Below, piece by piece: positions 1 to 64,000 of a stretch of 64,000 nt of DNA. Below the pieces are notes generated by a model. It ran no database searches and was not told the origin of the DNA. It saw only the letters and a list, made by a program, of their open reading frames with translations. The translations under genes and the position numbers were made by a program. This stretch comes from Candidatus Aenigmatarchaeota archaeon. Its GTDB lineage: Archaea; Aenigmatarchaeota; Aenigmatarchaeia; GW2011-AR5; JAGGXF01. The stretch lies in contig JAGGXF010000003.1 of assembly GCA_021163205.1 (NCBI GenBank), forward strand, positions 1,200 through 65,199, written 5' to 3'. Each line of letters starts with the position of its first letter. Within the stretch, counting starts at the first letter, position 1.

Positions 1-814
1 TGAACTCATCAACTATCTCTTCTGGATAATCTAAAGAATATCGAGTTATCGTTGTCATGGCATTAAGGTTGAAATCGTTTTTGAATTCTTCTTTTATTCT
101 TTTTATCCAATAGACAACATCATCATATGTGCCCATGCCATTGAGATATTTTCTATTCTTGTTATGAACTTCTTTTGGCCCGTCTAGCGATGTTGCCAAA
201 CCCATTATATGATGTTTCTTAAGGAAATTTAGTTTGTCTTCATCAAATTTTGTTAAATTCGTGACAACGCTAAATTTCAGTTTTTTATTCTTTTCTTCTG
301 CCTTCTTTTCTGCGTATTCTATGACAAACTTCACAATATCAAAGTTCAGAGAGCAATCGCCACCTTGAAATTCTATTGACAATGTCTTTGCGGGCGATTT
401 GAAAATGAAATCCACAACTGCCTTTGCAGTGTCCTCGTCCATGTCATACCCTTCTGCGTTTTCCGGCTTAGCAACAGAATGACAATAAATGCAACGCTGG
501 TTACAACGAAAAGTAGGAATTAATATATGCAAAGACGGCCCATTAAAAAGAAAGCTATTACGCTCCCTGTATTTCTTAACGATGCGCTCAACGTTATTTT
601 TTGTTAATACCACTCCCTTCTCTTCCAGCACACCTAGAAGCATCGCATTCTCTCTAAGTTTCATAGACCTTAAAAGTCGATATTCATCATCAGTTAATAA
701 GACCCAGTCACCGTGATCAGTTGTCACTAGTATCTTGTCGTCTAACCTGAGGGTTCTGTAGAAATTTGGTATGTATCTCGAAGACAAATCAACACCAGAA
801 AAACTTTCTACCAT
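1..814 (-). CDS. radical SAM enzyme (N-terminal part; C-terminus lies beyond window start)
   Basis: Reverse translation from ATG (revcomp of 812-814) gives MVESFSGVDLSS...LHILIPTFRCNQRCIYCHSV..., a CxxxCxxC radical SAM cluster motif. The start overlaps the stop of the upstream small ORF (ATGA). The reading frame is open to coordinate 1. Confidence 0.7.
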   Translation of the reverse strand, partial: MVESFSGVDLSSRYIPNFYRTLRLDDKILVTTDHGDWVLLTDDEYRLLRSMKLRENAMLLGVLEEKGVVLTKNNVERIVKKYRERNSFLFNGPSLHILIPTFRCNQRCIYCHSVAKPENAEGYDMDEDTAKAVVDFIFKSPAKTLSIEFQGGDCSLNFDIVKFVIEYAEKKAEEKNKKLKFSVVTNLTKFDEDKLNFLKKHHIMGLATSLDGPKEVHNKNRKYLNGMGTYDDVVYWIKRIKEEFKNDFNLNAMTTITRYSLDYPEEIVDEF

Positions 815-1071
815 CACAACACCTTATTCTTGATAAGATACAACAAATAATTCATAAATTCATAACCAATTATTTCTAGATCCTCCTTTGAATCGACGAC
901 CTGTTTCGGCTTCAGAATAACCTTATGAATCTGCTCATTTTTTCTATCTTCAACTTCACAGACTTCTGAGTATTCTTCGATTGCCTTGTTAATGACTTCT
1001 TCTGGATAGAGATCACTATTAATGGTCAATTCTACTTTATTTTCATTCACAACTACATCATCGTTCATCAA
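814..1071 (-). CDS. small acidic protein, paralog A of tandem pair (possibly HxsD-like rSAM accessory protein)
   Basis: 85-aa ORF. It shares the motif (T/S)IN(S/P)x(L/I)YP(E/L)EVIxxA...K(L/P)K with the adjacent 173-aa ORF. It is translationally coupled to the downstream radical SAM gene. Confidence 0.5.
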   Translation of the reverse strand: MMNDDVVVNENKVELTINSDLYPEEVINKAIEEYSEVCEVEDRKNEQIHKVILKPKQVVDSKEDLEIIGYEFMNYLLYLIKNKVL

Positions 1072-1072
1072 T

Positions 1073-1594
1073 TCACTCCTCTTTTTTATTCTCTTCGCTT
1101 TCTTTTATTTTACTTTCTTCTTTGATATCCTCTTTAAGTTCTTCAGGCAGGTCTAATCCTTCTGCTTTTTCTGGTGTCCATGGTTCTGCTATGCCTTCTG
1201 GGTCTTCTATAAAATCAACGTCTTCTTCGTTGTCGTTGCCTTCATATTCATCCTCTGCCTGTAGATTTGTGCCAAGCGCTGCCTCAACAATTGCTTTTCT
1301 TATATCCTTGTTTCGAGCTGCCTGAACAACATAAACTGAGTAGTTCACAAGTTCGTTGTGGAACTCAAAAGCAGCCTTCTCTAGGTCTTCTTTACTTGTT
1401 GACTCTTTTGCTTTTAACTTGACTATTATCTCTGTTTCCGGGTCTCCATCTATTATTGTATAAAACTTGTCCAAGAAAACATACGCAGCTGAATATATGA
1501 CCTCAAGCGGATATATCTTAGGATTAATAGATATTACAACTTGGTTTTTCTCTTCTTCAACATCAATAGGAACAGGGACATCCAATAGAATCAC
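1073..1594 (-). CDS. small protein, paralog B of tandem pair with long acidic C-terminal tail
   Basis: 173-aa ORF. The N-terminal ~100 aa are paralogous to ORF 814-1071 (ISINPKIYPLEVIYSAAYVF vs LTINSDLYPEEVINKAIEEY). The C-terminus is a D/E-rich tail. There is a 1-nt gap to the next gene. Confidence 0.5.
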   Translation of the reverse strand: MILLDVPVPIDVEEEKNQVVISINPKIYPLEVIYSAAYVFLDKFYTIIDGDPETEIIVKLKAKESTSKEDLEKAAFEFHNELVNYSVYVVQAARNKDIRKAIVEAALGTNLQAEDEYEGNDNEEDVDFIEDPEGIAEPWTPEKAEGLDLPEELKEDIKEESKIKESEENKKEE

Positions 1595-1646
1595 CTCTCG
1601 TCTTATATATAGACCATAATATCTAGTCTGCTCAAAACTTAAATAA

Positions 1647-2771
1647 TCATCTCATGATTACCTTAATCCAATTAACAAAACTTCCGTGGAACAGCAATGT
1701 TAAGATGTAGCCAAGTAAAAGAAAAATTGCGAACGGCTGTTTCTGGAAAACTAGAATCTCGTTGAAATCTATTTTTTTCTCTTTTTTCAGTTTCTTGATT
1801 TTTTCGATATCTTCTTTTGTTAGTTCACCTAAACTATGAATATATCTTTCCTTTCGTTGTTGAAGCGTTTGTATAAGACTTGTCTGGAGAAAGCTGATCT
1901 TTTCTATCTTTTTATTTCGTTTAACTATCCCCTCCGCAAGAATCATACCCTCTTTCAGTTTATTTATTTTAACACTTTTTGTATAAGAATGGTAAGCTAT
2001 ATGTAGAATAAAAAACCTGAAAACGAGAAATATAAATACACTAACAGCAAACTGATAGAGGAATGCTGCCGTGTATATATTTCTGTAGTCTATGATAATT
2101 CTAATGATTGCACACAAAACAAAAAAGGCTTCTGTTTTTGCCGTGAAAAACATACGCAAGATTTCATATGCTATGAACATTGCGAATATGGTAACGAAAA
2201 AATTAGATGGTAATTTAAAAAGTGAAAGAAAAGTCGTGAATAACCAGGCAAAACCAAGGAATATTACAGATATCAATACAATCTTGTAGGGCTCGAATGC
2301 GTACTTAAATGCTTTTTTAATTACATCTGCTCTTGCCCTCACCAGAAGAATTACAAAAATAAAGAAGAATATTGGCACGAAAGAGTTAACCAAATAGTCC
2401 ATAACCACCGATGAATGTTTATAAAGAATTGGTGGGAACAGGAGGCTCAATGCAAGAAAAAGCTTTGCATCACCAGCAGGCCACATACCCAGATGCCAGA
2501 AAAGGATTGACACCAGAAATGAAGATAAAAATACATTCACAAAAACCGCCGGCTCGATACCAAAATAAAACTGAAATAAGATAGCATATAGAAGTAATAA
2601 AGCAATATACCTGTTCCTGATAACACCTTTCTTTAGATCTTCATAGGAAATTAAAATTCCTATTAGAATAGGAAAAATAAACTCTATCACGAGAGTCCCA
2701 TCCACTTTTTCTTCAGTTGTATGCTTTCTAAGCAAGCTTTGATGAGTTCTTTGTCTCTCAATGTTTGACAC
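1647..2771 (-). CDS. A24-family prepilin/preflagellin peptidase-like polytopic membrane protein with C-terminal extension (true start probably downstream of 2771)
   Basis: Multiple TM segments. The motif WPAGDAKLF matches the GxGDxK catalytic-Asp motif of FlaK/PibD-type peptidases. The C-terminal soluble region resembles that of the second A24-like gene at 22815. Confidence 0.55.
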   Translation of the reverse strand: MSNIERQRTHQSLLRKHTTEEKVDGTLVIEFIFPILIGILISYEDLKKGVIRNRYIALLLLYAILFQFYFGIEPAVFVNVFLSSFLVSILFWHLGMWPAGDAKLFLALSLLFPPILYKHSSVVMDYLVNSFVPIFFFIFVILLVRARADVIKKAFKYAFEPYKIVLISVIFLGFAWLFTTFLSLFKLPSNFFVTIFAMFIAYEILRMFFTAKTEAFFVLCAIIRIIIDYRNIYTAAFLYQFAVSVFIFLVFRFFILHIAYHSYTKSVKINKLKEGMILAEGIVKRNKKIEKISFLQTSLIQTLQQRKERYIHSLGELTKEDIEKIKKLKKEKKIDFNEILVFQKQPFAIFLLLGYILTLLFHGSFVNWIKVIMR

Positions 2772-3121
2772 ATAGTATTGTTCAGACTTATACGAGCCAC
2801 ACAGAACGTCCTGATCTCCCAGTCGTTTATTTCATAACAGATAGAAATGTTATTAGTTATTTCTGCGACATCTCCTATGCAAAATGACTTATTGACATGC
2901 CCACACACCCGCTTACAGTCCTCCAATGTCGAATGTTCTGGAAGTGAAAAATTTTCTTCACAACTCTTGTAAATTTCATATGAAATGTTTGTTATATTAT
3001 TAATTGTGTTATTAAAATCCTTTACTTGGTTTGTAGACGACTGATTTAGAGATATAACTAGACAAAACAGAATGGCCAATACCAGTGCCATCACAACTAG
3101 TTGATATTTTGTCTTCTTCAT
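2687..3121 (-). CDS. small Cys-rich protein with N-terminal signal peptide/membrane anchor
   Basis: 144 aa with N-terminus MKKTKYQLVVMALVLAILFCLVISL (basic n-region plus hydrophobic h-region). The mature part has 8-9 Cys and many N-x-S/T sequons. Its start overlaps the stop of the upstream radical SAM gene (ATGA). Confidence 0.45.
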   Translation of the reverse strand: MKKTKYQLVVMALVLAILFCLVISLNQSSTNQVKDFNNTINNITNISYEIYKSCEENFSLPEHSTLEDCKRVCGHVNKSFCIGDVAEITNNISICYEINDWEIRTFCVARISLNNTMCQTLRDKELIKACLESIQLKKKWMGLS

Positions 3122-4038
3122 ATTCTGGTCACTTTATTTCCCAACACGGGCTTGAATTCATCCCAGCCATATTTTTGTGGATATTCTTTCCACGGACCTT
3201 CGCATATCAAATCAAACTTGCATTTTTTACAGCCTTCAAACTTGGCTTTGCCACTCTCCTTTCGCCACCTATCAAAGTCCTTGATGACAAGCTCAGCATC
3301 TCTGACCTCGCCTCTGGGCATGAATAACTCTGAACAATACTTCTCATAGCCCCGCATAAAGCAGAATGGGAAAGCTTCAACCATCATTCTCACACCACTA
3401 TTCTTCCCTATGTCCAAAGCCCTGTGTATGTAAGGTTTAACATCGCTCTTCCTAGGGACAACTTTGTCAAAATTTTTCCAGGCATTTCCAACAGGGTGAA
3501 CAAAAGCAAGTTGAAATTGGTCAACACCCAATTTTATGAGCAGTTCGGCAAGCTCTGGTAAAGATTTATAATTATATTTTGTGACAACAGAATTGGTCAT
3601 AACATACTGATCAAGCTCGACAAGATTTTTTATTCCTTGAACCGTCTGAGCAAAACTGCCTGGTGCACGCGTTTGCATTTCATGTATCTCTGCTGTTGGT
3701 CCGTGCAACGCTGGCGAGAATTCTGTTGCACCGGCTTTGATTATCTTCTCACAAAAATTCTTGTAGGAAAACATACGGCCATTTGACTGTATCTGGATAG
3801 CTTCGTAACCCAAATCCTTTGCATATTTTACTAACTCTAGAATATCCTTCCTTATAGTTGGTTCTCCACCTGTGAAAACAACTTCCGTGCATCCGTCTTC
3901 TTTGCCCTCTCTAAGATGCTTCTTCAGCGCGTCTGTTGTCTGGTCTCCCAGATGCCTCTTATGCGCCTGCGCACAAAAAATGCAGTTATTATTACAACGA
4001 AATCCTACCTTAAGGTCAAGCCTCTTTTGTAACGACAT
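3118..4038 (-). CDS. radical SAM enzyme
   Basis: 306 aa. Contains FRCNNNCIFCAQ (CxxxCxxC), a GGEPT glycine-rich SAM motif, and C-terminal Cys pairs (CKKCKFDLIC). Confidence 0.75.
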   Translation of the reverse strand: MSLQKRLDLKVGFRCNNNCIFCAQAHKRHLGDQTTDALKKHLREGKEDGCTEVVFTGGEPTIRKDILELVKYAKDLGYEAIQIQSNGRMFSYKNFCEKIIKAGATEFSPALHGPTAEIHEMQTRAPGSFAQTVQGIKNLVELDQYVMTNSVVTKYNYKSLPELAELLIKLGVDQFQLAFVHPVGNAWKNFDKVVPRKSDVKPYIHRALDIGKNSGVRMMVEAFPFCFMRGYEKYCSELFMPRGEVRDAELVIKDFDRWRKESGKAKFEGCKKCKFDLICEGPWKEYPQKYGWDEFKPVLGNKVTRI

Positions 4039-4121
4039 AAGAGAAGTTTTATCCTGAAAATATTAAAAATAGTATTTGTCCACCTAATTAAACAGTTTAA
4101 CAAACTAAACTATAAATAATT

Positions 4122-4940
4122 CTATAATATCGTAAACACGGTATAACCGATAGAGCACAAGACAAAAGAATGTTTCAGACCGCCTGTTAAAGAACCCTCA
4201 GCCATCTGTCCTATTGCCAAACCCGCGAATATACCTTGAATAACTATAAGATGCATAAAAAGTGTTTTAAAAACCTGTTGCATCTGACCCACATCTACAT
4301 CAGATTGGTATTGAAAAGCGGGCACTAAAAAATTTGAAAGACCCCACATAACACCAAGGAACACAAAGAATATGATATAGCCATTTATCATCTGTGAATA
4401 AACTCTTGATGAACGTTCCCTCCTTATGTTTTCTATTTCTTGTGCAGATTCGGCAACAGCTGTCAAAACCTCACCAATGTTTCCGCCGGAGCGATGCGTC
4501 TCATTTATCGTTTTAACAGACCTTCTTACGGTAGGGCTGTTTATCTGATTCGCAAAATTCGTCAAGACCTTCTCAAAGCTTATCCCCCAATCTATCTTTG
4601 CTATAATTTGTTTGACGTAAGGATTCAAAACACCATAATCGTTTGATTTTGTGGCCTTGACTGCCTGCGGCAATGTCATGCCAGCATTGATGTTTGCAGT
4701 AATGTCTCTTAGAAAAATAGGGAAAACTGCGTCTATCTTTTTTACCTGTAAATACTTCGCATATCTTATCCCAAGTGGAACGCCAAGAACTATCAGCGCT
4801 GATAAAAAATTCAAAGGAGCAAACCAACGAGTCCCCATAAACATGGTAAAGTTTATACTTATGAGCGAAAAGCCTATAATGAAAGCTATAACTGTCGTAT
4901 TGCTTATCTTTATGTTTTCTATTGATTTCATTATAGACAT
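4122..4940 (-). CDS. type II secretion system F-domain membrane protein (FlaJ/TadC-like, C-terminal half)
   Basis: 272 aa, polytopic. Its soluble segment (...SPTVRRSVKTINETHRSGGNIGEVLTAVAESAQEIENIRRER) is typical of the T2SS-F/FlaJ cytoplasmic domain. Confidence 0.7.
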   Translation of the reverse strand: MSIMKSIENIKISNTTVIAFIIGFSLISINFTMFMGTRWFAPLNFLSALIVLGVPLGIRYAKYLQVKKIDAVFPIFLRDITANINAGMTLPQAVKATKSNDYGVLNPYVKQIIAKIDWGISFEKVLTNFANQINSPTVRRSVKTINETHRSGGNIGEVLTAVAESAQEIENIRRERSSRVYSQMINGYIIFFVFLGVMWGLSNFLVPAFQYQSDVDVGQMQQVFKTLFMHLIVIQGIFAGLAIGQMAEGSLTGGLKHSFVLCSIGYTVFTIL

Positions 4941-4941
4941 A

Positions 4942-5895
4942 CTAGACCCTCGGTTGAGTGAAGTGTAAGAACATTATGAAAATTGTATTGAGCATTGGTA
5001 TAACTCCATACACTCCTATCTTCATAGCATCTGTTATATCCATACCCATAACTCTTCCACCTATCAAAGACATAACAGATAATATTGATATGAAAAATAA
5101 TGGTGCAGCAATCATGACAGCTGTATACAAATCGGCATACGTTGATAGCGTAGATAAGTAGTGTTCTCTTTTCAGTCTGTAGTTAAATAATGCTTCTTTC
5201 GCGGCGTTTTTCAAGTATTGCGTCAAAGAGCCTCCAGTATCTATCGTAGAAACTATACCAAAAAGAAACTGACGAAATTCATCGCTCGGCGTTCGAGACG
5301 CAACTTGCTTTATTGCAGAGGTTATATCCATACCAAATGTCTCCACGTTCCTTGTTATTACTTTGGCTTCGTTAGATATCTCTTCGTATTCTTTTATATC
5401 TCTCAAAAGCTTGAACATGACATAAGGCGGAACACCACTACTGGATATAGCAGCCATGTGATTAATGGCAAAAGGCATAACCGCCTCTATGCTGGACTTT
5501 TTAGAGCTTATCTTCTGAAAAGGATAAGAATGAAAGGTTACGAGGATGATGAGGGATGTTATGAGACTGAAAAGAAGTGAGCCTATGAGCGATGTGGTTG
5601 GCTCTATTCCAGCAACAAAAACCAGCAGAACCAGCATCCAATCAAAGATAAGAAAAAATGAGAGAAAAGTAAAAAAGAACATCTTCCCTACATACGTTTC
5701 GTAAACCATCCTCAAGTTCGATTGTTCTATTTCCTGCTTTATGGGTTTCAGGTAATTTGGAAAGTGCTTAATACCAAATCTAGCAAAAAATCGTATGGAT
5801 TTTTTATACAAGTCTTTGGCTTTTTTCCACAACGCTCTAATATTCATATCTGCCTTCATAGACAATACCATTCGAAATATTTTATAGCAACCCAA
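4942..5895 (-). CDS. type II secretion system F-domain membrane protein (FlaJ/TadB-like, N-terminal half)
   Basis: 317 aa. Carries a T2SS-F cytoplasmic domain (ITSAIKQVASRTPSDEFRQFLFGIVSTIDTGGSLTQYLKNAAKEAL) followed by TM helices. Its stop lies 1 nt before the start of the next T2SS-F gene, in a different frame. Confidence 0.7.
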   Translation of the reverse strand: MGCYKIFRMVLSMKADMNIRALWKKAKDLYKKSIRFFARFGIKHFPNYLKPIKQEIEQSNLRMVYETYVGKMFFFTFLSFFLIFDWMLVLLVFVAGIEPTTSLIGSLLFSLITSLIILVTFHSYPFQKISSKKSSIEAVMPFAINHMAAISSSGVPPYVMFKLLRDIKEYEEISNEAKVITRNVETFGMDITSAIKQVASRTPSDEFRQFLFGIVSTIDTGGSLTQYLKNAAKEALFNYRLKREHYLSTLSTYADLYTAVMIAAPLFFISILSVMSLIGGRVMGMDITDAMKIGVYGVIPMLNTIFIMFLHFTQPRV

Positions 5896-5912
5896 GATTG
5901 AGCAACACCAAA

Positions 5913-6608
5913 TTAAATTATGCTATCTGTTTCGAAAACTTTGTCGTGGTAGACAAAAAATCCCTGACTAGTTATATCGTATGGATGTAGTTTTCTCGAG
6001 TGCTCTGTTGCCCTCATTTTCAATATTGTCAGGACACGATGAAATTCCCCATTCTTCAACACCCTATGTAGTAATATGATACCATCAGTTACAAACTCTT
6101 CTATTCCGAAGCGTGAGATACCTTCTCTTATGTTTGGTATTTCTGATATCACGATCCCTGTGCACTTGTTTTTTCGAATAAGATTATTCAGTTGTTGCAT
6201 CATTATCCTTATGTCATTTTTATGACCTATATGCATACCCAAAGCAGATACAGAATCAATAACAATTCTCCTAGCATTTATCTCCTTTATGCTATTCTGA
6301 ATTATGTCCATGATATCTTCTATCCTAAATGGGTCGTATTTAACAAGCCTTAACTTATTTTCGTCTTCCATTTTTTTCAAATCCCATCCAAATGTTTCCG
6401 CAGTTTCTCGAATTTGATCAAGGCTTTCCTCGAAGCTTACAAATATCCCAGGTTCAGGAGAACTTACCAAGAAATGCAACCCAAAAATAGTCTTACCTGT
6501 ACCAGCAAAACCTGTCAGAAGAATTAAATCAGATTCCGGAACACCTTCTGGGACGAGAGCATCAAACCCCGGAATGTTGAATTTTATTCTTTTGATACTC
6601 ATCACCAA
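5913..6608 (-). CDS. KaiC/RecA-superfamily ATPase, FlaH-like
   Basis: 231 aa. Walker A LLTGFAGTGKTIFGLHF. It is the size and position of FlaH between the FlaI-like and FlaJ-like genes. Confidence 0.6.
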   Translation of the reverse strand: MVMSIKRIKFNIPGFDALVPEGVPESDLILLTGFAGTGKTIFGLHFLVSSPEPGIFVSFEESLDQIRETAETFGWDLKKMEDENKLRLVKYDPFRIEDIMDIIQNSIKEINARRIVIDSVSALGMHIGHKNDIRIMMQQLNNLIRKNKCTGIVISEIPNIREGISRFGIEEFVTDGIILLHRVLKNGEFHRVLTILKMRATEHSRKLHPYDITSQGFFVYHDKVFETDSII

Positions 6609-6675
6609 TTGTTCTAGTTATTAGATAATTAATTGTAATGAAAAGTTTTAAATCCAAATTACAGGTGTAATTGAA

Positions 6676-8400
6676 CTATTTTTCCATCATCTTGAGAACC
6701 TGCTCTGGTTTTTTCCTATATAATCTTATATATCGAACGACATCACGCCAATCAGAAAAGCTTTTGTTTCGCAGCCACTCAAGAACCTGTTTGCGTCGGG
6801 ACAGCTCTTGCTGTATTCTGCTCATTGAAATGCCCTTCTCTGTCGATATCTTGTGCAGAAGCCACGAATTTCCGTTGTACTCGTAACTATCTTCTGCCGC
6901 AACCCAAGCAAATGCCCTCGTATATTTAACCTTACCCGTGTCTTGATCAACCATACGTATTTCGTCAATTTCTTTGATACGTCTGGCGGATTTTCCTTTT
7001 TCGCGCGCATGAACAAGAATTATTACCAAGTCTAACGTTTCTATTAACCCTGGGGACAGATTTATTGGTTCTGTTTCCAACCTTTTTATGACAGCATCAA
7101 CAGAGCCAGCGTGCATAGTTGCGAGCGACGGATGGCCAGAAGCCATGCCTTGGAACATGACATATGCCTCTTTACCTCTAATTTCACCTACTATCAAATA
7201 GTCTGGGTTTTGCCTGAATGATTCCTTAAGCAAGTCAAACATCGTCACCTCGCCAGTTTCATCCCCGCCAAAACCAAGTCGCGACACGCCAGGTATCCAG
7301 TTCTCGTGGGGCAATGCCAGTTCCCTTGTATCCTCTATAGAAATGATTTTTGCCTCTTCTGGCATAAACAATGATATAGCATTTAGAAAAGATGTTTTGC
7401 CTGTTGAAACGCCACCACATATGAGAATGTTGACTCCGTTTTCAACAGCAAACCATAAATAAGCCATCATCTCAGAGGATGCTGTGCCAAGATTGATTAT
7501 ATCAACTGGTGTAAACGGCGTTTCCCTGAACTTCCTTATAGAAAATGTGGGACCTCTCGTTGTCACGTCTCCGGCAAGTGATGCTTGTACTCGCGTGCCA
7601 TCTGGGAGCGAACCATCCAGGAGCGGCTCGGCATAGCTTATATATCTATTGCATCGCTCTGCAAGCTTTATGACAAATTCTCTAAGTTCTTCTTCATTGT
7701 TGTAGACTATATTTGTTTTTATAGAACCGTACTGTCTGTGAACAACATATATTGGAATTCCTACACCATCACAACCAAGGTCTTCTATGTAAGGGTCATG
7801 TAAAAGCGGTTCTATTATGTTGAGACCAACAAAATCCCTATAAATGTAATACATAATTCTAAAGTATTCTGTTGTCGTCAAATGAAATCCATATTCATCT
7901 ATAAGCATCTGAACGTTCTTTTCCAGGTAATTCATAAGTTTTTCTTGGCTTCTCACCTCGCTCAGGTTGACATCAATCACCTGAATGAGGCCCTCCCTTA
8001 TTTTTTTCAATATTCTTTTCTGCTTCTCGCTAAGTTCCGGCTCTATGACATAATATATATACTCTTCTCGAACAGGGTCCCACATAATTCTGGCATAAGC
8101 ATACGGCTCTATCAGAGGATATCGCATAGTCTTTGGAATTTCCTTAGAAAACATTACAAACCGCTTCGGTGTCCTGAACCTGAATCTCGGATACTTGAAA
8201 TGAATATGTTCGACCTTTTTCAATTTATATTTTTTATGACCATATTCTCCAAGCTTTTTAAGCTCAAGAAGCTGCCCTGCTCGTGTAGTGCTTCTCAAAA
8301 CAGGCTTTCGATATACCCTTATAGTGTTATCTCTCTTCGTCAACTTCCTATACAAAAGTCCTCTCATAGATTTTATTTGATCTAATATGCTTTTTGTCAT
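6676..8400 (-). CDS. type II/IV secretion system ATPase, FlaI/VirB11/GspE family
   Basis: 574 aa. Walker A ICGGVSTGKTSFLNAI. Conserved secretion-ATPase core (ISIEDTRELALPHENWIP, DYLIVGEIRGKEA). Has an N-terminal domain typical of archaeal FlaI-like proteins. Confidence 0.8.
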   Translation of the reverse strand: MTKSILDQIKSMRGLLYRKLTKRDNTIRVYRKPVLRSTTRAGQLLELKKLGEYGHKKYKLKKVEHIHFKYPRFRFRTPKRFVMFSKEIPKTMRYPLIEPYAYARIMWDPVREEYIYYVIEPELSEKQKRILKKIREGLIQVIDVNLSEVRSQEKLMNYLEKNVQMLIDEYGFHLTTTEYFRIMYYIYRDFVGLNIIEPLLHDPYIEDLGCDGVGIPIYVVHRQYGSIKTNIVYNNEEELREFVIKLAERCNRYISYAEPLLDGSLPDGTRVQASLAGDVTTRGPTFSIRKFRETPFTPVDIINLGTASSEMMAYLWFAVENGVNILICGGVSTGKTSFLNAISLFMPEEAKIISIEDTRELALPHENWIPGVSRLGFGGDETGEVTMFDLLKESFRQNPDYLIVGEIRGKEAYVMFQGMASGHPSLATMHAGSVDAVIKRLETEPINLSPGLIETLDLVIILVHAREKGKSARRIKEIDEIRMVDQDTGKVKYTRAFAWVAAEDSYEYNGNSWLLHKISTEKGISMSRIQQELSRRKQVLEWLRNKSFSDWRDVVRYIRLYRKKPEQVLKMMEK

Positions 8401-8466
8401 ATAACCTACCGAAGAACGTACCAGTTGACATAACCAATACTTGGTTGTTGGCCGTAAGAGGACCGC

Positions 8467-8757
8467 TCAAACAGGAAGTCTTGGGTTTTTTCTTGTTCTT
8501 GACTTTCTTGACTTTCCTATTTGCACTATTCCTCTATGACGTGCACAGCTTGGGCAAACATACATCTTTTGGCTGGCCAAACTCAACTGCCTCCGGTCTA
8601 TCTGCTTTCTTATTCCGGGGTCTGTCAACTTAAATCCCTTGAATACGGTAAAACATTTGTACCTAGGAACTTTTTTGCCACAGTAGGCACATGTTACATA
8701 GGACTCACGACCACGTCCCTTGGTATGATGATATGTCCTCTTATATGGCGCTCCCAT
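8467..8757 (-). CDS. rps26e: 30S ribosomal protein eS26
   Basis: 96 aa. KGRGRESYVTCAYCGKKVPRYK...KMYVCPSCARHRGIV matches the eS26 zinc-ribbon pattern (KGRGHV..CxxC..VPKDK...YCVSCAIH). Confidence 0.7.
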   Translation of the reverse strand: MGAPYKRTYHHTKGRGRESYVTCAYCGKKVPRYKCFTVFKGFKLTDPGIRKQIDRRQLSLASQKMYVCPSCARHRGIVQIGKSRKSRTRKNPRLPV

Positions 8758-9076
8758 TCATACCCCTCCGTCTGCTGTTTGTTGCCTTTTGATTTATCTA
8801 TCTTGTCCTAAAATCTTTCCTAAATCTTTTAATGCTTATGACAGCCTTTTAAATAAAGATTATACGTGGATGGTATATAAAATTTTTTAAATGATAATCT
8901 TGCTCAGAAGATAAGCTAATTCAACATAATTGGGATTGCTCCCGGTTTCCTACTAAAATTTCAGAGAGTTAGAATATATCATCGACAAAAGTCGAAATAC
9001 AAATCTTTTTATACCAAAAGTGTATAACTATAAAAAATATATATAAAAATTATTATCATAAAGTAGTAATATTCAG

Positions 9077-11572
9077 GTGTCGGAGATGGAAATCGGGACA
9101 CATAACAAAGCTTATGAAAATGGACCTAATTTAGATAGTGATTCAACTGAGATCATAAATAAGGTACTTTCTACGAATAAAACCAACCCATTTGAATACA
9201 TCTCTCAATTGAAGAACTATTCTGAATTCTTTGAAAATAAAAACGAAAAAGAGCTCCTTAAAGAAAGATTACCAGAAATTGTTGGTTATAATAATGTATA
9301 TGAAGAAATCACAGACAGAACAACAGCCGCGCTCGCTCTTATAAAAGATGCCATCGCCATCAAAGACTATGACGCGCTGAAGAGCTTCTCTAAGGAATTT
9401 GGGATATCATACGAAAAACTTCTCAAACTGGGGGAGAATATGGATGAGATAGAAAAGACCGTCCGAAGATATATTAGAGGCCTAGTAAAAGAGGAGCTAT
9501 CAGAAGCCAGGGAAAAAGTTAGAAACGAATCAGCGTTGTTGAAAAGGCTCGAAGACCCCGCATATGAAGCAGAGCTTATGAAATATCCGGCCTATCAGTG
9601 GGGTAAACTCTTGAAAGAACTTGAAGATGGGGTAAACAAAGGTTACATAAAGACAGATGATTATGGAAGATACATTCTCGAGCATAATGGAGAGCCGTTC
9701 GCATTGGTTGACCCAGAATACGGTATAATAACAGACAAACCAAATAAAATCTTCGGATGGGACCCAACCTACGACAGACTGGGAAACTATGCAGTTCCCA
9801 CAAAACAGTATCTTATTGATGTTGACAGAGAAGTTGAAATACCAGACTACATTATTGAGGACGTCAAGAAAGATTCTGAGCTAAAAGAAGTGAAAACGAT
9901 AAGAGACCTTCTCAAACTAAGGCCAAAAATTGCAAAGAAATTGGGCATATATGGAGAAAAACACATAGACCCGAAAAAACTAGAAAGCTTCATCTATCTT
10001 TCTGGCAAAAAATCAAGTCTTTGGAAAAAGATAGCATCAGTTCTCATTCCTGCAGCGTTTGTTACTGCAGGTCTTGGCTGTTTGAATGGTCCAAAAGAAA
10101 CAAACCCAACCACAACACCGCAGGTAACTACAGCGCCACCGACTGATACAACACCGCCCACATCAGCAGCGCCAACAACACCAGTGAAAACGCCATCGAC
10201 AACTCCACACGTGACAACAACCGTACCGCCAACAACAACCCCAGCCCCGGACTATGTAGGACCTTATCTGGATGTTTTGGGATTGCCAAGAACACCCGAG
10301 ACAGAAAAAGAAATTAATGAATACTTGATTGAAAAGAATATCAGTCCAGAAGATGTTGGAAAGGTTTTGAAGGAGTTATCAAACTATGGTTTTGTGTCTG
10401 ATAAAGAGGTTCATGATTGGATAACAGACGAGAGACTAACCATACCTGAGATAGCAAATATGTACGAACTAATAGAAGACGGTGCATCCACTGATGTTGC
10501 ACTTTTCTTGGGAGAATATAATGATTGGATAAAGAAGCTGCCGAATTATGAAGAGGTTTTGAAAACATTAAATAACCTCGACCCGAGAGATAAGAAATAT
10601 CTGTTTATACATCCCATGACCGAAGGACGTGTAGAGGCGGCTGATGTCTTCTCGGATTGGTGTAATGGTCAGTATGGTCGGTATGTTACTAATAAAGAAA
10701 ATATAACAGAATTTTCTGCACTTTCAATAATTTATTATTTACCAGCCAGCGAAGGACCAAAGAAAAAAATACTTAGCAGAATGGAAGAAAATTTTAAACA
10801 ATATCCGAAAGATAGACTTGACATGGTGGCAAAAGACCGAAGGGCGTTGTTCTTCCTTTTATACAATATGCACCCTACCCAATTAAATTTTGGATTTGAT
10901 ATAGATAATCAAACAGAAAGTATTATATATCCAGAAACTATCGAAAAAGCCCAGGATGCTGGAAAAATTGTAGATTTGAATCCAGATAATTTAACAGACG
11001 ATGAACTTGGTAGAATTTTCTACTATGTTGCCACAACTGTCAATGGGGGCAGAGAGCTGAGGGGGGATGCAAAAAAACTAGACAAGGCTTTTGATTTGTT
11101 TTTGAAAAGAGAAGAAGATTTTGGAGACTGTCAAGTTGACTCTGCTATATTTTCAAATATTATAAACAATAGCATTCCTTTTGATGGAGAGGGTAATTCA
11201 ATCGCCATAACAACTTTAAATTATGAGAAATTGACTGAAAGATTCGCACCAAGAGATCACGCCTCCCCACTAATTTTAAAAGAGGATAAGAATGGGGACA
11301 TAAATTGTTATGTTCCTTGGTATGATAAGCATAAGAAAAAAATTATTCTTGTTCGTGCAAAATTTTCAGGTTCTTATAGATTTATTTCTCCATATCTACT
11401 TTTAATTGAATATGGAACAGATGAGTATGGAAAGCCTATGCCTATAGTGCATCAATATATAAAAGGGTCTCGAACAGAATTAATAAAACTGCCTGAAGTT
11501 GATATAGATTCGGAGGGACTTGTAAACGAAATCTTTAAGTCAGGCGAAAAATTAATCAGAGCCTGGGATTGA
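9077..11572 (+). CDS. large single-pass membrane protein with Pro/Thr-rich linker; function unknown
   Basis: 831 aa. Has an N-terminal ~315-aa coiled-coil-rich domain and a TM helix (IASVLIPAAFVTAGLGCLNG). A ~60-aa low-complexity T/P linker (TTTPQVTTAPPTDTTPPTSAAPTTPVKTPSTTPHVTTTVPPTTTPAP) follows, then a ~430-aa C-terminal domain. The start may be GTG 9077 or ATG 9086. Confidence 0.6.
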   Translation: MSEMEIGTHNKAYENGPNLDSDSTEIINKVLSTNKTNPFEYISQLKNYSEFFENKNEKELLKERLPEIVGYNNVYEEITDRTTAALALIKDAIAIKDYDALKSFSKEFGISYEKLLKLGENMDEIEKTVRRYIRGLVKEELSEAREKVRNESALLKRLEDPAYEAELMKYPAYQWGKLLKELEDGVNKGYIKTDDYGRYILEHNGEPFALVDPEYGIITDKPNKIFGWDPTYDRLGNYAVPTKQYLIDVDREVEIPDYIIEDVKKDSELKEVKTIRDLLKLRPKIAKKLGIYGEKHIDPKKLESFIYLSGKKSSLWKKIASVLIPAAFVTAGLGCLNGPKETNPTTTPQVTTAPPTDTTPPTSAAPTTPVKTPSTTPHVTTTVPPTTTPAPDYVGPYLDVLGLPRTPETEKEINEYLIEKNISPEDVGKVLKELSNYGFVSDKEVHDWITDERLTIPEIANMYELIEDGASTDVALFLGEYNDWIKKLPNYEEVLKTLNNLDPRDKKYLFIHPMTEGRVEAADVFSDWCNGQYGRYVTNKENITEFSALSIIYYLPASEGPKKKILSRMEENFKQYPKDRLDMVAKDRRALFFLLYNMHPTQLNFGFDIDNQTESIIYPETIEKAQDAGKIVDLNPDNLTDDELGRIFYYVATTVNGGRELRGDAKKLDKAFDLFLKREEDFGDCQVDSAIFSNIINNSIPFDGEGNSIAITTLNYEKLTERFAPRDHASPLILKEDKNGDINCYVPWYDKHKKKIILVRAKFSGSYRFISPYLLLIEYGTDEYGKPMPIVHQYIKGSRTELIKLPEVDIDSEGLVNEIFKSGEKLIRAWD

Positions 11573-11603
11573 AAATTAACTGATTTCTATTAAACCAGAA
11601 GAC

Positions 11604-11648
11604 TCTTTTTGGGCGCTTTAAATAAAGCTGAAGCCTCTCGGCCGAGAG
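11604..11648 (+). terminator. oligo-T run followed by 14-nt perfect palindrome downstream of the 831-aa gene
   Basis: TTTTT at 11604-11608. CTCTCGGCCGAGAG at 11635-11648 is a perfect inverted repeat. Both lie 30-75 nt after the stop at 11572. Confidence 0.3.
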
Positions 11649-11736
11649 ATAATAGAGTAAAAACTGGCGCTGTCAGACAATAAAAAGATTATGCGCCTAT
11701 GCGCGACCGAAAGCTGAGCCTCCGGTACTTGTTTTA

Positions 11737-11764
11737 TATCAGCACTAGTTGGCTTTTGAAGAAT
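11737..11764. repeat. 28-bp direct repeat, copy 1 (TATCAGCACTAGTTGGCTTTTGAAGAAT)
   Basis: Identical 28-mer recurs at 14166-14193. The two copies bracket a three-gene cassette. Confidence 0.9.
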
Positions 11765-11916
11765 CCCCTTTAATATTGAATAGAATTGACTCGTTCCGTC
11801 ATTTTCTTAATAGAAAGAAAAAATAAAGGTCAAAAAACAAGTAAAGTAGAAGTCTTGGCTTTCGGCTCTTTCTTGATATTTTCAAGGTTGCTCATAAAGT
11901 TGTTAGAAACCGCCTA

Positions 11917-12306
11917 TCAAATAGTAGGTCCTGGACCAATATCTATGCAGCGACAGCAATAATCTTCTCCTGGCAAGTCTGGGTCGCAATCCTCTTCATA
12001 CCCAATACACTTGAGCGTGCCAACACTTCTACATGATGTCGAATCATCTACACACAAATAACCTGTGTTGCATTTAGTAACACCCTGGCTTTGCTCTTGC
12101 TCGGCTTTCACAACCTCTATGTCTTGCCAATCGGTCTCCCCGGCAGAATAATAACAGCACTGGTCGGGCTTAGAAGAACCATAAGAACTTCTTACGGATT
12201 CTGGGTCGTATGGCGGCGTCAACGACGCCAAATAAAAGAAGTAAGGCACGCAGCCGCACTCGCTGTAGCATTTCTGGCCTTCAGGACATGTGTCGTCATA
12301 CTTCAC
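11917..12306 (-). CDS. Cys-rich hypothetical protein (15 Cys in 129 aa), GC-rich relative to surroundings
   Basis: ORF MKYDDTCPEGQKCYSECGCVPYFFY...DYCCRCIDIGPGPTI has CC and CxC motifs throughout. Local GC content is visibly higher than the flanks. No signal peptide is evident. The coding status is uncertain. Confidence 0.4.
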   Translation of the reverse strand: MKYDDTCPEGQKCYSECGCVPYFFYLASLTPPYDPESVRSSYGSSKPDQCCYYSAGETDWQDIEVVKAEQEQSQGVTKCNTGYLCVDDSTSCRSVGTLKCIGYEEDCDPDLPGEDYCCRCIDIGPGPTI

Positions 12307-12378
12307 GATCCAATACTTAAGAGCAAGTTCTTTCTATTATTTAAGATAATTTTTAATACATAGAAATTAATTTATTTC

Positions 12379-13080
12379 ATGCTCTCCGTGATTCTGCCAG
12401 TTCACAACGAAGAAGAAAATCTTAAGCGGAATTTCTATAAAATTTATAAAAGTTTTGTTGGTCTTGGCGAAAAATTCGAAATCATAATTGCTGAGGACGG
12501 CTCTACTGACAACAGCCCAAAAATCTGCGAAAAATTTAAAAAGGAATTCAAAAATGTAAGGCACATTCACAGCAATACTAAACTGGGCAAAGGAAAGGCT
12601 CTTACTAATGCCATTCTAAAATCAAAAGGAAACAAGATCTGCTTTATGGACATAGACCTTTCGGCAGATCTTAGACACATTAAAAAAATAATAAAATGCC
12701 TGGAAACAAATGATATTTGCATCGGTTCTAGATATTCGAGAAGGAGCAAAAGATTTGGCAGTATGAAAAGGCTCTTGTTAAGCAGAGTATACAACTTTCT
12801 GGTAAGGATGGTTCTTGGCTCCAAAATCAGTGACCATCAGTGCGGTTTCAAGGCTTTTCGCAAAAAAAGTGTTCTGCCGATTTTGAAAAGGATGAAAAGC
12901 AAAAGCTTTTTCTGGGACACGGAAATGCTTGTTCTGGCGCAAAGAGCGCGCCTGAAGATAAAAGAAATTCCTGTTGTCTGGAGGGAGGGAAAAGACACGC
13001 GAGTAGATGTCATCAAGGACAGCATCTCAATGTTCTATGGAATAATAGAACTGAGAAAAAGATTGTCTAAAGGGTTGTAA
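12379..13080 (+). CDS. family 2 glycosyltransferase (dolichyl-phosphate sugar synthase-like)
   Basis: 233 aa. MLSVILPVHNEEENL...IIAEDGSTDNS...MDIDLSAD carries the GT2 DxD/ED signature of the DPM1-like architecture. Confidence 0.8.
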   Translation: MLSVILPVHNEEENLKRNFYKIYKSFVGLGEKFEIIIAEDGSTDNSPKICEKFKKEFKNVRHIHSNTKLGKGKALTNAILKSKGNKICFMDIDLSADLRHIKKIIKCLETNDICIGSRYSRRSKRFGSMKRLLLSRVYNFLVRMVLGSKISDHQCGFKAFRKKSVLPILKRMKSKSFFWDTEMLVLAQRARLKIKEIPVVWREGKDTRVDVIKDSISMFYGIIELRKRLSKGL

Positions 13081-14107
13081 TAAAATTCTTGAAAAAGGTC
13101 AGCGCTGTTTCAAAAACTCGCGGGCCGAACATGTTTTGCGTGCAATAATAACAGCTGAAAACGCATCCCTCGCATTTGTGCGCGAGCCTTTTCCTTTTTT
13201 CATGGAACTCCTTGCTACCATACCATTCCAAAAAATCCTTGTCAAGAATATTTTTTTCCATAGAAAAATCCTGGCATATATAAAATTCTCCGTCAGGCAT
13301 TATATCGAAAAAAACCAAACCGGCCTTGCAGTTCCACTTGTTCTTCTGGCTTATGAGATATTTCTCAGACAAACGCAGATAATAAGGCGGGGTCATCATG
13401 CCAGAAGAGAAGTATTGTCTTTTCAACAGCGAATATGTTTTTTTGACATCTTCAGAGTTCAGGTAACCATCACCTCTTGGCCTGAATCCATAATCGTCAG
13501 AATAGTGAGAATACATCACAGGTGACAAAAAGATATTAACACCAAGTGACTTGGCGAAGCTGACTATTTCAGGCAACTCTTTTATGTTTTTTTCTGTGAC
13601 CATCGTACTTATGTTAATGTTCTGTCCTTTTGCCTTATTTTTGGCGAGAAATTTAAGATTTTTCATGACCGTATCAAAATGTCCCCGTTGTGCATTATGA
13701 ACCTCTCTTTTTAGCGAATCCAATGATATTGATATTAAGTTTATTTTCGTGTCCAGCAGCCTTTTGTACATATGCTGAGGCATAGTGCCGTTGCTTGTTA
13801 TTTGTGTCCAAAAGCCTCTTTTGTTTGCATATTCTATGAGGTCAAAAATATCTGGGTTCAACAGGGGTTCGCCACCTGTAAAAGATATCTGGACAACGCC
13901 CATTCTATCCAGTATGTCGATAATCCTGATGAAACCTTCCTTGGATAATTCTTTGGGTATGACTTTTTCTCTAACACCACAATACTTGCACCTCAGATTG
14001 CATCTTTTGGTGACATGCAAATGCGCAAAAAAAGGTTTGTTTCGTAAAAAAAAGTTTCTGCTAGTCCTTAGCAATATCTTTGCAGTTTTAGCTGAAAAAT
14101 CAAACAA
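13067..14107 (-). CDS. radical SAM enzyme with C-terminal SPASM domain
   Basis: 346 aa. HVTKRCNLRCKYCGV (CxxxCxxC). The C-terminus CKAGLVFFDIMPDGEFYICQD...CEGCVFSCYYCTQ has SPASM-type auxiliary-cluster cysteines. Overlaps the GT2 gene end by 14 nt (convergent). Confidence 0.75.
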   Translation of the reverse strand: MFDFSAKTAKILLRTSRNFFLRNKPFFAHLHVTKRCNLRCKYCGVREKVIPKELSKEGFIRIIDILDRMGVVQISFTGGEPLLNPDIFDLIEYANKRGFWTQITSNGTMPQHMYKRLLDTKINLISISLDSLKREVHNAQRGHFDTVMKNLKFLAKNKAKGQNINISTMVTEKNIKELPEIVSFAKSLGVNIFLSPVMYSHYSDDYGFRPRGDGYLNSEDVKKTYSLLKRQYFSSGMMTPPYYLRLSEKYLISQKNKWNCKAGLVFFDIMPDGEFYICQDFSMEKNILDKDFLEWYGSKEFHEKRKRLAHKCEGCVFSCYYCTQNMFGPRVFETALTFFKNFITTL

Positions 14108-14165
14108 AAAATCACCTGTAATTATTATCTATAATTAAGCTAGATAATTAAAATCTTTGCCACAC

Positions 14166-14193
14166 TATCAGCACTAGTTGGCTTTTGAAGAAT
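14166..14193. repeat. 28-bp direct repeat, copy 2 (TATCAGCACTAGTTGGCTTTTGAAGAAT)
   Basis: Perfect match to 11737-11764. Lies 59 nt upstream of the radical SAM/SPASM gene start. Confidence 0.9.
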
Positions 14194-14339
14194 AAATATA
14201 ATCAGCAAAGAAATAGCTTTTATAAACTTGATGAAAATATTAATTATTGATATGCCTGACATTGCTTCACTCTATGAGTGAGCAACGCTGGGCTAATTTT
14301 TCGTTCAAAACTTACTCCCTATAGTGATTGTTTATTTTA

Positions 14340-15779
14340 TTATCCTTTCATAACAGCCAAAGGCACAAGCTTTGCAACAAGCTTTGCTATGCCCAAAGCA
14401 TCTGAAACGCGCACAACTTCGTCTATATCTTTGTAAGCTTTTGGCGCTTCCTCTGCCAAAACCTTCCACGAAGCAGAACGAACAAGTATATTCTGCTTTT
14501 CCAACTCTTCCTTAACCTTTTCACCACGCGTGGTTCTTAACATCTGTGCCCGACTAGAGACCCTGCCTGCGCCATGCGCCGTAGAGCCGAATGTAAGATT
14601 CATCGCCTCTTTTGTTCCATGAAGCACATAAGATGCAGTACCCATTGAACCGGGAATAAGAACAGGTTGTCCAACTTTTCTGTACACAGCAGGAACATCT
14701 TCATGTCCTGGTGGAAAACTTCGTGTCGCACCTTTTCTGTGAACATAAACTTTTCTTGTTTCACCGTCTATTTTATGCTTCTCAACTTTGCCAATGTTGT
14801 GACAAACATCATAAACAATATGCATACCTAGGTCTTCTGCGCTCTGGCCAATTACTTTTTGGAAAGCCTCGCGTGTCCAGTGGGTTATTAATTGACGATT
14901 GCACCATGCAAAGTTGGCAGCACATTTCATAGCTTCATAGTACTCTGCACAGGTGTCTGTTCCGGCCGGAGCATAAATGAGCTCTCGGTCCGGAAGCTTA
15001 GAAACGATGTCATTAAATTTATTTTCCATCTCCCTCAGATAATCTGTACAAACTTGATGACCAAATCCCCGAGAACCGGTATGAATCATAATACAGACTT
15101 GACCTTTTTCAAGACCAAAAACCTTAGCAACATCCTCGTTAAATATGTCTTTTATAAGTTGTATCTCCACAAAATGATTTCCTGCACCTGTTGTTCCTAT
15201 TTGCTCTTTACCGCGCTTAAGAGCCTTGTCAGAAACAGTGTCTGTATCAGCAAGCATGCTTCCATTCTCTTCTAGAAACTTCGGGTCTTCCTTCCAAGCA
15301 TATCCTTGTTCGACGGCCCACTTAACGCCTTTAGCAAGCGGCTCTAAAAGTTCTGACTTGCTCAATCGCAGCTTACCTGCCCGCCCAACCCCAGACGGTA
15401 TGTTTTTGAAAATCGTGTCCAGAAGCTCTTTGAGGTGTGGCTTAATATCGCTAAGCGTAAGGTTTGTGCGAATAATTCGAACGCCACAATTGATATCAAA
15501 ACCTATACCTCCGGGCGAAAGCCCACCTTTTTCATAATCAAGAGCAGCAACACCACCTATTGGAAAACCATATCCCTGATGACAGTCAGGTAATGCTATT
15601 GAATACTTATATATTCCAGGCAACGCAGCAACATTTTTAGTCTGCTCTATTGTGTTGTCCCCCTTTATTTTTTCAATAAGCTTTTCAGATGCAAAAATCC
15701 GACCAGGAACATTCATTTGACCTTCCTTCGGTATCTCCCAGACCATATCATTTATCTTTTTCAATTCCATAACCACCAC
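14340..15779 (-). CDS. rtcB: RNA-splicing ligase RtcB
   Basis: 479 aa. Motifs GIGFDINCGVR, HTGSRGFGHQV and NHAGAGR-like. Full-length with no intein. Confidence 0.9.
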   Translation of the reverse strand: MVVMELKKINDMVWEIPKEGQMNVPGRIFASEKLIEKIKGDNTIEQTKNVAALPGIYKYSIALPDCHQGYGFPIGGVAALDYEKGGLSPGGIGFDINCGVRIIRTNLTLSDIKPHLKELLDTIFKNIPSGVGRAGKLRLSKSELLEPLAKGVKWAVEQGYAWKEDPKFLEENGSMLADTDTVSDKALKRGKEQIGTTGAGNHFVEIQLIKDIFNEDVAKVFGLEKGQVCIMIHTGSRGFGHQVCTDYLREMENKFNDIVSKLPDRELIYAPAGTDTCAEYYEAMKCAANFAWCNRQLITHWTREAFQKVIGQSAEDLGMHIVYDVCHNIGKVEKHKIDGETRKVYVHRKGATRSFPPGHEDVPAVYRKVGQPVLIPGSMGTASYVLHGTKEAMNLTFGSTAHGAGRVSSRAQMLRTTRGEKVKEELEKQNILVRSASWKVLAEEAPKAYKDIDEVVRVSDALGIAKLVAKLVPLAVMKG

Positions 15780-15796
15780 CCTTCTGAATGTGTAAA

Positions 15797-16237
15797 CTAT
15801 GTGTCGACTATAACTTGAACTCTATATCCACCGTCTGTTTTTTTTATCTCCATCTTATGATACGTTATTGCTTTGACCTCTCCACGTATCTCGTGCCTAG
15901 CTAAATCTTCTCCACGTGCAACAGCATCCAAAAGCCATTTACTATCGGCACGAGTTATAGTTACAACAAATTCACCAAAAACAACATGCTCCGTGTCAAA
16001 TATGAATAAAATCTCTGACAACCAGTCATAGAGCAGTGCCTTATCGTCTCGAGCTTCTACATGAATTTTTCTTTCCATCTTTTTATTTATCTTCGATGTA
16101 TCTGTTATTATTTCTGTCATCGCCAACGCTGCATTAGCAAAAGCCTGTTCCAATGTATTGCCAAAAGCCGCAAAAGCACGATCTGCTGTCGCGATGTCAA
16201 GAAACTCATATCTTTTCTCCATTTTATCATACCACAA
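15797..16237 (-). CDS. archease (RtcB activator)
   Basis: 146 aa. MEKRYEFLDIATADRAFAAFGNTLEQAFANAALAM is the archease N-terminal motif. Located immediately upstream of rtcB. Confidence 0.8.
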   Translation of the reverse strand: MWYDKMEKRYEFLDIATADRAFAAFGNTLEQAFANAALAMTEIITDTSKINKKMERKIHVEARDDKALLYDWLSEILFIFDTEHVVFGEFVVTITRADSKWLLDAVARGEDLARHEIRGEVKAITYHKMEIKKTDGGYRVQVIVDT

Positions 16238-16321
16238 ATATCTTATGAAGGAAATATTTGCTATCTTTCACTATAAGTGTTGGTTAGAACCTTTTTAACT
16301 CTTATGTGTGATTAATTAAAT

Positions 16322-17380
16322 ATGTCTCCGGATATCAAAAAAATCCTTGCAGAAAAGAAGCCAATTATAGACAAAATAATAGAAAAATGGATCCCAAGAG
16401 CGTATGATGAAAAAACTTTGGCTAGGACAGCGGGAACAGGAAACTATGACATAGATGCTGTAAACAAGGTTATAACAGAACCTATTTGGGATTTGCTGGA
16501 TAGAGGCGGCAAACGCTGGCGACCTACCTTGATGCTGCTTATAATAGAGGCACTGGGCAAAGACCCTGAGGAATACATGGACTTTGCGGCTATACCAGAG
16601 CTTATTCATAACGGCACGCTGATGGTAGATGACATAGAAGATGACTCTGAACTAAGAAGGGGAAAGCCATGCACTCATAAAAAATTCGGAATAGACATCT
16701 CAATAAATGCGGGAAATATGCTTTATTATCTGCCTATGCAGATTGTTCTTAAAAGCAGGTTAAGCCCAGAAAAAAAATCTAAGATATACGACACATATAT
16801 TCAGGAGATGATCAACATCTCATTTGGCCAAGGGTTTGATATAGCATGGCATCGTGGCCTTGGAAAAGCCGATGATATTACAGAAGCTCAATATCTACAG
16901 ATGTGTGCATTTAAGACAGGCACACTTGCGCGCATGGCTGCAAAGCTGGGTGCGATACTGGCGGATGCTGATGATAAAACAATAGAAAAAATCGGTCGCT
17001 TTGCTGAAACCATAGGTGTGGCATTTCAGATACAAGATGACATACTCAACATTCAACCAACCAAAGAGTGGGGCAAAGAAATCGGAGATGACATAAACGA
17101 AGGTAAACGCACACTCATGGTCATACATACACTGAAAAAAGCAAGCGATGAAGATAAAAAAAGGCTTATCCAAATCCTGAACATGCATACAAAGGACCCC
17201 GAACTTATCAAAGAAGCTATAGACATTATGAAAAAATACGGTTCGATTAAATATGCGAAGGAATACGCAAGAAAAATGGTTGGTGATGCATGGAAAGATG
17301 TTGAAAAAATCCTTCCCGAGTCAGATGCCAAAAAAATACTAAAAAGCTTTGCAGAATTTCTAATCGAGAGAGAAATATGA
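16322..17380 (+). CDS. idsA: geranylgeranyl diphosphate synthase (trans-polyprenyl synthetase)
   Basis: 352 aa. First aspartate-rich motif LMVDDIEDDSELRRGKP (DDxxD). Second motif FQIQDDILN. Confidence 0.85.
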   Translation: MSPDIKKILAEKKPIIDKIIEKWIPRAYDEKTLARTAGTGNYDIDAVNKVITEPIWDLLDRGGKRWRPTLMLLIIEALGKDPEEYMDFAAIPELIHNGTLMVDDIEDDSELRRGKPCTHKKFGIDISINAGNMLYYLPMQIVLKSRLSPEKKSKIYDTYIQEMINISFGQGFDIAWHRGLGKADDITEAQYLQMCAFKTGTLARMAAKLGAILADADDKTIEKIGRFAETIGVAFQIQDDILNIQPTKEWGKEIGDDINEGKRTLMVIHTLKKASDEDKKRLIQILNMHTKDPELIKEAIDIMKKYGSIKYAKEYARKMVGDAWKDVEKILPESDAKKILKSFAEFLIEREI

Positions 17381-17399
17381 ATCAAGCCAGACAACATCG

Positions 17400-19631
17400 T
17401 TGAGTGATTATCTCTTTTTTAAATTTTGTTTTCAAGTTATTTCTATGCTTGTTAGAAAAGCCCGCCTACCAAATGAAATTACCGAGATATTCGAAAGCAG
17501 AGGAATAAAAAAATTTAACGAACCACAACAAATGGCGATAGAGTCTGGTATTCTCGAGGGAGAAAATATTGTTGTTGCGTCTCCAACAGCTTCTGGAAAA
17601 ACCATTATTGCAGAACTTGCATTCGTAAAAAAATTTCTGGAAAAAAGTGGAAAAACGGTCTATGTTGTTCCCCTAAAAGCGCTGGCAATGGAAAAATACG
17701 ATGAATTTAAAGTATATGAAAAAATAGGAATGCGTATTGCCGTCTCCATTGGAGACTATGATTCATCTGACGAGTGGCTGGAAAAATATGACCTTATAAT
17801 ATGTACATCCGAAAAGCTTGATTCGATTTTGCGCCACAACCCAACCTGGACTAGAGACATAGCGCTAATAATAATAGATGAAATCCATCTTTTATCTGAT
17901 ATGAGTAGAGGACCGACACTAGAGGTCGTGATTACAAGGCTAAGAAATCAGACAAGAAGTCAAATCTTGGCACTGTCCGCCACAATATCTAACGCAGAGG
18001 AAATCTCACAATGGCTCAATGCAAAGCTTGTGAAAAGCAATTATAGACCAATAAAACTTGAGAAAGGGATCTTTTTCAAAAACAAAATAGATTTTGGCCA
18101 TAAAACCATTGAAATAAATGACACCGAGGCAAAACCAAAAGATGATTTAATTCTTCTTGTTCAGGACACCATAAAAAGGAAGAAGCAATCGCTTATTTTT
18201 TTATCATCGAGGAGAGCAGCAGAATCTGCCGCAGAAAAACTTGGGAACGAAATAGGAAAAATGATAAAAAACAAAAAGGAGCTTGAAAAAATTTCAAGAA
18301 AAATATTGAACGTTCTCACGCACCCGACCAAGCAATGTAAACGGCTTGCGCGATGTGTAAAAAATGGGATAGCATTCCATCATGCCGGGCTTGCGGCTAT
18401 GCAGAGAAAGATTATAGAAGACTATTTCAGAAAAGGTCTGATAAAGATTATAACAGCTACGCCAACTCTAGCCATGGGTGTGAATCTTCCGGCGTGGCGC
18501 GTAATAATAAGAGATGTGAAGCGATACAGCGGCTCTTTTGGTTATTCATTTATATCTACCCTTGAAATACAACAAATGTGTGGAAGAGCGGGCCGGCCAA
18601 AATATGACAAAGAAGGACAGGCGATATTAATAGCGAAAAACGAGGACGGAATAGAAAAGCTCAGGCAAAGATATATTATTAGCGAAGCGGAGCCTGTGTT
18701 GTCAAAACTTTCTGTTGAGCCCACATTGAGAATGCACATTCTTGCCCTGATAGCGGATCACACGTGCTCATCAGATAGTGAACTGTTCAATTTTTTTGAC
18801 AAAACCTTTTTCGGTTATCAATATGGTTCTAAAAGTGAGATTAAGAGAAAGATAGATGAAATAATATACCAGTTAAGAGACTTTGGGTTTGTAGAATTTT
18901 CTGACAGGTCAGAAAAATCATTCATAAAGAGTAGTTTTATTCCTGCTTTCAACATCTCCACAGAGAAAAGGCTCAGTCCGACCAGGATTGGTAAACGGGT
19001 AGCACAGCTATACATAGACCCTATAACAGCAAAAAACATAATAGACAGAACCAAAAGAATAAAAAAAGACCTAGGAGATTTTGCACTTGTTGATATTATA
19101 TCTGATTCTGTTGAAATGTATCCACCACTAAATGTTAAGACAAAAGAATATGAAGATATAGAATCGCTCATCTCAAAAAAAGAATTGTACAGAGAACTGC
19201 CAGAACTGTGGGACATTGAATATCAACAATTTTTAGAATCGTTCAAGCTCTCTCTACTTCTCGGTGATTGGATGAACGAGATGGGAGAAGATAAAATATT
19301 GGAAAAATATGGCATACCCCCAGGCATACTCTATCAAAAGTTAAGAAATGCGGAATGGCTGCTATATGCAGCACAGGAGCTCGCAAAAGTTATGAAAAAT
19401 CGGAAAGCGGCCTCATTGCTGAATAGGGCAAGAATGAGAATAAGATATGGTGTCAGGTCTGAGCTATTTCCGCTTATAAGAATAAAGAACATAGGGCGCG
19501 TAAGAGCAAGACTGCTCTTTGACGCTGGCGTAAAGACCGTGGCAGATATCAAGAAAGCACCGAAACAAAAACTAATAAAAATTCTGGGCAATAAGTTAAC
19601 TGATAAAATACTTGAAGAAGTTAAATCTTAG
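17400..19631 (+). CDS. hel308: Hel308/Hjm-type Ski2-like DNA helicase (likely start at M 17445)
   Basis: 743 aa. Walker A VASPTASGKT and DEIH box. C-terminal domains are typical of Hel308. Confidence 0.8.
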   Translation: MSDYLFFKFCFQVISMLVRKARLPNEITEIFESRGIKKFNEPQQMAIESGILEGENIVVASPTASGKTIIAELAFVKKFLEKSGKTVYVVPLKALAMEKYDEFKVYEKIGMRIAVSIGDYDSSDEWLEKYDLIICTSEKLDSILRHNPTWTRDIALIIIDEIHLLSDMSRGPTLEVVITRLRNQTRSQILALSATISNAEEISQWLNAKLVKSNYRPIKLEKGIFFKNKIDFGHKTIEINDTEAKPKDDLILLVQDTIKRKKQSLIFLSSRRAAESAAEKLGNEIGKMIKNKKELEKISRKILNVLTHPTKQCKRLARCVKNGIAFHHAGLAAMQRKIIEDYFRKGLIKIITATPTLAMGVNLPAWRVIIRDVKRYSGSFGYSFISTLEIQQMCGRAGRPKYDKEGQAILIAKNEDGIEKLRQRYIISEAEPVLSKLSVEPTLRMHILALIADHTCSSDSELFNFFDKTFFGYQYGSKSEIKRKIDEIIYQLRDFGFVEFSDRSEKSFIKSSFIPAFNISTEKRLSPTRIGKRVAQLYIDPITAKNIIDRTKRIKKDLGDFALVDIISDSVEMYPPLNVKTKEYEDIESLISKKELYRELPELWDIEYQQFLESFKLSLLLGDWMNEMGEDKILEKYGIPPGILYQKLRNAEWLLYAAQELAKVMKNRKAASLLNRARMRIRYGVRSELFPLIRIKNIGRVRARLLFDAGVKTVADIKKAPKQKLIKILGNKLTDKILEEVKS

Positions 19632-19632
19632 C

Positions 19633-19726
19633 GGGTCTGTAGTCTAGCTAATGCGCAAGCATCTAGAATGGTCTAGGATCGGGCCTTCGGGAGGCTCAGA
19701 CAGGAGTTCAAATCTCCTCAGACCCA
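19633..19726 (+). tRNA. tRNA-Pro(CGG) with putative 20-nt non-canonical intron in the D-loop (19649-19668)
   Basis: Acceptor GGGTCTG/CAGACCC. T-arm AGGAG-TTCAAAT-CTCCT. Anticodon stem-loop GGGCC-TTCGGGA-GGCTC (anticodon CGG, U33, G37). The D-region is 20 nt too long: AGC[TAATGCGCAAGCATCTAGAA]TGGTCTA. Confidence 0.7.
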
Positions 19727-19727
19727 T

Positions 19728-20381
19728 ATGTTAAAGGCGGTCATATTTGATATGGATGGTGTTATTGTAGACAGCGAAGACTACCACGCATCCACAGAAC
19801 AAGAAGTGCTCAGAAATATTGGGATTAATGTCTGTGTAGAAGAGCTGAAAATGGATCTCGGAAAATCAGAAAAGGATTTCTTTAGGAGTGTACTAACTAG
19901 ACATAGAAAGACGGAAAACATTGAGGAAACAATTAGAAAACTCATAAAAGAAAAACACAAGACTTACCTAAAATTATTAAAAAACGCGAAACCCGTTCCC
20001 GGTGCCATCGAACTTGTAGAAAAACTCAGAGCTGCGGGAGTTAAAACGGCAATTGCCACAAGTTCAATAAGAAAGATGTTAGAAATAGTAATAGAAAACT
20101 TCAACCTTGAAAAATACCTTGATGCAGCAGTATGTATAGACGATGTGAAAAAAGGCAAGCCAGAACCTGATTTGTTTTTGGAGGCCGCCAAACGGATTTC
20201 AGTACAACCAAATGAATGCGTAGTTATAGAAGATGCGGCCAATGGTATAGAGGCAGCTAAGCGTGCTGGAATGAAAGCCATTGGATTTATGAGTAAGAGC
20301 AAACAAGATTTCTCAAAAGCAGACCTCGTGGTTAATGATTTGAGAGAGATAACCATAGAAAAAATTAGTAGATTATTTTAA
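19728..20381 (+). CDS. HAD-superfamily hydrolase (beta-phosphoglucomutase/phosphatase-like)
   Basis: 217 aa. Motif I at the N-terminus VIFDMDGVIVDS. Also carries motif III and motif IV (EDAANGIEAAKRAG). Confidence 0.8.
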   Translation: MLKAVIFDMDGVIVDSEDYHASTEQEVLRNIGINVCVEELKMDLGKSEKDFFRSVLTRHRKTENIEETIRKLIKEKHKTYLKLLKNAKPVPGAIELVEKLRAAGVKTAIATSSIRKMLEIVIENFNLEKYLDAAVCIDDVKKGKPEPDLFLEAAKRISVQPNECVVIEDAANGIEAAKRAGMKAIGFMSKSKQDFSKADLVVNDLREITIEKISRLF

Positions 20382-20814
20382 TGATAATCTCTCGGCCCTC
20401 TTGAATTTTCTTGACCAGGTTCCTTTTCAAATCTTTTGCCGCCTTATCTGCGCCCACTGCTAAGGTCCGGTTGTCTATGAAATTGCTCTTTCGTACAACA
20501 ATCTCTCTCTTACTCTCGAGTGTCAGGTCTTCATGACCATAAGCGCTTATTACATCGCTTATACCATCGCATTCTATTTTCACGGAGATCGCTCCGCCTT
20601 CGCGCAAATGTTTTTTTAATCTTTCTGGCAACTCATTGCACGCCTTGCTGGCGGAAACAGCAACAATACAATCTCCTCTCTTCGTGACACTATCCTCCTT
20701 CGTAAACTCTATCGTGGTTTTGTGTGTTGAACGAATGTTTTCGTGCCCTCTTGCCTGAATTATTTCGCAATCTTCCATAGAATCACGCATATTATTTTTA
20801 TTTCCGATTATCAT
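20365..20814 (-). CDS. conserved archaeal hypothetical protein (DUF371-like)
   Basis: 149 aa. Contains IIQARGHENIRSTHKTTIEFTKE, a pattern recalled from DUF371-family proteins. Assigned from memory only. Confidence 0.4.
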   Translation of the reverse strand: MIIGNKNNMRDSMEDCEIIQARGHENIRSTHKTTIEFTKEDSVTKRGDCIVAVSASKACNELPERLKKHLREGGAISVKIECDGISDVISAYGHEDLTLESKREIVVRKSNFIDNRTLAVGADKAAKDLKRNLVKKIQEGREIIIKIIY

Positions 20815-20841
20815 TAATTTTCTTTCTCGGTCTTTTGTTTT

Positions 20842-21615
20842 TCAGCCATTTTCTTTTTTTATCGGTATCTTTTTACTTACTTTTCTCGCAAACGTCAAAA
20901 ATCCCGTGTGTCCGAGCATGCGTGTCTTTGGCCGTGAAAAGTAGTCAGATTGCCACTCTCTCTCAATTACCTCTTTGGTTGTTATGTGCGCAAATCCGAC
21001 CGTTTGCATGACTTTTCTTGCACTAATAACTTGTTCTATGTAGGGTGAGTAGACAACCAACCAGCCGCCGGGCTTGAGCGCCTTGAACATCTTTTCTATG
21101 TATTGATCAACATTTCTAATATCCAATGTAATAAGATCAAGGCCCTTCTCATTCATCTTCTCTACTGGTTTGTTTTTTATCTTAACTATCTTTTCAAGAC
21201 CGCATTTTTTCACGTTCTGCTTGGCAACCTCTGCAAACTTTTTATTACTTTCATAGCTAACAACTTTGCCTCGTGGGCCGACAACATTACCTATCATCAG
21301 GGCAAGAAATGCAGAACCAGCACCAGCATCTACGCACTTCCATCCCGGTCGTATGCCTACATGAGCAACTATAGCAGCAGCGTCCTTTGCCGTGACAACC
21401 TGCGGCATCCTCTTCAGCTTTTTCATCATGTCTGATAGTGTTGGTTTAACTACCAAAAACAAAACGCCCTTATGCGTTCGAATGCTCTGCCCATATTTTT
21501 TGATCTTAGTTAGATTTATTACACCGAACTCTGTATGTAACTTGCCGTGCGACTTCTGAACAAGATAAGTGCGCTTCTCACTTAGGAGCAAAACAAAATC
21601 GTCTTTTCTAAGCAT
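20842..21615 (-). CDS. trmI: tRNA (adenine57/58-N1)-methyltransferase TrmI
   Basis: 257 aa. N-terminal MLRKDDFVLLLSEKRTYLV...HTEFGVI. SAM-binding motif VDAGAGSAFLAL. Confidence 0.8.
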   Translation of the reverse strand: MLRKDDFVLLLSEKRTYLVQKSHGKLHTEFGVINLTKIKKYGQSIRTHKGVLFLVVKPTLSDMMKKLKRMPQVVTAKDAAAIVAHVGIRPGWKCVDAGAGSAFLALMIGNVVGPRGKVVSYESNKKFAEVAKQNVKKCGLEKIVKIKNKPVEKMNEKGLDLITLDIRNVDQYIEKMFKALKPGGWLVVYSPYIEQVISARKVMQTVGFAHITTKEVIEREWQSDYFSRPKTRMLGHTGFLTFARKVSKKIPIKKENG

Positions 21616-21693
21616 AATAAGTTAATGAAGAAAGAATATTTATATTGATAATGTGATTGACTTTTTACTTACTGATTCACGTTATACTAACCC

Positions 21694-21915
21694 CTATTTC
21701 ATAAAGAAAAAGAGGGCAGCTACCGCAGCAATAAGAACTAGTATCCACTTAAACATCTTCGGGTCGTCTGCCCACCCAAAAGGTATTGGACCTATGAACC
21801 CACCAACAGCAATCTTCGTTTCATATTTCTCTGTGCCGGAAAGCGACGAAAAAATAACTATCAGAATACCAATAAGAATCAAAGCAAGACCAACTACAAG
21901 AAGATTTACTTTCAT
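21694..21915 (-). CDS. small two-TM membrane protein, unknown function
   Basis: 73 aa with two hydrophobic helices flanking a GGFIGPIPFGW loop. Confidence 0.4.
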   Translation of the reverse strand: MKVNLLVVGLALILIGILIVIFSSLSGTEKYETKIAVGGFIGPIPFGWADDPKMFKWILVLIAAVAALFFFMK

Positions 21916-22003
21916 AAGCCCACCTCTCTCAAAGCCCTCGCCAAATTAATCAACAATATAAAAACTATTTTAACTTTCTCTTAATTTCATCAATACCTAA
22001 GAA

Positions 22004-22750
22004 TCATCGCCCGAATCTTCTCTTACGGCTTTCGAATTCCTTTAGCGCATCGTTGAAATCCTTCTTCGTGAATTCAGGCCATTTTTTGTCCAAAAAAATT
22101 AACTCTGAGTAGGCTGATTGATATATTAAAAAGTTGGACAAACGCTTTTCCCCACCTGTCCGGATTATCAGATCAGGCGGCGGCCAACCATTTGTGTACA
22201 GATTGTGTCTAAATAACTTTTCATCTATTTCGTGTGGTTTGATTATCCCATTAGCAAGTTTAACAGCCACTTTCCTGGCAGCGTCAACAATCTCCTGTTG
22301 ACCACCATAGGCGACGGCTATCTGTAAGAAATATTTTTTGTTCTTTTTGGTATACTCTTCCACTTTTTTCATCTTTTCTTGCAATGTTTTCGGCAGTAGC
22401 TTTGTCCGACCAATGAACCTTACACAGACGCTGAATTTATTAACTGGGTGGTTTTTATCTTTCAGCATGGCATCGCATTCTTCTCCTATTTGGTTAAGAA
22501 TGAAAACAAGCTCTTTTTTTGGGCGAGATTTTAGATTTTCCAGAGAAAGTGTGTAAGCAGTCATGTATTTAATCCCCGCCTCTATGCCCCAGCTCAGGAC
22601 CTCTCTTGCTTTTAGTCTTCCTTTTTTATGACCAAAACTTGGTCCACGCATAAGATAGCGGGCATAGCGCCGATTGCCATCCATTATAACTCCAACATGA
22701 ACTGGCTTAACCAACATTACACACCCACAATCATTCAAGATATTAATCAT
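22004..22750 (-). CDS. uppS: undecaprenyl/tritrans,polycis-polyprenyl diphosphate synthase (cis-IPPS, UppS)
   Basis: Contains HVGVIMDGNRRYA, the catalytic motif of cis-prenyltransferases. The C-terminus RTGGEKRLSNFLIYQSAYSEL is also conserved. The real start is possibly M at ~22720. Confidence 0.85.
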   Translation of the reverse strand: MINILNDCGCVMLVKPVHVGVIMDGNRRYARYLMRGPSFGHKKGRLKAREVLSWGIEAGIKYMTAYTLSLENLKSRPKKELVFILNQIGEECDAMLKDKNHPVNKFSVCVRFIGRTKLLPKTLQEKMKKVEEYTKKNKKYFLQIAVAYGGQQEIVDAARKVAVKLANGIIKPHEIDEKLFRHNLYTNGWPPPDLIIRTGGEKRLSNFLIYQSAYSELIFLDKKWPEFTKKDFNDALKEFESRKRRFGR

Positions 22751-22814
22751 GCTATATTTAAAACTATTAATTTAACCAAATTTAAAAATTTAAAAATGTA
22801 TCTTAGATATATGG

Positions 22815-23648
22815 GTGATTGAAAAAATGATAAATGGTATTACATTCATTATAGCTTTTATTGGTTCCCTACTTGCAGCGATAGAAGACCTTAAAACAAC
22901 GGAAATACCAGACGAAATCCCATTTATGATGAGCACTTTAGGCGTATTTTACTGGTATATCTACTCACTAAACATAGGTGGATTTCAGCCGTTGTTGCTC
23001 TCTCTTGCTACTGGGCTGGTTTTATTGGCATTTGGTTGGTTACTCTACTTGGGTGGCCAATGGGGAGGAGGAGACGCAAAAGTTTTAGCAGGCATAGGCT
23101 TCCTAATGCCTTTTTATTCATGGTTCACAACGGGAATGGTGTCTCTATATGTAACATTTGTAATTAATCTATTTTTAGTTGGTTCCGCTTATATGATATT
23201 TTACACGCTGGTCATAGGTTTCATCGACAAAAAGGTCTTTCCAGCGTTTGTAAAGTCCGTGAGGGGAGATATTAAAATAGTCTTTGGTATACCAATCATA
23301 TCTCTCATGGTTGTTGTATTAATACTCAACACCGTAGGATTCATAGAGCCAATCATACTCATGTCAACATTTCTTATATCTCTTTTCATAACACTTTTTT
23401 GGAAATATGCCAAAACCATTGAAGATGTGGCTTTCAAACGACGAATACCTGTTTCAAAACTCAGGGAGGGTGATGTGCTGTTTGAATCAAAGAAGTGGAT
23501 AGGGCTCACAAAAGAAGAGGTTCGAAAAATAAAGAAAACGAGAAAAAGTGTCGTTATCAAGGAGGGTGTTCGCTTTGCGCCGGCGTTCCCGCTGGCTTTA
23601 ATTATTACATATTATCTTGGGAATATATTATTATTCTTGGTGATATGA
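22815..23648 (+). CDS. A24-family prepilin/preflagellin peptidase-like membrane protein (second copy)
   Basis: 277 aa, polytopic. Contains GGQWGGGDAKVLAGIGF (GGGDxK motif). The C-terminal soluble segment is similar to that of the gene at 1647-2771. Confidence 0.6.
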   Translation: MIEKMINGITFIIAFIGSLLAAIEDLKTTEIPDEIPFMMSTLGVFYWYIYSLNIGGFQPLLLSLATGLVLLAFGWLLYLGGQWGGGDAKVLAGIGFLMPFYSWFTTGMVSLYVTFVINLFLVGSAYMIFYTLVIGFIDKKVFPAFVKSVRGDIKIVFGIPIISLMVVVLILNTVGFIEPIILMSTFLISLFITLFWKYAKTIEDVAFKRRIPVSKLREGDVLFESKKWIGLTKEEVRKIKKTRKSVVIKEGVRFAPAFPLALIITYYLGNILLFLVI

Positions 23649-24670
23649 TGACAATGCTACCATTCATAATAGATATTGAGAGAAATATGATCAAAAAAAC
23701 GAATGATATAATCAGACCTGCAAATCTCGGAAAGCGTTGTGTTATAATAACAGGCACAAATACAAAAAAAATCGCAGGACAAAAACTATACAACGAGTTA
23801 AAAAAAGAATATGAAACAGATATTGTAATAAGTGTCTCGAATGAAAAAAAAGAGCTCGGGTCCTTTGCCAAAAACTTGGAACCGTACGACTTTCTTCTTG
23901 GAGTTGGTGGCGGTAAAATAATGGATATAACAAAATATTCTGCTTATTTGACAGGAAAGCCGTGGATTTCTTTTCCGACTGTCCTTAGCCACGATGGCAT
24001 CGTATCCTCGAGAGCCTCTCTCAGTGATAATGGAACCAAAACATCGATAGAAGCAAAGGGACCTATAGCAATATTGGCTGACTATGATATTCTAAAAGAA
24101 GCTCCAATGCGCTGGATGATATCGGGAGTTGCTGACCTAATTTCCAATTACTCTGCTGTTGAGGACTGGCGTCTGGCGAGCAACGCTGGAAAGGAAAAAT
24201 ACGACGAGCTGTGTGCAGGACTTTCCCTCACTGCAGCGAACGCATGCGTCGCAGAGATGAAAAACATAATAAGAAAAAATTATGAAGGCGTGAAAACACT
24301 TCTCGAAGCACTAGTCCTTTCTGGATTTGCAATGAATCTATTTGGCTCTTCTCGCCCATCGTCTGGATCAGAGCATAACTTTGCGCACGCTTTGGAGATG
24401 ATGAACGCACCCGGCCTGCATGGAGAGCAATGCGGCCTCGGAACAATAATTTCGTCCTACCTGCAAAAAAAGAACTGGGTAAAAATAAGGGAATATCTCA
24501 AAAACTTTGGCGCGCCAACAAAAGCCTCAGAAATAGGCATAACGGACGAACAAGCCATTTCAGCCCTTGTTCAAGCACCGAAAATACGTTCAAGATATAC
24601 CATATTAAATCGATACGATATAGACAGAGAACTGGCTAGAGAGATTCTCGAAAAAGTCGGTGTTATATAA
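23645..24670 (+). CDS. egsA: glycerol-1-phosphate dehydrogenase [NAD(P)+] (EgsA)
   Basis: Start MMTMLPF overlaps the upstream stop (ATGA). Motifs GVGGGKIMDITKYSAY and VLSHDGIVSSRAS are typical of G1PDH in the DHQS-like superfamily. Confidence 0.8.
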   Translation: MMTMLPFIIDIERNMIKKTNDIIRPANLGKRCVIITGTNTKKIAGQKLYNELKKEYETDIVISVSNEKKELGSFAKNLEPYDFLLGVGGGKIMDITKYSAYLTGKPWISFPTVLSHDGIVSSRASLSDNGTKTSIEAKGPIAILADYDILKEAPMRWMISGVADLISNYSAVEDWRLASNAGKEKYDELCAGLSLTAANACVAEMKNIIRKNYEGVKTLLEALVLSGFAMNLFGSSRPSSGSEHNFAHALEMMNAPGLHGEQCGLGTIISSYLQKKNWVKIREYLKNFGAPTKASEIGITDEQAISALVQAPKIRSRYTILNRYDIDRELAREILEKVGVI

Positions 24671-24752
24671 AAATAAAAACTATACAGAAAAAAGTTACCA
24701 AATTCTAGCAGAAATGAGAGACCACCGAGATTTACTTCATAGCATCGATTGA

Positions 24753-25502
24753 TTAGTGTCTGAAATCCTTCACAGCTCTTATAATCGACTTCATCGTATT
24801 CTCCATGTCATCTGACTCGCATGCTGTGCCTGTCACAATTATATCTGCTCCGGCTTCTAAGCTCGCTGTAACCGCGTCTGCTGTTTTCATGCCACCACCA
24901 ACTATCAGTGGTATATCTATGGCACTCTTTACCGTTTTTATTATCTCGGGTGATATTGGCTCTTCTACCCCAGATCCCGCCTCCAGATAAACTAAAGACA
25001 TACCAAGATATTGTGCGGCCAACGCATAAGCAGCGACGAGTTTTGGCTTGCTCCTTGGCAACGGCTTTGCATCGCCAACAAAGGAGACGGTTCCACCGGG
25101 TTCTATTACCAGATAGCCCATTGATATGGGCTCAATACCAAAACGCTTAACAAGGGGCGCGCCCAGAACTTGCGCTCCAACTATCCAGTATGGGTTTCTA
25201 GAGTTTAACAAAGACATGAAAAATATTGCATCAGCCTGTCGGCTTATCCCGCTGGTATTGCCAGGAAAAAGTATGACCGGCAATGAACAATTTTCTTTAA
25301 CCGTACCAACAACATCATCTAGAATGCTCGAAACTATGTTAGTCGAACCGCCAATCATTATCGCATCTGTGCCAAGCTTTTCTAGTATGCGAATCTTTGA
25401 CGCTACGTCATTTATGTCTTGTTTAAGTGGGTCTGGGTCTATTAAAGAAAAGTGCAGCCGACCTTTTTCAAGTTTTTTTCGTATATAATCGAAAACCTTC
25501 AT
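24753..25502 (-). CDS. geranylgeranylglyceryl phosphate synthase (GGGPS)
   Basis: 249 aa. MKVFDYIRKKLEKGRLHFSLIDPDP and AIMIGGS, with GGG near the C-terminus. PcrB/GGGPS family. Confidence 0.85.
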   Translation of the reverse strand: MKVFDYIRKKLEKGRLHFSLIDPDPLKQDINDVASKIRILEKLGTDAIMIGGSTNIVSSILDDVVGTVKENCSLPVILFPGNTSGISRQADAIFFMSLLNSRNPYWIVGAQVLGAPLVKRFGIEPISMGYLVIEPGGTVSFVGDAKPLPRSKPKLVAAYALAAQYLGMSLVYLEAGSGVEEPISPEIIKTVKSAIDIPLIVGGGMKTADAVTASLEAGADIIVTGTACESDDMENTMKSIIRAVKDFRH

Positions 25503-25543
25503 AAAATCACTAGAGAATATTGATAGAGTATTTTTTTAAAGAT

Positions 25544-27601
25544 TTATTCTATCACAAATGCACCAGATCCTGAGGCTACTCGCATTTCTATGTCAGATAA
25601 CCTCTGTTCAAGTCGCCTTATCCTATCCTCTATGTTATGCGTTGATACTTTGGTCGGGGCTGGTGATGACACACTTAGCGGTATTGCTTTCATTCTCATG
25701 AGCTCATCTTTTGTGACAAGCTCAGGCAATTTCCTATCCAGCGTTTCGGCGAACTTCTCAAGGTTTTTGGTAACTAGCGATACAATCCGATCATCTAAAT
25801 CTTTCTTAATTTTTTCTTCCAAGTCTGTCTCTGGCGACTTTTCAGACAGCCGGGCCTTTATCTCTTCTATATCGCGCATCGCAGAATCAAACCTTCTAAT
25901 CTTGTTCTCCACGCCAGAACTCATAGTTTCTATCTTTCTGACTATATCGCTTGCCTGGTCAATCTTCGATTGTATTTTTTCAGCATCAATTGTCATCTGG
26001 TTCAGGGAATCTATTTTTGTATACACCGCATCCTTCAAAGCATTCATATTGTCTATATAAGCCATGAACTTTTCCTCATTTACTTTGGACCTGTTTTCCA
26101 TCTCCTGTTGTAACTCAGAAATTCTTCTCAATCCTTCATCTAGAGCCTTCGACTTTTCTTCCACCATAGAACGGAATGCCTCTATTGATGCAACCTTCTT
26201 GTCAAAATCGTTTTTAATCTGCCTAATACGAGACTCTATAGCACTCAGCTGGTCAACCTTGCTTCTGACGTGGTCAGCAAGTCGCTCAGCTGTTTGCAGC
26301 CTTTTATCCATCGCTTCAAGCCTCTCATTCATAGCATCGTTTATGGCTTTCATGTTGTCAATATTATTTTTCATTTTATCTTCGAATATCTTTCTCGTAG
26401 CATCGATATCAGCACTTATCTTTTCTACCTCAGCCAGTTTTTCATCTGTTTTCGAGAATTTTTCTTCTATGTTTCTATCGAGAGAATCAAGCCTTTGAAT
26501 ATCGTTTCTAACTTTTTCCTCGATTGTGTTCATTTTAGTAATAGCGGCTTCCACTTTTTGTAGGACTGCGTCAGCAGTTTCAGCCTTATCTTTTATCTTT
26601 CCAAGTGCCAATATAAGCTGGTTTATCATTTCCCTGCTTCGATTAAGCTCTTCCTGATCCTTTTTCATTTCAGCCCGAGCAGAGCGTATCTTTTCAAGAA
26701 ACATATCCATACCTTTTTGGGTAAGCATTTTTCCCGAGTTCTCCACCAACTCTTCGATCTTATCAATCTTGGAGCGAATCTCAGCCAGATTTTGCTCCAT
26801 ATTTTTCTCTATTTTTTCGACGTGATTTGCTTGAAGAAGTATTTCTTTTTTGAACTCTGTTTGTAACTCATCCTTCAGATTATCAATATCTTTTTTCAGT
26901 TCTTCTATATGGCTCCCAAAAGAATTTGCTGATCGACATGTACTTTTCAGATTCTCGATGTCTGAAGAGAGACTCTTGATTTGTTCATCTATATCCTTAG
27001 TCTTCTCGTTGTAACTTTGCTTAATGGCATCGATGTCTTTTCTTAGACCTTCAATAATGCCAGATTCTACGCCAGACGGCTCTTCTATAATAGCGTGCTT
27101 AAGAGCTTCTATTTTTGATTCTAGCGCCTTTATACGGTCTTCATCTATACCAGACCCGCGAAGATGTTTTATTCTTTCTTCTATTTTCTGCATAATGCCT
27201 TCGCCCGGAACACCTGCTCCTATTTTCTCTAGTCTCTCTTCTAAAGAGGCGACCTTTTTTTGTAGGTCCTTCATTGTTTTTTCCTGTGTTATATCGAGCT
27301 TCTCTCCTCGCTCCAAAAGAAATTCTTTTAATTTGACCATTTCTGCCTCAAGCAACATCTGTAAGTCTTCTATCTCCAATATTCTCTCGTTCAGCTCCTC
27401 AATACCAGAAGGTGAACTTGGTCCTGGGCCAGAAACAATCTCTACGTTCTCAGAATTTGGCTCTTCTGTTTCTGATTCAGTTTCTTCTTTACTCATATTT
27501 CCCCTATCTTTACCCACTTCACTAGGCGTGTCTGTTTCTGAAATACTAGAATGGGACTCGCCAACATTTTTTACGTCTTTTTCTTCTTGCATAGATACCA
27601 A
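25544..27601 (-). CDS. 685-aa coiled-coil protein (acidic N-terminus, ~550 aa continuous heptad-repeat region)
   Basis: Extremely E/K/L/I-rich with periodic hydrophobics throughout. No Walker motifs. Antisense ORFs on the + strand (25590-26498, 27024-27611) are low-complexity artifacts. Confidence 0.6.
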   Translation of the reverse strand: MVSMQEEKDVKNVGESHSSISETDTPSEVGKDRGNMSKEETESETEEPNSENVEIVSGPGPSSPSGIEELNERILEIEDLQMLLEAEMVKLKEFLLERGEKLDITQEKTMKDLQKKVASLEERLEKIGAGVPGEGIMQKIEERIKHLRGSGIDEDRIKALESKIEALKHAIIEEPSGVESGIIEGLRKDIDAIKQSYNEKTKDIDEQIKSLSSDIENLKSTCRSANSFGSHIEELKKDIDNLKDELQTEFKKEILLQANHVEKIEKNMEQNLAEIRSKIDKIEELVENSGKMLTQKGMDMFLEKIRSARAEMKKDQEELNRSREMINQLILALGKIKDKAETADAVLQKVEAAITKMNTIEEKVRNDIQRLDSLDRNIEEKFSKTDEKLAEVEKISADIDATRKIFEDKMKNNIDNMKAINDAMNERLEAMDKRLQTAERLADHVRSKVDQLSAIESRIRQIKNDFDKKVASIEAFRSMVEEKSKALDEGLRRISELQQEMENRSKVNEEKFMAYIDNMNALKDAVYTKIDSLNQMTIDAEKIQSKIDQASDIVRKIETMSSGVENKIRRFDSAMRDIEEIKARLSEKSPETDLEEKIKKDLDDRIVSLVTKNLEKFAETLDRKLPELVTKDELMRMKAIPLSVSSPAPTKVSTHNIEDRIRRLEQRLSDIEMRVASGSGAFVIE

Positions 27602-27607
27602 CTTTGG

Positions 27608-28252
27608 TTAAACGTGATAATTATTTTTTGTTCTTTTTGGAATATATAAGTTTTCTTTTTTGGTTTTCATTCTTTTGGCCTTGAATTTCTCTCTTTCCTT
27701 GAAATAGTGTCCAAACCATTTTGAGCCTTTATACCAGTAAATCCAACACACGAGAAGAACTGCTATAAGCCCCCAACTCCACAGCGTTTTGTGTATGATT
27801 TCGAATTTTTCTACCCCGAAGCTCGAAACAAAGAAAAAGACAAACCATACGCGCATTATGTTAGCCAGATATAAAAGAGGGATGAAAATCCAGGCGTTGA
27901 GCTTTTTTTTCCAGTCTGTTGGGGTTGCTACAACAAGCGCGATGAAAACCAGGATAGACTTCCACCCGGTACAATCCCAATCGATTGTTCCGCCAAACAT
28001 CCCTGTTTTTATAGGAACCGTTATCATAAGCCCACTAAGCCCAGCGCGGATGCCCGTAATATTCAGAAACATTGTGACAACTCTGGCTGTGAACAACTGA
28101 AGAAAGTAGATGTTATTCCGGGTGAGAAAATATAGAGGTATGATAAAAATATTAAATACGACAGAAAATTTGAGTATCTTGATGAGTTTAGTATTAAGCC
28201 TTGTTTTTTTGATTCTAAGCTTTACTCTCGGCTTAGATAATGTGCTAGTCAT
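27608..28252 (-). CDS. exosortase/archaeosortase-family transmembrane protein (small variant)
   Basis: 214 aa, polytopic. Motif TIDWDCTGWKSILVF resembles the exosortase active-site C(S/T)G...S block. Conserved R and N lie in later TM helices (ANIMRVWF). Confidence 0.5.
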   Translation of the reverse strand: MTSTLSKPRVKLRIKKTRLNTKLIKILKFSVVFNIFIIPLYFLTRNNIYFLQLFTARVVTMFLNITGIRAGLSGLMITVPIKTGMFGGTIDWDCTGWKSILVFIALVVATPTDWKKKLNAWIFIPLLYLANIMRVWFVFFFVSSFGVEKFEIIHKTLWSWGLIAVLLVCWIYWYKGSKWFGHYFKEREKFKAKRMKTKKENLYIPKRTKNNYHV

Positions 28253-29357
28253 TCATACGACCTCTATAATTTTTTATCCAGCTTTGAAACCATGTCTTAA
28301 GATGTTCCTGCATGAGCCTTTCTATATCACACCGGCACACGAAAAACCCACCACCAATTTTTTTTATTCTCCCCCTAAATCCTGTTACATTCCTGATGAC
28401 AGGTATCGTCGTTTTTAAGCTAACCGAATCTGGTGATATAATTAATCTTGGTTCATGCTCCTCTAAATAGCTTACATTACCACGCAACTTTTCGACGAAA
28501 AGCACCTTTCCTCTAATTTTTCCTGCTTTCATAAGTTCTGCCTTGCTCAAGTCTTTCAGAATGATGATATTTTCGTATGCTTGGAGCAACTCTTTTCGTT
28601 CCTCCAAATGCTTTGCTAGTTCTTCTTTGTAGAGTTTTTTCAGATTATCAAGTTGAAAAACCAATTTTTCCAACTTTTTCGGAGTAATTCTTCTTATTTT
28701 GGTTTTCCTTATATGTTTTATCTTTTCTTTCAGCTCCTCATTCTCCCTCTCTAGCTTCTTTATGGTATGCTTTAGCGCTCTTTCGGACATCTCTAGATGT
28801 CTCAGTTTTTGTTCAAGAATGCGTGAGCTTCTAGCTACAACAACGGTCTGGTGCACAATCCTTTTTTGTTCAGGTTTCTTGTTCATTAAAACATTAAGCG
28901 CATCACTCACCTTTAACTCATTCTTGAAGACAAGCGAAATGATATCTTCCTTGAGAGAACCCAGTTTCTCTTTCTCTAGAATCTTATCTATTCTTTTCAC
29001 TTTTTCCCTTACCTGATTAAATGCGAACAAAGCTGACGCTAACGCATCCTCTTCATGGTCGTTTTTGATATATTTATTATACCCCCTAATCAGATCGATT
29101 TTTTCTTGGCTTGGTATATCCTTGTTTGGTGCAATTATTTTCGAACCGAATGTTCTGGCTATCTGTCTGACCAGGTTTGGGACTTTTTTCTTGTCTGTTG
29201 TAATAACAACGGGGTCTCCAAGTTTCGCTATTTCATATATAATGTCATCTCTAGAGAATCCCTTTCTGCTAACAGCGCCTACAAAGTTCGAATTGAAATC
29301 GATTGCAGAAACGGCTGTCGTAAGACCGGGGTCTATCCCGACAATGAGCTTTTTCAA
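28245..29357 (-). CDS. RNase H-fold (YqgF/RuvC-like) nuclease-domain protein with C-terminal coiled coil (DUF460-like)
   Basis: N-terminus MKKLIVGIDPGLTTAVSAIDFNSNFVG matches the YqgF-type start. The middle region has long K/E-rich coiled coils. Confidence 0.5.
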   Translation of the reverse strand: MKKLIVGIDPGLTTAVSAIDFNSNFVGAVSRKGFSRDDIIYEIAKLGDPVVITTDKKKVPNLVRQIARTFGSKIIAPNKDIPSQEKIDLIRGYNKYIKNDHEEDALASALFAFNQVREKVKRIDKILEKEKLGSLKEDIISLVFKNELKVSDALNVLMNKKPEQKRIVHQTVVVARSSRILEQKLRHLEMSERALKHTIKKLERENEELKEKIKHIRKTKIRRITPKKLEKLVFQLDNLKKLYKEELAKHLEERKELLQAYENIIILKDLSKAELMKAGKIRGKVLFVEKLRGNVSYLEEHEPRLIISPDSVSLKTTIPVIRNVTGFRGRIKKIGGGFFVCRCDIERLMQEHLKTWFQSWIKNYRGRMND

Positions 29358-29486
29358 TAAAAACCACTCCTGTCCTTTTTTGCATCTTTTGACCTACTAA
29401 TAAATGTGCATGAAAAATTAAAAGAATTTACTGAGCCACGAAAATGCTTGTCACTCTCTCGAGCACTTCTATCGACACGCCGATAT

Positions 29487-29576
29487 ATGACACGTGTACT
29501 GATTATGATTATAAGAACAACAGACATGGCGGGTTGTTGAGAATCTCTTGAGCTCACCAGAGCTAATTTTCATTGC
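29487..29576 (+). repeat. ~90-bp intergenic repeat element, copy A (46-nt perfect core 29531-29576)
   Basis: Core GGGTTGTTGAGAATCTCTTGAGCTCACCAGAGCTAATTTTCATTGC is identical to 40773-40818. The preceding ~45 nt are ~80% identical, in the same orientation. Confidence 0.85.
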
Positions 29577-29598
29577 ATTCATTGATCACATTTCTAGC

Positions 29599-30774
29599 CT
29601 AGTTTCGCAAGGTCTTGAAAACGATTTCTGCGCTTTCTGCGCTTTTCCACAGCCTTAAAAGCTCATTCAGTTTCGATATTCGCATACCTGCTATTCCGAA
29701 TTTAGCAAGAGGAACAAGTTGTGCAAGCTTTGAAACCACACCACAACACGTTTCTCCGCTCCTGTGTGAGACGATAGGAGTTATGTCGTTTGCATTGGCT
29801 ATTTCAATGAGCTTCATACAATCGGTTATTGTTCCTATCTGGTTCGGCTTTACAATGACGCCACTCATAGCTTTTCGTTTGACCGACTCTTCCAGACGTT
29901 TTGGACTCGAAGCAATTATATCGTCTCCAGTTATTATGACATTTTTCAGTTTTTTTGTCAGCTCTGAAAACCCATCAAAATCTGCCTGTTCAAATGGGTC
30001 TTCTATGAAGTAAAGATTATACTTTTTTGCTAACTCAACAACATAATCTACCTGCTCACCCGGACTCAACTTTTTGTCGTAGTAGACATACTTTCCAATC
30101 TTTTCATCCCAGAATGATGTCGCGGCCATATCGACACCAAGCAATGCTCTGTCGCCAACAATATCAGATATTATGTCTAGCGCTTTCTCATCTTCGATAT
30201 CAGCTGTCCAGCCAGACTCATAATCAAGACCGACATGGCCAATCTTCAAAAGTCTTTCTCTCACCTCTTTCCATATCTCAAAGTTCGATTTAAGCACATC
30301 CCACATCGTCTCTATCTCCCCACACACTTTTGTCGTGACAAGAAATTCTTGTATCGAGGTCTTCCTGGACCCGGCGTGTTTTCCTCCCCCGACTACCTTT
30401 CCGAGTATGTTTGGAAAGGTATTTCTAGTTGGAGTGGATGAAAAAAATGCAAGAGATATGGCTGTTGTGACTTGTGATCCAAGCTCATTTATGTGTTTTT
30501 TTAACAAAGCATCTAAACGCTCCTGAGTAAAGTCTCCGAGAAATTCGTTTTTCAAGGAAGAAAAGGCATTTATAGCTGTATCGGGAGATATTGCTCCCTG
30601 CGCAAACTTGCTGACACTTGTTCCACCAGCAGCACTTGCTCTATAGACAGCTTGATCGCCGAAAATGGTTGCTTCTATGGTTTCGTGTCCAACAGAATCA
30701 AATATTTTTATGAGTTTAATATCTTTGATTAACATAGAATAACTATACATATCTAGCCATATAAAACTAACCAT
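29599..30774 (-). CDS. eno: enolase (divergent; SHRSGETCC in place of canonical SHRSGETED)
   Basis: 391 aa. N-terminus IKDIKLIKIFDSVGHETIEA. Also DMAATSFW, VKPNQIGTITD, SHRSGETCCG and a C-terminal KLNELLRL. Confidence 0.75.
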   Translation of the reverse strand: MVSFIWLDMYSYSMLIKDIKLIKIFDSVGHETIEATIFGDQAVYRASAAGGTSVSKFAQGAISPDTAINAFSSLKNEFLGDFTQERLDALLKKHINELGSQVTTAISLAFFSSTPTRNTFPNILGKVVGGGKHAGSRKTSIQEFLVTTKVCGEIETMWDVLKSNFEIWKEVRERLLKIGHVGLDYESGWTADIEDEKALDIISDIVGDRALLGVDMAATSFWDEKIGKYVYYDKKLSPGEQVDYVVELAKKYNLYFIEDPFEQADFDGFSELTKKLKNVIITGDDIIASSPKRLEESVKRKAMSGVIVKPNQIGTITDCMKLIEIANANDITPIVSHRSGETCCGVVSKLAQLVPLAKFGIAGMRISKLNELLRLWKSAESAEIVFKTLRN

Positions 30775-30942
30775 ATACTGCCACTAATCCTTTCGGCAAG
30801 TGTGTGATGAATGAAAATTAAAGCACGATAAAATCACAAACATATTGATAACTATTCTCGATGGTCTAACGTCATGAACAACACATAAATTTTTGATGAG
30901 AACTATCGTGGCCGCTCAGATTTTTGACCTTTTTGATGATCG

Positions 30943-31908
30943 CTATTTTCTATTTTTCGGGTATATTCCAGGCTCCATTATAACTCTGTCTGTACGGACA
31001 ATGATTCCCCCCATAGGAACTTTTGATTTTTTTATATCTTTCCAGTCAACATTTGAAATTCCCAGAGCAACCAATTCTCCCTTACCTGTTATCATAGCAA
31101 CAAGACCATCTTTTTTTATACTATCTTCAAATTTACAAATACCTCCAATGTAAAGCGGTGAACCGTTGCAAATAGAAAAAACGGCAGAGTCTTTTATTAT
31201 CAACTTCGGTATGTGCTCGACAGCAGCCTCAACAGGCAACAAGATTTGTCTGAGTTTTTGCTCAGCACTGCCCACACCATTCTTGTAGAATTCAAATGTA
31301 TCTTTGAGCTCCTGAAAGGTGTGTGCTTGCTCTTCCTTGTATGGTCCGACTTCCGTGCGACGCAACTCTACCATGTGTGCGCCTCCTATCTTCTCACCGA
31401 TCTGATGAACAAGCTTTCTTATGTAAGTTCCTGCCTCACAGCGAATGTCCAGCACAGCATTTCTTCCAACTATGTCAACGACCTCTAAAGAATATATTTC
31501 CCTTTTGCGTTTCACGCGCCTGACGGCAGACCTGACGGGAGGCTTCTGAGTTATTTTACCAACAAATTGCCTACAAATCTCTTTAAGTTTTTCCCCATCG
31601 ATGTCCTTATGCAGGCGCATAACAGTCACATACCTCTTGCTCAGACCCTGGAGCGCAGGCATCACTCGTGTTGCTCTATCAAGGACGATTGGCAAAACGC
31701 CTGTGGCGCGGGGATCTAAGGTTCCGGAATGTCCGGCCTTGTCAACACCCAAAATCTTTTTGACCCACGAAACACATTCGCGAGATGTCGGACCAGGAGG
31801 CTTGTCCAGAACAAGCAACCCATTGTGAATGAGCTCTTCTATGGAACGAATACCCGGGTATCTCCCATAATCAGGGCTGGATATTTCATCACACAATGTT
31901 ATCCACAT
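30943..31908 (-). CDS. cbf5: tRNA/rRNA pseudouridine synthase Cbf5 (TruB family, with PUA domain)
   Basis: 321 aa. Contains GHSGTLDPRATGVLPIVLDRATR (catalytic Asp motif). Has a C-terminal PUA-like region. Confidence 0.85.
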   Translation of the reverse strand: MWITLCDEISSPDYGRYPGIRSIEELIHNGLLVLDKPPGPTSRECVSWVKKILGVDKAGHSGTLDPRATGVLPIVLDRATRVMPALQGLSKRYVTVMRLHKDIDGEKLKEICRQFVGKITQKPPVRSAVRRVKRKREIYSLEVVDIVGRNAVLDIRCEAGTYIRKLVHQIGEKIGGAHMVELRRTEVGPYKEEQAHTFQELKDTFEFYKNGVGSAEQKLRQILLPVEAAVEHIPKLIIKDSAVFSICNGSPLYIGGICKFEDSIKKDGLVAMITGKGELVALGISNVDWKDIKKSKVPMGGIIVRTDRVIMEPGIYPKNRK

Positions 31909-31987
31909 ATCTAAAGAATTGGTGAAAAGAATTAAATGGTTATTCTTAGAATGTCAAAACACCAAAAAAGATTAACCCGCGCTTGCC

Positions 31988-32650
31988 TCATATCGCAATT
32001 CCCATAATCTTCTTCAAGACTAACATTATAGGCATACTCACTAAGAAATAAAAAAGAAGCCAACCGATATCATTGCCTATAAGAGGTAGTGTTATCGGCA
32101 GGTAATAGACAACCTGCTGCATTCGCAACTTGTGGTCCCTGAGCATAATATTAAACTCCCTGCCAGCGAACTTCTGTTTTTTCGCAATAGATAGGGTTGT
32201 CATGTTACCGCTTGCTGTATTAATGATAGTGAGATTATTGCCTGCAATTGTTATGTTGTAACTCTCTCCAAGAAAAATGAAACTGCCTGTATTATTTTCC
32301 AGCGGCACAAGAATGTCTCCATAGCTTGCCCGAAGCCATGGTATGACAAGAAAAAAAATAGCAAGAGATATGATGAGCGGTTTTATCGTGTGACTCATTA
32401 TGCGACTATTGAGTTTCATGGCCTCATTCATATATTCAGTGGCTTTATCAATCCTATCGTCTTTCTGAGCTTCCTTCATTTTTTTACTCAGCTCTTTCTG
32501 CCTTTCCTTTAGTTCTTTTACCTTTTCGTGGTCCACGAGAAACTTGTAAGGCAACTGCGTTATAAAAAGTATAACTAAAGCAAAAAGAAAAATAGCCATA
32601 GCTGGAGAATAAGAACCGAATATGAGAGATAAAAAACTATCGAAAAACAT
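31988..32650 (-). CDS. DUF106-family membrane protein (archaeal YidC/Oxa1-like insertase homolog)
   Basis: 220 aa. TM1, then a K/E-rich coiled coil (KVKELKERQKELSKKMKEAQKDD), then TM helices. This architecture is typical of DUF106. Confidence 0.5.
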   Translation of the reverse strand: MFFDSFLSLIFGSYSPAMAIFLFALVILFITQLPYKFLVDHEKVKELKERQKELSKKMKEAQKDDRIDKATEYMNEAMKLNSRIMSHTIKPLIISLAIFFLVIPWLRASYGDILVPLENNTGSFIFLGESYNITIAGNNLTIINTASGNMTTLSIAKKQKFAGREFNIMLRDHKLRMQQVVYYLPITLPLIGNDIGWLLFYFLVSMPIMLVLKKIMGIAI

Positions 32651-32721
32651 TTTATTCTCCTGTGTTTATTTTAGTTAATGATCGCGCTCCTCTGATGGTT
32701 TTTCATAATACTATCAAATCC

Positions 32722-33324
32722 TTATATGGAGTCTTTCAAATCATCCCAGATTTTCCTTGCGGCCTGCTTTGCGTGGCCAAGAGGTTCTGTTTCTTCGCCC
32801 TTCGCCTCCACAATCTTAACTGCAGCGCCAACAAGAGCCGCATAAGCAATAACAAACGCCCTGTTTATCTTCTGGTGAAGATCTATCTCTTCGGCCGTTT
32901 CCTTGTCCCTGGCACCAATCTTTTCCCTTTCCTTATCTCCAGCTCGCTTTTCCAATATGATTTGCGGGTCTTTCTCCAGCGAAATTATAACATCGGGTTT
33001 GAGTATTTTTAATATGCTTTCGGGAAGCCCCGACCAATAACCAAACCTCGTCTTTATAGAAGCATGTGTATCTATGATAACACTACCCGTTATCTCACTG
33101 ATTTTTTTTGCAGCAGCAAGTTGAAGCTCTTCTTGAACGTTTTTAGGCAATGGCCTCATACCATCCCTATGCTCAGCAAGACCACGCTTTTTTGCCTCTT
33201 CGAACATATAGTCTCCAAAATTGGCAAAGACCACATTTTTTTTATCTTCTTCTGCATGTTTTTTCAAGAAGTTAAGAACAGTTGTCTTTCCGCAACCGGG
33301 AACAGCTGTAATGATAATCTTCAT
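32722..33324 (-). CDS. adkA: archaeal-type adenylate kinase
   Basis: 200 aa. P-loop MKIIITAVPGCGKTTVL. AdkA-like length and organisation. Confidence 0.8.
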   Translation of the reverse strand: MKIIITAVPGCGKTTVLNFLKKHAEEDKKNVVFANFGDYMFEEAKKRGLAEHRDGMRPLPKNVQEELQLAAAKKISEITGSVIIDTHASIKTRFGYWSGLPESILKILKPDVIISLEKDPQIILEKRAGDKEREKIGARDKETAEEIDLHQKINRAFVIAYAALVGAAVKIVEAKGEETEPLGHAKQAARKIWDDLKDSI

Positions 33325-33384
33325 CTCATATCACCCCTTGCTCCTTATTCTGTATCTGGATTCTGTTACGAGTATGAAGAACAA

Positions 33385-33678
33385 TTACGCCTTCTGTATT
33401 TCGAATTTCTTTACGCGAAATCCACTGCCAATGGGCTGTAATTTACCACACTCTTTACATCTGTACCTCAGGTCCAACTTTCTGGTTGGTTTCTCCCTCC
33501 CCTTTGGGTTTTCCTTCGGAAATGAACCATATCCTTTTAACTTACGCTTGAATCGCCTTTGGCTTTTTGAGTTCTTCTTTCTTGGTCTTCTTTTAGCTAT
33601 CTCAACCGTTTGCTCGGTATGTTTTTTACAATATTTACAATACCTTCTCTGTGTCTTAGGAACTTTCATCTTGACCAT
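33385..33678 (-). CDS. rpl44e: 50S ribosomal protein L44e (eL42)
   Basis: [16 protein letters not shown]...[17 protein letters not shown]...FEIQ matches the L44e zinc-ribbon pattern (YCPHC..H..H...KKTDLKYRCGECGK). Confidence 0.7.
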
Positions 33679-33683
33679 CTCTC

Positions 33684-34268
33684 TCAGTCAACAACCTTTG
33701 CAAGCCCTCTTTTGATGAGTAGGTTTTCAATTTTTTCATCAAGCGATATTATATCATTTTTCTTTAATGAATAGCTTTTTAAATCTGTCCCTACGAACTC
33801 TGGAATGTCTTGAACTACTCTAATCTGTCTTTTTTTCGTTTTTTGCTTTTCAGATTTGTCATTACTACCGTTTTTTTTACTGATGTCGCCATTACTTTCC
33901 ATCCTAACCATGGCGACCGGATTTCCAAGCTTATCCAAAAACTCCTCTCGAAAAGTCTTCAGAATATTTACGAGACTATAAAAAAGCTTCTCTTCCTCCT
34001 TTGTCAGGTTTTCAACAGGCAGACCTGTCCTCACGGAGTAAAGCGCGAGGTTTAATATCTTACGCTCTCTTATCTCAAAAAGGTCTTTAATTATATTCTT
34101 TATGTTCTCCAGTTCATAAACATCTGTGCTCGTCTTTTCTTTTATGTGCTGTTTCCGCTCTATATAGTCAGCGGCTTCTTTCATTATGTTGTCTGGAAGT
34201 TTCTCTAATTTTCTCGATTCTTTCTCAGCGCGGTGTATATCCCTAATTTTCTCAAATGTTAGAACCAC
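33684..34268 (-). CDS. gins51: GINS complex subunit Gins51 (Gins15)
   Basis: 194 aa. Runs collinear with Thermococcales Gins51: [55 protein letters not shown]. Adjacent to priS, a conserved pairing. Confidence 0.65.
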
Positions 34269-34377
34269 ACAAGCACCTCATAACAATGATAAGATTTTCT
34301 GAACAACAACTGCATAAACTATTGAAAAAAAAGATTTAAAAGAATAGAACTGAAAGAATAGAACCGACCTTTTTGGT

Positions 34378-35739
34378 TTACTTCTTCTTTATTCTGCCTT
34401 TTTTAATTATCCTACCAATTCTAGGCTCGTTCTTTTCCTTGCGCTGTTTCCTCTGTCTTGGCTTTTTCCTTTTGGTGATACCCAGCTTTTTCATCTTTCG
34501 AAACGGATACGTAACTGGATTTTTTATATTTTTACACAATTCATCCTTATTACAGCAAAAACCGTAGAATTGCTCGTTGGTGCAGTTAGCTGGTAAATGT
34601 TGCTTTTGTTGCTGGTTCCAACGAAGTTGTCCAATTATTATGTTATCTGGAAGCGGTGGATTATTTTTCTTGTTCCACTCCCAGAGCCTCTGCTCTATCT
34701 CAGACCACGACCAGTTCATCATCCGCAGGAAGTTTATTATCGTGAACAAAGACCTCTTTCGGCCATCGGACAACCCGGCAAGAATAAATTTTATGCAAGG
34801 CGGAAATAAGTTTTCGCTAACTTTTTTCTCCCAGTTTATTACTCGCTTTTTCACTGGCTTTTTTTCATTCTCTTTTTTATGTGCTGCATACCAGTCAAGG
34901 GCTTCTGTTAGCAGGTCAAGTGCCTCGTTTTCTTCAGCTGGCTTAATAAATGGACCCTTCTTAGATTTCAAAACCTTTTCTGGCCTCGCATGCTCTGGCT
35001 TGAATTGCTCCAGCTCGTTTTCGCTCAACGGGAAAGAAACAAGCCAAGTTTTGTTGTTGAAAGAGTAAGGCATCCTGAATAAATGGCGCGCGCCCCAGTC
35101 CTTCTCAACCTCGACAAAATAATAGGGATTCATCTCTGTGGGTGGTTGTTCAAGAACTTCGATAAGCTCTTTCGCTCCTCTGGTCTTAATGAGCTCTTTC
35201 ATGAGATTCTCTGCTATACTCTCCCTAATGAACAAAGCGATAATTCTCGGATAAGCCGGGTACTGATTCTTGACACGCTGAAAATTTATCTCTTTTGGAA
35301 AGGCTTCCCACGGCACACATATGTGAAAACCACGGCGGCCAGAAAATTTCAGACCGTAGTTCTTTATCCCATATTTTTTCAAGAATTTGCATATCATCTT
35401 TGCAGTGATTTTTGCCTCTTCAATACCGACCTTTGAATCTATGTCCAAAATAAAATCCCATCCAACACGCAATTGGCTCTGATTGTCTTGAGTTATGCTC
35501 ATTGGACTGGACCATCGCTCCACAGAGGCGTGAAAAGAAACAATGCCCCTCCTAACCATTTCTTTGATATCATCTGGATATTGAAGTATGTTTGGCCTTT
35601 TATCATAGGAGCCGTCATAAAAAGTGCCGACGACCTCTCTGTTGTCAGCTATAGACAATATTTGCTCGATGATGTCTGGATTGAAATAGTATCTAAGAAT
35701 CTCTGTTTTGCTCAGCTGTTTGATGCCAATATCTCCCAT
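34378..35739 (-). CDS. priS: DNA primase small (catalytic) subunit PriS with basic C-terminal extension
   Basis: 453 aa. Catalytic motif VGWDFILDIDS and GRRGFHICVPWEAF. The C-terminal ~50 aa are K/R-rich. Confidence 0.8.
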   Translation of the reverse strand: MGDIGIKQLSKTEILRYYFNPDIIEQILSIADNREVVGTFYDGSYDKRPNILQYPDDIKEMVRRGIVSFHASVERWSSPMSITQDNQSQLRVGWDFILDIDSKVGIEEAKITAKMICKFLKKYGIKNYGLKFSGRRGFHICVPWEAFPKEINFQRVKNQYPAYPRIIALFIRESIAENLMKELIKTRGAKELIEVLEQPPTEMNPYYFVEVEKDWGARHLFRMPYSFNNKTWLVSFPLSENELEQFKPEHARPEKVLKSKKGPFIKPAEENEALDLLTEALDWYAAHKKENEKKPVKKRVINWEKKVSENLFPPCIKFILAGLSDGRKRSLFTIINFLRMMNWSWSEIEQRLWEWNKKNNPPLPDNIIIGQLRWNQQQKQHLPANCTNEQFYGFCCNKDELCKNIKNPVTYPFRKMKKLGITKRKKPRQRKQRKEKNEPRIGRIIKKGRIKKK

Positions 35740-35919
35740 AGTTATTCATAGGTATGGAAATGTTTTTATTATAAATATGAACAACGGCTCGTAGAATAAA
35801 TCCTATAAAATCACAGATATACGTTTTTTAGTTTGCTTTTGTTATAATAAATACCTTCTTGAAGCTCCCATCACATTATCAAAAATTAATTTAAATCAGA
35901 TAGTACATAAAACTAAATC

Positions 35920-36399
35920 ATGGAAGTAAGAGAGATCATGACCAGAAACCCTGTATTCTTAAAACCCACTAATAATTTGAAAGATACCATAGAGGTATTT
36001 GCGAATAACAAGGTGGAAACCTGTCCTGTTATCGGCCCAAATAAGGAGCTTGTAGGAGTCGTTTCATATGGTGATGTGCTCAGAATAGCAGACATTCACT
36101 CAAAAATACAGGAATCTACGTCAAAAACATTTCCAATTGTTATCGGACTTCTAAAAGGAAGGGAACATTTCGAATCTCTTGAGGAGGGACTAAAGAAAAT
36201 TTTAACTGTTCCCGTTTCCGAGTTCATGACCAAAAAGATAAAAAGTATTTCTCCCGAAGACGATGTTTACGATGCTTTGAAAATTATGAACGAAGAAAAG
36301 ATTAACACACTACCTGTCGTAAAAGACAGCAAGTTAGTGGGGGTCTTGTCGAGAGTAGATATAATCGAAGCACTTGAAAAAAATATGAAAAAAAGATAA
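35920..36399 (+). CDS. CBS-domain pair protein
   Basis: 159 aa with two CBS repeats (IMTRNPVFLKPTNNLKDTIEVF...; FMTKKIKSISPEDDVYDALKIMNEEKINTLPVV). Confidence 0.7.
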   Translation: MEVREIMTRNPVFLKPTNNLKDTIEVFANNKVETCPVIGPNKELVGVVSYGDVLRIADIHSKIQESTSKTFPIVIGLLKGREHFESLEEGLKKILTVPVSEFMTKKIKSISPEDDVYDALKIMNEEKINTLPVVKDSKLVGVLSRVDIIEALEKNMKKR

Positions 36400-36530
36400 G
36401 AACGGTTATGCTATAAACAAATCTGAAAAAAGACAATTGCTGGCGTACTTCTTGCAATAACCTTCAAAAACAATAACTCCATTTTGCTGTTGTCGGTTTC
36501 AAAAACTCAATACAGATGTAAGTTATATAA

Positions 36531-36887
36531 TTATTGTCTTTCTTGAAATATAATCGCGAGACTAAAAACAATTGTCAGAATTCCGACTAGAAATATACTT
36601 ATATTGAGATTTCTCAACACCAAATTTACAAAGAATAAAAGAATGGCGAGAAAAACCAAGAAAATCCCCCGAATTTCTGTAGCACTAATTAAGATAAAAA
36701 ATGAGTTTACAATAACCATGGCCAATGAGACACTAAGAAACCAATTATTGTTAATACCGTATAGAACAAATGCAACAACAACACATAACATCAACAAAAA
36801 ATTAAATATCATAAGTCCGGCAAAAAATCCGGGCTTAATTTTATCTGGAATCTTCTTTTTTCCCTTGTATTTTTTCATTAGGCACAC
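36531..36887 (-). CDS. small hypothetical membrane protein
   Basis: 118 aa with three predicted TM helices. No recognisable motifs. Confidence 0.35.
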   Translation of the reverse strand: MCLMKKYKGKKKIPDKIKPGFFAGLMIFNFLLMLCVVVAFVLYGINNNWFLSVSLAMVIVNSFFILISATEIRGIFLVFLAILLFFVNLVLRNLNISIFLVGILTIVFSLAIIFQERQ

Positions 36888-36940
36888 CTACTAAATTTAG
36901 GTAGGCAATCGACATATAGAATGTCTCTGCATATAAATAA

Positions 36941-37129
36941 TTATCTTTCTTTGCTTTTAAACTTTCTTGAAGTTTCTGTCCACTTGACTGATTTTGGGTC
37001 TCTTTTAAGTTTCATCATGTTTTTTTCACACTTGGACGAGCAAAACCAAAGCAATTTTCCAGTATTGAGAACTAACAATTTTCCCGTTCCCTTCTCAAAC
37101 TTATTTCCACAAAATGAGCATACAGGCAT
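36941..37129 (-). CDS. rpl24e: 50S ribosomal protein L24e
   Basis: MPVCSFCGNKFEKGTGKLLVLNTGKLLWFCSSKCEKN is the L24e TRASH zinc-finger signature. Confidence 0.8.
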   Translation of the reverse strand: MPVCSFCGNKFEKGTGKLLVLNTGKLLWFCSSKCEKNMMKLKRDPKSVKWTETSRKFKSKER

Positions 37130-37134
37130 TTTTA

Positions 37135-37344
37135 TTACCTTCTCTTACCAAAATTATCAGCAGCTTCTATTTCTGTTTCTACCAGCATAACAATGTCTCC
37201 AACTTTCGTGGGTCCGAGTATATTTCTGATCAATATCTTTCCAGCGTCTCTTCCTTCAAGTACTTTACACCTAGCTCTAATAACTCCACGATTCCCAGTT
37301 CTCCCCAAAATCTGTACTATCTCAGCGGGAACAGCTTCTGTCAT
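37135..37344 (-). CDS. rps28e: 30S ribosomal protein S28e
   Basis: AEIVQILGRTGNRGVIRARCKVLEGRDAGKILIRNILGPTKVGDIVMLVETE matches the S28e consensus. Confidence 0.8.
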   Translation of the reverse strand: MTEAVPAEIVQILGRTGNRGVIRARCKVLEGRDAGKILIRNILGPTKVGDIVMLVETEIEAADNFGKRR

Positions 37345-37372
37345 ATCTTCGCCTTCTTTTTAAGTGCATCAA

Positions 37373-37702
37373 CTATCCAACAAGTTCTTTGATTATTTTT
37401 TGACTTCCGCCGGGTTCTGCTATTGCAACAGCAGCACAGGAAACTTCAATGCCGGCAGCTCTTCCAAGCTCGCTTTTGCTTGGCACCTCCACGAGCGGTA
37501 TGTTTTTTTCTTCGCAAAGAGGTTTCAGATGCATAACTATTTCTGGTGGGTCAACATCCTTAGCAACAGCGACTAGCTTTGCTATGCCGCGTTCAACTGA
37601 CTTGGTAACTTCGTTTATACCCTTACGTATTTTTCCTGTTTCTCTTGCTATCTCAATAGCTTCCAAAGTTTTTTCAACTTTTTCATCTGCCATTTTTTCC
37701 AC
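37373..37702 (-). CDS. rpl7ae: 50S ribosomal protein L7Ae (K-turn binding; also C/D and H/ACA RNP component)
   Basis: [59 protein letters not shown]. Likely start MADEK at 37693. Confidence 0.85.
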
Positions 37703-37862
37703 CTCAGTATTGAGAATATTCGGTATTTAATACTGGTCTAAAAGTATTTAAATTCTAATTCTTTATTAAGATATGCCCAGAAAACGTTATTAACATGACT
37801 CTTCTGGGCTAGTCCATAAGAAATTTACGAAAAAAGAGCTAAAAAGATTAACTAAGTGTTGA

Positions 37863-38045
37863 GTGGTGTTTATCATGGAACCAAGCAAATTTCTGAAGGT
37901 TAAATGTAAAAAATGTAAGAACGAACAAATAATTTTTAACAAGGCATCAACACCTGTTAAGTGTCTTGTATGTGAAAGCGAGCTTCTAGAAACAACAGGC
38001 GGAAAATCAAAAATAAAGACAAGCATACTTGAAGTTCTCGACTGA
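37863..38045 (+). CDS. rps27e: 30S ribosomal protein S27e
   Basis: [42 protein letters not shown] is the S27e C4 zinc-finger pattern. Confidence 0.75.
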
Positions 38046-38838
38046 TTTGCAAGAAGTGAAAAAAATGATTATACCAAAACAAAAAGATTTTCCTAGGAAG
38101 GGTGAGTTAGTAATAGCCAAAATTATCAATGTCGGTCCATATTCTGCCTTTGCTGAGCTTGAGAATTATGATCATAAAGGTATGATACACATCTCAGAGG
38201 TATCTAGTGGGTGGGTTAGAGATATTAGAAGACATGTCAAAAAAGGCGATGTAGTTGTGCTCAAAGTATTAGATGTGAATGAAAAAAATGGTCATATTTC
38301 TTTATCTCTCAAGCGGGTGAACAAGAAGCAGAAATACGAAAAACTGAGGGAGCAAAAAATGGAGCAGAGGGCAATGAAAATGTTAGAGTTTGCAGCTGAG
38401 AAGCTCGGAAAGACCGTCGAAGAAGCGTATGATGAAATAGGGAAAAAAATAAGAGAAGAATTGGGAACGCTTTTTGCTGCCTTTAAGGAATCTCTGAGAA
38501 ACCCCGAAAAACTCAGGGCACATGGAATACCAGAAAAGTGGATAAAAGCCATCCGAGATGTTGCTGAAAAAAACATAACACAGAAAGAATTTGAACTCAA
38601 GGCAAAGCTGGATGTTATTAGCTATGATCCAAATGGACTAGACGCTGTTAAAAAAACGCTTCAAGAGGCTGAGAAGCTCGGGTTGTCCGTCTCTTATGTT
38701 TCATCCCCGACATATCTTGTTAAGTATGTTACAAAAGATGCTAAAAAGGGGGAAAAAATATTTATGAACAATCTAGAGAAAATCATTAAATTTGGAAAAA
38801 ATCTAAACGCCGTCGTAAGCTTTGAACGGATCAACTAG
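38029..38838 (+). CDS. eif2a: translation initiation factor 2 alpha subunit (aIF2-alpha); probable start MIIPKQ at ~38065
   Basis: S1 domain ([59 protein letters not shown]) followed by helical and alpha/beta domains. Confidence 0.8.
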
Positions 38839-38903
38839 CTCCAAGCGAGTAAGATACATAAGCTATAAGAGCATCGAAAATGACTGGGTGTGGCGTGATT
38901 AAT

Positions 38904-39056
38904 ATGCTACTTAGAAAATGCCCCAGATGTGGGTCTTATTCTCTGCGAGATAAATGCGAAAAATGCGACTCTGTCACACGAAACCCGCACCCTCCGAAAT
39001 TCTCTATAACAGATAAATACGCTAAATATCGCCAGAAAGCAAAGATGAAAATATAG
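38904..39056 (+). CDS. nop10: H/ACA RNP protein Nop10 (50 aa; absent from ORF track because <60 aa)
   Basis: Translation MLLRKCPRCGSYSLRDKCEKCDSVTRNPHPPKFSITDKYAKYRQKAKMKI matches the Nop10 zinc-ribbon plus PxxFSP..DKY..YR consensus. Canonical position after aIF2-alpha. Confidence 0.7.
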   Translation: MLLRKCPRCGSYSLRDKCEKCDSVTRNPHPPKFSITDKYAKYRQKAKMKI

Positions 39057-39259
39057 AATTTAGGTATATCCAAATCTTTTTAATTATACCCTTTGTGGCC
39101 CAAGACTTTGATGATCATTTATGCGGTTTTTCATCAATTTATCTGAACATTTATTGAGGTTATAGAGAAATGTCAGTTAAATATATATTCTAAAACGACT
39201 TTAAAGGATTGTAATAATTTTTATATACTAATACAGACACTTTATTTATAGGTGATTGC

Positions 39260-40036
39260 TTGCATCAGACAAGAATAAAAATGATTTATAAACCGCGCCT
39301 GAAGAACCCCCTTCTTATTGAAGGACTTCCGGGCGTTGGAAATGTGGGTAGGGTTGCTGCTGGTTATCTGATACATGAGCTTAGAGCAAAAAAAATTGCC
39401 GAGCTGTACTCACCGCATTTTCTCCCCCTTGTCGTTCTTCAGCCGAATTCACTCGTACATGTATTGAACATGGCATTCTATTTATACAAAGGAAGAAAAA
39501 GAGACATTGTGATACTGACGGGGGATAGTCAAAGCATAACACCATATGGCCACTATGAAATATGTGGCGAGATAATAAATCTCTGCAAAAAACTGAAGAT
39601 AAAAGAAATTATAACCCTTGGGGGCTTTGCGTCTGGAAGATCTCCAAAAACACCAAGAGTTATCGGAGCTACCAACTCAGAAAAGTTAATAGAGAAGTAC
39701 AAAAAATATAAAATAGATTTTTCGGGAAATCATAACATTGGTACAATTGTTGGTGCAAGCGGTCTATTACTTGGTCTTGGAAGAGCTGAAAATATAGATG
39801 GTCTTTGTCTTATGGGAGAAACTGTTGGATTTCCATTCTTGCTAACAGACCCAAAAGCAGCAGAGGCAATCCTCAAAGTTGTCACAAAGATATTAAACAT
39901 AAAAATTGATATGACCAAACTAGACGAGAGCGTAAAAGAGATGGAAGAATCGATCAAGAAAACAGAAAAGATACATCAGGAAATGCTCTCTCAGATAATA
40001 AAAGAACGGAAAACACCAACGCACTACATTGGTTGA
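39260..40036 (+). CDS. PAC2-family proteasome assembly chaperone-like protein
   Basis: 258 aa. N-terminus LLIEGLPGVGNVGRVAAGYLIHEL is typical of the archaeal PAC2 family. Conserved neighbour of aIF2alpha-Nop10. Confidence 0.6.
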   Translation: MHQTRIKMIYKPRLKNPLLIEGLPGVGNVGRVAAGYLIHELRAKKIAELYSPHFLPLVVLQPNSLVHVLNMAFYLYKGRKRDIVILTGDSQSITPYGHYEICGEIINLCKKLKIKEIITLGGFASGRSPKTPRVIGATNSEKLIEKYKKYKIDFSGNHNIGTIVGASGLLLGLGRAENIDGLCLMGETVGFPFLLTDPKAAEAILKVVTKILNIKIDMTKLDESVKEMEESIKKTEKIHQEMLSQIIKERKTPTHYIG

Positions 40037-40110
40037 GCAATAAGAACAAATAACAAAGACTTTTAAATATTTCTATTTTAATCTATATACCTAAGCTAGT
40101 TGGTGATTTT

Positions 40111-40302
40111 ATGATAAATAAAGAAGACTATACAAGATTCGAGCGAACACGTATCATATCTGCTAGAGCATTACAGATAGCTATGGGTGCTCCTATACTC
40201 GTTAAAACAAAATCCGGAGACCCGGCAGAAATCGCAAAACTGGAATTCGAGAAAGGTATTCTGCCGATAACAGTTAGAAGACATTTACCAGAGAAACAAT
40301 AA
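40111..40302 (+). CDS. rpoK: DNA-directed RNA polymerase subunit Rpo6 (RpoK)
   Basis: 63 aa. [24 protein letters not shown]...[21 protein letters not shown] matches the Rpb6/RpoK core. Confidence 0.7.
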
Positions 40303-40528
40303 CCACGCTGTTGACTTTTTTGAAATCTCTATCACCACGTGACTCATCTTCATATTTCTCATCTGTCGCTGTACATACGCGAAGGGGATGAACAAAGTAA
40401 AAAGACCGAGAATAAGGCACGCATTCGACTTTTAGTTCTTTCTCGTTGTGCTTTTTTTGAAGGTGGCTTAATAACGATAACTATTAATACTTTTTCTTAT
40501 TTTAAATGCTATCAGCAGCGGTGGTCTT

Positions 40529-40645
40529 ATGGACGACGAGTTTGATGACATGGAACTAGAAGACGACGAGTTTGATGATGACTTTGATGACGAAGACTAT
40601 TTCGATGAGGACGATATTGACGACGAAGATGAAGATGATCTCTGA
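40529..40645 (+). CDS. candidate 38-aa hyper-acidic microprotein (MDDEFDDMELEDDEFDDDFDDEDYFDEDDIDDEDEDDL)
   Basis: Uninterrupted ATG..TGA frame. GGTGG Shine-Dalgarno-like motif 5 nt upstream. Internal DDEFDD duplication. Not in ORF track (<60 aa). Speculative. Confidence 0.25.
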   Translation: MDDEFDDMELEDDEFDDDFDDEDYFDEDDIDDEDEDDL

Positions 40646-40726
40646 TTAGAATGTCTTTGTCACCAAAAGTCAGAGTTTTATTCTCTTTTTTAATTCAGAT
40701 TACCCAATTTCTCAACAAGCCCAATT

Positions 40727-40818
40727 ATGACACGTATATCTGATTATGACATAAGAAGAATACACATGATATGGGTTGTTGAGAATCTCTTGAGCTCACC
40801 AGAGCTAATTTTCATTGC
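40727..40818 (+). repeat. ~90-bp intergenic repeat element, copy B (46-nt perfect core 40773-40818)
   Basis: See copy A at 29487-29576. Same orientation on + strand. Lies 62 nt upstream of the Trm112-like gene start. Confidence 0.85.
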
Positions 40819-40880
40819 GTTTGTCAGGTTCGCTGGGTAATATTATAAACAATAAATTTCTTACTACTAATGGTTTTAAT

Positions 40881-41045
40881 ATGGTATCTAGAAAATTGTT
40901 GGACATTCTAGCCTGCCCAAAATGCAAGAAACCGATAGACTATGATAAAGAAAATAATCAACTAATTTGTCACAGATGTAGATTAAAGTTTAAAGTAAAA
41001 GATGAGATTCCGGATATGTTGCTGGAAGACGCAGAAGCATTTTAG
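40881..41045 (+). CDS. Trm112-like small zinc-finger protein (DUF343)
   Basis: MVSRKLLDILACPKCKKPIDYDKENNQLICHRCRLKFKVKDEIPDMLLEDAEAF matches the Trm112/YbaR pattern (LLxILxCPxC...L.C..C...YP..DGIPxML). Confidence 0.6.
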   Translation: MVSRKLLDILACPKCKKPIDYDKENNQLICHRCRLKFKVKDEIPDMLLEDAEAF

Positions 41046-41047
41046 GT

Positions 41048-41195
41048 GCTGGGGTAGCCAAGTCAGGTCCAAGGCGCCAGCTTGGAGTTTAAAACAGAAA
41101 GCTGGTGAGCTTCGGCTCGCGTGGGTTCAAACCACCCCCTACGAGTTCGTCACTTAGTCGTAGACGGAGGGGGTGTGAAAATCCCATCCCCAGCG
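41048..41195 (+). tRNA. tRNA-Ser(GGA), class II, 148 nt, with two putative introns (anticodon loop ~12 nt; T-loop ~51 nt)
   Basis: Acceptor GCTGGGG/CCCCAGC plus G73. D-arm GCC-AAGTCAGGTCCAA-GGC. Anticodon stem CCAGC/GCTGG with loop TTGGA(G) interrupted by TTTAAAACAGAA. Variable arm TGAGCTTCGGCTCG. The T-arm 5' half GTGGGTTCAAA is separated from its 3' half TCCCAT by ~51 nt. That insert includes a CACCCCC/GGGGGTG helix. The intron-free tRNA at 57476 has the same T-arm uninterrupted. Confidence 0.6.
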
Positions 41196-41249
41196 TTGAA
41201 AGATTTAAAAAGCTTTGTGTAAAATCTTAATGAATTGGGGTTGTTACGA

Positions 41250-41783
41250 ATGGCACTAAGACCAGCAAAATGTTATAGAAAGGTGCATCGCGCCTACACA
41301 AGAGTATCAAGAAGAAAACCTAGGAAAAGCTATGTCAAGGGTGTTCCTGGCTCTAAAATTCACCAATTCGAGATGGGCGAAAAAGGAAAATATGACTATG
41401 TCCTATATCTCGTAGCTAAACAATCCGTGCAAATAAGGCACAATGCTCTTGAGGCTGCAAGAATGGCAGTCACACAACACATAACGAAGAGACTAGGTAA
41501 GGGAAAAAGCTATTTTTTCAAGGTTAGACCATATCCTCATCAGGTTCTGCGCGAAAATCCTCTGGCAACCGGTGCCGGAGCTGACAGGTTTCAACAGGGT
41601 ATGAGAATGTCATTCGGCAGACCCATAGGAACTGCAGCCATAGTTAAGCCAGACCAGAAGATATTAGAGCTTCATATAAACAACTCCGGGCTCGCTGTTG
41701 CCAAAAAGGCGTTGAAGATTGCCGCCCACAAACTCCCCACAACCACAAGGATAGTGATAGAAGAAACTAAAACAAATAAATAA
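41250..41783 (+). CDS. rpl10e: 50S ribosomal protein L10e (uL16)
   Basis: MALRPAKCYRKVHRAYTRVSRRKPRKSYVKGVPGSKIHQFEMG is the L10e N-terminal consensus. Confidence 0.85.
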   Translation: MALRPAKCYRKVHRAYTRVSRRKPRKSYVKGVPGSKIHQFEMGEKGKYDYVLYLVAKQSVQIRHNALEAARMAVTQHITKRLGKGKSYFFKVRPYPHQVLRENPLATGAGADRFQQGMRMSFGRPIGTAAIVKPDQKILELHINNSGLAVAKKALKIAAHKLPTTTRIVIEETKTNK

Positions 41784-41833
41784 GAGGCTGAAATAAAACG
41801 AGATTTAAAGTTGTAAAAAAACGATGATAACAC

Positions 41834-42067
41834 ATGAAGCATAAATTTTCATTCTTAGAAGTGGTCTTTCTTAAGTGTCCAAAATGCGGCAATGTGATAG
41901 TAGAACCGTCTTGGCTTTCTGATATAGACCAAGACTTTCAGTGTGCCGACTGCGGCGAATTCTTTTCTGCGAAGAATAACGAGCTAGATAGAAAAATGTT
42001 GAAATTTGCTATTGATGAAGACGAAAGGATAGAAAACGTGTCCTTTGAAGATTCTAAAAAGGTATAA
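41834..42067 (+). CDS. small zinc-ribbon protein, unknown function
   Basis: 77 aa with CPKCG...CADCG (C4 ribbon). Confidence 0.4.
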   Translation: MKHKFSFLEVVFLKCPKCGNVIVEPSWLSDIDQDFQCADCGEFFSAKNNELDRKMLKFAIDEDERIENVSFEDSKKV

Positions 42068-42212
42068 AAATTTCAAAGCAACCCTTTTTGGCATTTAAGT
42101 TTTTTGTTATGAAAACAGGGCTCGGGTTTCTCTTGAGGATTGAATCAAGAGGGCATTTGTACTTTTCAAATCTCTTAACCAATGAACCTTGTTATGCGCC
42201 TCGTTATATGTT

Positions 42213-43052
42213 TCATTGTATTATGATCCCAGCGTAGCTTACAAAAGAGTCAGAAGGACTTACCTCTAGACTGGTTTTATATTCTATAAGTTTACCTTTC
42301 TTCGCCCGAATTTTTTTCATTACAAGGAGCATGAGAGTTATCGGCACTGCTCCACAAACAGTACACCCATTCTCTTGTATAGTGTCCCAGAATTTTTGTG
42401 GCTTGAGTTCGCATATATAAGTTATCAATTCTTTGTCCATTTTTTTTACGAATTTGATTTGCTCCACCGGGTTTCCTTTTTTTGGTTCGTAGCCATACAT
42501 CGGCCCAAAGTGTGTAAAATCAGATGAAATAACAAAGAAACATTTCTTGCACACAGATGCAAAGGTTTCAGCGATCTTTTCCAATGTTGAATATGTCACG
42601 AGTTGCAGACACACCGGAACGATGCGCAAATCAATAGAACGCTTTTTTGCAAGGTATTGAAGAAATGGCAATTCAACTTCTATTGAATGCTCTCTACTAT
42701 GTGCAGTTTCATCAACACGAATTGTGAAATTTTCGCAAAGTTTTTGTATTGTTTCTGTATCGGTCTTGATTTCCCCGAGAGGAGTTATCCATGTCTGCTT
42801 ACTCAAAGCAACAGGATAACCAAGACCGGTGTGATTTGGCCCTATGATAACAACAGGACTTTTTATAGCTTTCTCTGCTACTAGCATTGTTTTGGCAGTT
42901 ACAGAACCAGAATATATATAACCAGCGTGTGGCACAATAACTGCTTTTACATTGTCAACCCTCTTCACCCTTGTGTTAAATAGTTCTTGAAGGGTTCTTT
43001 GAAGGGTTTCATTACCACCGGGATAAAAACCAATGGCAACAGGTTCTCTCAT
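42213..43052 (-). CDS. MEMO1-family protein (AmmeMemoRadiSam system protein B-like)
   Basis: 279 aa. MREPVAIGFYPG...KAVIVPHAGYIYSGSVTAKTM...VVIIGPNHTGLG are the MEMO/extradiol-dioxygenase-B fold signature blocks. Confidence 0.7.
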   Translation of the reverse strand: MREPVAIGFYPGGNETLQRTLQELFNTRVKRVDNVKAVIVPHAGYIYSGSVTAKTMLVAEKAIKSPVVIIGPNHTGLGYPVALSKQTWITPLGEIKTDTETIQKLCENFTIRVDETAHSREHSIEVELPFLQYLAKKRSIDLRIVPVCLQLVTYSTLEKIAETFASVCKKCFFVISSDFTHFGPMYGYEPKKGNPVEQIKFVKKMDKELITYICELKPQKFWDTIQENGCTVCGAVPITLMLLVMKKIRAKKGKLIEYKTSLEVSPSDSFVSYAGIIIQ

Positions 43053-43149
43053 ATTATCATCTTTATATTTTATGAAACATCTCTTATAGACGAACTTATT
43101 CTATATATCTCAGTTAAACTTTATTTAATTTCCTATATAAGTATTTTTC

Positions 43150-44841
43150 ATGTTATACAGAGAGCTTGTAGATATCTACAAGCGACTGGAAGCAACAACC
43201 AAAAAACTGGAAAAGGTAGATATTCTTAGTCGGTTCTTTTCAAAGGTGAAAAAAGAAGACCTTGCTAATGTTGTTCTTCTGTCGGCTGGAATTGTTTTTC
43301 CAAAGGTTGAACAAAAAGATCTGGGCATTGCTCTGGAGATGATGAAAAGAATTGTACAGAAGGTCGCTGGGGTTGATAAGGCAGAATTCAACAAAATTTA
43401 CAAAAAAACCGGTGACATGGGATTTACCGCTAAAGAGCTTATCAAAAACAAAAAACAACGCTCTCTTGGAAAGAAAGAGCTTACGGTAGAAATGGTTGTC
43501 ACAAACCTGAGAAGACTGCCTGCGATAGAAGGATGTGGAAGCCAAGAAAGGAAGATTTCTCTCGTTTCAGAGCTCCTATCAAATGCCAACCCAGATGAAG
43601 CTATGTATCTCGTGAGGACTATTCTTGGAGAAATGCGTATAGGCGTTGCTGAGGGTATAATAAGAGATAGCATAGCCAAGGCTTTCGATGTTAGCCCAGA
43701 AGATGTCGAACACGCATACAATCTTTTGAATGATTATGGTATGGTTGCAGAAATGGCAGCTGATAAAAAGCTTTCTGGCCTTGCTGTTAAGATAGGCAAA
43801 CCAATACGTGTCATGCTTGCTGAAAAAGCCCCGGATCTTAAGACCGCGCTAGAGAGTTTTAAAAACCCGGCTCTAGAAATAAAGCTAGACGGCTTCCGGG
43901 TGCAAATTCATAAAAAAGGAAAAAAAATCTGGATATTTTCCCGTCGGATGGATGATGTCACAAAGCAGTTTCCAGAAGTTGTTAAATGGGCGCGAGAGGC
44001 TATAAAAACAGATGTCTGTATAGTTGAAGGGGAAACGATTGCTGTCGACCTAAAGACTGGAAAACCCTTACCGTTTCAGCACTTGTCAAGGCGCATACAA
44101 AGAAAGTATGACATAGAGAAGATGGTCAGAGAAATACCTGCTCAGGTCAATCTTTTTGAGTTAATATACATAGGCAATAAAAACTATATGAATGAACCTC
44201 TGCGAAAAAGATGGTCAAAGCTTAGAAGTATTGTGAAGGAGATAAAAGGAAAATTTGTTCTGGTGGAACATATAGAAACCAATGACTATAATGAAGCAGA
44301 GAAATTCTACAAAAGATCGCTTTCTATGGGTGAAGAGGGAGTTATGGTCAAGAACCTTGATGCTGTTTATCAGCCCGGAAAGCGCGTTGGCTATTGGCTT
44401 AAGGTTAAGCCCATTATGGAACCTCTGGATTTGGTAATCATAGGTGCAGAGTGGGGAACAGGAAAGCGTGCTGGTTGGTTTGGCTCCTTCCTTCTCGGTG
44501 CCAGGAATGGTGATAAATTTGTTCCTGTTGGAAAGCTGGGGACAGGACTCTCTGACAAAGAGTTTAAAACCATGACAAAAAAACTGAAGAAGCTTATCAT
44601 AGAAGAAAAGGGAAGAAATGTTAAATTCAGACCAGAAGTTGTCATAGAAGTTGCCTATGAGGAGATACAAAAAAGTCCTAACTATGAGTCTGGTTTTGCG
44701 CTACGGTTTCCTCGTATGCTCCGTATCCGTGACCCAGAAGACAAAGGACCGGGGGATGCTGACACGATAGCTAGAATCAAAAAGCTTTATAATCAGCAAA
44801 AAGGACGTCAGTCTAAAGAGCGAGGAAGTCAAGCAAAGTGA
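43150..44841 (+). CDS. lig: ATP-dependent DNA ligase
   Basis: 563 aa. Adenylation motif I EIKLDGFRVQIHK (KxDGxR). Also motifs III, IV (EGVMVK) and V (WLKVK), plus an OB domain. Confidence 0.9.
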   Translation: MLYRELVDIYKRLEATTKKLEKVDILSRFFSKVKKEDLANVVLLSAGIVFPKVEQKDLGIALEMMKRIVQKVAGVDKAEFNKIYKKTGDMGFTAKELIKNKKQRSLGKKELTVEMVVTNLRRLPAIEGCGSQERKISLVSELLSNANPDEAMYLVRTILGEMRIGVAEGIIRDSIAKAFDVSPEDVEHAYNLLNDYGMVAEMAADKKLSGLAVKIGKPIRVMLAEKAPDLKTALESFKNPALEIKLDGFRVQIHKKGKKIWIFSRRMDDVTKQFPEVVKWAREAIKTDVCIVEGETIAVDLKTGKPLPFQHLSRRIQRKYDIEKMVREIPAQVNLFELIYIGNKNYMNEPLRKRWSKLRSIVKEIKGKFVLVEHIETNDYNEAEKFYKRSLSMGEEGVMVKNLDAVYQPGKRVGYWLKVKPIMEPLDLVIIGAEWGTGKRAGWFGSFLLGARNGDKFVPVGKLGTGLSDKEFKTMTKKLKKLIIEEKGRNVKFRPEVVIEVAYEEIQKSPNYESGFALRFPRMLRIRDPEDKGPGDADTIARIKKLYNQQKGRQSKERGSQAK

Positions 44842-44876
44842 ATCATGTAGTTCTAAAGAATCAAAGTGTGTGCTAA

Positions 44877-46253
44877 CTAGACTTTGATGCTTTTCACGAG
44901 CCTAATTCCATCTGTTAGAAGTTTATTTGCTTTTTTTTCATTCATTGACTCACAAGTGATTCGTATTAAATGTTCTGTGCCGCTGGGTCTTATCAACATG
45001 AACGAGTCTTTCCAGTCCAACCTAATGCCATCTATCTCGTTGATTGTAGCATCTTTATATTTATTTTTGAGCGTTGCTATTATTTTGGCCATGCTTTCTT
45101 TTTTGTTTTTTACCTCAACTTTTCCCTTCTTAAGATAAAATTTCGGGAATTTTTCTATTGTCTCTCTTATCTCGCTTGTTTTGATCATGTTACTGAAAAG
45201 CCAGAGTAGAGAGTACGTTGGCCCAGGACCGGGCAAGAACTCTCTGGAAAAAAGATGTCCACATTGTTCTACCGCTGTTTGCCCGTCTTGCCTTAACATC
45301 TCATATGTTATTGACACATCACCTACTCTGGTTTTGAAAAGTTGGCCACCAGCATCTGCAACCATAATATCTATTATTTTCGATGCGTCTATGTTTGTGG
45401 AGACCTTTTTATTGTTAAGAACTTTACATCGTTTCCACGCAAAAAATGCACAGAATTCGTTTAGTGGAACAAAGCCCTCTTTATCAATCAACGCAATTCT
45501 GTCACCATCCCCGTCATATGCTATGCCAAAATCAGCGTTGTTTTTTTTGACAGTTTCTATCGTTTTCTGTAGCGTCGATTCGGTGGGTTCTGGCGAACGA
45601 CCCGGGAAAGAGCCATCTGGTGTTTCATTCATCTCAAGAACATCAAAGCCCAGCTCTTTATAGAATTCCGATAGCCGCGTTGCCGCACCGTTCGCCATAT
45701 CGAGAACTATTTTATAATCCATGTCCAGCTTTGGAAGCATATTTTTTATTTCTTTTGTGAATATCTCAATACCATTTATCTTTTCTATCTCTGGTTTTTC
45801 TTTTGCTTCTATAATCTTTATCGATTCAAAAATCTTTTCAAACTCATCTTCTTCGTCGCTGTAAAATGCTATTCCACGTGGATTGAAAAATTTAAACCCA
45901 TTGTAATCTGGTGGGTTGTGGGACGCTGTTATCATAACCCCGAACGACCTGAACTTTTTGGACATGAGTGCGAGGCATGGTGTCGGAACTATTCCAAAAT
46001 CCTTCACATTAATATCGGTATCTAGACCTGATATGAAAGCTCGCTTGAGCATATTGTTGCTTAGTCTTGTATCTGTTGCTAGACAGATACTCTCCCCCCC
46101 ATATTTCTCTACTAATTTGCTTGTCACAGACCCTATCTTTCTGGCAAATTTCTCATTTATTTCTTCCGGGACCAATCCCCTTATTCCTGCGGAACCAAAC
46201 ATCGACATAAAAACACCTTTAATTTTTGGCAGATGATATAAAAATAAAGTCAT
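44877..46253 (-). CDS. glmM: phosphoglucosamine/phosphomannomutase (alpha-D-phosphohexomutase family)
   Basis: Active-site serine loop ITASHNPPDYNGFKF. Metal-binding DGDGDR. Sugar-binding GTEH-like. Likely start MSMFGSAGIRG at ~46211. Confidence 0.8.
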   Translation of the reverse strand: MTLFLYHLPKIKGVFMSMFGSAGIRGLVPEEINEKFARKIGSVTSKLVEKYGGESICLATDTRLSNNMLKRAFISGLDTDINVKDFGIVPTPCLALMSKKFRSFGVMITASHNPPDYNGFKFFNPRGIAFYSDEEDEFEKIFESIKIIEAKEKPEIEKINGIEIFTKEIKNMLPKLDMDYKIVLDMANGAATRLSEFYKELGFDVLEMNETPDGSFPGRSPEPTESTLQKTIETVKKNNADFGIAYDGDGDRIALIDKEGFVPLNEFCAFFAWKRCKVLNNKKVSTNIDASKIIDIMVADAGGQLFKTRVGDVSITYEMLRQDGQTAVEQCGHLFSREFLPGPGPTYSLLWLFSNMIKTSEIRETIEKFPKFYLKKGKVEVKNKKESMAKIIATLKNKYKDATINEIDGIRLDWKDSFMLIRPSGTEHLIRITCESMNEKKANKLLTDGIRLVKSIKV

Positions 46254-46293
46254 TTCGAAATGTCTATGTGAATATTTTTTAGCGATTTGTTAT

Positions 46294-48018
46294 TCATTTA
46301 ACAGTTACGCTCTTTGCGAGGTTTCTTGGCTTGTCTATTGGCAATCCCTTCTCAAGAGCTATATAATATGTTAGCATTTGCCCTATCATGTTCGACAAGA
46401 TTGCAAATGTCCCCCCGTTTCCGGATGGTATGGCGAAATCAGTCTTTTTCATGGGTTGCGAAGAAATTATTATTGTTCTCGCTCCCCGTGCCTCGACTTC
46501 TTTTGTGTTTGAGATTATGTCTTCATCGCCTTCTGGTATGAGTGATATCACAGGCACACCGTCTTCTATTAATGCTATTGTACCATGTTTAAGTTCACCA
46601 CCCATCATTCCCTCTGCGTGTATGTAAGATATTTCTTTGAGTTTGAGTGCTATCTCTCTTGCAACAGGATAAGCCATTGCGCGCCCGATAACATAAATGT
46701 CTTTTTTGTCTTTGAGCTCTTTGGCAAGCTCTTTTATTTTTTCTTCCTGTTCGAATATATTTTGCATATTTCTTACAAGCTCTCTGAAATTTGTCTTGTA
46801 CCCAAGTAAGGAACATAGATAAAGCAGAAGAATTACCTGATTTGTGAACGTCTTTGTTGAGGCAACACAGATTTCTTGCCCGGCAAGTATATTTAGCGAG
46901 ATGTCAGAAAGCCTTTGTATGGATGAATACGGAACATTGACGATGGATGCTATCTTTGCGCCGCTCTCTCTTGCGAATTTTATTGACTTGATGACATCCA
47001 TAGTTTCGCCACTTTGGCTTATTGCTATTATAAGCGTTTCGTCGTCCACTGTCGCAAAGCTGTTAAATTCTGAGGCTATCAGCGCGTGAGCCTCTACGCC
47101 AGATTCGTGTAAGAAATAGGTTCCGAGAAGAGAGGCATGGTATGAAGTTCCAGCAGCGACAAAAATTATCCTTTTCGCATTTTCGATCATATTTTTAAGT
47201 TCCAATATCTTTTCTTTTTGTTCTGTTTCCAGTGACCTGATAAGTCTCTCAGCAACGATAGGCTGTTCTTTTATTTCTTTTATCATGAAATGTTTGTATT
47301 TCTTTTTTTCTTCCTCTCTTGATGACCATTCGAATTCTTGTACGTGTTTTTCTATCGGATTTCCTTCTTTATCAAAAAACTCATATGAACGTGGTCCAAT
47401 AATAGCAAATTCATTATCATCAAAAAATATTGCTTTATTGGTTTTGTCAGAAAAAGCATATATATCGCTTCCTATTATATTCATTCCATCTGCAATTCCA
47501 AGTGCCAGTGGGGAATCTTTTTTCAACGCGTAAATCTCCTCCCCGCCTTTTTTTATGATGAGAACAGCAAAAGTTCCACGAACTTTTTTAAAGAAATCTA
47601 CACACGCCTTTTTTATGTCCTTTCCTTCAAAGAAATGTGCAATGAGTTCACTATCAGTATCTGAGATTATTTTATGACCCTCCTTTTTTAGCTCATTTTT
47701 TAATTCAATAAAGTTTTCTATAATTCCATTGTGTACTATCATTATATCTCCTGAGCAGTCTGTGTGCGGGTGTGCATTTGTTTTTGTAACACCACCGTGT
47801 GTTGCCCATCTTGTGTGTGATATTGCAACCTTGGCTGTTTGCTTGAGGTCAACACGAGTCATAAAGTCTTTTATCTCTCCAACATCCTTTTCGACAACTC
47901 CCTTATCAGTTGCAAAGCCAACAGAATCATAACCGCGGTATTCAAGCCTTTTTAGCGCTTTTATGAGCTCTCCGACCTCAAATGGCTTTTCACTCACTAT
48001 TCCCACAATTCCGCACAT
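46294..48018 (-). CDS. glmS: glutamine--fructose-6-phosphate aminotransferase (GlmS)
   Basis: 574 aa. N-terminal MCGIVGIV (Ntn Cys1). Two SIS domains. C-terminal ...KSVTVK. Confidence 0.9.
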   Translation of the reverse strand: MCGIVGIVSEKPFEVGELIKALKRLEYRGYDSVGFATDKGVVEKDVGEIKDFMTRVDLKQTAKVAISHTRWATHGGVTKTNAHPHTDCSGDIMIVHNGIIENFIELKNELKKEGHKIISDTDSELIAHFFEGKDIKKACVDFFKKVRGTFAVLIIKKGGEEIYALKKDSPLALGIADGMNIIGSDIYAFSDKTNKAIFFDDNEFAIIGPRSYEFFDKEGNPIEKHVQEFEWSSREEEKKKYKHFMIKEIKEQPIVAERLIRSLETEQKEKILELKNMIENAKRIIFVAAGTSYHASLLGTYFLHESGVEAHALIASEFNSFATVDDETLIIAISQSGETMDVIKSIKFARESGAKIASIVNVPYSSIQRLSDISLNILAGQEICVASTKTFTNQVILLLYLCSLLGYKTNFRELVRNMQNIFEQEEKIKELAKELKDKKDIYVIGRAMAYPVAREIALKLKEISYIHAEGMMGGELKHGTIALIEDGVPVISLIPEGDEDIISNTKEVEARGARTIIISSQPMKKTDFAIPSGNGGTFAILSNMIGQMLTYYIALEKGLPIDKPRNLAKSVTVK

Positions 48019-48082
48019 TTAATCACCTTTTTATGTTGTTTGATTTTATTAAACTGGTTGATTATTAACACGGCTACGGATC

Positions 48083-49276
48083 TTAGATACTTCCTCCGTT
48101 GCCAGTATTCTTCCTTGGGTTGTTAACTTCATTTTTCCATTCTTCCATGCTAACACTCAACAGGTCTTTTGTTATGACCTGGTGTGGTGGTATTAGCAGA
48201 TTCGGATATATTTTCACGCCAGGCATTATAGAACAGTTTATCCCGAACTTGCAATTACTTCCAACGACACCGCCAAGTTTGCGTCGGCCGCTGTCAATGC
48301 GCTCTCCCTTTATGTTCATTTTAATGTTTTTATCGTCCAGTCTCAGATTAGCAAAAATCGTGCCTGCAGCAATGTTGCAATTGTCGGCAACTATGCTGTC
48401 TCCAACATAACTAAGATGTGAGACATATGTGTTTTTCATTATAACTGAATTTTTTATCTCGCTCGCATTCCCAATGCGGCAATCTTCTCCTATAGAAGAA
48501 TATGGCCTAATAAAAGAGTTTGGACCAACAACAGACCCCCTACCAATAAAGACGGGGTCTTGTATAAATACGCCGGGTCTTATCTCAACGTCGTCTTCTA
48601 TAATTGTTCCTGTTCTGTCTAATATTATTTTATTCGCATCGAGAATGTTCCATGGATAACTCACACTTATCCATTGTTTGAGCTCTGTTGGTCTAATTTC
48701 GATACCATCTTCTATCATCATGTTAAGGGTTTTAGTTATCTCATACTCCCCACGCTCTGAGATTGGAGTTCTCTTTATAAAATCGAATATTCTTTTATCA
48801 AATACGCCTATACCCGCATTGACGAGGTTACTCGAAGGGTTTGGAGACTTTTCCTCTATGTGTGTGATAGTTCCATCGACAACTCTTATCGCTCCGAATC
48901 GCTCTGGGGTTTCAGACTTGTAAACAGCCATTGTGTACGCACGGCTTCTGCAAATTTGTTTTATATCCTCTTCTGATACGATTTCATCACAATTCATGAG
49001 AATAAATTCGTCTTCGATAAGATTTTCAACAACAGAAACAGCATCAGCAGTACCCCGCTGCTCTTTCTGAACAACAAAGTTGCACCCATCTATGCTCAGA
49101 ATATCTTTCTGTCCTTTTCTCACGACAATAATTATATCATCTACATATTTTTTTAGTGTGTCGATTGTCCACTGAATCATTGGCTTTCCTGCTATAGGTA
49201 TCATTGCTTTTGACATGGTAATTGTCAACGGTCTGAGTCTAGTTCCATTCCCTGCTGCTAAAATAACTGCTTGCAT
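48083..49276 (-). CDS. bifunctional sugar-1-phosphate nucleotidyltransferase/acetyltransferase (archaeal GlmU-like)
   Basis: N-terminal MQAVILAAGNGTRLRPLT (nucleotidyltransferase G-loop). The C-terminal half has hexapeptide-repeat left-handed beta-helix sequence (IGxxxxI repeats). Confidence 0.75.
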   Translation of the reverse strand: MQAVILAAGNGTRLRPLTITMSKAMIPIAGKPMIQWTIDTLKKYVDDIIIVVRKGQKDILSIDGCNFVVQKEQRGTADAVSVVENLIEDEFILMNCDEIVSEEDIKQICRSRAYTMAVYKSETPERFGAIRVVDGTITHIEEKSPNPSSNLVNAGIGVFDKRIFDFIKRTPISERGEYEITKTLNMMIEDGIEIRPTELKQWISVSYPWNILDANKIILDRTGTIIEDDVEIRPGVFIQDPVFIGRGSVVGPNSFIRPYSSIGEDCRIGNASEIKNSVIMKNTYVSHLSYVGDSIVADNCNIAAGTIFANLRLDDKNIKMNIKGERIDSGRRKLGGVVGSNCKFGINCSIMPGVKIYPNLLIPPHQVITKDLLSVSMEEWKNEVNNPRKNTGNGGSI

Positions 49277-49440
49277 TGCTTATCTACCAGATTTGAAGAT
49301 TGAATTCCATAGAAATATCTATAGTAGCGGATAGTTTAAATACTTTTATTAAAATATTTTTAATACTATTAAAAAAATATTTTTAATATAAATGGAAGTT
49401 AACTTCAAAGTGGAAACAGCACACAAAAAAGAACGAGGTT

Positions 49441-50337
49441 ATGAAAATGTTTGTTGTCAGAAGAGGAAGAGATTCTCTAGAATCGATAGAAACGGTTGAA
49501 TTCACTCCGAATATAAACCCAATAGAGAAAAAAATAATTTCACTACTAATCCGAAGGAGTATGTATCCAAGAGAAATTGCAAAGGCGTTGAATATCGAAC
49601 AACAGAAAATATATTACCATATACGGAAGATGGAAAAAATGGGAATTGTGGAGGTTGAACACGTATCAAGAAAGGATATTTTAACAAAGTTTTATCGGCT
49701 CAGAGCGCCATCATTCCTGTTGCGCGTCGGGGAGTTTGAGCCCGTAAATAATATAACATTTCTGAGTAAAAAGAAAAGAGAGTTTCTCAAACCATTTGTA
49801 GAGAATGGCCGAATAAACACAAAAATTGTTCTTGGCTCTCCTGATCCGCATGGGGCTCTGTCAGCAAGAGCTCGGGACGGATACTATGCGTCTGACCTTA
49901 CAATGTTTCTTGGCTCGTTTTCTTCTTTTCCGCCGAAGCCGTGTGTCGTTTTGGATACCGAGATAAAAAACTTAGAACAAAATATGATAATCGTCGGTGG
50001 ACCGATTGTTAATAGAATTGCAGAAAAAGTGAATAATAGATTACCAATATTTTTTAAGAATAAAGCGATATACTCAAAACTGACTAAAAATTTTTACAAA
50101 TCTGACAATTGCGGCATTGTGATAAAAACCAAAAATCCATTCAACCGAAAAAAGTATATTATGGTTGTCGCGGGGATTCGTTCGCAAGGAACACGTGCAG
50201 CGATATTGGCATTCCTACAGCGCTTTGATGAACTATGTAAAGGAAATGAAAAAAATAAAAAAGTCTACGCACATGTTGTTCAGGGTGTGGACAAAGATGC
50301 TGACGGTGTTATCGATTTTGTTGATATAATTGAGTGA
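49441..50337 (+). CDS. winged-helix (HTH) domain protein with uncharacterised C-terminal domain
   Basis: 298 aa. The N-terminal ~90 aa resemble an ArsR/MarR-like wHTH (EKKIISLLIRRSMYPREIAKALNIEQQKIYYHIRKMEKMGIV). The C-terminal domain has no recognised motif. Confidence 0.4.
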   Translation: MKMFVVRRGRDSLESIETVEFTPNINPIEKKIISLLIRRSMYPREIAKALNIEQQKIYYHIRKMEKMGIVEVEHVSRKDILTKFYRLRAPSFLLRVGEFEPVNNITFLSKKKREFLKPFVENGRINTKIVLGSPDPHGALSARARDGYYASDLTMFLGSFSSFPPKPCVVLDTEIKNLEQNMIIVGGPIVNRIAEKVNNRLPIFFKNKAIYSKLTKNFYKSDNCGIVIKTKNPFNRKKYIMVVAGIRSQGTRAAILAFLQRFDELCKGNEKNKKVYAHVVQGVDKDADGVIDFVDIIE

Positions 50338-50393
50338 ACAAAGAGAATCTTGGCACTGCCTCCTGTTGTCATAGACCAAGTAAACTAGAATAA

Positions 50394-51113
50394 TTGTTGG
50401 TGAAGAAGATGAAAAAAGTGATAAAGTACATATTTTTTGATCTGGACAACACACTCGTAGATTTTATGGGGATTAAAAAGATGTGTTGCTCTGCTGCTGT
50501 AGATGCAATGATAAAAGAAGGATTAGAGATGAGCAAAAAGGACGCAATGAAGATACTTTTCGAATTATACGAAAACTATGGAATAGAGTATGATAAGATA
50601 TTTCAGAAGTTTCTTATAAGGGTTATGAAGAAGATAGACTATAAGATACTTGCGAGAGCTGTATATGAATATAGAAGGGTTCAGTTGAGACACCTGAAAC
50701 CATATCCCGGTGTTGTTCACCTTATGAAGAAATTGAAGCAAGAAGGCTACAAACTTAGCATAGTTTCTGATGCACCGAGTATGAAGGTATGGCTCAGGTT
50801 GTTTGAAACGGGTCTGGCAGAATATTTTGATTTTGTCGTTGCTTTTGATGAAACGCGACAGAAGAAGCCAAGCCGGGGTGTTTTCAGATTGGCAGTCAAA
50901 AAAGCCGGATGCAAACCACATGAAATATTATTTGTCGGGGATGACCCGATGCGGGATGTTAACGGTGCAAAGGCTGTTGGAATAAAAACAGTTTTTGCAT
51001 TATATGGCCTGGTGCCAAAGTATAAAAAGTATGTAAAGAGTATCAGTCCTGACTATGTGATAAGACGCCCAAGTGAGTTGCTCGATGTTCTTAAGCGCAT
51101 CAATGGGGGTTAG
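50394..51113 (+). CDS. HAD-superfamily hydrolase
   Basis: Motif I IFFDLDNTLVDF. Motif IV LFVGDDPMRDVNGAKAVG. Confidence 0.7.
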   Translation: MLVKKMKKVIKYIFFDLDNTLVDFMGIKKMCCSAAVDAMIKEGLEMSKKDAMKILFELYENYGIEYDKIFQKFLIRVMKKIDYKILARAVYEYRRVQLRHLKPYPGVVHLMKKLKQEGYKLSIVSDAPSMKVWLRLFETGLAEYFDFVVAFDETRQKKPSRGVFRLAVKKAGCKPHEILFVGDDPMRDVNGAKAVGIKTVFALYGLVPKYKKYVKSISPDYVIRRPSELLDVLKRINGG

Positions 51114-51114
51114 G

Positions 51115-52188
51115 ATGATAAAGACCATCAAAGAGGGTTCTGCTCGATTATATGTGCCAAATGTGAACAAGCCTGAGCAGGGGCGGAGAGAAGGATTTTA
51201 TAATCCAGCCATGACTAAAAACAGAGACATATCTGTCGCGTGTCTTGCTGTTCTATTCAAAGTTTCCAAGAAGAGAGCAAAAAATAGGATGAGAATTTGT
51301 GATGCGCTGACTGCTACAGGCGTTCGGGCAATTCGGTACAAGAAAGAAGTTGGTGGTGAGGTTTGGGCGTGTGATGTCAATGAGAACGCGATTAAGCTTG
51401 CCCGAAAAAATGCATACTTAAACAAAACCAAAATAAATTTTGTTAATAAAGATGCAAATGCCTTTCTAAGTGAAAACGGGTTTGATTTTGTTGATATAGA
51501 CCCCTACGGGTCCCCCGTTGGATTTATTGCGGCAGCGGGGCATTCACTTGGTAGGAAAGGTTATTTAGCAGTAACAGCAACAGATACCGCGGCGCTTAAT
51601 GGCGTCTATCCCCGTGTTGCTGAGCGAAGATACGGAATACGTTCTGTCAGATGCTTCTATTCAAAAGAGCTTGGCACGAGAATTCTAATAACATCTATTA
51701 TTCGAATACTCATGCAACAAGACAAGGCTTTTCAGCCTCTTCTGTGTTTTCAGGATAGACATTATATAAGAATATTCGGCTCTGTCTTGAGGGGTGCTAA
51801 AAAGTGTGATGTATTGCTTGACAAAATGAAGTATATAGTTGCCGACAAGGATAGTTGGGAAATAAGAGAGCACCCCAGTGAGAAATCCATTGGTCCTATC
51901 TACATCGACACGATACAAAAAAAGAATTTTTGTATGTCTGTCCTAAAAGAGCTCAAAAAACGAAATCTCACAGGACAAAACATAGTCAGACTTGCTGCAG
52001 AAGAGCTCCAAGAACCATTTTACTATGACACGCATTTTTTATCCAAAAAATACAAAAAGCCACTAGTCAGCCTGTCTAAAATTATTGATACTCTCTCCAA
52101 AAGGCATAAAGTTAGCAGAACAGTGTTTTGCCCTACCGCCATAAAAACAGATGCTGGGCTTGAGAAAATATTAGCTGCGATGGAATAA
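51115..52188 (+). CDS. trm1: tRNA (guanine26-N2)-dimethyltransferase Trm1
   Basis: MIKTIKEGSARLYVP...FYNPAMTKNRDISV...ICDALTATGVRAIRY...VDIDPYGSP are Trm1 signature blocks. Confidence 0.8.
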   Translation: MIKTIKEGSARLYVPNVNKPEQGRREGFYNPAMTKNRDISVACLAVLFKVSKKRAKNRMRICDALTATGVRAIRYKKEVGGEVWACDVNENAIKLARKNAYLNKTKINFVNKDANAFLSENGFDFVDIDPYGSPVGFIAAAGHSLGRKGYLAVTATDTAALNGVYPRVAERRYGIRSVRCFYSKELGTRILITSIIRILMQQDKAFQPLLCFQDRHYIRIFGSVLRGAKKCDVLLDKMKYIVADKDSWEIREHPSEKSIGPIYIDTIQKKNFCMSVLKELKKRNLTGQNIVRLAAEELQEPFYYDTHFLSKKYKKPLVSLSKIIDTLSKRHKVSRTVFCPTAIKTDAGLEKILAAME

Positions 52189-52224
52189 TGGTATGAAATA
52201 AATGAAACGGAAGTGGGGCTGATA

Positions 52225-53187
52225 TTACTGTTTCTTCTTTCGCTTTTTGCCGCCCTCCTCTTCTTTTGCCTTCTTTTCGACTTCTTCTTCGATGTTTAGG
52301 GCTTCTGCTATCTCCTTGTATCTATTTCTTATAGTAACCTCTGTTACACCAACAACATCTGCTACCTCTCTCTGTGTTCTTCGTTCCCCTTCCAATACAG
52401 ACGCTATATATATCGCTGCTGCTGCACAGCCGCAAGGCCCCTTTCCAGATATCACATCCTTTTTTCTCGCCTTTTTTAGTATGTTAATAGCCTTAACCTG
52501 AACCCTGTCGCTGAGATTAAGCATGGATGCGAACCTTGGTATATATGAAGCTGCCTTCGCGGGAAGAATTCTCATTCCCATTTTTCTTGATATGTATCTA
52601 TACGTGCGACCTAGTTCTCTTTTTTCTATTCCAGATGCCTGAGATATTTCTGTTAATGTTCTTGGAGTTCCGTATTCCCGACATAGCGAATAAACAAGAG
52701 CTGCAATTATGGATTCAATTGAACGACCACGGACAAGACCCTTTTCTAGTGCCTTTTCGTACAGTTTTGCAACCTCTTCGTGCAGAGTGGCGGGTAGCCC
52801 CAAATACGAAACCAATCTCTGAAGCTCGCCCAACGCAAATGAAAGGTTTCTGTCTTTCGATGTTAGTAGACGCTTCTGCCATTTCCTGATTCTGAAGAAC
52901 TGAGAACGTTTTTTGGCAGGCACCTTAAAAAGCTCTGTCACACCTTTGCCTATTTCAGTCGTGAGGCCCTTGTCATGCCTTCTGTGTGTTAGAGGGGCAC
53001 CTGTCCTCGCCCTTTTTTCTTTCTGGTCGTCTGTGAATGCTCGCCAATCCTGAGAAATATCAATCATAGAATCCTCAATCACCCTACCACATTTAGCACA
53101 TATCAGCTCTGCCCGTTCGGGGTCTTTATAAAATTCAGTAGAACCGCAGTCCGGACATTTAAAAATCTTCTTTTTTATCATACTCAC
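52225..53187 (-). CDS. tfb: transcription initiation factor TFB (TFIIB)
   Basis: N-terminal Zn ribbon CPDCGSTEFYKDPERAELICAKCG. Two cyclin-fold repeats. Has a K/E-rich C-terminal tail. Confidence 0.9.
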   Translation of the reverse strand: MSMIKKKIFKCPDCGSTEFYKDPERAELICAKCGRVIEDSMIDISQDWRAFTDDQKEKRARTGAPLTHRRHDKGLTTEIGKGVTELFKVPAKKRSQFFRIRKWQKRLLTSKDRNLSFALGELQRLVSYLGLPATLHEEVAKLYEKALEKGLVRGRSIESIIAALVYSLCREYGTPRTLTEISQASGIEKRELGRTYRYISRKMGMRILPAKAASYIPRFASMLNLSDRVQVKAINILKKARKKDVISGKGPCGCAAAAIYIASVLEGERRTQREVADVVGVTEVTIRNRYKEIAEALNIEEEVEKKAKEEEGGKKRKKKQ

Positions 53188-53385
53188 ACCCCATTGTTAC
53201 CATCTAATCGTAACATAGCAAAAAGACAAACTTTATAAAAGTTGAACCAAAAACTATTTAAAGTTTTCTATGCTAGAAGCTTAAAAATGTTTGGATTTGT
53301 CAAATTTTTGAGATATTTTAGGTGTTTTGTGCTATCTTAAGGCATTTAAAAGGCTTTCAACTAATTTATTATATCTGGTGTTTGT

Positions 53386-53595
53386 ATGACGTTACCAATT
53401 TTTCCTTTTGGTTTAATAGCCAAGAAAGCCGGTGCGAAGCGTGTTTCTGCCGATGCTATTGAAGAGCTTCGCGACACTGTGGAGGAGATTGGTTTGGACA
53501 TAGCGAGGAAAGCGGTTCTCATAAGTCAGCATTCTGGGCGCAGGACCGTTCAGAAAAAAGATATTGAATTTGTTATAAAGCATAAAATGGTATAA
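53386..53595 (+). CDS. archaeal histone (HMf-like)
   Basis: 69 aa. LPIFPFGLIAKKAGAKRVSADAIEELRDTVEEIGLDIARKAVLISQHSGRRTVQKKDIEFVIKH is a single histone fold with conserved R/T pair residues. Confidence 0.7.
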   Translation: MTLPIFPFGLIAKKAGAKRVSADAIEELRDTVEEIGLDIARKAVLISQHSGRRTVQKKDIEFVIKHKMV

Positions 53596-53687
53596 TTGTG
53601 AACACCGTTGACACGATTTGGCAAAGAAGATAATAATTTAAAGCCAGTTGATAACTAATCAATAATATTTTTGCGGGAGGTTATAAA

Positions 53688-54080
53688 ATGGAGACGACGG
53701 TTGAAGAAATCAAAAAATGTCGCGAAGGTAAATTTATTCTTATTGATAACGCGCCTTGCAAAGTAACAAGCCTCAAAATATCCAAGCCGGGAAAACACGG
53801 CGAAGCAAAGGCACGACTAGAAGCGGTTGGTATATTTGATGGTCAGAAACGCGTTATTGTGAAACCGGCTGGCCATAAAGTTAGAATACCAATAGTCATA
53901 AAAAAGAATGCTCAAGTTATATCAATTTCGGGTGATAATGCTCAGTTAATGGATTTGGAAGATTATTCTATGTTTGAAACCCGCATACCAGACGACCTCA
54001 AGGGAAAAGTCGTGGAAGGTGGCGAGGTCGTGATATGGAAGTTCGGCGACTATGTCATGATCAAGGGCGTCAAAGCTTAA
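53688..54080 (+). CDS. eif5a: translation initiation factor 5A (aIF5A)
   Basis: Hypusination loop SKPGKHGEAKARLEAVGIFDGQKR. Followed by an OB domain. Confidence 0.85.
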   Translation: METTVEEIKKCREGKFILIDNAPCKVTSLKISKPGKHGEAKARLEAVGIFDGQKRVIVKPAGHKVRIPIVIKKNAQVISISGDNAQLMDLEDYSMFETRIPDDLKGKVVEGGEVVIWKFGDYVMIKGVKA

Positions 54081-54271
54081 TGAACATTACTTAAAGTTCG
54101 TTCGTTTGGGAAGACAGGTAGTTCTCGTATATGGCTTTCGTAATTGGTCTTGTGTTAGATCAAGGTGTATCATATGTGTTATGAAAAGTTTTGAGAGAAA
54201 CCCACAAAAGTGGACAAGGAATATTTAAAAAGATTTCTAATAAATTCATTTGAGTTAAACGGATTGGAAGG

Positions 54272-54868
54272 ATGATTATGGCTAAAGAAAAAGACATGCT
54301 TGTTCCAAGAGAACAATATCTCAAAGCCGGAGCTCATATAGGCATGACCTTCAAGACAGCGGACATGCAACGATTTATTTATAAAATTAGACCAAATGGT
54401 CTTGCTGTTCTGAATATAGGGATTCTCGACAAACACATTCATGCTGCTGTCAAGATGCTTGCAAGGTCGAAAAAAATTCTGGCTGTTTCTAGAAAGGAGA
54501 ATGGAAGAAAACCCGTGAAAGCTTTTGCGAAGGCTGTTGGGGGAAAATGTATAGCAGGAAGATTTATGCCCGGCTCCTTAACAAATCCAAATTTTAAGGA
54601 CTTTTTCGAGCCAGAAATAATTGTCATTACTGACCCAGCCATAGACAAACAAGCCCTTAAAGAAGCTGTCAAGATTAGGATACCTATAATAGCGTTGTGC
54701 GACACATTCAATCAGACATCTTTCGTGGACCTCGTAATACCATGCAACAACAAAGGGAAGAAATCACTCGGATTGATATATTACATTTTGGCAAAGTATA
54801 CCCTTAAAGAGCGCGGACAAGACGTGGACGCCGCCAAGCTCAAGCTAGAAGATTTTGAAACAGAATAA
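54272..54868 (+). CDS. rps2: 30S ribosomal protein S2 (uS2)
   Basis: LLVPREQYLKAGAHIGMTFKTADMQRFIYKIRPNGLAVLNIG matches the archaeal S2 N-terminus. Confidence 0.85.
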   Translation: MIMAKEKDMLVPREQYLKAGAHIGMTFKTADMQRFIYKIRPNGLAVLNIGILDKHIHAAVKMLARSKKILAVSRKENGRKPVKAFAKAVGGKCIAGRFMPGSLTNPNFKDFFEPEIIVITDPAIDKQALKEAVKIRIPIIALCDTFNQTSFVDLVIPCNNKGKKSLGLIYYILAKYTLKERGQDVDAAKLKLEDFETE

Positions 54869-55262
54869 TTTAATTATTGCCATGATATAGATAACTTCTA
54901 TTTGGTTATGTTAAATCGAAAAGTTAATGATATTGTCGGTCTCTGCTATTTATAAGCGTCTAAAAGACACCGTATTCAGAGGACACAATTTATTTCCTAT
55001 CGTCGATAGTCGCGAGAGAAAAAAGAAAGTTTTAAAAAACTTTTCTCTAATAAGATAAGAGTAAAATAATTGTAAAACAAAGTCGGTTTCGAACAATCCC
55101 CGCATGAGGGGTGCCGGCGGTTATGCTTCTTAAAGAAGGCATAACCTAAAATGTTCCGAGAAACATTAAATGTTTCTAGTGGAGCAATTGTGGCTAACAA
55201 GTTATTTGTTTTCCATAAACAGACGACAGACACTAGCTATAATTAAAAAGAAAGTTGATATT

Positions 55263-55724
55263 ATGGGAGAAATGACGGAAACAAAAAAAATTGTAAGACT
55301 TATAAACACAGACTTAGATGGCAATCTTAGCGTTGCAAGAGCGTTGCAAAAAATAAAAGGCATTGGGCCAACAATAGTAAAAGCTGTATGCATAAAAGCA
55401 AAAATAGACATGAGGACTAAACTCGGTAGCCTCAGTCAAGATGAGATTAATCGTATAGAAGAGGTTATAAAAAAATCTGATTTTCCTCATTGGATAACAA
55501 ATGCGAGAAGCCAGACAGAGAAAACGCATCTAGTTTCATCTAAAATAGACTTTGAGGTAAGAAAAAGAATAAATGTCCTGAGGCAGATCAGAGCATATCG
55601 CGGCATAAGACACGAACAAAATCTTCCAGTGCGTGGACAACGGACCAGAGGAAGTTTTCGACACAATAAAACTGTTGGTGTTCAAAAAAGAAAGGCTTTA
55701 CAAGCCAAGCGTGGAAAAAAATAA
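55263..55724 (+). CDS. rps13: 30S ribosomal protein S13 (uS13)
   Basis: VRLINTDLDGNLSVARALQKIKGIGPTIVKAVC...RQIRAYRGIRH matches S13. Confidence 0.85.
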   Translation: MGEMTETKKIVRLINTDLDGNLSVARALQKIKGIGPTIVKAVCIKAKIDMRTKLGSLSQDEINRIEEVIKKSDFPHWITNARSQTEKTHLVSSKIDFEVRKRINVLRQIRAYRGIRHEQNLPVRGQRTRGSFRHNKTVGVQKRKALQAKRGKK

Positions 55725-55734
55725 AGTGATGTGA

Positions 55735-56232
55735 ATGGGTCATCCAAAAAAACCAAGAAAAAAATATGAAAAACCAAAGCGTCCTTACGACAAAGATAGA
55801 ATCGCCAAAGAAAAAAAGCTTATGAATGAGTTTGGCTTGAGGAGAAAGAGAGAAATCTGGAAAGCAGAAAGTATTTTGAGAGACTTCAGAAAAAGAGCCA
55901 GGGACCTCCAGGGAAAAAGAGATGAGGAAAAAGAAAAAGAGCTGATAAATAGACTTTACAGGCTTGGATTAGTGACCAAATCCGCTAGCCTGGATGATGT
56001 TCTTGAGCTTAAATTAGAAGACATATTATCTAGAAGATTACAAAGCATAGTTTTCAATAAAAAAATTGCAAATAGCCCAAAACACGCAAGGCAGTTAATT
56101 GTTCATGGTCATATCTTAATAAATGAGAGAAAAGTTAGATGGCCAAGTTTTCTAGTTCCGACAGAACTTGAAAATAAAATAAGGCTAAGTCCAAAAATAA
56201 AAAACCAACTGATAGCTGGTGAAAAAGAATGA
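55735..56232 (+). CDS. rps4: 30S ribosomal protein S4 (uS4)
   Basis: [23 protein letters not shown]. Has an S4 RNA-binding domain ([21 protein letters not shown]). Confidence 0.85.
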
Positions 56233-56627
56233 CCAAAAAAGGAAAAATAAGATGGGGAATAGCAAACATATTTTCATCCACTAACAACACAATAATTCAT
56301 ATAACAGACATCACTGGGTCTGAAACCATTGCAAAATATTCCGGTGGGATGATAACTAACCAAGATAGGCTTAAAGGAAGTCCATTTCCTGCGATGAAAG
56401 CAGCACAGAAAGCTGCAGAAGACGCGCTAGCTCACAACATTAACGCTGTTCATATCCGTGTAAGAGCACCGGGAGGGCATAAGTCAAAAATTCCGGGCCA
56501 AGGTGCGCAGCCTGCAATAAGAGCACTTGCCCGTTCTGGTCTCAAGATAGGAAGAATAGAGGATGTTACGCCCATACCCCACGATTCAACAAGAAAGAAG
56601 GGCGGCAGAAGAGGGAGAAGGGTGTAA
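56229..56627 (+). CDS. rps11: 30S ribosomal protein S11 (uS11)
   Basis: [34 protein letters not shown]...[10 protein letters not shown] matches S11. Start overlaps the S4 stop. Confidence 0.85.
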
Positions 56628-56630
56628 ATT

Positions 56631-57425
56631 ATGAATATGAAAATCTTGGAGAAGAGTCCAAAGTTTGTGAAATTCGTTTTGGAAAAAACTACCCCAGCGT
56701 TTGCAAACGCCTTAAGAGAGATTATGGTAGCAGAAATACCAACTATGGCTATTGAATATGTAGACATAGAAAAAAATACAACAGGTTTATTTGATGAGCT
56801 TCTTGCTCATCGCCTGGGGTTAATACCACTAACCTTCGACTCAAGGCTTTTCAACCTCAAGGAAGAATGTAAATGTGGTGGTAAAGGATGCAGTAGATGC
56901 GAAGTCATATTAACTCTTGAAAAAAAAGGACCATGCAAAGTATATTCTGGTGACCTGAAAAGCAATGAGGACAGCGTAAAACCAACAAACCCAAACATAC
57001 CAGTAGTTGAGTTGCTTGAAGGCAGAGAACTCAAACTACAAGCTGTTGCATCACTCGGAATAGGAAAAAACCACGCAAAGCATCAGGCAGCTGTGGTGGG
57101 CTATCAATATTTGCCACACATAAGAATAGATAAAGATAAGTGCAATAATTGTGGTGTGTGTGTGGAGAAATGCCCGAAAAAAATTTTACAGAAAAAAGAT
57201 GGAAAGGTTTGCATAGTCAACAGCATGGAATGTTCACTCTGCATGTACTGCGTTGATAATTGTGAGAAAAGAGCGATAGCCGTAAGCGGAGATGAAAAAA
57301 ACATTTTATTCCGCGTTGAAACAGTCTCTGGTTTGACAGCACCAGAAATCATAAAACAAGCTTTTAATGTGCTAAACAAAAAATTATCGATTTTCAAAGA
57401 TGGGCTCGAAAAGGCAGTCAAATGA
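56631..57425 (+). CDS. rpoD: DNA-directed RNA polymerase subunit D (Rpo3) with 4Fe-4S ferredoxin-like insert
   Basis: 264 aa. Dimerisation domain. CNNCGVCVEKCP and CSLCMYCVDNC cysteine clusters (domain 3 of archaeal Rpo3). Confidence 0.8.
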   Translation: MNMKILEKSPKFVKFVLEKTTPAFANALREIMVAEIPTMAIEYVDIEKNTTGLFDELLAHRLGLIPLTFDSRLFNLKEECKCGGKGCSRCEVILTLEKKGPCKVYSGDLKSNEDSVKPTNPNIPVVELLEGRELKLQAVASLGIGKNHAKHQAAVVGYQYLPHIRIDKDKCNNCGVCVEKCPKKILQKKDGKVCIVNSMECSLCMYCVDNCEKRAIAVSGDEKNILFRVETVSGLTAPEIIKQAFNVLNKKLSIFKDGLEKAVK

Positions 57426-57475
57426 ACCCTCTGGGCGAATCTTTTAATAACGAAATGAAATAATACTGATATAAC

Positions 57476-57620
57476 GCTGGGGTACCCAAGTCATGGTCTT
57501 TTTGACCACTTGAATGGCCAAAGGGGCAGGTTCATTTGACTCCTGACCAAAGGTCAAATGATGTCATACTTAAGATCCTGTGACTTAGTGTCTGCGTGGG
57601 TTCAAATCCCATCCCCAGCA
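57476..57620 (+). tRNA. class II tRNA (probably tRNA-Leu, anticodon likely CAG) with putative 20-nt D-loop intron (57499-57518) and ~38-nt anticodon-loop intron
   Basis: Acceptor GCTGGGG/CCCCAGC plus A73. Intact T-arm GTGGG-TTCAAAT-CCCAT. D-arm CCC-AAGTCATGGTC[TTTTTGACCACTTGAATGGC]CAAA-GGG is collinear with the tRNA-Ser D-arm once the insert is removed. Anticodon stem GCAGG/CCTGT encloses ~45 nt (TTC...AGAT). Long variable arm GACTTAGTGTCTGC. Isotype assignment is uncertain. Confidence 0.55.
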
Positions 57621-57630
57621 TTGTATCAAT

Positions 57631-57972
57631 ATGGGCGATTTGATGAAAAAAACAGACAAAACCTTGATTGAACTTGTAAAGAAGTTGAAAAAACGCAAAG
57701 AGGGGTTTTACCAAGCATTGGCTAGATATCTATCGGCAGCGAGAAGAAAACGCACCGCTGTAAATATCGCGAAGATAGACAAAATTGGAAAAGAGGGGGA
57801 ATTGATTGTCGTTCCAGGAAAAGTTCTTGGGAACGGAATATTAACAAAAAATATCTCCGTATGTGCATATTCATTCAGTAAGTCTGCTGAGAAAAAAATA
57901 AAAGAAAGGGGAAATATCGTGTCTTGGGATGAGCTCATTGAGAAAAATATGCGAGGAAGAATCATTATATAG
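57631..57972 (+). CDS. rpl18e: 50S ribosomal protein L18e
   Basis: KTDKTLIELVKKLKK...YQALARYLSAARRKRTAVNIAKIDKIGKEGELIVVPGKVLGNG matches L18e. Confidence 0.8.
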   Translation: MGDLMKKTDKTLIELVKKLKKRKEGFYQALARYLSAARRKRTAVNIAKIDKIGKEGELIVVPGKVLGNGILTKNISVCAYSFSKSAEKKIKERGNIVSWDELIEKNMRGRIII

Positions 57973-57988
57973 AACTATGGTGTGAAAA

Positions 57989-58393
57989 ATGATAATAGAT
58001 GCAAAAGATGCTGTGCTTGGGCGACTATCAACATTCGTAGCTAAAAAACTCTTAGAAGAAGAAAAGATTCACATAGTCAATAGTGAAAAGGCTATAATAA
58101 CAGGGAATAATAAAAAAATTTTTGAAAAATATCTCCAGAGAAGACATCGCGGAGATGTGTATAAGGGTCCCTTTTTTCCGAAAAAACCAAATATGATCGT
58201 AAGAAGAACGATAGCGGGAATGTTACCGAAAAATAAAAGAGGCAGAAATGCAATAAAAAGACTGAAAGTTTATATAGGAATTCCAGAAAAGTTTAAAGAC
58301 AAAAAAATAGAAAAGTTCGACAACAAGAAGAACATTAGAACGAGCTTCGTGCGTATAGAAAAAATATCACAAGAATTGGGCTGGTCTGAATGA
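57989..58393 (+). CDS. rpl13: 50S ribosomal protein L13 (uL13)
   Basis: [39 protein letters not shown] matches L13. Confidence 0.85.
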
Positions 58394-58800
58394 AGAAAAA
58401 AATTATAGTTGCGACGGGAAAGAGAAAAAAGGCAATAGCAAGAGCCACCATCAAAGATGGTTCTGGTGTGGTTAGAATAAACTCCAAACCAATTGAGAAT
58501 ATAACCCCAAGACTTGTGCGTATGAGAATAGAAGAGCCACTTCTACTTGCCCCGAAACTAGCAAAAAAAGTAAACATAAATGTAAATGTTAGAGGTGGTG
58601 GCATCTCAGGACAGGCTGACGCATGTAGAACAGCCATAGCCAATGCACTAGTTAAATTCGAAAACGACAAAAAACTTAAAGAATTGTTTATCAATTATGA
58701 TAGGTCTCTGCTCATATCGGACTCGAGAAGAACAGAACCCCACAAACCTTCAAGAAGCTCTGCTGGCCCAAGAAGAAAGAAACAGCAGAGTAAAAGATAG
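58390..58800 (+). CDS. rps9: 30S ribosomal protein S9 (uS9)
   Basis: [28 protein letters not shown]...[19 protein letters not shown]...[26 protein letters not shown] matches S9. Confidence 0.85.
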
Positions 58801-58873
58801 CCTGAAGAACCAGATAGTGAGAATCTGATGTACAGTTTGATGAATTAAAACAAATGGATTAAAGGTGATAATT

Positions 58874-59068
58874 ATGTTGATACCTGTTAGATGCATGACT
58901 TGTGGCAGACCAATTAGTCAGTACTGGGAAGAATTCAAGAAGCGGGTCAAAAAAGGTGAAAAACCAGAAAAAGTTCTGGATGACCTTGGAATCAAAAATT
59001 ATTGTTGCCGAGCGTTGTTTTTAACACACCAGGACACGTTCAGAGAAGTCGCAAAATTTCTGCCGTAG
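58874..59068 (+). CDS. rpoN: DNA-directed RNA polymerase subunit Rpo10 (RpoN)
   Basis: MLIPVRCMTCGRPISQYWEEF...GIKNYCCRALFLTHQD matches the RpoN/Rpb10 zinc-bundle consensus. Confidence 0.8.
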   Translation: MLIPVRCMTCGRPISQYWEEFKKRVKKGEKPEKVLDDLGIKNYCCRALFLTHQDTFREVAKFLP

Positions 59069-59192
59069 AAAAACACCCTGACAATAGTTGACTTATTGTT
59101 GGCCTGATCTATTGATAATTAAGTTTCGCATCCAATATAACTCTTCGTAGTAAAATCTTTAGATACCTTTCCTAACCAAGCAAAATAAAAAA

Positions 59193-59375
59193 TCAGGCTA
59201 TTATTACTTTGTTTTTTCCCTTGAATTTCGTCCCGGTCTTCGTTGTTTTCGGTCTGTAACCCTCTGCGAGTTTCCTGATACTCTCCAGCGCTGCTACCTC
59301 AGACGCCGTCATATTTTTTCTGGTCTCTTTTGTTTTCTTAGATCTTTTCTTTTTATGTCTTTTTTTCTCTACCAC
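59193..59375 (-). CDS. small highly basic hypothetical protein
   Basis: 60-aa ORF, K/R-rich (MVEKKRHKKKRSKKTKETRKN...). Co-oriented downstream of thiL. Coding status uncertain. Confidence 0.3.
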   Translation of the reverse strand: MVEKKRHKKKRSKKTKETRKNMTASEVAALESIRKLAEGYRPKTTKTGTKFKGKNKVIIA

Positions 59376-59408
59376 ACAATCACCATAGTGGTTGGATTCT
59401 TAGAATCT

Positions 59409-60392
59409 TTATTTATGACTATCATTTATATTACTTTTGAAGTGGTCATATCCATCCCCAAGTTTTATTTTTTTCCCATTGGATACCATATATATTCCCC
59501 TATTTCTGGGCAAAATTCTTCCAACCACAGAAAAGTTCTTGAATTGTTTTTTCAGCTTTCGCAAATTTTTTTCAGAAATCGTGAAAACAAGCTCGAAATC
59601 CTCTCCACCGTACAAAGCAAAATCTATGGGATCCTTACCTAGTATTTTCCCGGCTTTTGTTGTGTGCCTCGAGATTGGTATCTTTTCCTTAAAAATTACT
59701 GCCCCCTTCTTACTCATGTCACAAATGTGTCTGATCTCTGACGCAAGCCCATCCGAAACATCAATCATGGCATTTGCAAACTGAGAAATTATCTGCGCTT
59801 CCTTGAGTCTAGCCTTCGGCTCAAGATATGGCTTAATATATCCCTTCTTTTCTTTAATTAAAAGACTTAAACCTGCTGATGATTTTCCCAGATGACCTGT
59901 CACACATACAAAATCTCCTGTCTTTGCTCCTGACCTTAATCTCAGATTTTCTTGACTAGTTTCACCAAGCATAGAAACAGTTATAGAAATCTCTGAACCA
60001 TGTGTTATATTACCACCAACTATCTCGAAGCCATATTTTTTTGCGACAGAGCAAATTCCCCTGTACAAACCATCGACAAAACCCACGGGCGTATTCTCAC
60101 GCAGGCATAACGATACCAGCGCATACTTCGGAATCCCACCCATCGCTGCAATGTCTGACACGTTGCTTTCCATAGATTTTTTTCCAACCTGAACTGGAGT
60201 AAACCACTTGAAACTAAAGTGGTCGTTTTCAACGAGCGTGTCCGTTGTCCAAAGAAGGTACTTTCCACTTATATTTATAACTGCTGCGTCATCTCCAACG
60301 CCAATAAGAGCGTTTTTGCTCTTTATATCTCTCGAAATTCTTTTTATCAAATCAACTTCTCCGATATCTTTTATACAAAATTTCTTTCTCAT
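59409..60392 (-). CDS. thiL: thiamine-monophosphate kinase ThiL (PurM-like superfamily)
   Basis: DLIKRISRDIKSKNALIGVGDDAAVINISGKYLLWTTDTLVENDHF matches the ThiL N-terminus. Downstream of thiE. Confidence 0.75.
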   Translation of the reverse strand: MRKKFCIKDIGEVDLIKRISRDIKSKNALIGVGDDAAVINISGKYLLWTTDTLVENDHFSFKWFTPVQVGKKSMESNVSDIAAMGGIPKYALVSLCLRENTPVGFVDGLYRGICSVAKKYGFEIVGGNITHGSEISITVSMLGETSQENLRLRSGAKTGDFVCVTGHLGKSSAGLSLLIKEKKGYIKPYLEPKARLKEAQIISQFANAMIDVSDGLASEIRHICDMSKKGAVIFKEKIPISRHTTKAGKILGKDPIDFALYGGEDFELVFTISEKNLRKLKKQFKNFSVVGRILPRNRGIYMVSNGKKIKLGDGYDHFKSNINDSHK

Positions 60393-60401
60393 AAATACCG
60401 C

Positions 60402-61043
60402 TTAATTGTTGTTAGAGAATTTCACATAATTCTTAATCATTTCTCTTAGGATTCTAACCTCTTCTTCCACATTATTCTTTCCAGCAATAGCCGATATCAT
60501 ACAAACTCTCTCTGCGCCGGCGTTCAGAACATCTTTCAGATTTTCTCTGTTTATTCCACCAATAACGGCAAATGGTATTTTAAGATTTGCTTTCGCCTGT
60601 CTTATTATATCAAGTCCGATGGGCTCTCCAGCATCTTTTTTCGTCTTCGTCTTGAATATTGGCCCAAAGCTTATGTAATCTGCTCCCAGTTCTTCATACT
60701 TTTTTGCATCTTCCAAAGACCGGACAGAGACTCCTATGATTTTTGAATCGCCTAATATTTTTCTGGCTGTCATAAAATCTATGTCGTCATCTCCTATATG
60801 AACGCCATCGGCACCTGATGCCAGAGCTACATCGACTCTATCATCCACGATAAAAACTACGTTTTTTTGTTTGCATATCTTTCCTATTTCTCTCGCTTCT
60901 TTTATCATTTCTCTGGTGCTCTTTTCCTTTTCTCTATATTGAACTATTCGCACCCCACCTCTGATAGCAGATATCACATCATCAACGATTCCTTTTTTAG
61001 AAAGATGTCTGTCTGTTATAAAATATAAATCGAAATCAATCAT
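60402..61043 (-). CDS. thiE: thiamine-phosphate synthase ThiE (start likely MIDFDLYFITD)
   Basis: LYFITDRHL...VRIVQYREK...GADGVHIGDDD...VIGGI are ThiE signature blocks. The ORF-track start at 61139 is probably too far upstream. Confidence 0.75.
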   Translation of the reverse strand: MIDFDLYFITDRHLSKKGIVDDVISAIRGGVRIVQYREKEKSTREMIKEAREIGKICKQKNVVFIVDDRVDVALASGADGVHIGDDDIDFMTARKILGDSKIIGVSVRSLEDAKKYEELGADYISFGPIFKTKTKKDAGEPIGLDIIRQAKANLKIPFAVIGGINRENLKDVLNAGAERVCMISAIAGKNNVEEEVRILREMIKNYVKFSNNN

Positions 61044-61239
61044 TCCGCAACACCCCATTCTTAAAAATTTGGCTGATTTAAATTTTGATCGCTTTGACCG
61101 ATTTAAAAATAAAATCATGATATTAGATTTATAAAGCATACTGCATTGGATTCGACACCCCCAGAACCATTGCTTTCACGTTTTTTCCGGATGCTCTCCA
61201 AAATTGCTTTTATATGCTTTTCTAGAAATTTTAGTAATT

Positions 61240-62376
61240 ATGCTGTCCAAAAAATACAAACCAGGAACGACAGAAGAAATTTTAGGCAACCAGAAACAGG
61301 TTTTTGAAATCAAAAAATGGATTAAGAAAAATAAAAAAGGTGGCGCACTTATCATAACAGGACCCCCAGGCTCTGGTAAGACCTTATCTGTTGAACTTAT
61401 TGCAAAAGAGCTTAAATATGATTTGATAAAGCTTGGTGCGGGGGATTTTAGAAATCCAGAAAATATCAAAAAGCTGCTGTTATCAAGCCAGCAGAAAAGC
61501 CTGATGTCAAAAGGAAAAATCATATTTATAGATGAGTTGGACAGCGTTAGTTCTTCTGGGTTTAAAGCAGTACACGAGCTGATAAAACAATCTCCTTACC
61601 CGATTGTTATGATAGTTGATGATATTTACTCAAGAAAACTTGTAAATATAAAGAAAAAATGTGATATCGTAAAATTTTACAAAATAAGGCAACCCTCTCT
61701 TATGAAATTCCTGAAAAAAATAGCAGAAAAAGAGGGAATTAGAACCAACGATATAATACTCAAAAAAATAGTGGCGACTTCCAACGGAGACGTCAGGGCA
61801 GCACTAAACGACTTGGAATCTTTGTCTGTTAACCCAGGCGAAGATAATTACAGGGATGTAGAAAACAAAATCTTCGAAACGATCAACGTTATATTGAAAA
61901 CAAAAAACCCCGAAAATGTAAGAATAGCATTGAAGAATTCAAATAAAACTCTGGATGAAATCGTCTGGTGGCTCGAAGAGAATATAAAAAGAGAGTATGA
62001 AAAAAAGGAAGAACTTGCAAAAGCATATGATGCCTTATCACGCATAGATGTCATACAAACCAGAATAATGAAGCGACAAGCGTGGTCTTTACAAAGCTAT
62101 ATTCCGGACCTCGTTATAGCCATTGCTCTGTCTAAAAATGAAAAATATAAAAAATTTGTGAATTACAGCCCACCCACTTTCTTCCTTATGTATGGAAAAA
62201 GGAAATCAAAAAAGCTAGACGCTTTGCTTGAAAAAATGAGCAAAGAACTTCATGTCTCAAAAAAGACTGCTATGAACTATCTTAATCTCGTTGCTATGCT
62301 CGTTAAAAACAAAGTAATAAAAATCGACAAAGAAGATAAGCACATCCTTTTCGAAGCAACAGGACAGATAAAATGA
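61240..62376 (+). CDS. rfcL: replication factor C large subunit (clamp-loader AAA+ ATPase)
   Basis: MLSKKYKPGTTEEILGNQKQ (the WxxKYRP-like RFC box II). Walker A ITGPPGSGKT. Walker B IFIDELD. No SRC motif. Sensor 2 region SNGDVRAALNDLE. Confidence 0.7.
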   Translation: MLSKKYKPGTTEEILGNQKQVFEIKKWIKKNKKGGALIITGPPGSGKTLSVELIAKELKYDLIKLGAGDFRNPENIKKLLLSSQQKSLMSKGKIIFIDELDSVSSSGFKAVHELIKQSPYPIVMIVDDIYSRKLVNIKKKCDIVKFYKIRQPSLMKFLKKIAEKEGIRTNDIILKKIVATSNGDVRAALNDLESLSVNPGEDNYRDVENKIFETINVILKTKNPENVRIALKNSNKTLDEIVWWLEENIKREYEKKEELAKAYDALSRIDVIQTRIMKRQAWSLQSYIPDLVIAIALSKNEKYKKFVNYSPPTFFLMYGKRKSKKLDALLEKMSKELHVSKKTAMNYLNLVAMLVKNKVIKIDKEDKHILFEATGQIK

Positions 62377-62387
62377 ATTAACCATAC

Positions 62388-62816
62388 TTAGGATACGGAA
62401 TGTGCCCAAGAATCTTGTATTGTCATCTGATTGGAACGAAGAGAAGCGGTTAAAAATATGGTGGGGCAAGAGATTGTGTAATTCACATCAAGATATTTTC
62501 CTTTTTTTCCCATTTCTTCTCTGGCGAACTCTATAAACTTGTTCAGATTTTTTGTGACGTTTGAGCAATCAGATGAGTCTATCACATTATTCAAGTCGGA
62601 TTGGATATTTTCAAAATAATAATCTTCATCTATGGTTGCAGAAGAAGAGGTATCAATCAAATAATAGCCCTTAAAAAGCATTGAAATTACAAGGAAAGCG
62701 CTGGATATGACAATAGCTGATATTATGAACCACTGCCCTTTTTTTCCAGCGAAATGCTCCGAGTTATGTGTCAAATCATATGATCTTGATAATCTGGGCA
62801 TGGAAACTATCACCAA
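62388..62816 (-). CDS. small hypothetical membrane-anchored protein
   Basis: 142 aa with a single N-terminal TM helix (WFIISAIVISSAFLVISMLF). Confidence 0.35.
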   Translation of the reverse strand: MVIVSMPRLSRSYDLTHNSEHFAGKKGQWFIISAIVISSAFLVISMLFKGYYLIDTSSSATIDEDYYFENIQSDLNNVIDSSDCSNVTKNLNKFIEFAREEMGKKGKYLDVNYTISCPTIFLTASLRSNQMTIQDSWAHSVS

Positions 62817-63105
62817 TCTTCATTACACCATTTTTGTCAACAAGTCCTGCTTCTAGAAGTACCTTAACTGCTCTCTCACCAACGATGTTTGCGATGGTGC
62901 ACGACTTAACAAGCTCTATAATCTTTTCTGAGCTGACAAGCTCTGTTCCGTAGAACGATTTCTCTATGGCCATCTCTATATCGTCATCTCTCAAAATTTT
63001 GCCAATAAGCTCTTCATCTGCTATGGCAACTAGAACATCTTTACCTTGCCTGAAAACCTTATGAAAAAACATTTCAGACATATCTCTTAGCCCCACATGC
63101 CTCAC
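62776..63105 (-). CDS. conserved hypothetical protein (start may be internal Met)
   Basis: 109-aa ORF co-oriented with and overlapping the end of aIF2-beta. No recognisable motif. Confidence 0.35.
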   Translation of the reverse strand: MRHVGLRDMSEMFFHKVFRQGKDVLVAIADEELIGKILRDDDIEMAIEKSFYGTELVSSEKIIELVKSCTIANIVGERAVKVLLEAGLVDKNGVMKIGDSFHAQIIKII

Positions 63106-63469
63106 ATTTCAGAACCATTGCCCTGCCAGACTTCTCTAACTTTGTGTCCGGCTTGCCACACTCTTTGCAGAAAACGAACTGATTGGCATAGGACAATATT
63201 TTCTGGTTTATTATATCCTCACTAAGCTTTCTCTGTAAAATTAGTTTATTCCCTTGTATAGAACCAGGTGTAGCCAGGGCGCTATATAAAAATTTTGCGA
63301 CATGTTTCGGTTCTCTCCGAAGTGCCTTAGTTATCTCGTTGAAATTTTTTATCATGGTTTGATTTCCAGCAAGAGATATAACAACCTTAGGTATTTCAAA
63401 TCGTTCCTTGTGTGCACCTTTCTCTGGTAATTCCTCAAATGCCTTTTTCAGTAGTTGTTCATAGTCCAT
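63074..63469 (-). CDS. eif2b: translation initiation factor 2 beta subunit (aIF2-beta)
   Basis: Contains ITKALRREPKHVAKFLYSALATPGSIQGNKLILQRK. C-terminal zinc ribbon CKECGKPDTKLEKSGRAMVLKCEACGA. Confidence 0.85.
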   Translation of the reverse strand: MDYEQLLKKAFEELPEKGAHKERFEIPKVVISLAGNQTMIKNFNEITKALRREPKHVAKFLYSALATPGSIQGNKLILQRKLSEDIINQKILSYANQFVFCKECGKPDTKLEKSGRAMVLKCEACGAKRYV

Positions 63470-63803
63470 TAAAACACCCGCTCAACTGCTTATTATGAAA
63501 CTATATTCACCTGAAAAACTATAAAAAAGAAATATTTATAAAGAATTCCAATGCCAACTATAAAACCTTGACAAGAATTATCATAACAGCTGCTAGAAGG
63601 CCAGAATACTCAACGAGCTCGAATTCTCGAATTGACTCAGAAAAAATATTTATCTCACCCTCATCCTTGTATGTTTCTGTCTTGTTCGTCGCTTCAAAGA
63701 AAACAGGATACGAGCCAGATGCACACCCTATTATCTCATTTATAACTATTGAAATTCTGGTATATAAAGCTTACTTCTGAAATTTCTAATTGATTTCTCC
63801 CAA

Positions 63804-64000
63804 TTAGTCTGTCTTGTTCCTATACTTCCTAGCCATGTGCCTAACAACATATCTTAAGTCATACCAATAATCTTTTAACGAGCGTTTTCTCCTCCTTATG
63901 AGATATAGAAAGTTTCTGAAGCCATCCCCCACTGTAACGCCTTTGCCTCTTATGTAACGCGGAGATTTTATAGGAACATTACACGCTCTAAGTTCATGTT
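63804..64000 (-). CDS. hypothetical protein, C-terminal fragment (N-terminus beyond window end)
   Basis: Open frame on - strand ends ...GKGVTVGDGFRNFLYLIRRRKRSLKDYWYDLRYVVRHMARKYRNKTD with stop at 63804-63806. Confidence 0.3.
   Translation of the reverse strand, partial: HELRACNVPIKSPRYIRGKGVTVGDGFRNFLYLIRRRKRSLKDYWYDLRYVVRHMARKYRNKTD

Follow-up and report, generated by a model that had tools for sequence, protein, structure and literature searches.

The BHB motif of tRNA introns is defined as a 4-bp helix between two 3-nt bulges bearing the splice sites, with h and h' as the outer helices (PMC4090602, PMC3239211). Positions 37/38 and 59/60 are both listed among the archaeal intron sites, the latter as a non-canonical one, and the known intron lengths extend from 11 to 129 nt (PMC4090602). 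In the DPANN archaeon ARMAN-2, tRNA-Cys carries a 13-nt intron at 59/60, which is cleaved in vitro by the EndA of this organism, and tRNA-Pro(GGG) contains strict-BHB introns at 53/54 and 59/60 (PMC3239211). In the Thermoproteales, a single tRNA gene may contain up to three BHB introns at canonical and non-canonical sites, including 59/60; the introns are gained and lost rapidly among close relatives, introns of similar sequence are found at more than one position, and there is evidence for transposition (PMC4033280, PMC4090602). The multi-intron tRNA genes of the Thermoproteales were reported by Sugahara et al. (2008) and Fujishima et al. (2010), as summarized in PMC4033280 and PMC4090602. 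Among the Asgard archaea, some genomes have at least one intron in 92–95% of their tRNA genes, and the tRNA introns of Atabeyarchaeia and Freyarchaeia are often non-canonical and multiple, with standard callers reporting too few tRNAs (PMC11291895). No description of tRNA introns in Aenigmatarchaeota was found in the literature searched, the coverage of which was incomplete.

Here, we describe a tRNA-Ser(GGA) gene from a 64-kb stretch of DNA, the whole of which was analyzed and is referred to below as the window. According to L10e, the nearest genomes are MAGs of Candidatus Aenigmatarchaeota (98% and 83% identity). Our reading of the sequence indicates that the gene is very probably a functional, syntenically conserved tRNA-Ser(GGA) of Aenigmatarchaeota, the 148-nt transcript of which would lose two BHB-type introns to yield an 86-nt class II tRNA.

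The locus resembles those of ARMAN-2, a member of the same superphylum, in the 59/60 T-loop site and in the use of the T-stem as the outer BHB helix; with tRNA-Pro(GGG) of ARMAN-2, it also shares the strict hBHBh' motif and the presence of more than one intron. Unlike the ARMAN-2 genes, it belongs to the phylum Aenigmatarchaeota and to a class II tRNA-Ser(GGA), the partner intron is the canonical one at 37/38, and the 59/60 intron is longer (50 nt here and 47–102 nt in the relatives). The EndA of ARMAN-2 is of the epsilon2 type, whereas for the present organism an enzyme of broad specificity is predicted. The Thermoproteales are hyperthermophilic, GC-rich members of TACK that have an (alpha-beta)2 EndA with the crenarchaeal loop, in contrast to the present DNA, which is of DPANN origin and has a GC content of about 38%. 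Both T-loop introns at 59/60 and multi-intron tRNA genes have previously been described, namely in ARMAN-2, Thermoproteales, and Asgard archaea; the gene described here is a clean new example of them and reveals no new mechanism.

Structure of the tRNA-Ser(GGA) Gene

The gene occupies positions 41048–41195 of the forward strand and, as read from the sequence, consists of three exons (40, 32, and 14 nt) and two introns. Its layout is GCTGGGG-TA-GCC-AAGTCAGGTCCAA-GGC-G-CCAGC-TTGGAG[TTTAAAACAGAA]A-GCTGG-TGAGCTTCGGCTCGC-GTGGG-TTCAAA[50 nt]T-CCCAT-CCCCAGC-G, in which GCTGGGG and CCCCAGC form the acceptor stem, GCC...GGC the D-arm, and the last G is the discriminator. The exons were delimited from the sequence and from the ARAGORN cloverleaf of the spliced product. 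Exon 1 (41048..41087, forward strand; tRNA positions 1–37) includes the acceptor 5' strand, the D-arm, the 5' strand of the anticodon stem, and the loop up to G37, with the anticodon GGA at 41084–41086. Between the strands of the anticodon stem (CCAGC/GCTGG) lie 19 nt, i.e., the 7-nt loop TTGGAGA and 12 extra nucleotides. The latter are intron 1 (TTTAAAACAGAA, 41088..41099, forward strand), which is located at the canonical site 37/38 and has a relaxed hBH/BHL-type motif; the original prediction had rightly placed an insert of ~12 nt in the anticodon loop.

Exon 2 (41100..41131, forward strand; positions 38–59) consists of the 3' strand of the anticodon stem, the long variable arm TGAGCTTCGGCTCGC, the T-stem 5' strand GTGGG, and the TTCAAA portion of the T-loop. 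Here, the T-arm is interrupted: GTGGG-TTCAAA is followed by T-CCCAT only 50 nt downstream. The intervening intron 2 (41132..41181, forward strand) lies at site 59/60 of the T-loop and is delimited by a strict hBHBh' motif, by folding, by the BHB-excision scans, and by comparison with relatives. An intron had been predicted at this location with a length of ~51 nt; the location was correct, and the length is 50 nt. Exon 3 (41182..41195, forward strand; positions 60–73) contains T60, the T-stem 3' strand CCCAT, the acceptor 3' strand CCCCAGC, and the discriminator G. CCA is not encoded at the 3' end of the gene, where position 41195 is followed by TTG.

When both introns are removed, the resulting 86-nt sequence is called a class II tRNA-Ser(gga) by ARAGORN at the default threshold. 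The product has a 7-bp acceptor stem, a 5-bp T-stem with one G.U pair, the T-loop TTCAAAT, a long variable arm, and G73, and the predicted splice junctions join TTGGAG to AGCTGG (intron 1) and GGTTCAAA to TCCCAT (intron 2; GTTCAAA to TCCCAT). It displays the hallmarks of a class II tRNA-Ser, namely the serine anticodon, G73, U8, G18G19, U33, T54-T55-C56, and the long variable arm; G73 is the serine discriminator in archaea. The sequence and the ARAGORN call on the spliced product thus bear out the predicted identity of the locus as a 148-nt tRNA-Ser(GGA) gene with two introns, and the expected splice product GTGGG-TTCAAAT-CCCAT is supported by the same call together with the BHB layout.

Splice-Site Motifs of the Two Introns

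Intron 2 has the strict 3-4-3 hBHBh' motif. Helix H1 is the T-stem itself (GTGGG/CCCAT, 41121–41125 with 41183–41187); H2 is formed by TTCA of the T-loop (positions 54–57; 41126–41129) and TGAA of the intron (41176–41179); H3 is formed by CACCCCCT (41133–41140) and AGGGGGTG (41168–41175), and the bulges are AA^C (41130–41132) and AA^T (41180–41182). The ends of the intron pair mutually (CACCCCCU/AGGGGGUG). It had been supposed that the exon–intron boundaries could be placed in a BHB motif, and those of the T-loop fall exactly within the strict hBHBh'. The CACCCCC/GGGGGTG helix on which this supposition was based does exist, and the intron is of the BHB type, but the helix is the intron-internal h' of the full 3-4-3 hBHBh' and not the entire motif.

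The lowest-energy fold of the precursor as a whole, like that of the T-arm segment, contained the exact 3-4-3 hBHBh'. The free energy of the 67-nt segment comprising the T-arm and the intron was -26.8 kcal/mol versus a mean of -17.7 for dinucleotide shuffles (z = -3.0), and this stability was equalled by 1 of 200 shuffles. In each bulge, the EndA cut follows the second nucleotide, which puts intron 2 between A59 and T60. The assumed cleavage position agrees with the review literature, according to which the anticodon nucleotides 34–35 of canonical introns lie within the central helix.

The motif of intron 1 is of the relaxed hBH/BHL type and not a full BHB. U32-U33-G34 pairs with ACAG near the 3' end of the intron, so that three of the four positions of H2 (TTGG/ACAG) are paired, and one of the 3 bp of this central helix is a G.U pair. 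The bulge AA^A (3 nt) contains the 3' splice site, the terminal loop contains the 5' one, and the h' helix is absent. Such relaxed motifs are substrates only of the broad-specificity EndA types (PMC3239211, PMC5829648). The sites (37/38 and 59/60) and lengths (12 and 50 nt) of the two introns fall inside the documented range. A drawing of intron 1 with a GTT/AAC stem and a 3x3 internal loop was rejected, as this fold is not conserved in L001, the lineage with 83% L10e identity described below.

Detection of tRNA Genes in the Window

Loose BHB motifs are frequent. With H1 and H3 of at least 2 each, 13,693 candidates were counted on both strands of the window, and several hundred remained with H1 and H3 of at least 4. 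Due to this frequency, the motif alone is no proof of an intron, and it counts only where its excision restores a tRNA. In an unbiased scan, each BHB candidate was excised singly or in pairs on both strands, and the resulting 51,045 sequences were submitted to ARAGORN at the default threshold; a candidate passed if a tRNA spanning the excision junctions was called. Three loci passed: the tRNA-Ser(GGA), a tRNA-Pro(CGG) at 19633–19726, and a tRNA-Leu(UAA) at 57476–57620, both of the latter on the strength of the scan and the ARAGORN calls. The tRNA-Pro(CGG) has a relaxed D-loop intron. The tRNA-Leu(UAA) has two non-canonical introns, and its uninterrupted T-arm is identical to that of the spliced tRNA-Ser(GGA). 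This was the gene that the original prediction had used as an intact reference for the T-arm, and the comparison holds; however, the gene is not the serine paralogue that it was believed to be but a tRNA-Leu(UAA) with discriminator A. A further BHB candidate that looked strong, 14240/14336, was dismissed as a chance match in an AT-rich intergenic stretch, where no Rfam match was found.

In the unspliced window, ARAGORN called no tRNA genes in either the default or the intron mode (-i), and at the relaxed threshold (-ps90) it gave only a shortened tRNA-Ser. At the gathering threshold, the single tRNA detected with Rfam in the window was the tRNA-Pro; the tRNA-Ser(GGA) locus scored 24.2 bits against the Rfam tRNA model, with a threshold of 29, and the false 3' end of this match was taken from the start of intron 2. 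Introns at non-canonical sites are present in all three tRNA genes of the 64-kb window. In this respect, and in coming from an uncultured organism, the window resembles Atabeyarchaeia and Freyarchaeia; unlike them, it belongs to another superphylum, and the frequency refers to three genes of one window and not to a genome. Since ARAGORN misses all three genes and Rfam finds one, the tRNA counts of Aenigmatarchaeota and other DPANN archaea are likely underestimates where BHB-aware tools are not used, and statements on "missing tRNA" in DPANN MAGs are likely to be doubtful as well.

Two other kinds of interrupted tRNA genes were considered. Group I and II introns have a conserved catalytic core and several hundred nucleotides; no sign of self-splicing introns of these groups was found in intron 2, which is 50 nt long, and the only Rfam matches with E <= 1 were to tRNA. 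The three exons are colinear within 148 nt, which differs from the layout of a split or circularly permuted tRNA gene, whose halves are found at different loci or in permuted order.

Conservation of the Locus in Related Aenigmatarchaeota

A tRNA-Ser(GGA) between Trm112 and L10e, or upstream of L10e, recurs in related Aenigmatarchaeota assemblies. Orthologous loci were gathered with L10e as the synteny anchor. In L006, L067, L072, L073, L074, and the loci with 50–57% identity, tRNA-Ser was absent upstream of L10e, and for this reason the comparison set includes eight lineages, which are designated below by their L10e identity.

The window (100%) has no D-loop intron, 12 nt at 37/38, and 50 nt at 59/60. 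The 98% lineage, represented by six independent assemblies, also has no D-loop intron and has 12 nt and 47 nt at the two other sites; its exons are identical to those of the window, and its intron 2 differs by a small indel in the interior and by a single C.A mismatch in H3. Four assemblies of the 83% lineage share the absence of a D-loop intron and the 12 nt at 37/38, with 102 nt at 59/60, whereas two NCBI MAGs of the 74% lineage have introns at all three sites (85 nt in the D-loop, 11 nt at 37/38, and 54 nt at 59/60). In the 68% lineage (L007), an intron of 67 nt is found at 59/60, with none in the D-loop or at 37/38; in the 66% lineage (L069), there are 10 nt at 37/38, the D-loop has no intron, and neither has the 59/60 site, as the T-loop is intact. 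Two lineages have 63% identity: L071 has about 51 nt at 59/60 and none in the D-loop or at 37/38, along with an extra insertion on the 5' side of the anticodon loop, and L070 has no intron at any of these sites. In L069 and L071, 34–49 nt are present in the variable region; these two lineages were left out of the covariation alignment because clean BHB boundaries could not be placed.

The 59/60 intron is present in six lineages, with lengths of 47–102 nt and unrelated interiors. Its H2 and bulges are near-invariant across the carriers; the exceptions are L007, with one A.G mismatch in H2 and the bulges AA^A and TA^T, and L071, with TTCG/CGAA as H2. H3 covaries among the lineages (CACCCCCT/AGGGGGTG, CAAATCC/GGGTTTG, CCAA/TTGG, and AGCC/GGCT). 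For the window, L004, and L071, the fold of lowest energy includes the exact BHB, and the lowest-energy folds of L001, L065, and L007 (three of the six lineages) are without the weak AU-rich 4-bp H2. In these three, H2 loses to alternative pairings despite complementary bases (with one A.G mismatch in L007).

An intron of 10–12 nt at 37/38 is also found in L001, L065, and L069. Its helix partner varies (ACAG, ACAA, CTGA, and GCAA), and over four lineages the site, the length, and this partner show either conservation or covariation. Comparison of the window with L001 showed differences at 4 of 86 exon positions, two of which make up one compensatory acceptor pair and one of which changes a G.U pair to A-U; intron 1 differed at 5 of 12 positions, and intron 2 could be aligned at its ends only.

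Splicing in silico gave a product of 86 nt in each of five lineages, and four orthologues, in addition to the product of the window, were called tRNA-Ser(gga) by ARAGORN at the default threshold. In the five-lineage alignment of the spliced sequences, standard pairs were found in 100% of 121 cells, versus 32–48% in slid controls. Both sides have changed in 12 of the 25 cloverleaf pairs, including three in the T-stem, the strands of which flank the intron.

Alternative Explanations

The failure of ARAGORN to call a gene in the default and intron modes and the Rfam score of 24.2 bits, which is below 29, could be explained by a pseudogene, i.e., by a former tRNA-Ser inactivated by the T-loop insertion, with the real tRNA-Ser(GGA) located elsewhere. 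However, the insertion occurs exactly where the strict hBHBh' can form, and the interrupted gene is syntenic in lineages whose L10e is 63–83% identical, with the junctions kept and the interiors different. The spliced cloverleaf, moreover, is 100% paired and has 12 compensatory pairs, among them those of the split T-stem, which is not expected of a decaying gene. The original prediction had itself raised this objection, and it is contradicted by the orthologues, which have the intron at the same position, with covariation in the BHB helix, and in which 12 compensatory pair changes are seen; the covariation largely refutes the pseudogene, which we consider very unlikely. The same covariation excludes a shorter gene of 96–97 nt (41047/8–41143/4), in which one 12-nt intron would reside in the anticodon loop, CCAC and CCCC.. 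at the start of intron 2 would serve as the 3' strands of the T-stem and acceptor stem, and the downstream 50 nt would lie outside the gene. Such a gene is drawn by ARAGORN at -ps90 and by the sub-threshold Rfam match, but it has the acceptor mismatches c.a and t.t and a shortened T-loop and stays below the threshold in both tools. It is also not conserved: L001 has CCAAATCCC and L007 has AAGCC at the corresponding place, neither of which pairs with the acceptor 5' strand, whereas covariation with the 5' strand is seen for CCCCAGC, the true 3' strand (G7-C66 to A7-T66). We give this shorter model hardly any credence.

A further possibility accepts the gene and its splicing and supposes that the T-loop intron is kept for a function, such as shielding the T-arm and 3' end against integrating elements, setting the order of maturation, or providing a stable circular intron RNA. 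The T-arm and 3' end of tRNA genes are a common integration target, and the hypothesis that disrupted tRNA genes resist integrating elements is said to have been put forward by Randau and Soll. A function would be in line with the persistence of the 59/60 intron over 63–100% L10e identity, a range in which introns at other sites have been gained and lost, but this persistence would be expected equally if the intron is lost slowly or if the site is a hot spot of insertion. The interior is conserved neither in sequence nor in length (47–102 nt), no C/D-box motifs are read from the sequence and no Rfam match was found, and in L069 and L070 the T-loop of this gene is intact. We therefore regard a retained function as unlikely. 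A guide-RNA role of intron 2 was rejected, as its sequence contains neither a C box (RUGAUGA) nor a D box (CUGA). For the functional tRNA-Ser(GGA) with two BHB-type introns, which is the reading we prefer, the fast turnover among the relatives, with 0–3 introns at one locus, suggests that both introns probably have no function beyond being tolerated.

Evolutionary Implications

Among the relatives, the number of introns at the syntenic tRNA-Ser(GGA) locus ranges from 0 to 3, and a 23/25-nt hairpin module (GCCTTTYTC-CTTTGAAAAGAGAAA) is common to the T-loop intron of one lineage and the D-loop intron of another. In both the variable number of introns and the module common to D-loop and T-loop introns, the locus is similar to the tRNA genes of the Thermoproteales. 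We tentatively suggest that Aenigmatarchaeota might be one more hot spot, as yet undescribed, where BHB introns proliferate and continue to move. This suggestion is based on the 0–3 introns at the D-loop, 37/38, 59/60, and possibly other sites, on the shared module, and on the interruption of all three tRNAs of the window. If it is true genome-wide, the clade would offer a graded natural series for BHB-intron gain and movement, and the tRNA complements of DPANN MAGs would be systematically under-called. The evolutionary value of the locus lies in its syntenic series of 0–3 introns and in the retention of the 59/60 intron over a wide divergence; with it, a DPANN phylum joins Thermoproteales, ARMAN-2, and some Asgard archaea, the small number of clades suited to the study of intron gain, loss, and possible transposition.

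Predicted Maturation and Genomic Context

As the sequence and the comparison with relatives show, the T-stem of the precursor can form as in the mature tRNA, UUCA of the T-loop (54–57) can pair with the terminal UGAA of intron 2, and the ends of the intron can pair mutually, which results in a 4-bp helix that separates two bulges of 3 nt each, i.e., in the strict hBHBh'. By analogy with the archaeal pathway, EndA would then cleave the four sites, in each bulge behind its second nucleotide, and generate ends with 2',3'-cyclic phosphate and 5'-OH; the three exons would be ligated by RtcB together with archease, and CCA would be added after the ligation. Until intron 2 leaves, the T-loop nucleotides 54–59 are presumably held in H2 and bulge 1. 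As intron 2 occupies the T-loop, the T-loop/D-loop elbow would be unable to form before its removal, and the modifications at U54, U55, and A58, the last by a TrmI-like enzyme, would have to wait; splicing would thus probably be an early and obligatory step of maturation.

RtcB joins the tRNA exon halves once the endonuclease has cut. The gene for this RNA ligase is located in the window at 14340..15779 on the reverse strand (Pfam PF01139, E = 2e-171) and is adjoined by that for archease, the RtcB activator, at 15797..16237 on the same strand (Pfam PF01951, E = 5e-43). EndA was not found in the 64-kb window by tblastn with an M. jannaschii EndA probe validated versus PDB 1a79, or by Pfam scans of 20 ORFs, and it was likewise not found in the orthologous loci gathered for comparison; it would have to be encoded outside the window. 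The alpha4 and alpha'2 types of EndA need a strict motif, and the (alpha-beta)2 and epsilon2 types accept relaxed ones; several DPANN lineages have an alpha4 EndA with an extra L3 loop, a feature that goes along with numerous disrupted tRNA genes (PMC3239211, PMC5829648). The motif of intron 2 is strict and could be cleaved by any type of EndA, so that an enzyme of relaxed specificity is not needed for it. The relaxed motif of intron 1 at 37/38, together with the relaxed D-loop intron of tRNA-Pro, leads us to predict a broad-specificity EndA, as reported for DPANN lineages.

The tRNA-Ser(GGA) gene is flanked on both sides by genes of the same strand. Upstream, a Trm112-like zinc-ribbon protein is encoded at 40881..41045 on the forward strand (Pfam PF03966, E = 2.5e-13), with its stop codon 2 nt upstream of the tRNA gene; this neighbor is also present in L001, L059, L060, L063, L064, and L065. 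Downstream, the gene for the ribosomal protein L10e/uL16 is located at 41250..41783 on the forward strand (Pfam PF00252, E = 4.6e-32). The neighboring genes are archaeal; besides Trm112 and L10e, which were identified with Pfam, we take several to be L24e, S28e, L7Ae, S27e, aIF2-alpha, Nop10, PAC2, and Rpo6 from reading their translations. The window also encodes Trm1, a GCD14/TrmI-like methyltransferase, and Cbf5.

Non-canonical introns and tRNA gene calling

All three tRNA genes of the 64-kb window contain non-canonical introns, and ARAGORN run with default settings on the whole window called none of the three (0/3); together, these two results suggest that tRNA genes are under-called in this lineage. 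At the gathering threshold, tRNA-Pro(CGG) was the only one of the window tRNAs detected by Rfam (44.4 bits). In tRNA-Ser(GGA) (41048–41195, +), the start of the second intron (41132–41143, CCACCCCC) mimics the 3′ strand of the T-stem and acceptor stem, and for this reason both Rfam and relaxed ARAGORN wrongly ended the gene near 41143.

The tRNA-Leu(UAA) gene (57476–57620, +) carries two introns with strict bulge-helix-bulge (BHB) motifs: a 22-nt D-loop intron (57493–57514, +) with the central helix CAAG/CTTG and the inner helix TGGTC/GACCA, and a 37-nt intron at 30/31 in the anticodon stem (57531–57567, +), the inner helix of which comprises 10 bp. The 86-nt spliced product was recognized by ARAGORN as a clean tRNA-Leu(taa). 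It has the same acceptor stem and T-arm as tRNA-Ser(GGA), with the discriminator base (A in Leu, G in Ser) being the sole difference in this part of the molecule. The tRNA-Pro(CGG) gene (19633–19726, +) has a 19-nt D-loop intron (19650–19668) with the central helix CTAG/CTAG, the inner helix ATGC/GCAT and a closing GCAA loop; its BHB is relaxed, since the outer helix consists of just 1 bp.

Introns in orthologous tRNA-Ser(GGA) genes

Among the relatives' loci gathered by L10e synteny, those from two Aenigmatarchaeota MAGs of NCBI (L065/L066; GCA_021157845.1 and GCA_053938065.1; 74% L10e identity) include a tRNA-Ser(GGA) orthologue at 2588–2823 with three introns, located in the D-loop (85 nt), at 37/38 (11 nt) and at 59/60 (54 nt). 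The D-loop intron of this orthologue and that of tRNA-Leu(UAA) in the window have in common both the site and the BHB core CAAG|TC^A ... CTTG|AA^N (^, splice site). In addition, a 25-nt hairpin module, GCCTTT(T/C)TC-CTTTGAAAAGAGAAA, is found with 23/25 identity in one intron of L065 and one of L007, a locus with 68% L10e identity. Both host introns belong to tRNA-Ser(GGA), the 85-nt D-loop intron in the 74% lineage (L065, 2605–2689) and a 67-nt T-loop intron in the 68% lineage (L007, 931–997), and the local alignment score of 38 exceeded the highest value obtained with shuffled sequences (21). On the basis of this sequence similarity, the module is a possible sign of an intron moving between positions; a search of the window for it found no copy.

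In the more distant orthologues of L069 (2795–2924) and L071 (about 1247–1456), with 66% and 63% L10e identity, respectively, 34–49 nt separate the anticodon stem from the T-stem, and L071 has an insertion of ~31 nt on the 5′ side of the anticodon loop. No clean BHB boundaries could be placed in either orthologue, and the 34–49-nt stretch could represent an unusually long variable arm or an additional intron.

Transcription and other genes of the window

tRNA-Ser(GGA) begins 2 nt past the stop codon of the Trm112 gene (40881–41045, +), and therefore its promoter, if there is one, must lie within the Trm112 coding sequence. The sole TATA-like element in 40985–41047 is TTTAAAGT at 40989–40996, ~55 nt upstream of the tRNA; alternatively, Trm112 and tRNA-Ser(GGA) are co-transcribed. 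Clear boxes of the TTTTTAAA type are located 10–45 nt 5′ of the tRNA in L007, L069 and L070 (63% L10e identity), where Trm112 is not upstream.

The ORFs 1073–1594 (−, 173 aa) and 62388–62816 (−, 142 aa) had no Pfam match at E ≤ 0.001. The rtcB and archease genes adjoin on one strand (14340–16237, −) and probably form an operon.

Follow-up and report, generated by a model that had tools for sequence, protein, structure and literature searches.

In the 64-kb stretch of Candidatus Aenigmatarchaeota (DPANN) DNA analysed here (the window), the 145-nt class II tRNA gene at 57476..57620 (+) is, with a probability of about 93%, a tRNA-Leu(UAA) gene with two bulge-helix-bulge (BHB) introns, which splicing would remove from the D loop (between nucleotides 17 and 17a) and from the 5′ strand of the anticodon stem (between nucleotides 30 and 31). 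The assignment and the junctions are supported by three independent lines of evidence, since the scan for BHB motifs, the alignment to the intron-less orthologue L046 and the anticodon arms of the orthologues agree. The gene had originally been predicted to be Leu-like and class II, with two introns, located in the D loop and on the anticodon side. The long variable arm and the tRNA-Leu call for the spliced product bear out the former, and the BHB scan and the L046 alignment the latter. The splice sites and the anticodon given in that prediction are wrong; the corrected splice sites provide the right anticodon for annotation.

The predicted spliced RNA is 86 nt long and reads GCTGGGG-TA-CCC-AAGTCTGGCCAAA-GGG-G-CAGGA-CTTAAGA-TCCTG-T-(variable arm)-GTGGG-TTCAAAT-CCCAT-CCCCAGC-A. 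It is called tRNA-Leu(taa) by ARAGORN with default settings. Its anticodon stem is CAGGA/UCCUG with G26·U44, and its D stem, CCC/GGG, has 3 bp. The features of a class II archaeal tRNA-Leu are thus all found in it: a long variable arm, a 3-bp D stem, a large D loop, a Leu anticodon and A73, which is an identity element.

Table 1. Coordinates of the tRNA-Leu(UAA) gene, its predicted parts and other features of the window
Feature	Position	Strand	Description
Type IV pilus/archaellum-like assembly cluster	1647-8400	-	Archaeal prepilin peptidase C-terminal domains, two T2SSF membrane proteins, KaiC-like ATPase, T2SSE/PilB-like ATPase
Large ORF, 831 aa	9077-11572	+	No or sub-threshold Pfam match (ATG17-like, DUF948, for the two large ORFs)
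RtcB, 3′-P RNA ligase	14340..15779	-	Pfam PF01139, E=2e-171; expected to join exons
Archease, RtcB cofactor	15797..16237	-	Pfam PF01951, E=5e-43
tRNA-Pro(CGG)	19633-19726	+	19-nt D-loop intron, 19650-19668, site 17/17a; junction restores AGCT|TGG
GCD14/TrmI-like m1A methyltransferase	20842-21615	-	tRNA/rRNA maturation
Large ORF, 685 aa	25544-27601	-	As for the 831-aa ORF
Cbf5 (TruB+PUA)	30943-31908	-	tRNA/rRNA maturation
L7Ae	37373-37702	-	tRNA/rRNA maturation
tRNA-Ser(GGA)	41048-41195	+	Two introns: 12 nt, 41088-41099, at 37/38; 50 nt, 41132-41181, T loop, at 59/60
Parts shared by tRNA-Ser and tRNA-Leu	41048-41056 / 41119-41195 vs 57476-57484 / 57596-57620		Acceptor stem, U8-A9, T arm
Trm1	51073-52188	+	tRNA/rRNA maturation
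rpoD (RNAP subunit D)	56631..57425	+	Upstream neighbour; Pfam; anchors the syntenic locus for orthologue recovery
Complete tRNA-Leu(UAA) gene	57476..57620	+	G1 to discriminator A73; CCA not encoded
Exon 1	57476..57492	+	nt 1-17: acceptor 5′ strand, U8 A9, D-stem 5′ strand CCC, D loop AAGUC; from BHB scan and alignment to L046
Intron 1	57493..57514	+	22 nt, ATGGTCTTTTTGACCACTTGAA; D loop, between nt 17 and 17a; strict BHB
BHB of intron 1	h 57485-86/57516-17, H 57487-90/57509-12, bulges 57491-93 and 57513-15, h′ 57494-98/57504-08	+	2+4+5
Exon 2	57515..57530	+	nt 17a-30: rest of D loop UGGCCAAA, D-stem 3′ strand GGG, G26, anticodon-stem nt 27-30 CAGG
Intron 2	57531..57567	+	37 nt, TTCATTTGACTCCTGACCAAAGGTCAAATGATGTCAT; 5′ strand of anticodon stem, between nt 30 and 31; strict BHB
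BHB of intron 2	h 57522-24/57569-71, H 57525-28/57562-65, bulges 57529-31 and 57566-68, h′ 57532-41/57552-61	+	3+4+10
Exon 3	57568..57620	+	nt 31-73: A31, loop CUUAAGA, 3′ stem UCCUG, U44, long variable arm, T arm, acceptor 3′ strand, A73
Anticodon TAA	57571..57573	+	UAA, reads UUA/UUG Leu codons; from spliced cloverleaf and orthologue anticodon arms
Ribosomal protein L18e gene	57631..57972	+	Downstream neighbour; Pfam; begins 10 nt past tRNA-Leu

Locus, gene ends and behaviour of tRNA finders

The 5′ end of the gene, read from the sequence, is GCTGGGG-TA and the 3′ end GTGGG-TTCAAAT-CCCAT-CCCCAGC-A. These ends contain a perfect 7-bp acceptor stem (GCTGGGG/CCCCAGC), U8, a canonical T arm (GTGGG-TTCAAAT-CCCAT) and discriminator A. 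The variable arm, GAC-TTAGT-GTC, is long and has a 3-bp stem, and the gene is therefore class II. A strict scan of both strands of the window, which demanded a 5-bp T stem with G53-C61, a T loop NTCRANN, 7/7 acceptor pairs and U8, returned only two matches, this gene and the tRNA-Pro gene. The gene is therefore real and has exactly these ends, in agreement with the original prediction, and a chance match is ruled out.

The gene sits within the conserved archaeal cluster S13-S4-S11-RpoD-[tRNA]-L18e-L13-S9. The RpoD protein of the window matches, with 100% identity, an NCBI protein that is assigned to a Candidatus Aenigmatarchaeota archaeon, and its closest relatives belong to the same phylum. 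The three exons are contiguous and in order within the 145 nt, which is not the arrangement of a split or permuted tRNA gene. At the very start of the L18e ORF (TGATGA...; 57636-57698, +), Rfam gave weak C/D-box snoRNA-like matches (E about 1, far under the gathering scores), which are most likely due to chance.

Standard tRNA finders perform poorly on this gene. ARAGORN in its default and intron (-i) modes reported no tRNA anywhere in the window, and the Rfam tRNA model gave no match at the gene in a search of 57400-57700 at E<=10. At -ps80, ARAGORN placed a tRNA at exactly these coordinates but modelled it wrongly as Ile(GAT), and this call was one of 61 that were mostly spurious. In an exhaustive deletion test, every deletion of at least 21 nt in the D region passed, and many anticodon-side deletions were accepted with assorted isotypes. 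Because ARAGORN accepts such a wide range of deletions, it cannot fix the intron boundaries. Its failure with the D-intron boundaries 57499-57518 was likewise set aside as evidence against them, as it reflects only a limit on D-loop length. The only tRNA-Leu(UAA) seen at this conserved locus would thus be missed or misassigned with default ARAGORN and the Rfam tRNA model, and such omissions inflate the apparent count of "missing tRNAs" in DPANN MAGs.

Placement of the two introns

The orthologues were taken from the syntenic region downstream of rpoD in genomes and metagenomes, in order of decreasing RpoD identity. RpoD scans of genome and metagenome collections for close relatives provided three useful loci, and most comparator loci came from look-ups in a protein database and of contigs. 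The tRNA-Leu gene is identical in L020 (RpoD 100%). Both introns are present in L001 and L021 (RpoD 74%) and in L045, whose tRNA gene is identical to theirs. L044 and L043 (the latter partial; RpoD 59-60%) are without the D-loop insertion and keep the 30/31 intron, in which two h′ pairs are changed on both sides. The gene of L046 (RpoD 56%) is intron-less, with 86 nt. L047 (52%) has three introns, located at the same D-loop site (junction CCCAAGTC|TGG), at 37/38 and at 59/60, L048 (52%) has two D-loop introns and one at 37/38, L049 (53%) has one D-loop intron and one at 37/38, and L050 (51%) and L002 (47%) have the 37/38 intron only. Six genomes (L002, L046, L047, L048, L049 and L050) have no interruption in the 5′ strand of the anticodon stem, and in all of them the arm reads CAGGA-CTTAAGA-TCCTG.

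In a structure-blind global alignment to L046, the two insertions of the window gene follow positions 17 and 33 of the reference, with a shift of 0 relative to the BHB sites. The spliced product of the window is identical to L046 at 75 of 86 positions with zero indels, and comparison with the other spliced orthologues within the phylum (75/86 to 85/86 identities) showed no indel either. Default ARAGORN calls all of the spliced orthologues tRNA-Leu(taa). The differences between L001 and the window are all located in the tops and loops of the intron hairpins, except for one T-loop base.

Substrates of archaeal EndA have an established geometry of a 3-nt bulge, a 4-bp helix and a 3-nt bulge. The strict BHB scanner accordingly looked for a 4-bp central helix (H) with 3-nt bulges on opposite strands, extended the outer helix h and the inner helix h′, and placed the cleavage between bulge nucleotides 2 and 3. 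As positive controls, it recovered the canonical 37/38 junction GCAGGACTTAAG|ATCCTG in L050, L002, L048 and L049, which validates its register. Both introns of the window gene have two 3-nt bulges around a 4-bp helix in the exact 3-4-3 geometry, and this is conserved across orthologues.

The intron 2 junction (57530|57568) is the top strict BHB of the gene, with a score of 17 (3+4+10) against 11 for the next candidates; a score of 17 was reached by 0/400 shuffles of the 145-mer and by 6/400 random genomic 145-mers. The same junction is found in L001 and L044. In a four-sequence alignment, 98.4% of the cells of the intron 2 BHB structure are paired, compared with 28-47% for slid partners, and two h′ pairs are changed on both sides (C-G to U-A and G-C to U-A). 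The covariation score was reached by 10/500 shuffles, a figure that comes from a tiny sample of four sequences.

The intron 1 junction (57492|57515) is also a strict BHB (2+4+5, with a weak 2-bp h and a 5-bp h′), but its score of 11 was equalled or exceeded in 130/400 shuffles of the 145-mer. Intron 1 therefore rests on comparative evidence and not on its own statistics. The junction CCCAAGTC|TGG was also recovered in L001 and L047, and the stem TGGTC/GACCA of the window is replaced by TGGTTC/GAACCA in L001 in a compensatory manner. The D-loop insertion is absent from L044, L043, L046, L050 and L002, where the D loop is AAGTCTGGTCAAA or a close variant (AAGTCTGGTCAAA itself in L044 and AAGTTTGGTCAAA in L043). 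For the two introns taken together, h′ is kept by compensatory changes in L001, L044, L043 and L047.

The D-loop intron had previously been placed at 57499-57518. These boundaries have no BHB and would leave a 15-nt D loop, AAGTCATGGTCCAAA, that is found in no orthologue. The misplacement arose from a near-repeat, CATGGTC / AATGGCC, the first copy of which is the h′ stem of the intron. A hand-drawn D splice at 18|39 was also rejected, since it lacks an outer helix and leaves a 15-nt D loop. The original prediction had further named an alternative fold with another isotype and a canonical intron only, or a failure to find any BHB motif, as what would speak against it. BHBs are indeed present in the gene, but at sites other than those it proposed.

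Alternative readings and the proposed splicing pathway

It had been proposed that the gene encodes tRNA-Leu(CAG), with the D intron at 57499-57518, an anticodon stem GCAGG/CCTGT (GCAGG/CCUGU in the RNA) around the loop TTCAGAT, and an intron inside the anticodon at 34/35 or 35/36. ARAGORN accepts a CAG product given a suitable D-loop deletion, but the program is very permissive. CUG accounts for 15.5% of the window's Leu codons, which means that the genome must have a CAG tRNA somewhere. UUA and UUG together account for 32%. The codon usage of the window fails to discriminate the anticodon UAA from CAG. The junctions needed for a CAG product are not in the strict BHB list, their central helices have only 2/4 or 3/4 pairs and no flanking helices, and no nucleotide 26 remains in the product. 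The syntenic orthologues all have CAGGA-CTTAAGA-TCCTG with the anticodon TAA, intron-less D loops are 13 nt long (AAGTCTGGTCAAA) and not 15 nt, and mapping by alignment alone leads to different boundaries. The orthologue sequences already refute the CAG assignment, and we give it practically no chance.

The failure of the standard finders could also be taken to mean that the gene is a decayed pseudogene, in which the two insertions are junk that is never removed. Against this, the exons are perfectly conserved or co-varying across genomes whose RpoD identity is 52-74%, whereas the intron interiors diverge, and the BHB helices are maintained by the compensatory changes described above. The locus is a conserved syntenic tRNA-Leu(UAA) locus in the rpoD-L18e operon, and the window, in which UUA and UUG codons are frequent, holds no other tRNA-Leu. 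A pseudogene is thus very improbable. Processing by a route other than EndA and BHB cleavage, such as self-splicing, retention of an expanded D loop or processing dictated by an intron-encoded guide RNA, would be compatible with the fact that no tRNA_int_endo (EndA) domain was found in about 60 ORFs of the window. The ATGATG and CTGA strings of intron 2 also loosely resemble C and D boxes, but they are not conserved in L001 or L044, and a C/D-box guide RNA in intron 2 was rejected. With 22 and 37 nt, the insertions fall far below the size of group I or II introns (core at least 200 nt) and gave no Rfam intron matches, and the exact 3-4-3 geometry of both, conserved across orthologues, leaves such a route with hardly any likelihood.

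The pathway that we propose for the tRNA-Leu(UAA) with two BHB introns starts from a primary transcript in a conformer whose D stem and anticodon stem would not yet be formed. For intron 1, nucleotides 10-15 would form h with G18-G19 of exon 2 and H with the 3′ part of the intron. For intron 2, nucleotides 22-28 would form h with nucleotides 32-34 of the anticodon loop and H with the 3′ end of the intron. The result would be two separate motifs of the type helix, 3-nt bulge, 4-bp helix, 3-nt bulge, helix. The borrowing of stem strands for BHB helices is usual for non-canonical introns. Both motifs can be present together because they use non-overlapping segments (local nt 10-42 and 47-96). The centroid fold of the pre-tRNA contains H, a bulge and h′ of intron 1 and h′ of intron 2, and the conformer with both BHBs lies about 6 kcal/mol above the MFE (−45.4 versus −51.4 kcal/mol, non-cloverleaf).

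EndA would then cut between the second and third nucleotides of each bulge and release introns of 22 and 37 nt, and RtcB with archease would presumably ligate the three exons. The 86-nt product is predicted to fold into a class II cloverleaf with UAA, G26, A73 and a 3-bp stem in the variable arm. RtcB and archease had already been recognized in the window by the original prediction, and their Pfam matches are strong (Table 1). The window also encodes other proteins of tRNA and rRNA maturation, namely a GCD14/TrmI-like m1A methyltransferase, Cbf5, L7Ae and Trm1. Trm1 belongs to the m2,2G26 methyltransferase family, and all three tRNAs of the window have a purine at position 26.

Introns at the orthologous locus, in the other tRNAs of the window and in other archaea

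Based on the orthologues, the number of introns at the tRNA-Leu(UAA) locus of Aenigmatarchaeota varies from 0 to 3. About six positions are used, namely 30/31, 37/38, 59/60 and two or three sites in the D loop, one of which is 17/17a. In the window itself, all three tRNAs, Pro(CGG), Ser(GGA) and Leu, are interrupted and yield a cloverleaf once spliced, and no intron-less tRNA is detectable in the 64 kb. The earlier statement that every tRNA here contains introns is therefore confirmed, and its suggestion that the lineage makes heavy use of non-canonical tRNA introns agrees with these three of three tRNAs and with the intron numbers of the Leu orthologues. The syntenic locus is a natural 0-3 intron series for the gain, loss and movement of introns and for the supporting type of EndA.

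It is possible, although we put it slightly short of an even chance, that Aenigmatarchaeota are a second major hotspot, after Thermoproteales, of the proliferation and turnover of tRNA introns. This tentative reading is based on the intron states among genomes with RpoD 50-75% identical and on related introns that suggest transposition. If it is true, the lineage must have an EndA of broad specificity, and the architecture or loop type of this enzyme might be one that has yet to be characterised. In L048 (2310-2536), L049 (2531-2719) and L047 (2029-2240), four introns share a layout of a hairpin followed by AATCAAAA. They are D-loop intron 1 of L048 and the 37/38 introns of L048, L049 and L047, and thus include two different positions in one gene. 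Duplication or transposition in Aenigmatarchaeota could have produced them, but their sequences are A/T-rich and any kinship is tentative. Within the 64-kb window, no similarity between introns and no extra intron copies were found. In L046, rpoD and tRNA-Leu are separated by an inserted toxin-antitoxin pair of the HepT/MNT (nucleotidyltransferase) type (2035-2820), and the intron-less tRNA-Leu lies about 1 kb downstream.

The occurrence of multiple and of non-canonical BHB introns is well established, above all for Thermoproteales, and 30/31 and 59/60 are explicitly among the positions listed (PMC4090602, PMC4033280). The Thermoproteales tRNAs with multiple introns (Sugahara et al. 2007/2008; Fujishima et al. 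2010, reviewed in PMC4033280 and PMC4090602) resemble the Leu gene in having short BHB introns outside 37/38, up to three per gene. In both, a transplantable BHB defines the splice sites, the cloverleaf is restored, and the introns vary fast between related genomes. However, the host here is a mesophile-like DPANN archaeon with 38% G+C and not a hyperthermophilic crenarchaeon, and the EndA of Thermoproteales is an (αβ)2 enzyme with a CSL loop, whereas no EndA was found in the window. The D-loop site 17/17a is not among the positions given in the review text consulted here.

Many non-canonical or multiple introns missed by standard predictors, as in the present case, are also a feature of other DPANN archaea, which include Nanoarchaeum with split tRNAs, ARMAN/Micrarchaeota with an ε2 EndA, and Pace-/Woesearchaeota with an α4 EndA with an L3 loop (PMC3239211, PMC5829648). 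The Leu gene differs in being contiguous and cis-spliced, in contrast to split or permuted genes. Raised disruption of tRNA genes in DPANN with loop-bearing EndAs has been described, and undetected disrupted tRNAs were anticipated (PMC5829648); Aenigmarchaeota were outside the genome set of that analysis. Our literature search found no paper on tRNA introns in Aenigmatarchaeota.

Compared with the canonical 37/38 intron of L050 and L002, the introns of the Leu gene have the same hBHBh′ geometry and presumably use the same EndA and RtcB/archease. The motif of intron 2, by contrast, lies 7 nt further 5′ and is built from nucleotides of the D-stem 3′ strand, G26 and the anticodon stem instead of those of the anticodon loop, so the body of the cloverleaf must unfold for it to form. 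The intron positions of the tRNA-Leu(UAA) gene are unusual but of kinds already known, and no new mechanism is revealed. With this gene, Aenigmatarchaeota join the lineages in which tRNA splicing relies on BHB motifs independent of position. A modest further point is that introns turn over at a single orthologous locus within the phylum.

The other two tRNAs of the window give clean cloverleaves after splicing. The tRNA-Pro intron lies at the same 17/17a site as intron 1 of the Leu gene, and the two sequences are unrelated apart from a 3′ end in ...GAA. In tRNA-Ser, the 12-nt intron at 37/38 has only a relaxed BHB (H 3/4, no h′), which suggests an EndA of broad specificity, and the 50-nt T-loop intron at 59/60 has a strict BHB (5+4+8) and a hairpin, CCACCCCC...GGAGGGGGTG, that is rich in G/C. 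tRNA-Ser and tRNA-Leu are identical in the acceptor stem, U8-A9 and T arm (GCTGGGGTA ... GTGGGTTCAAATCCCATCCCCAGC), and they differ in the discriminator (G in tRNA-Ser, A in tRNA-Leu), D stem, anticodon arm and variable arm.
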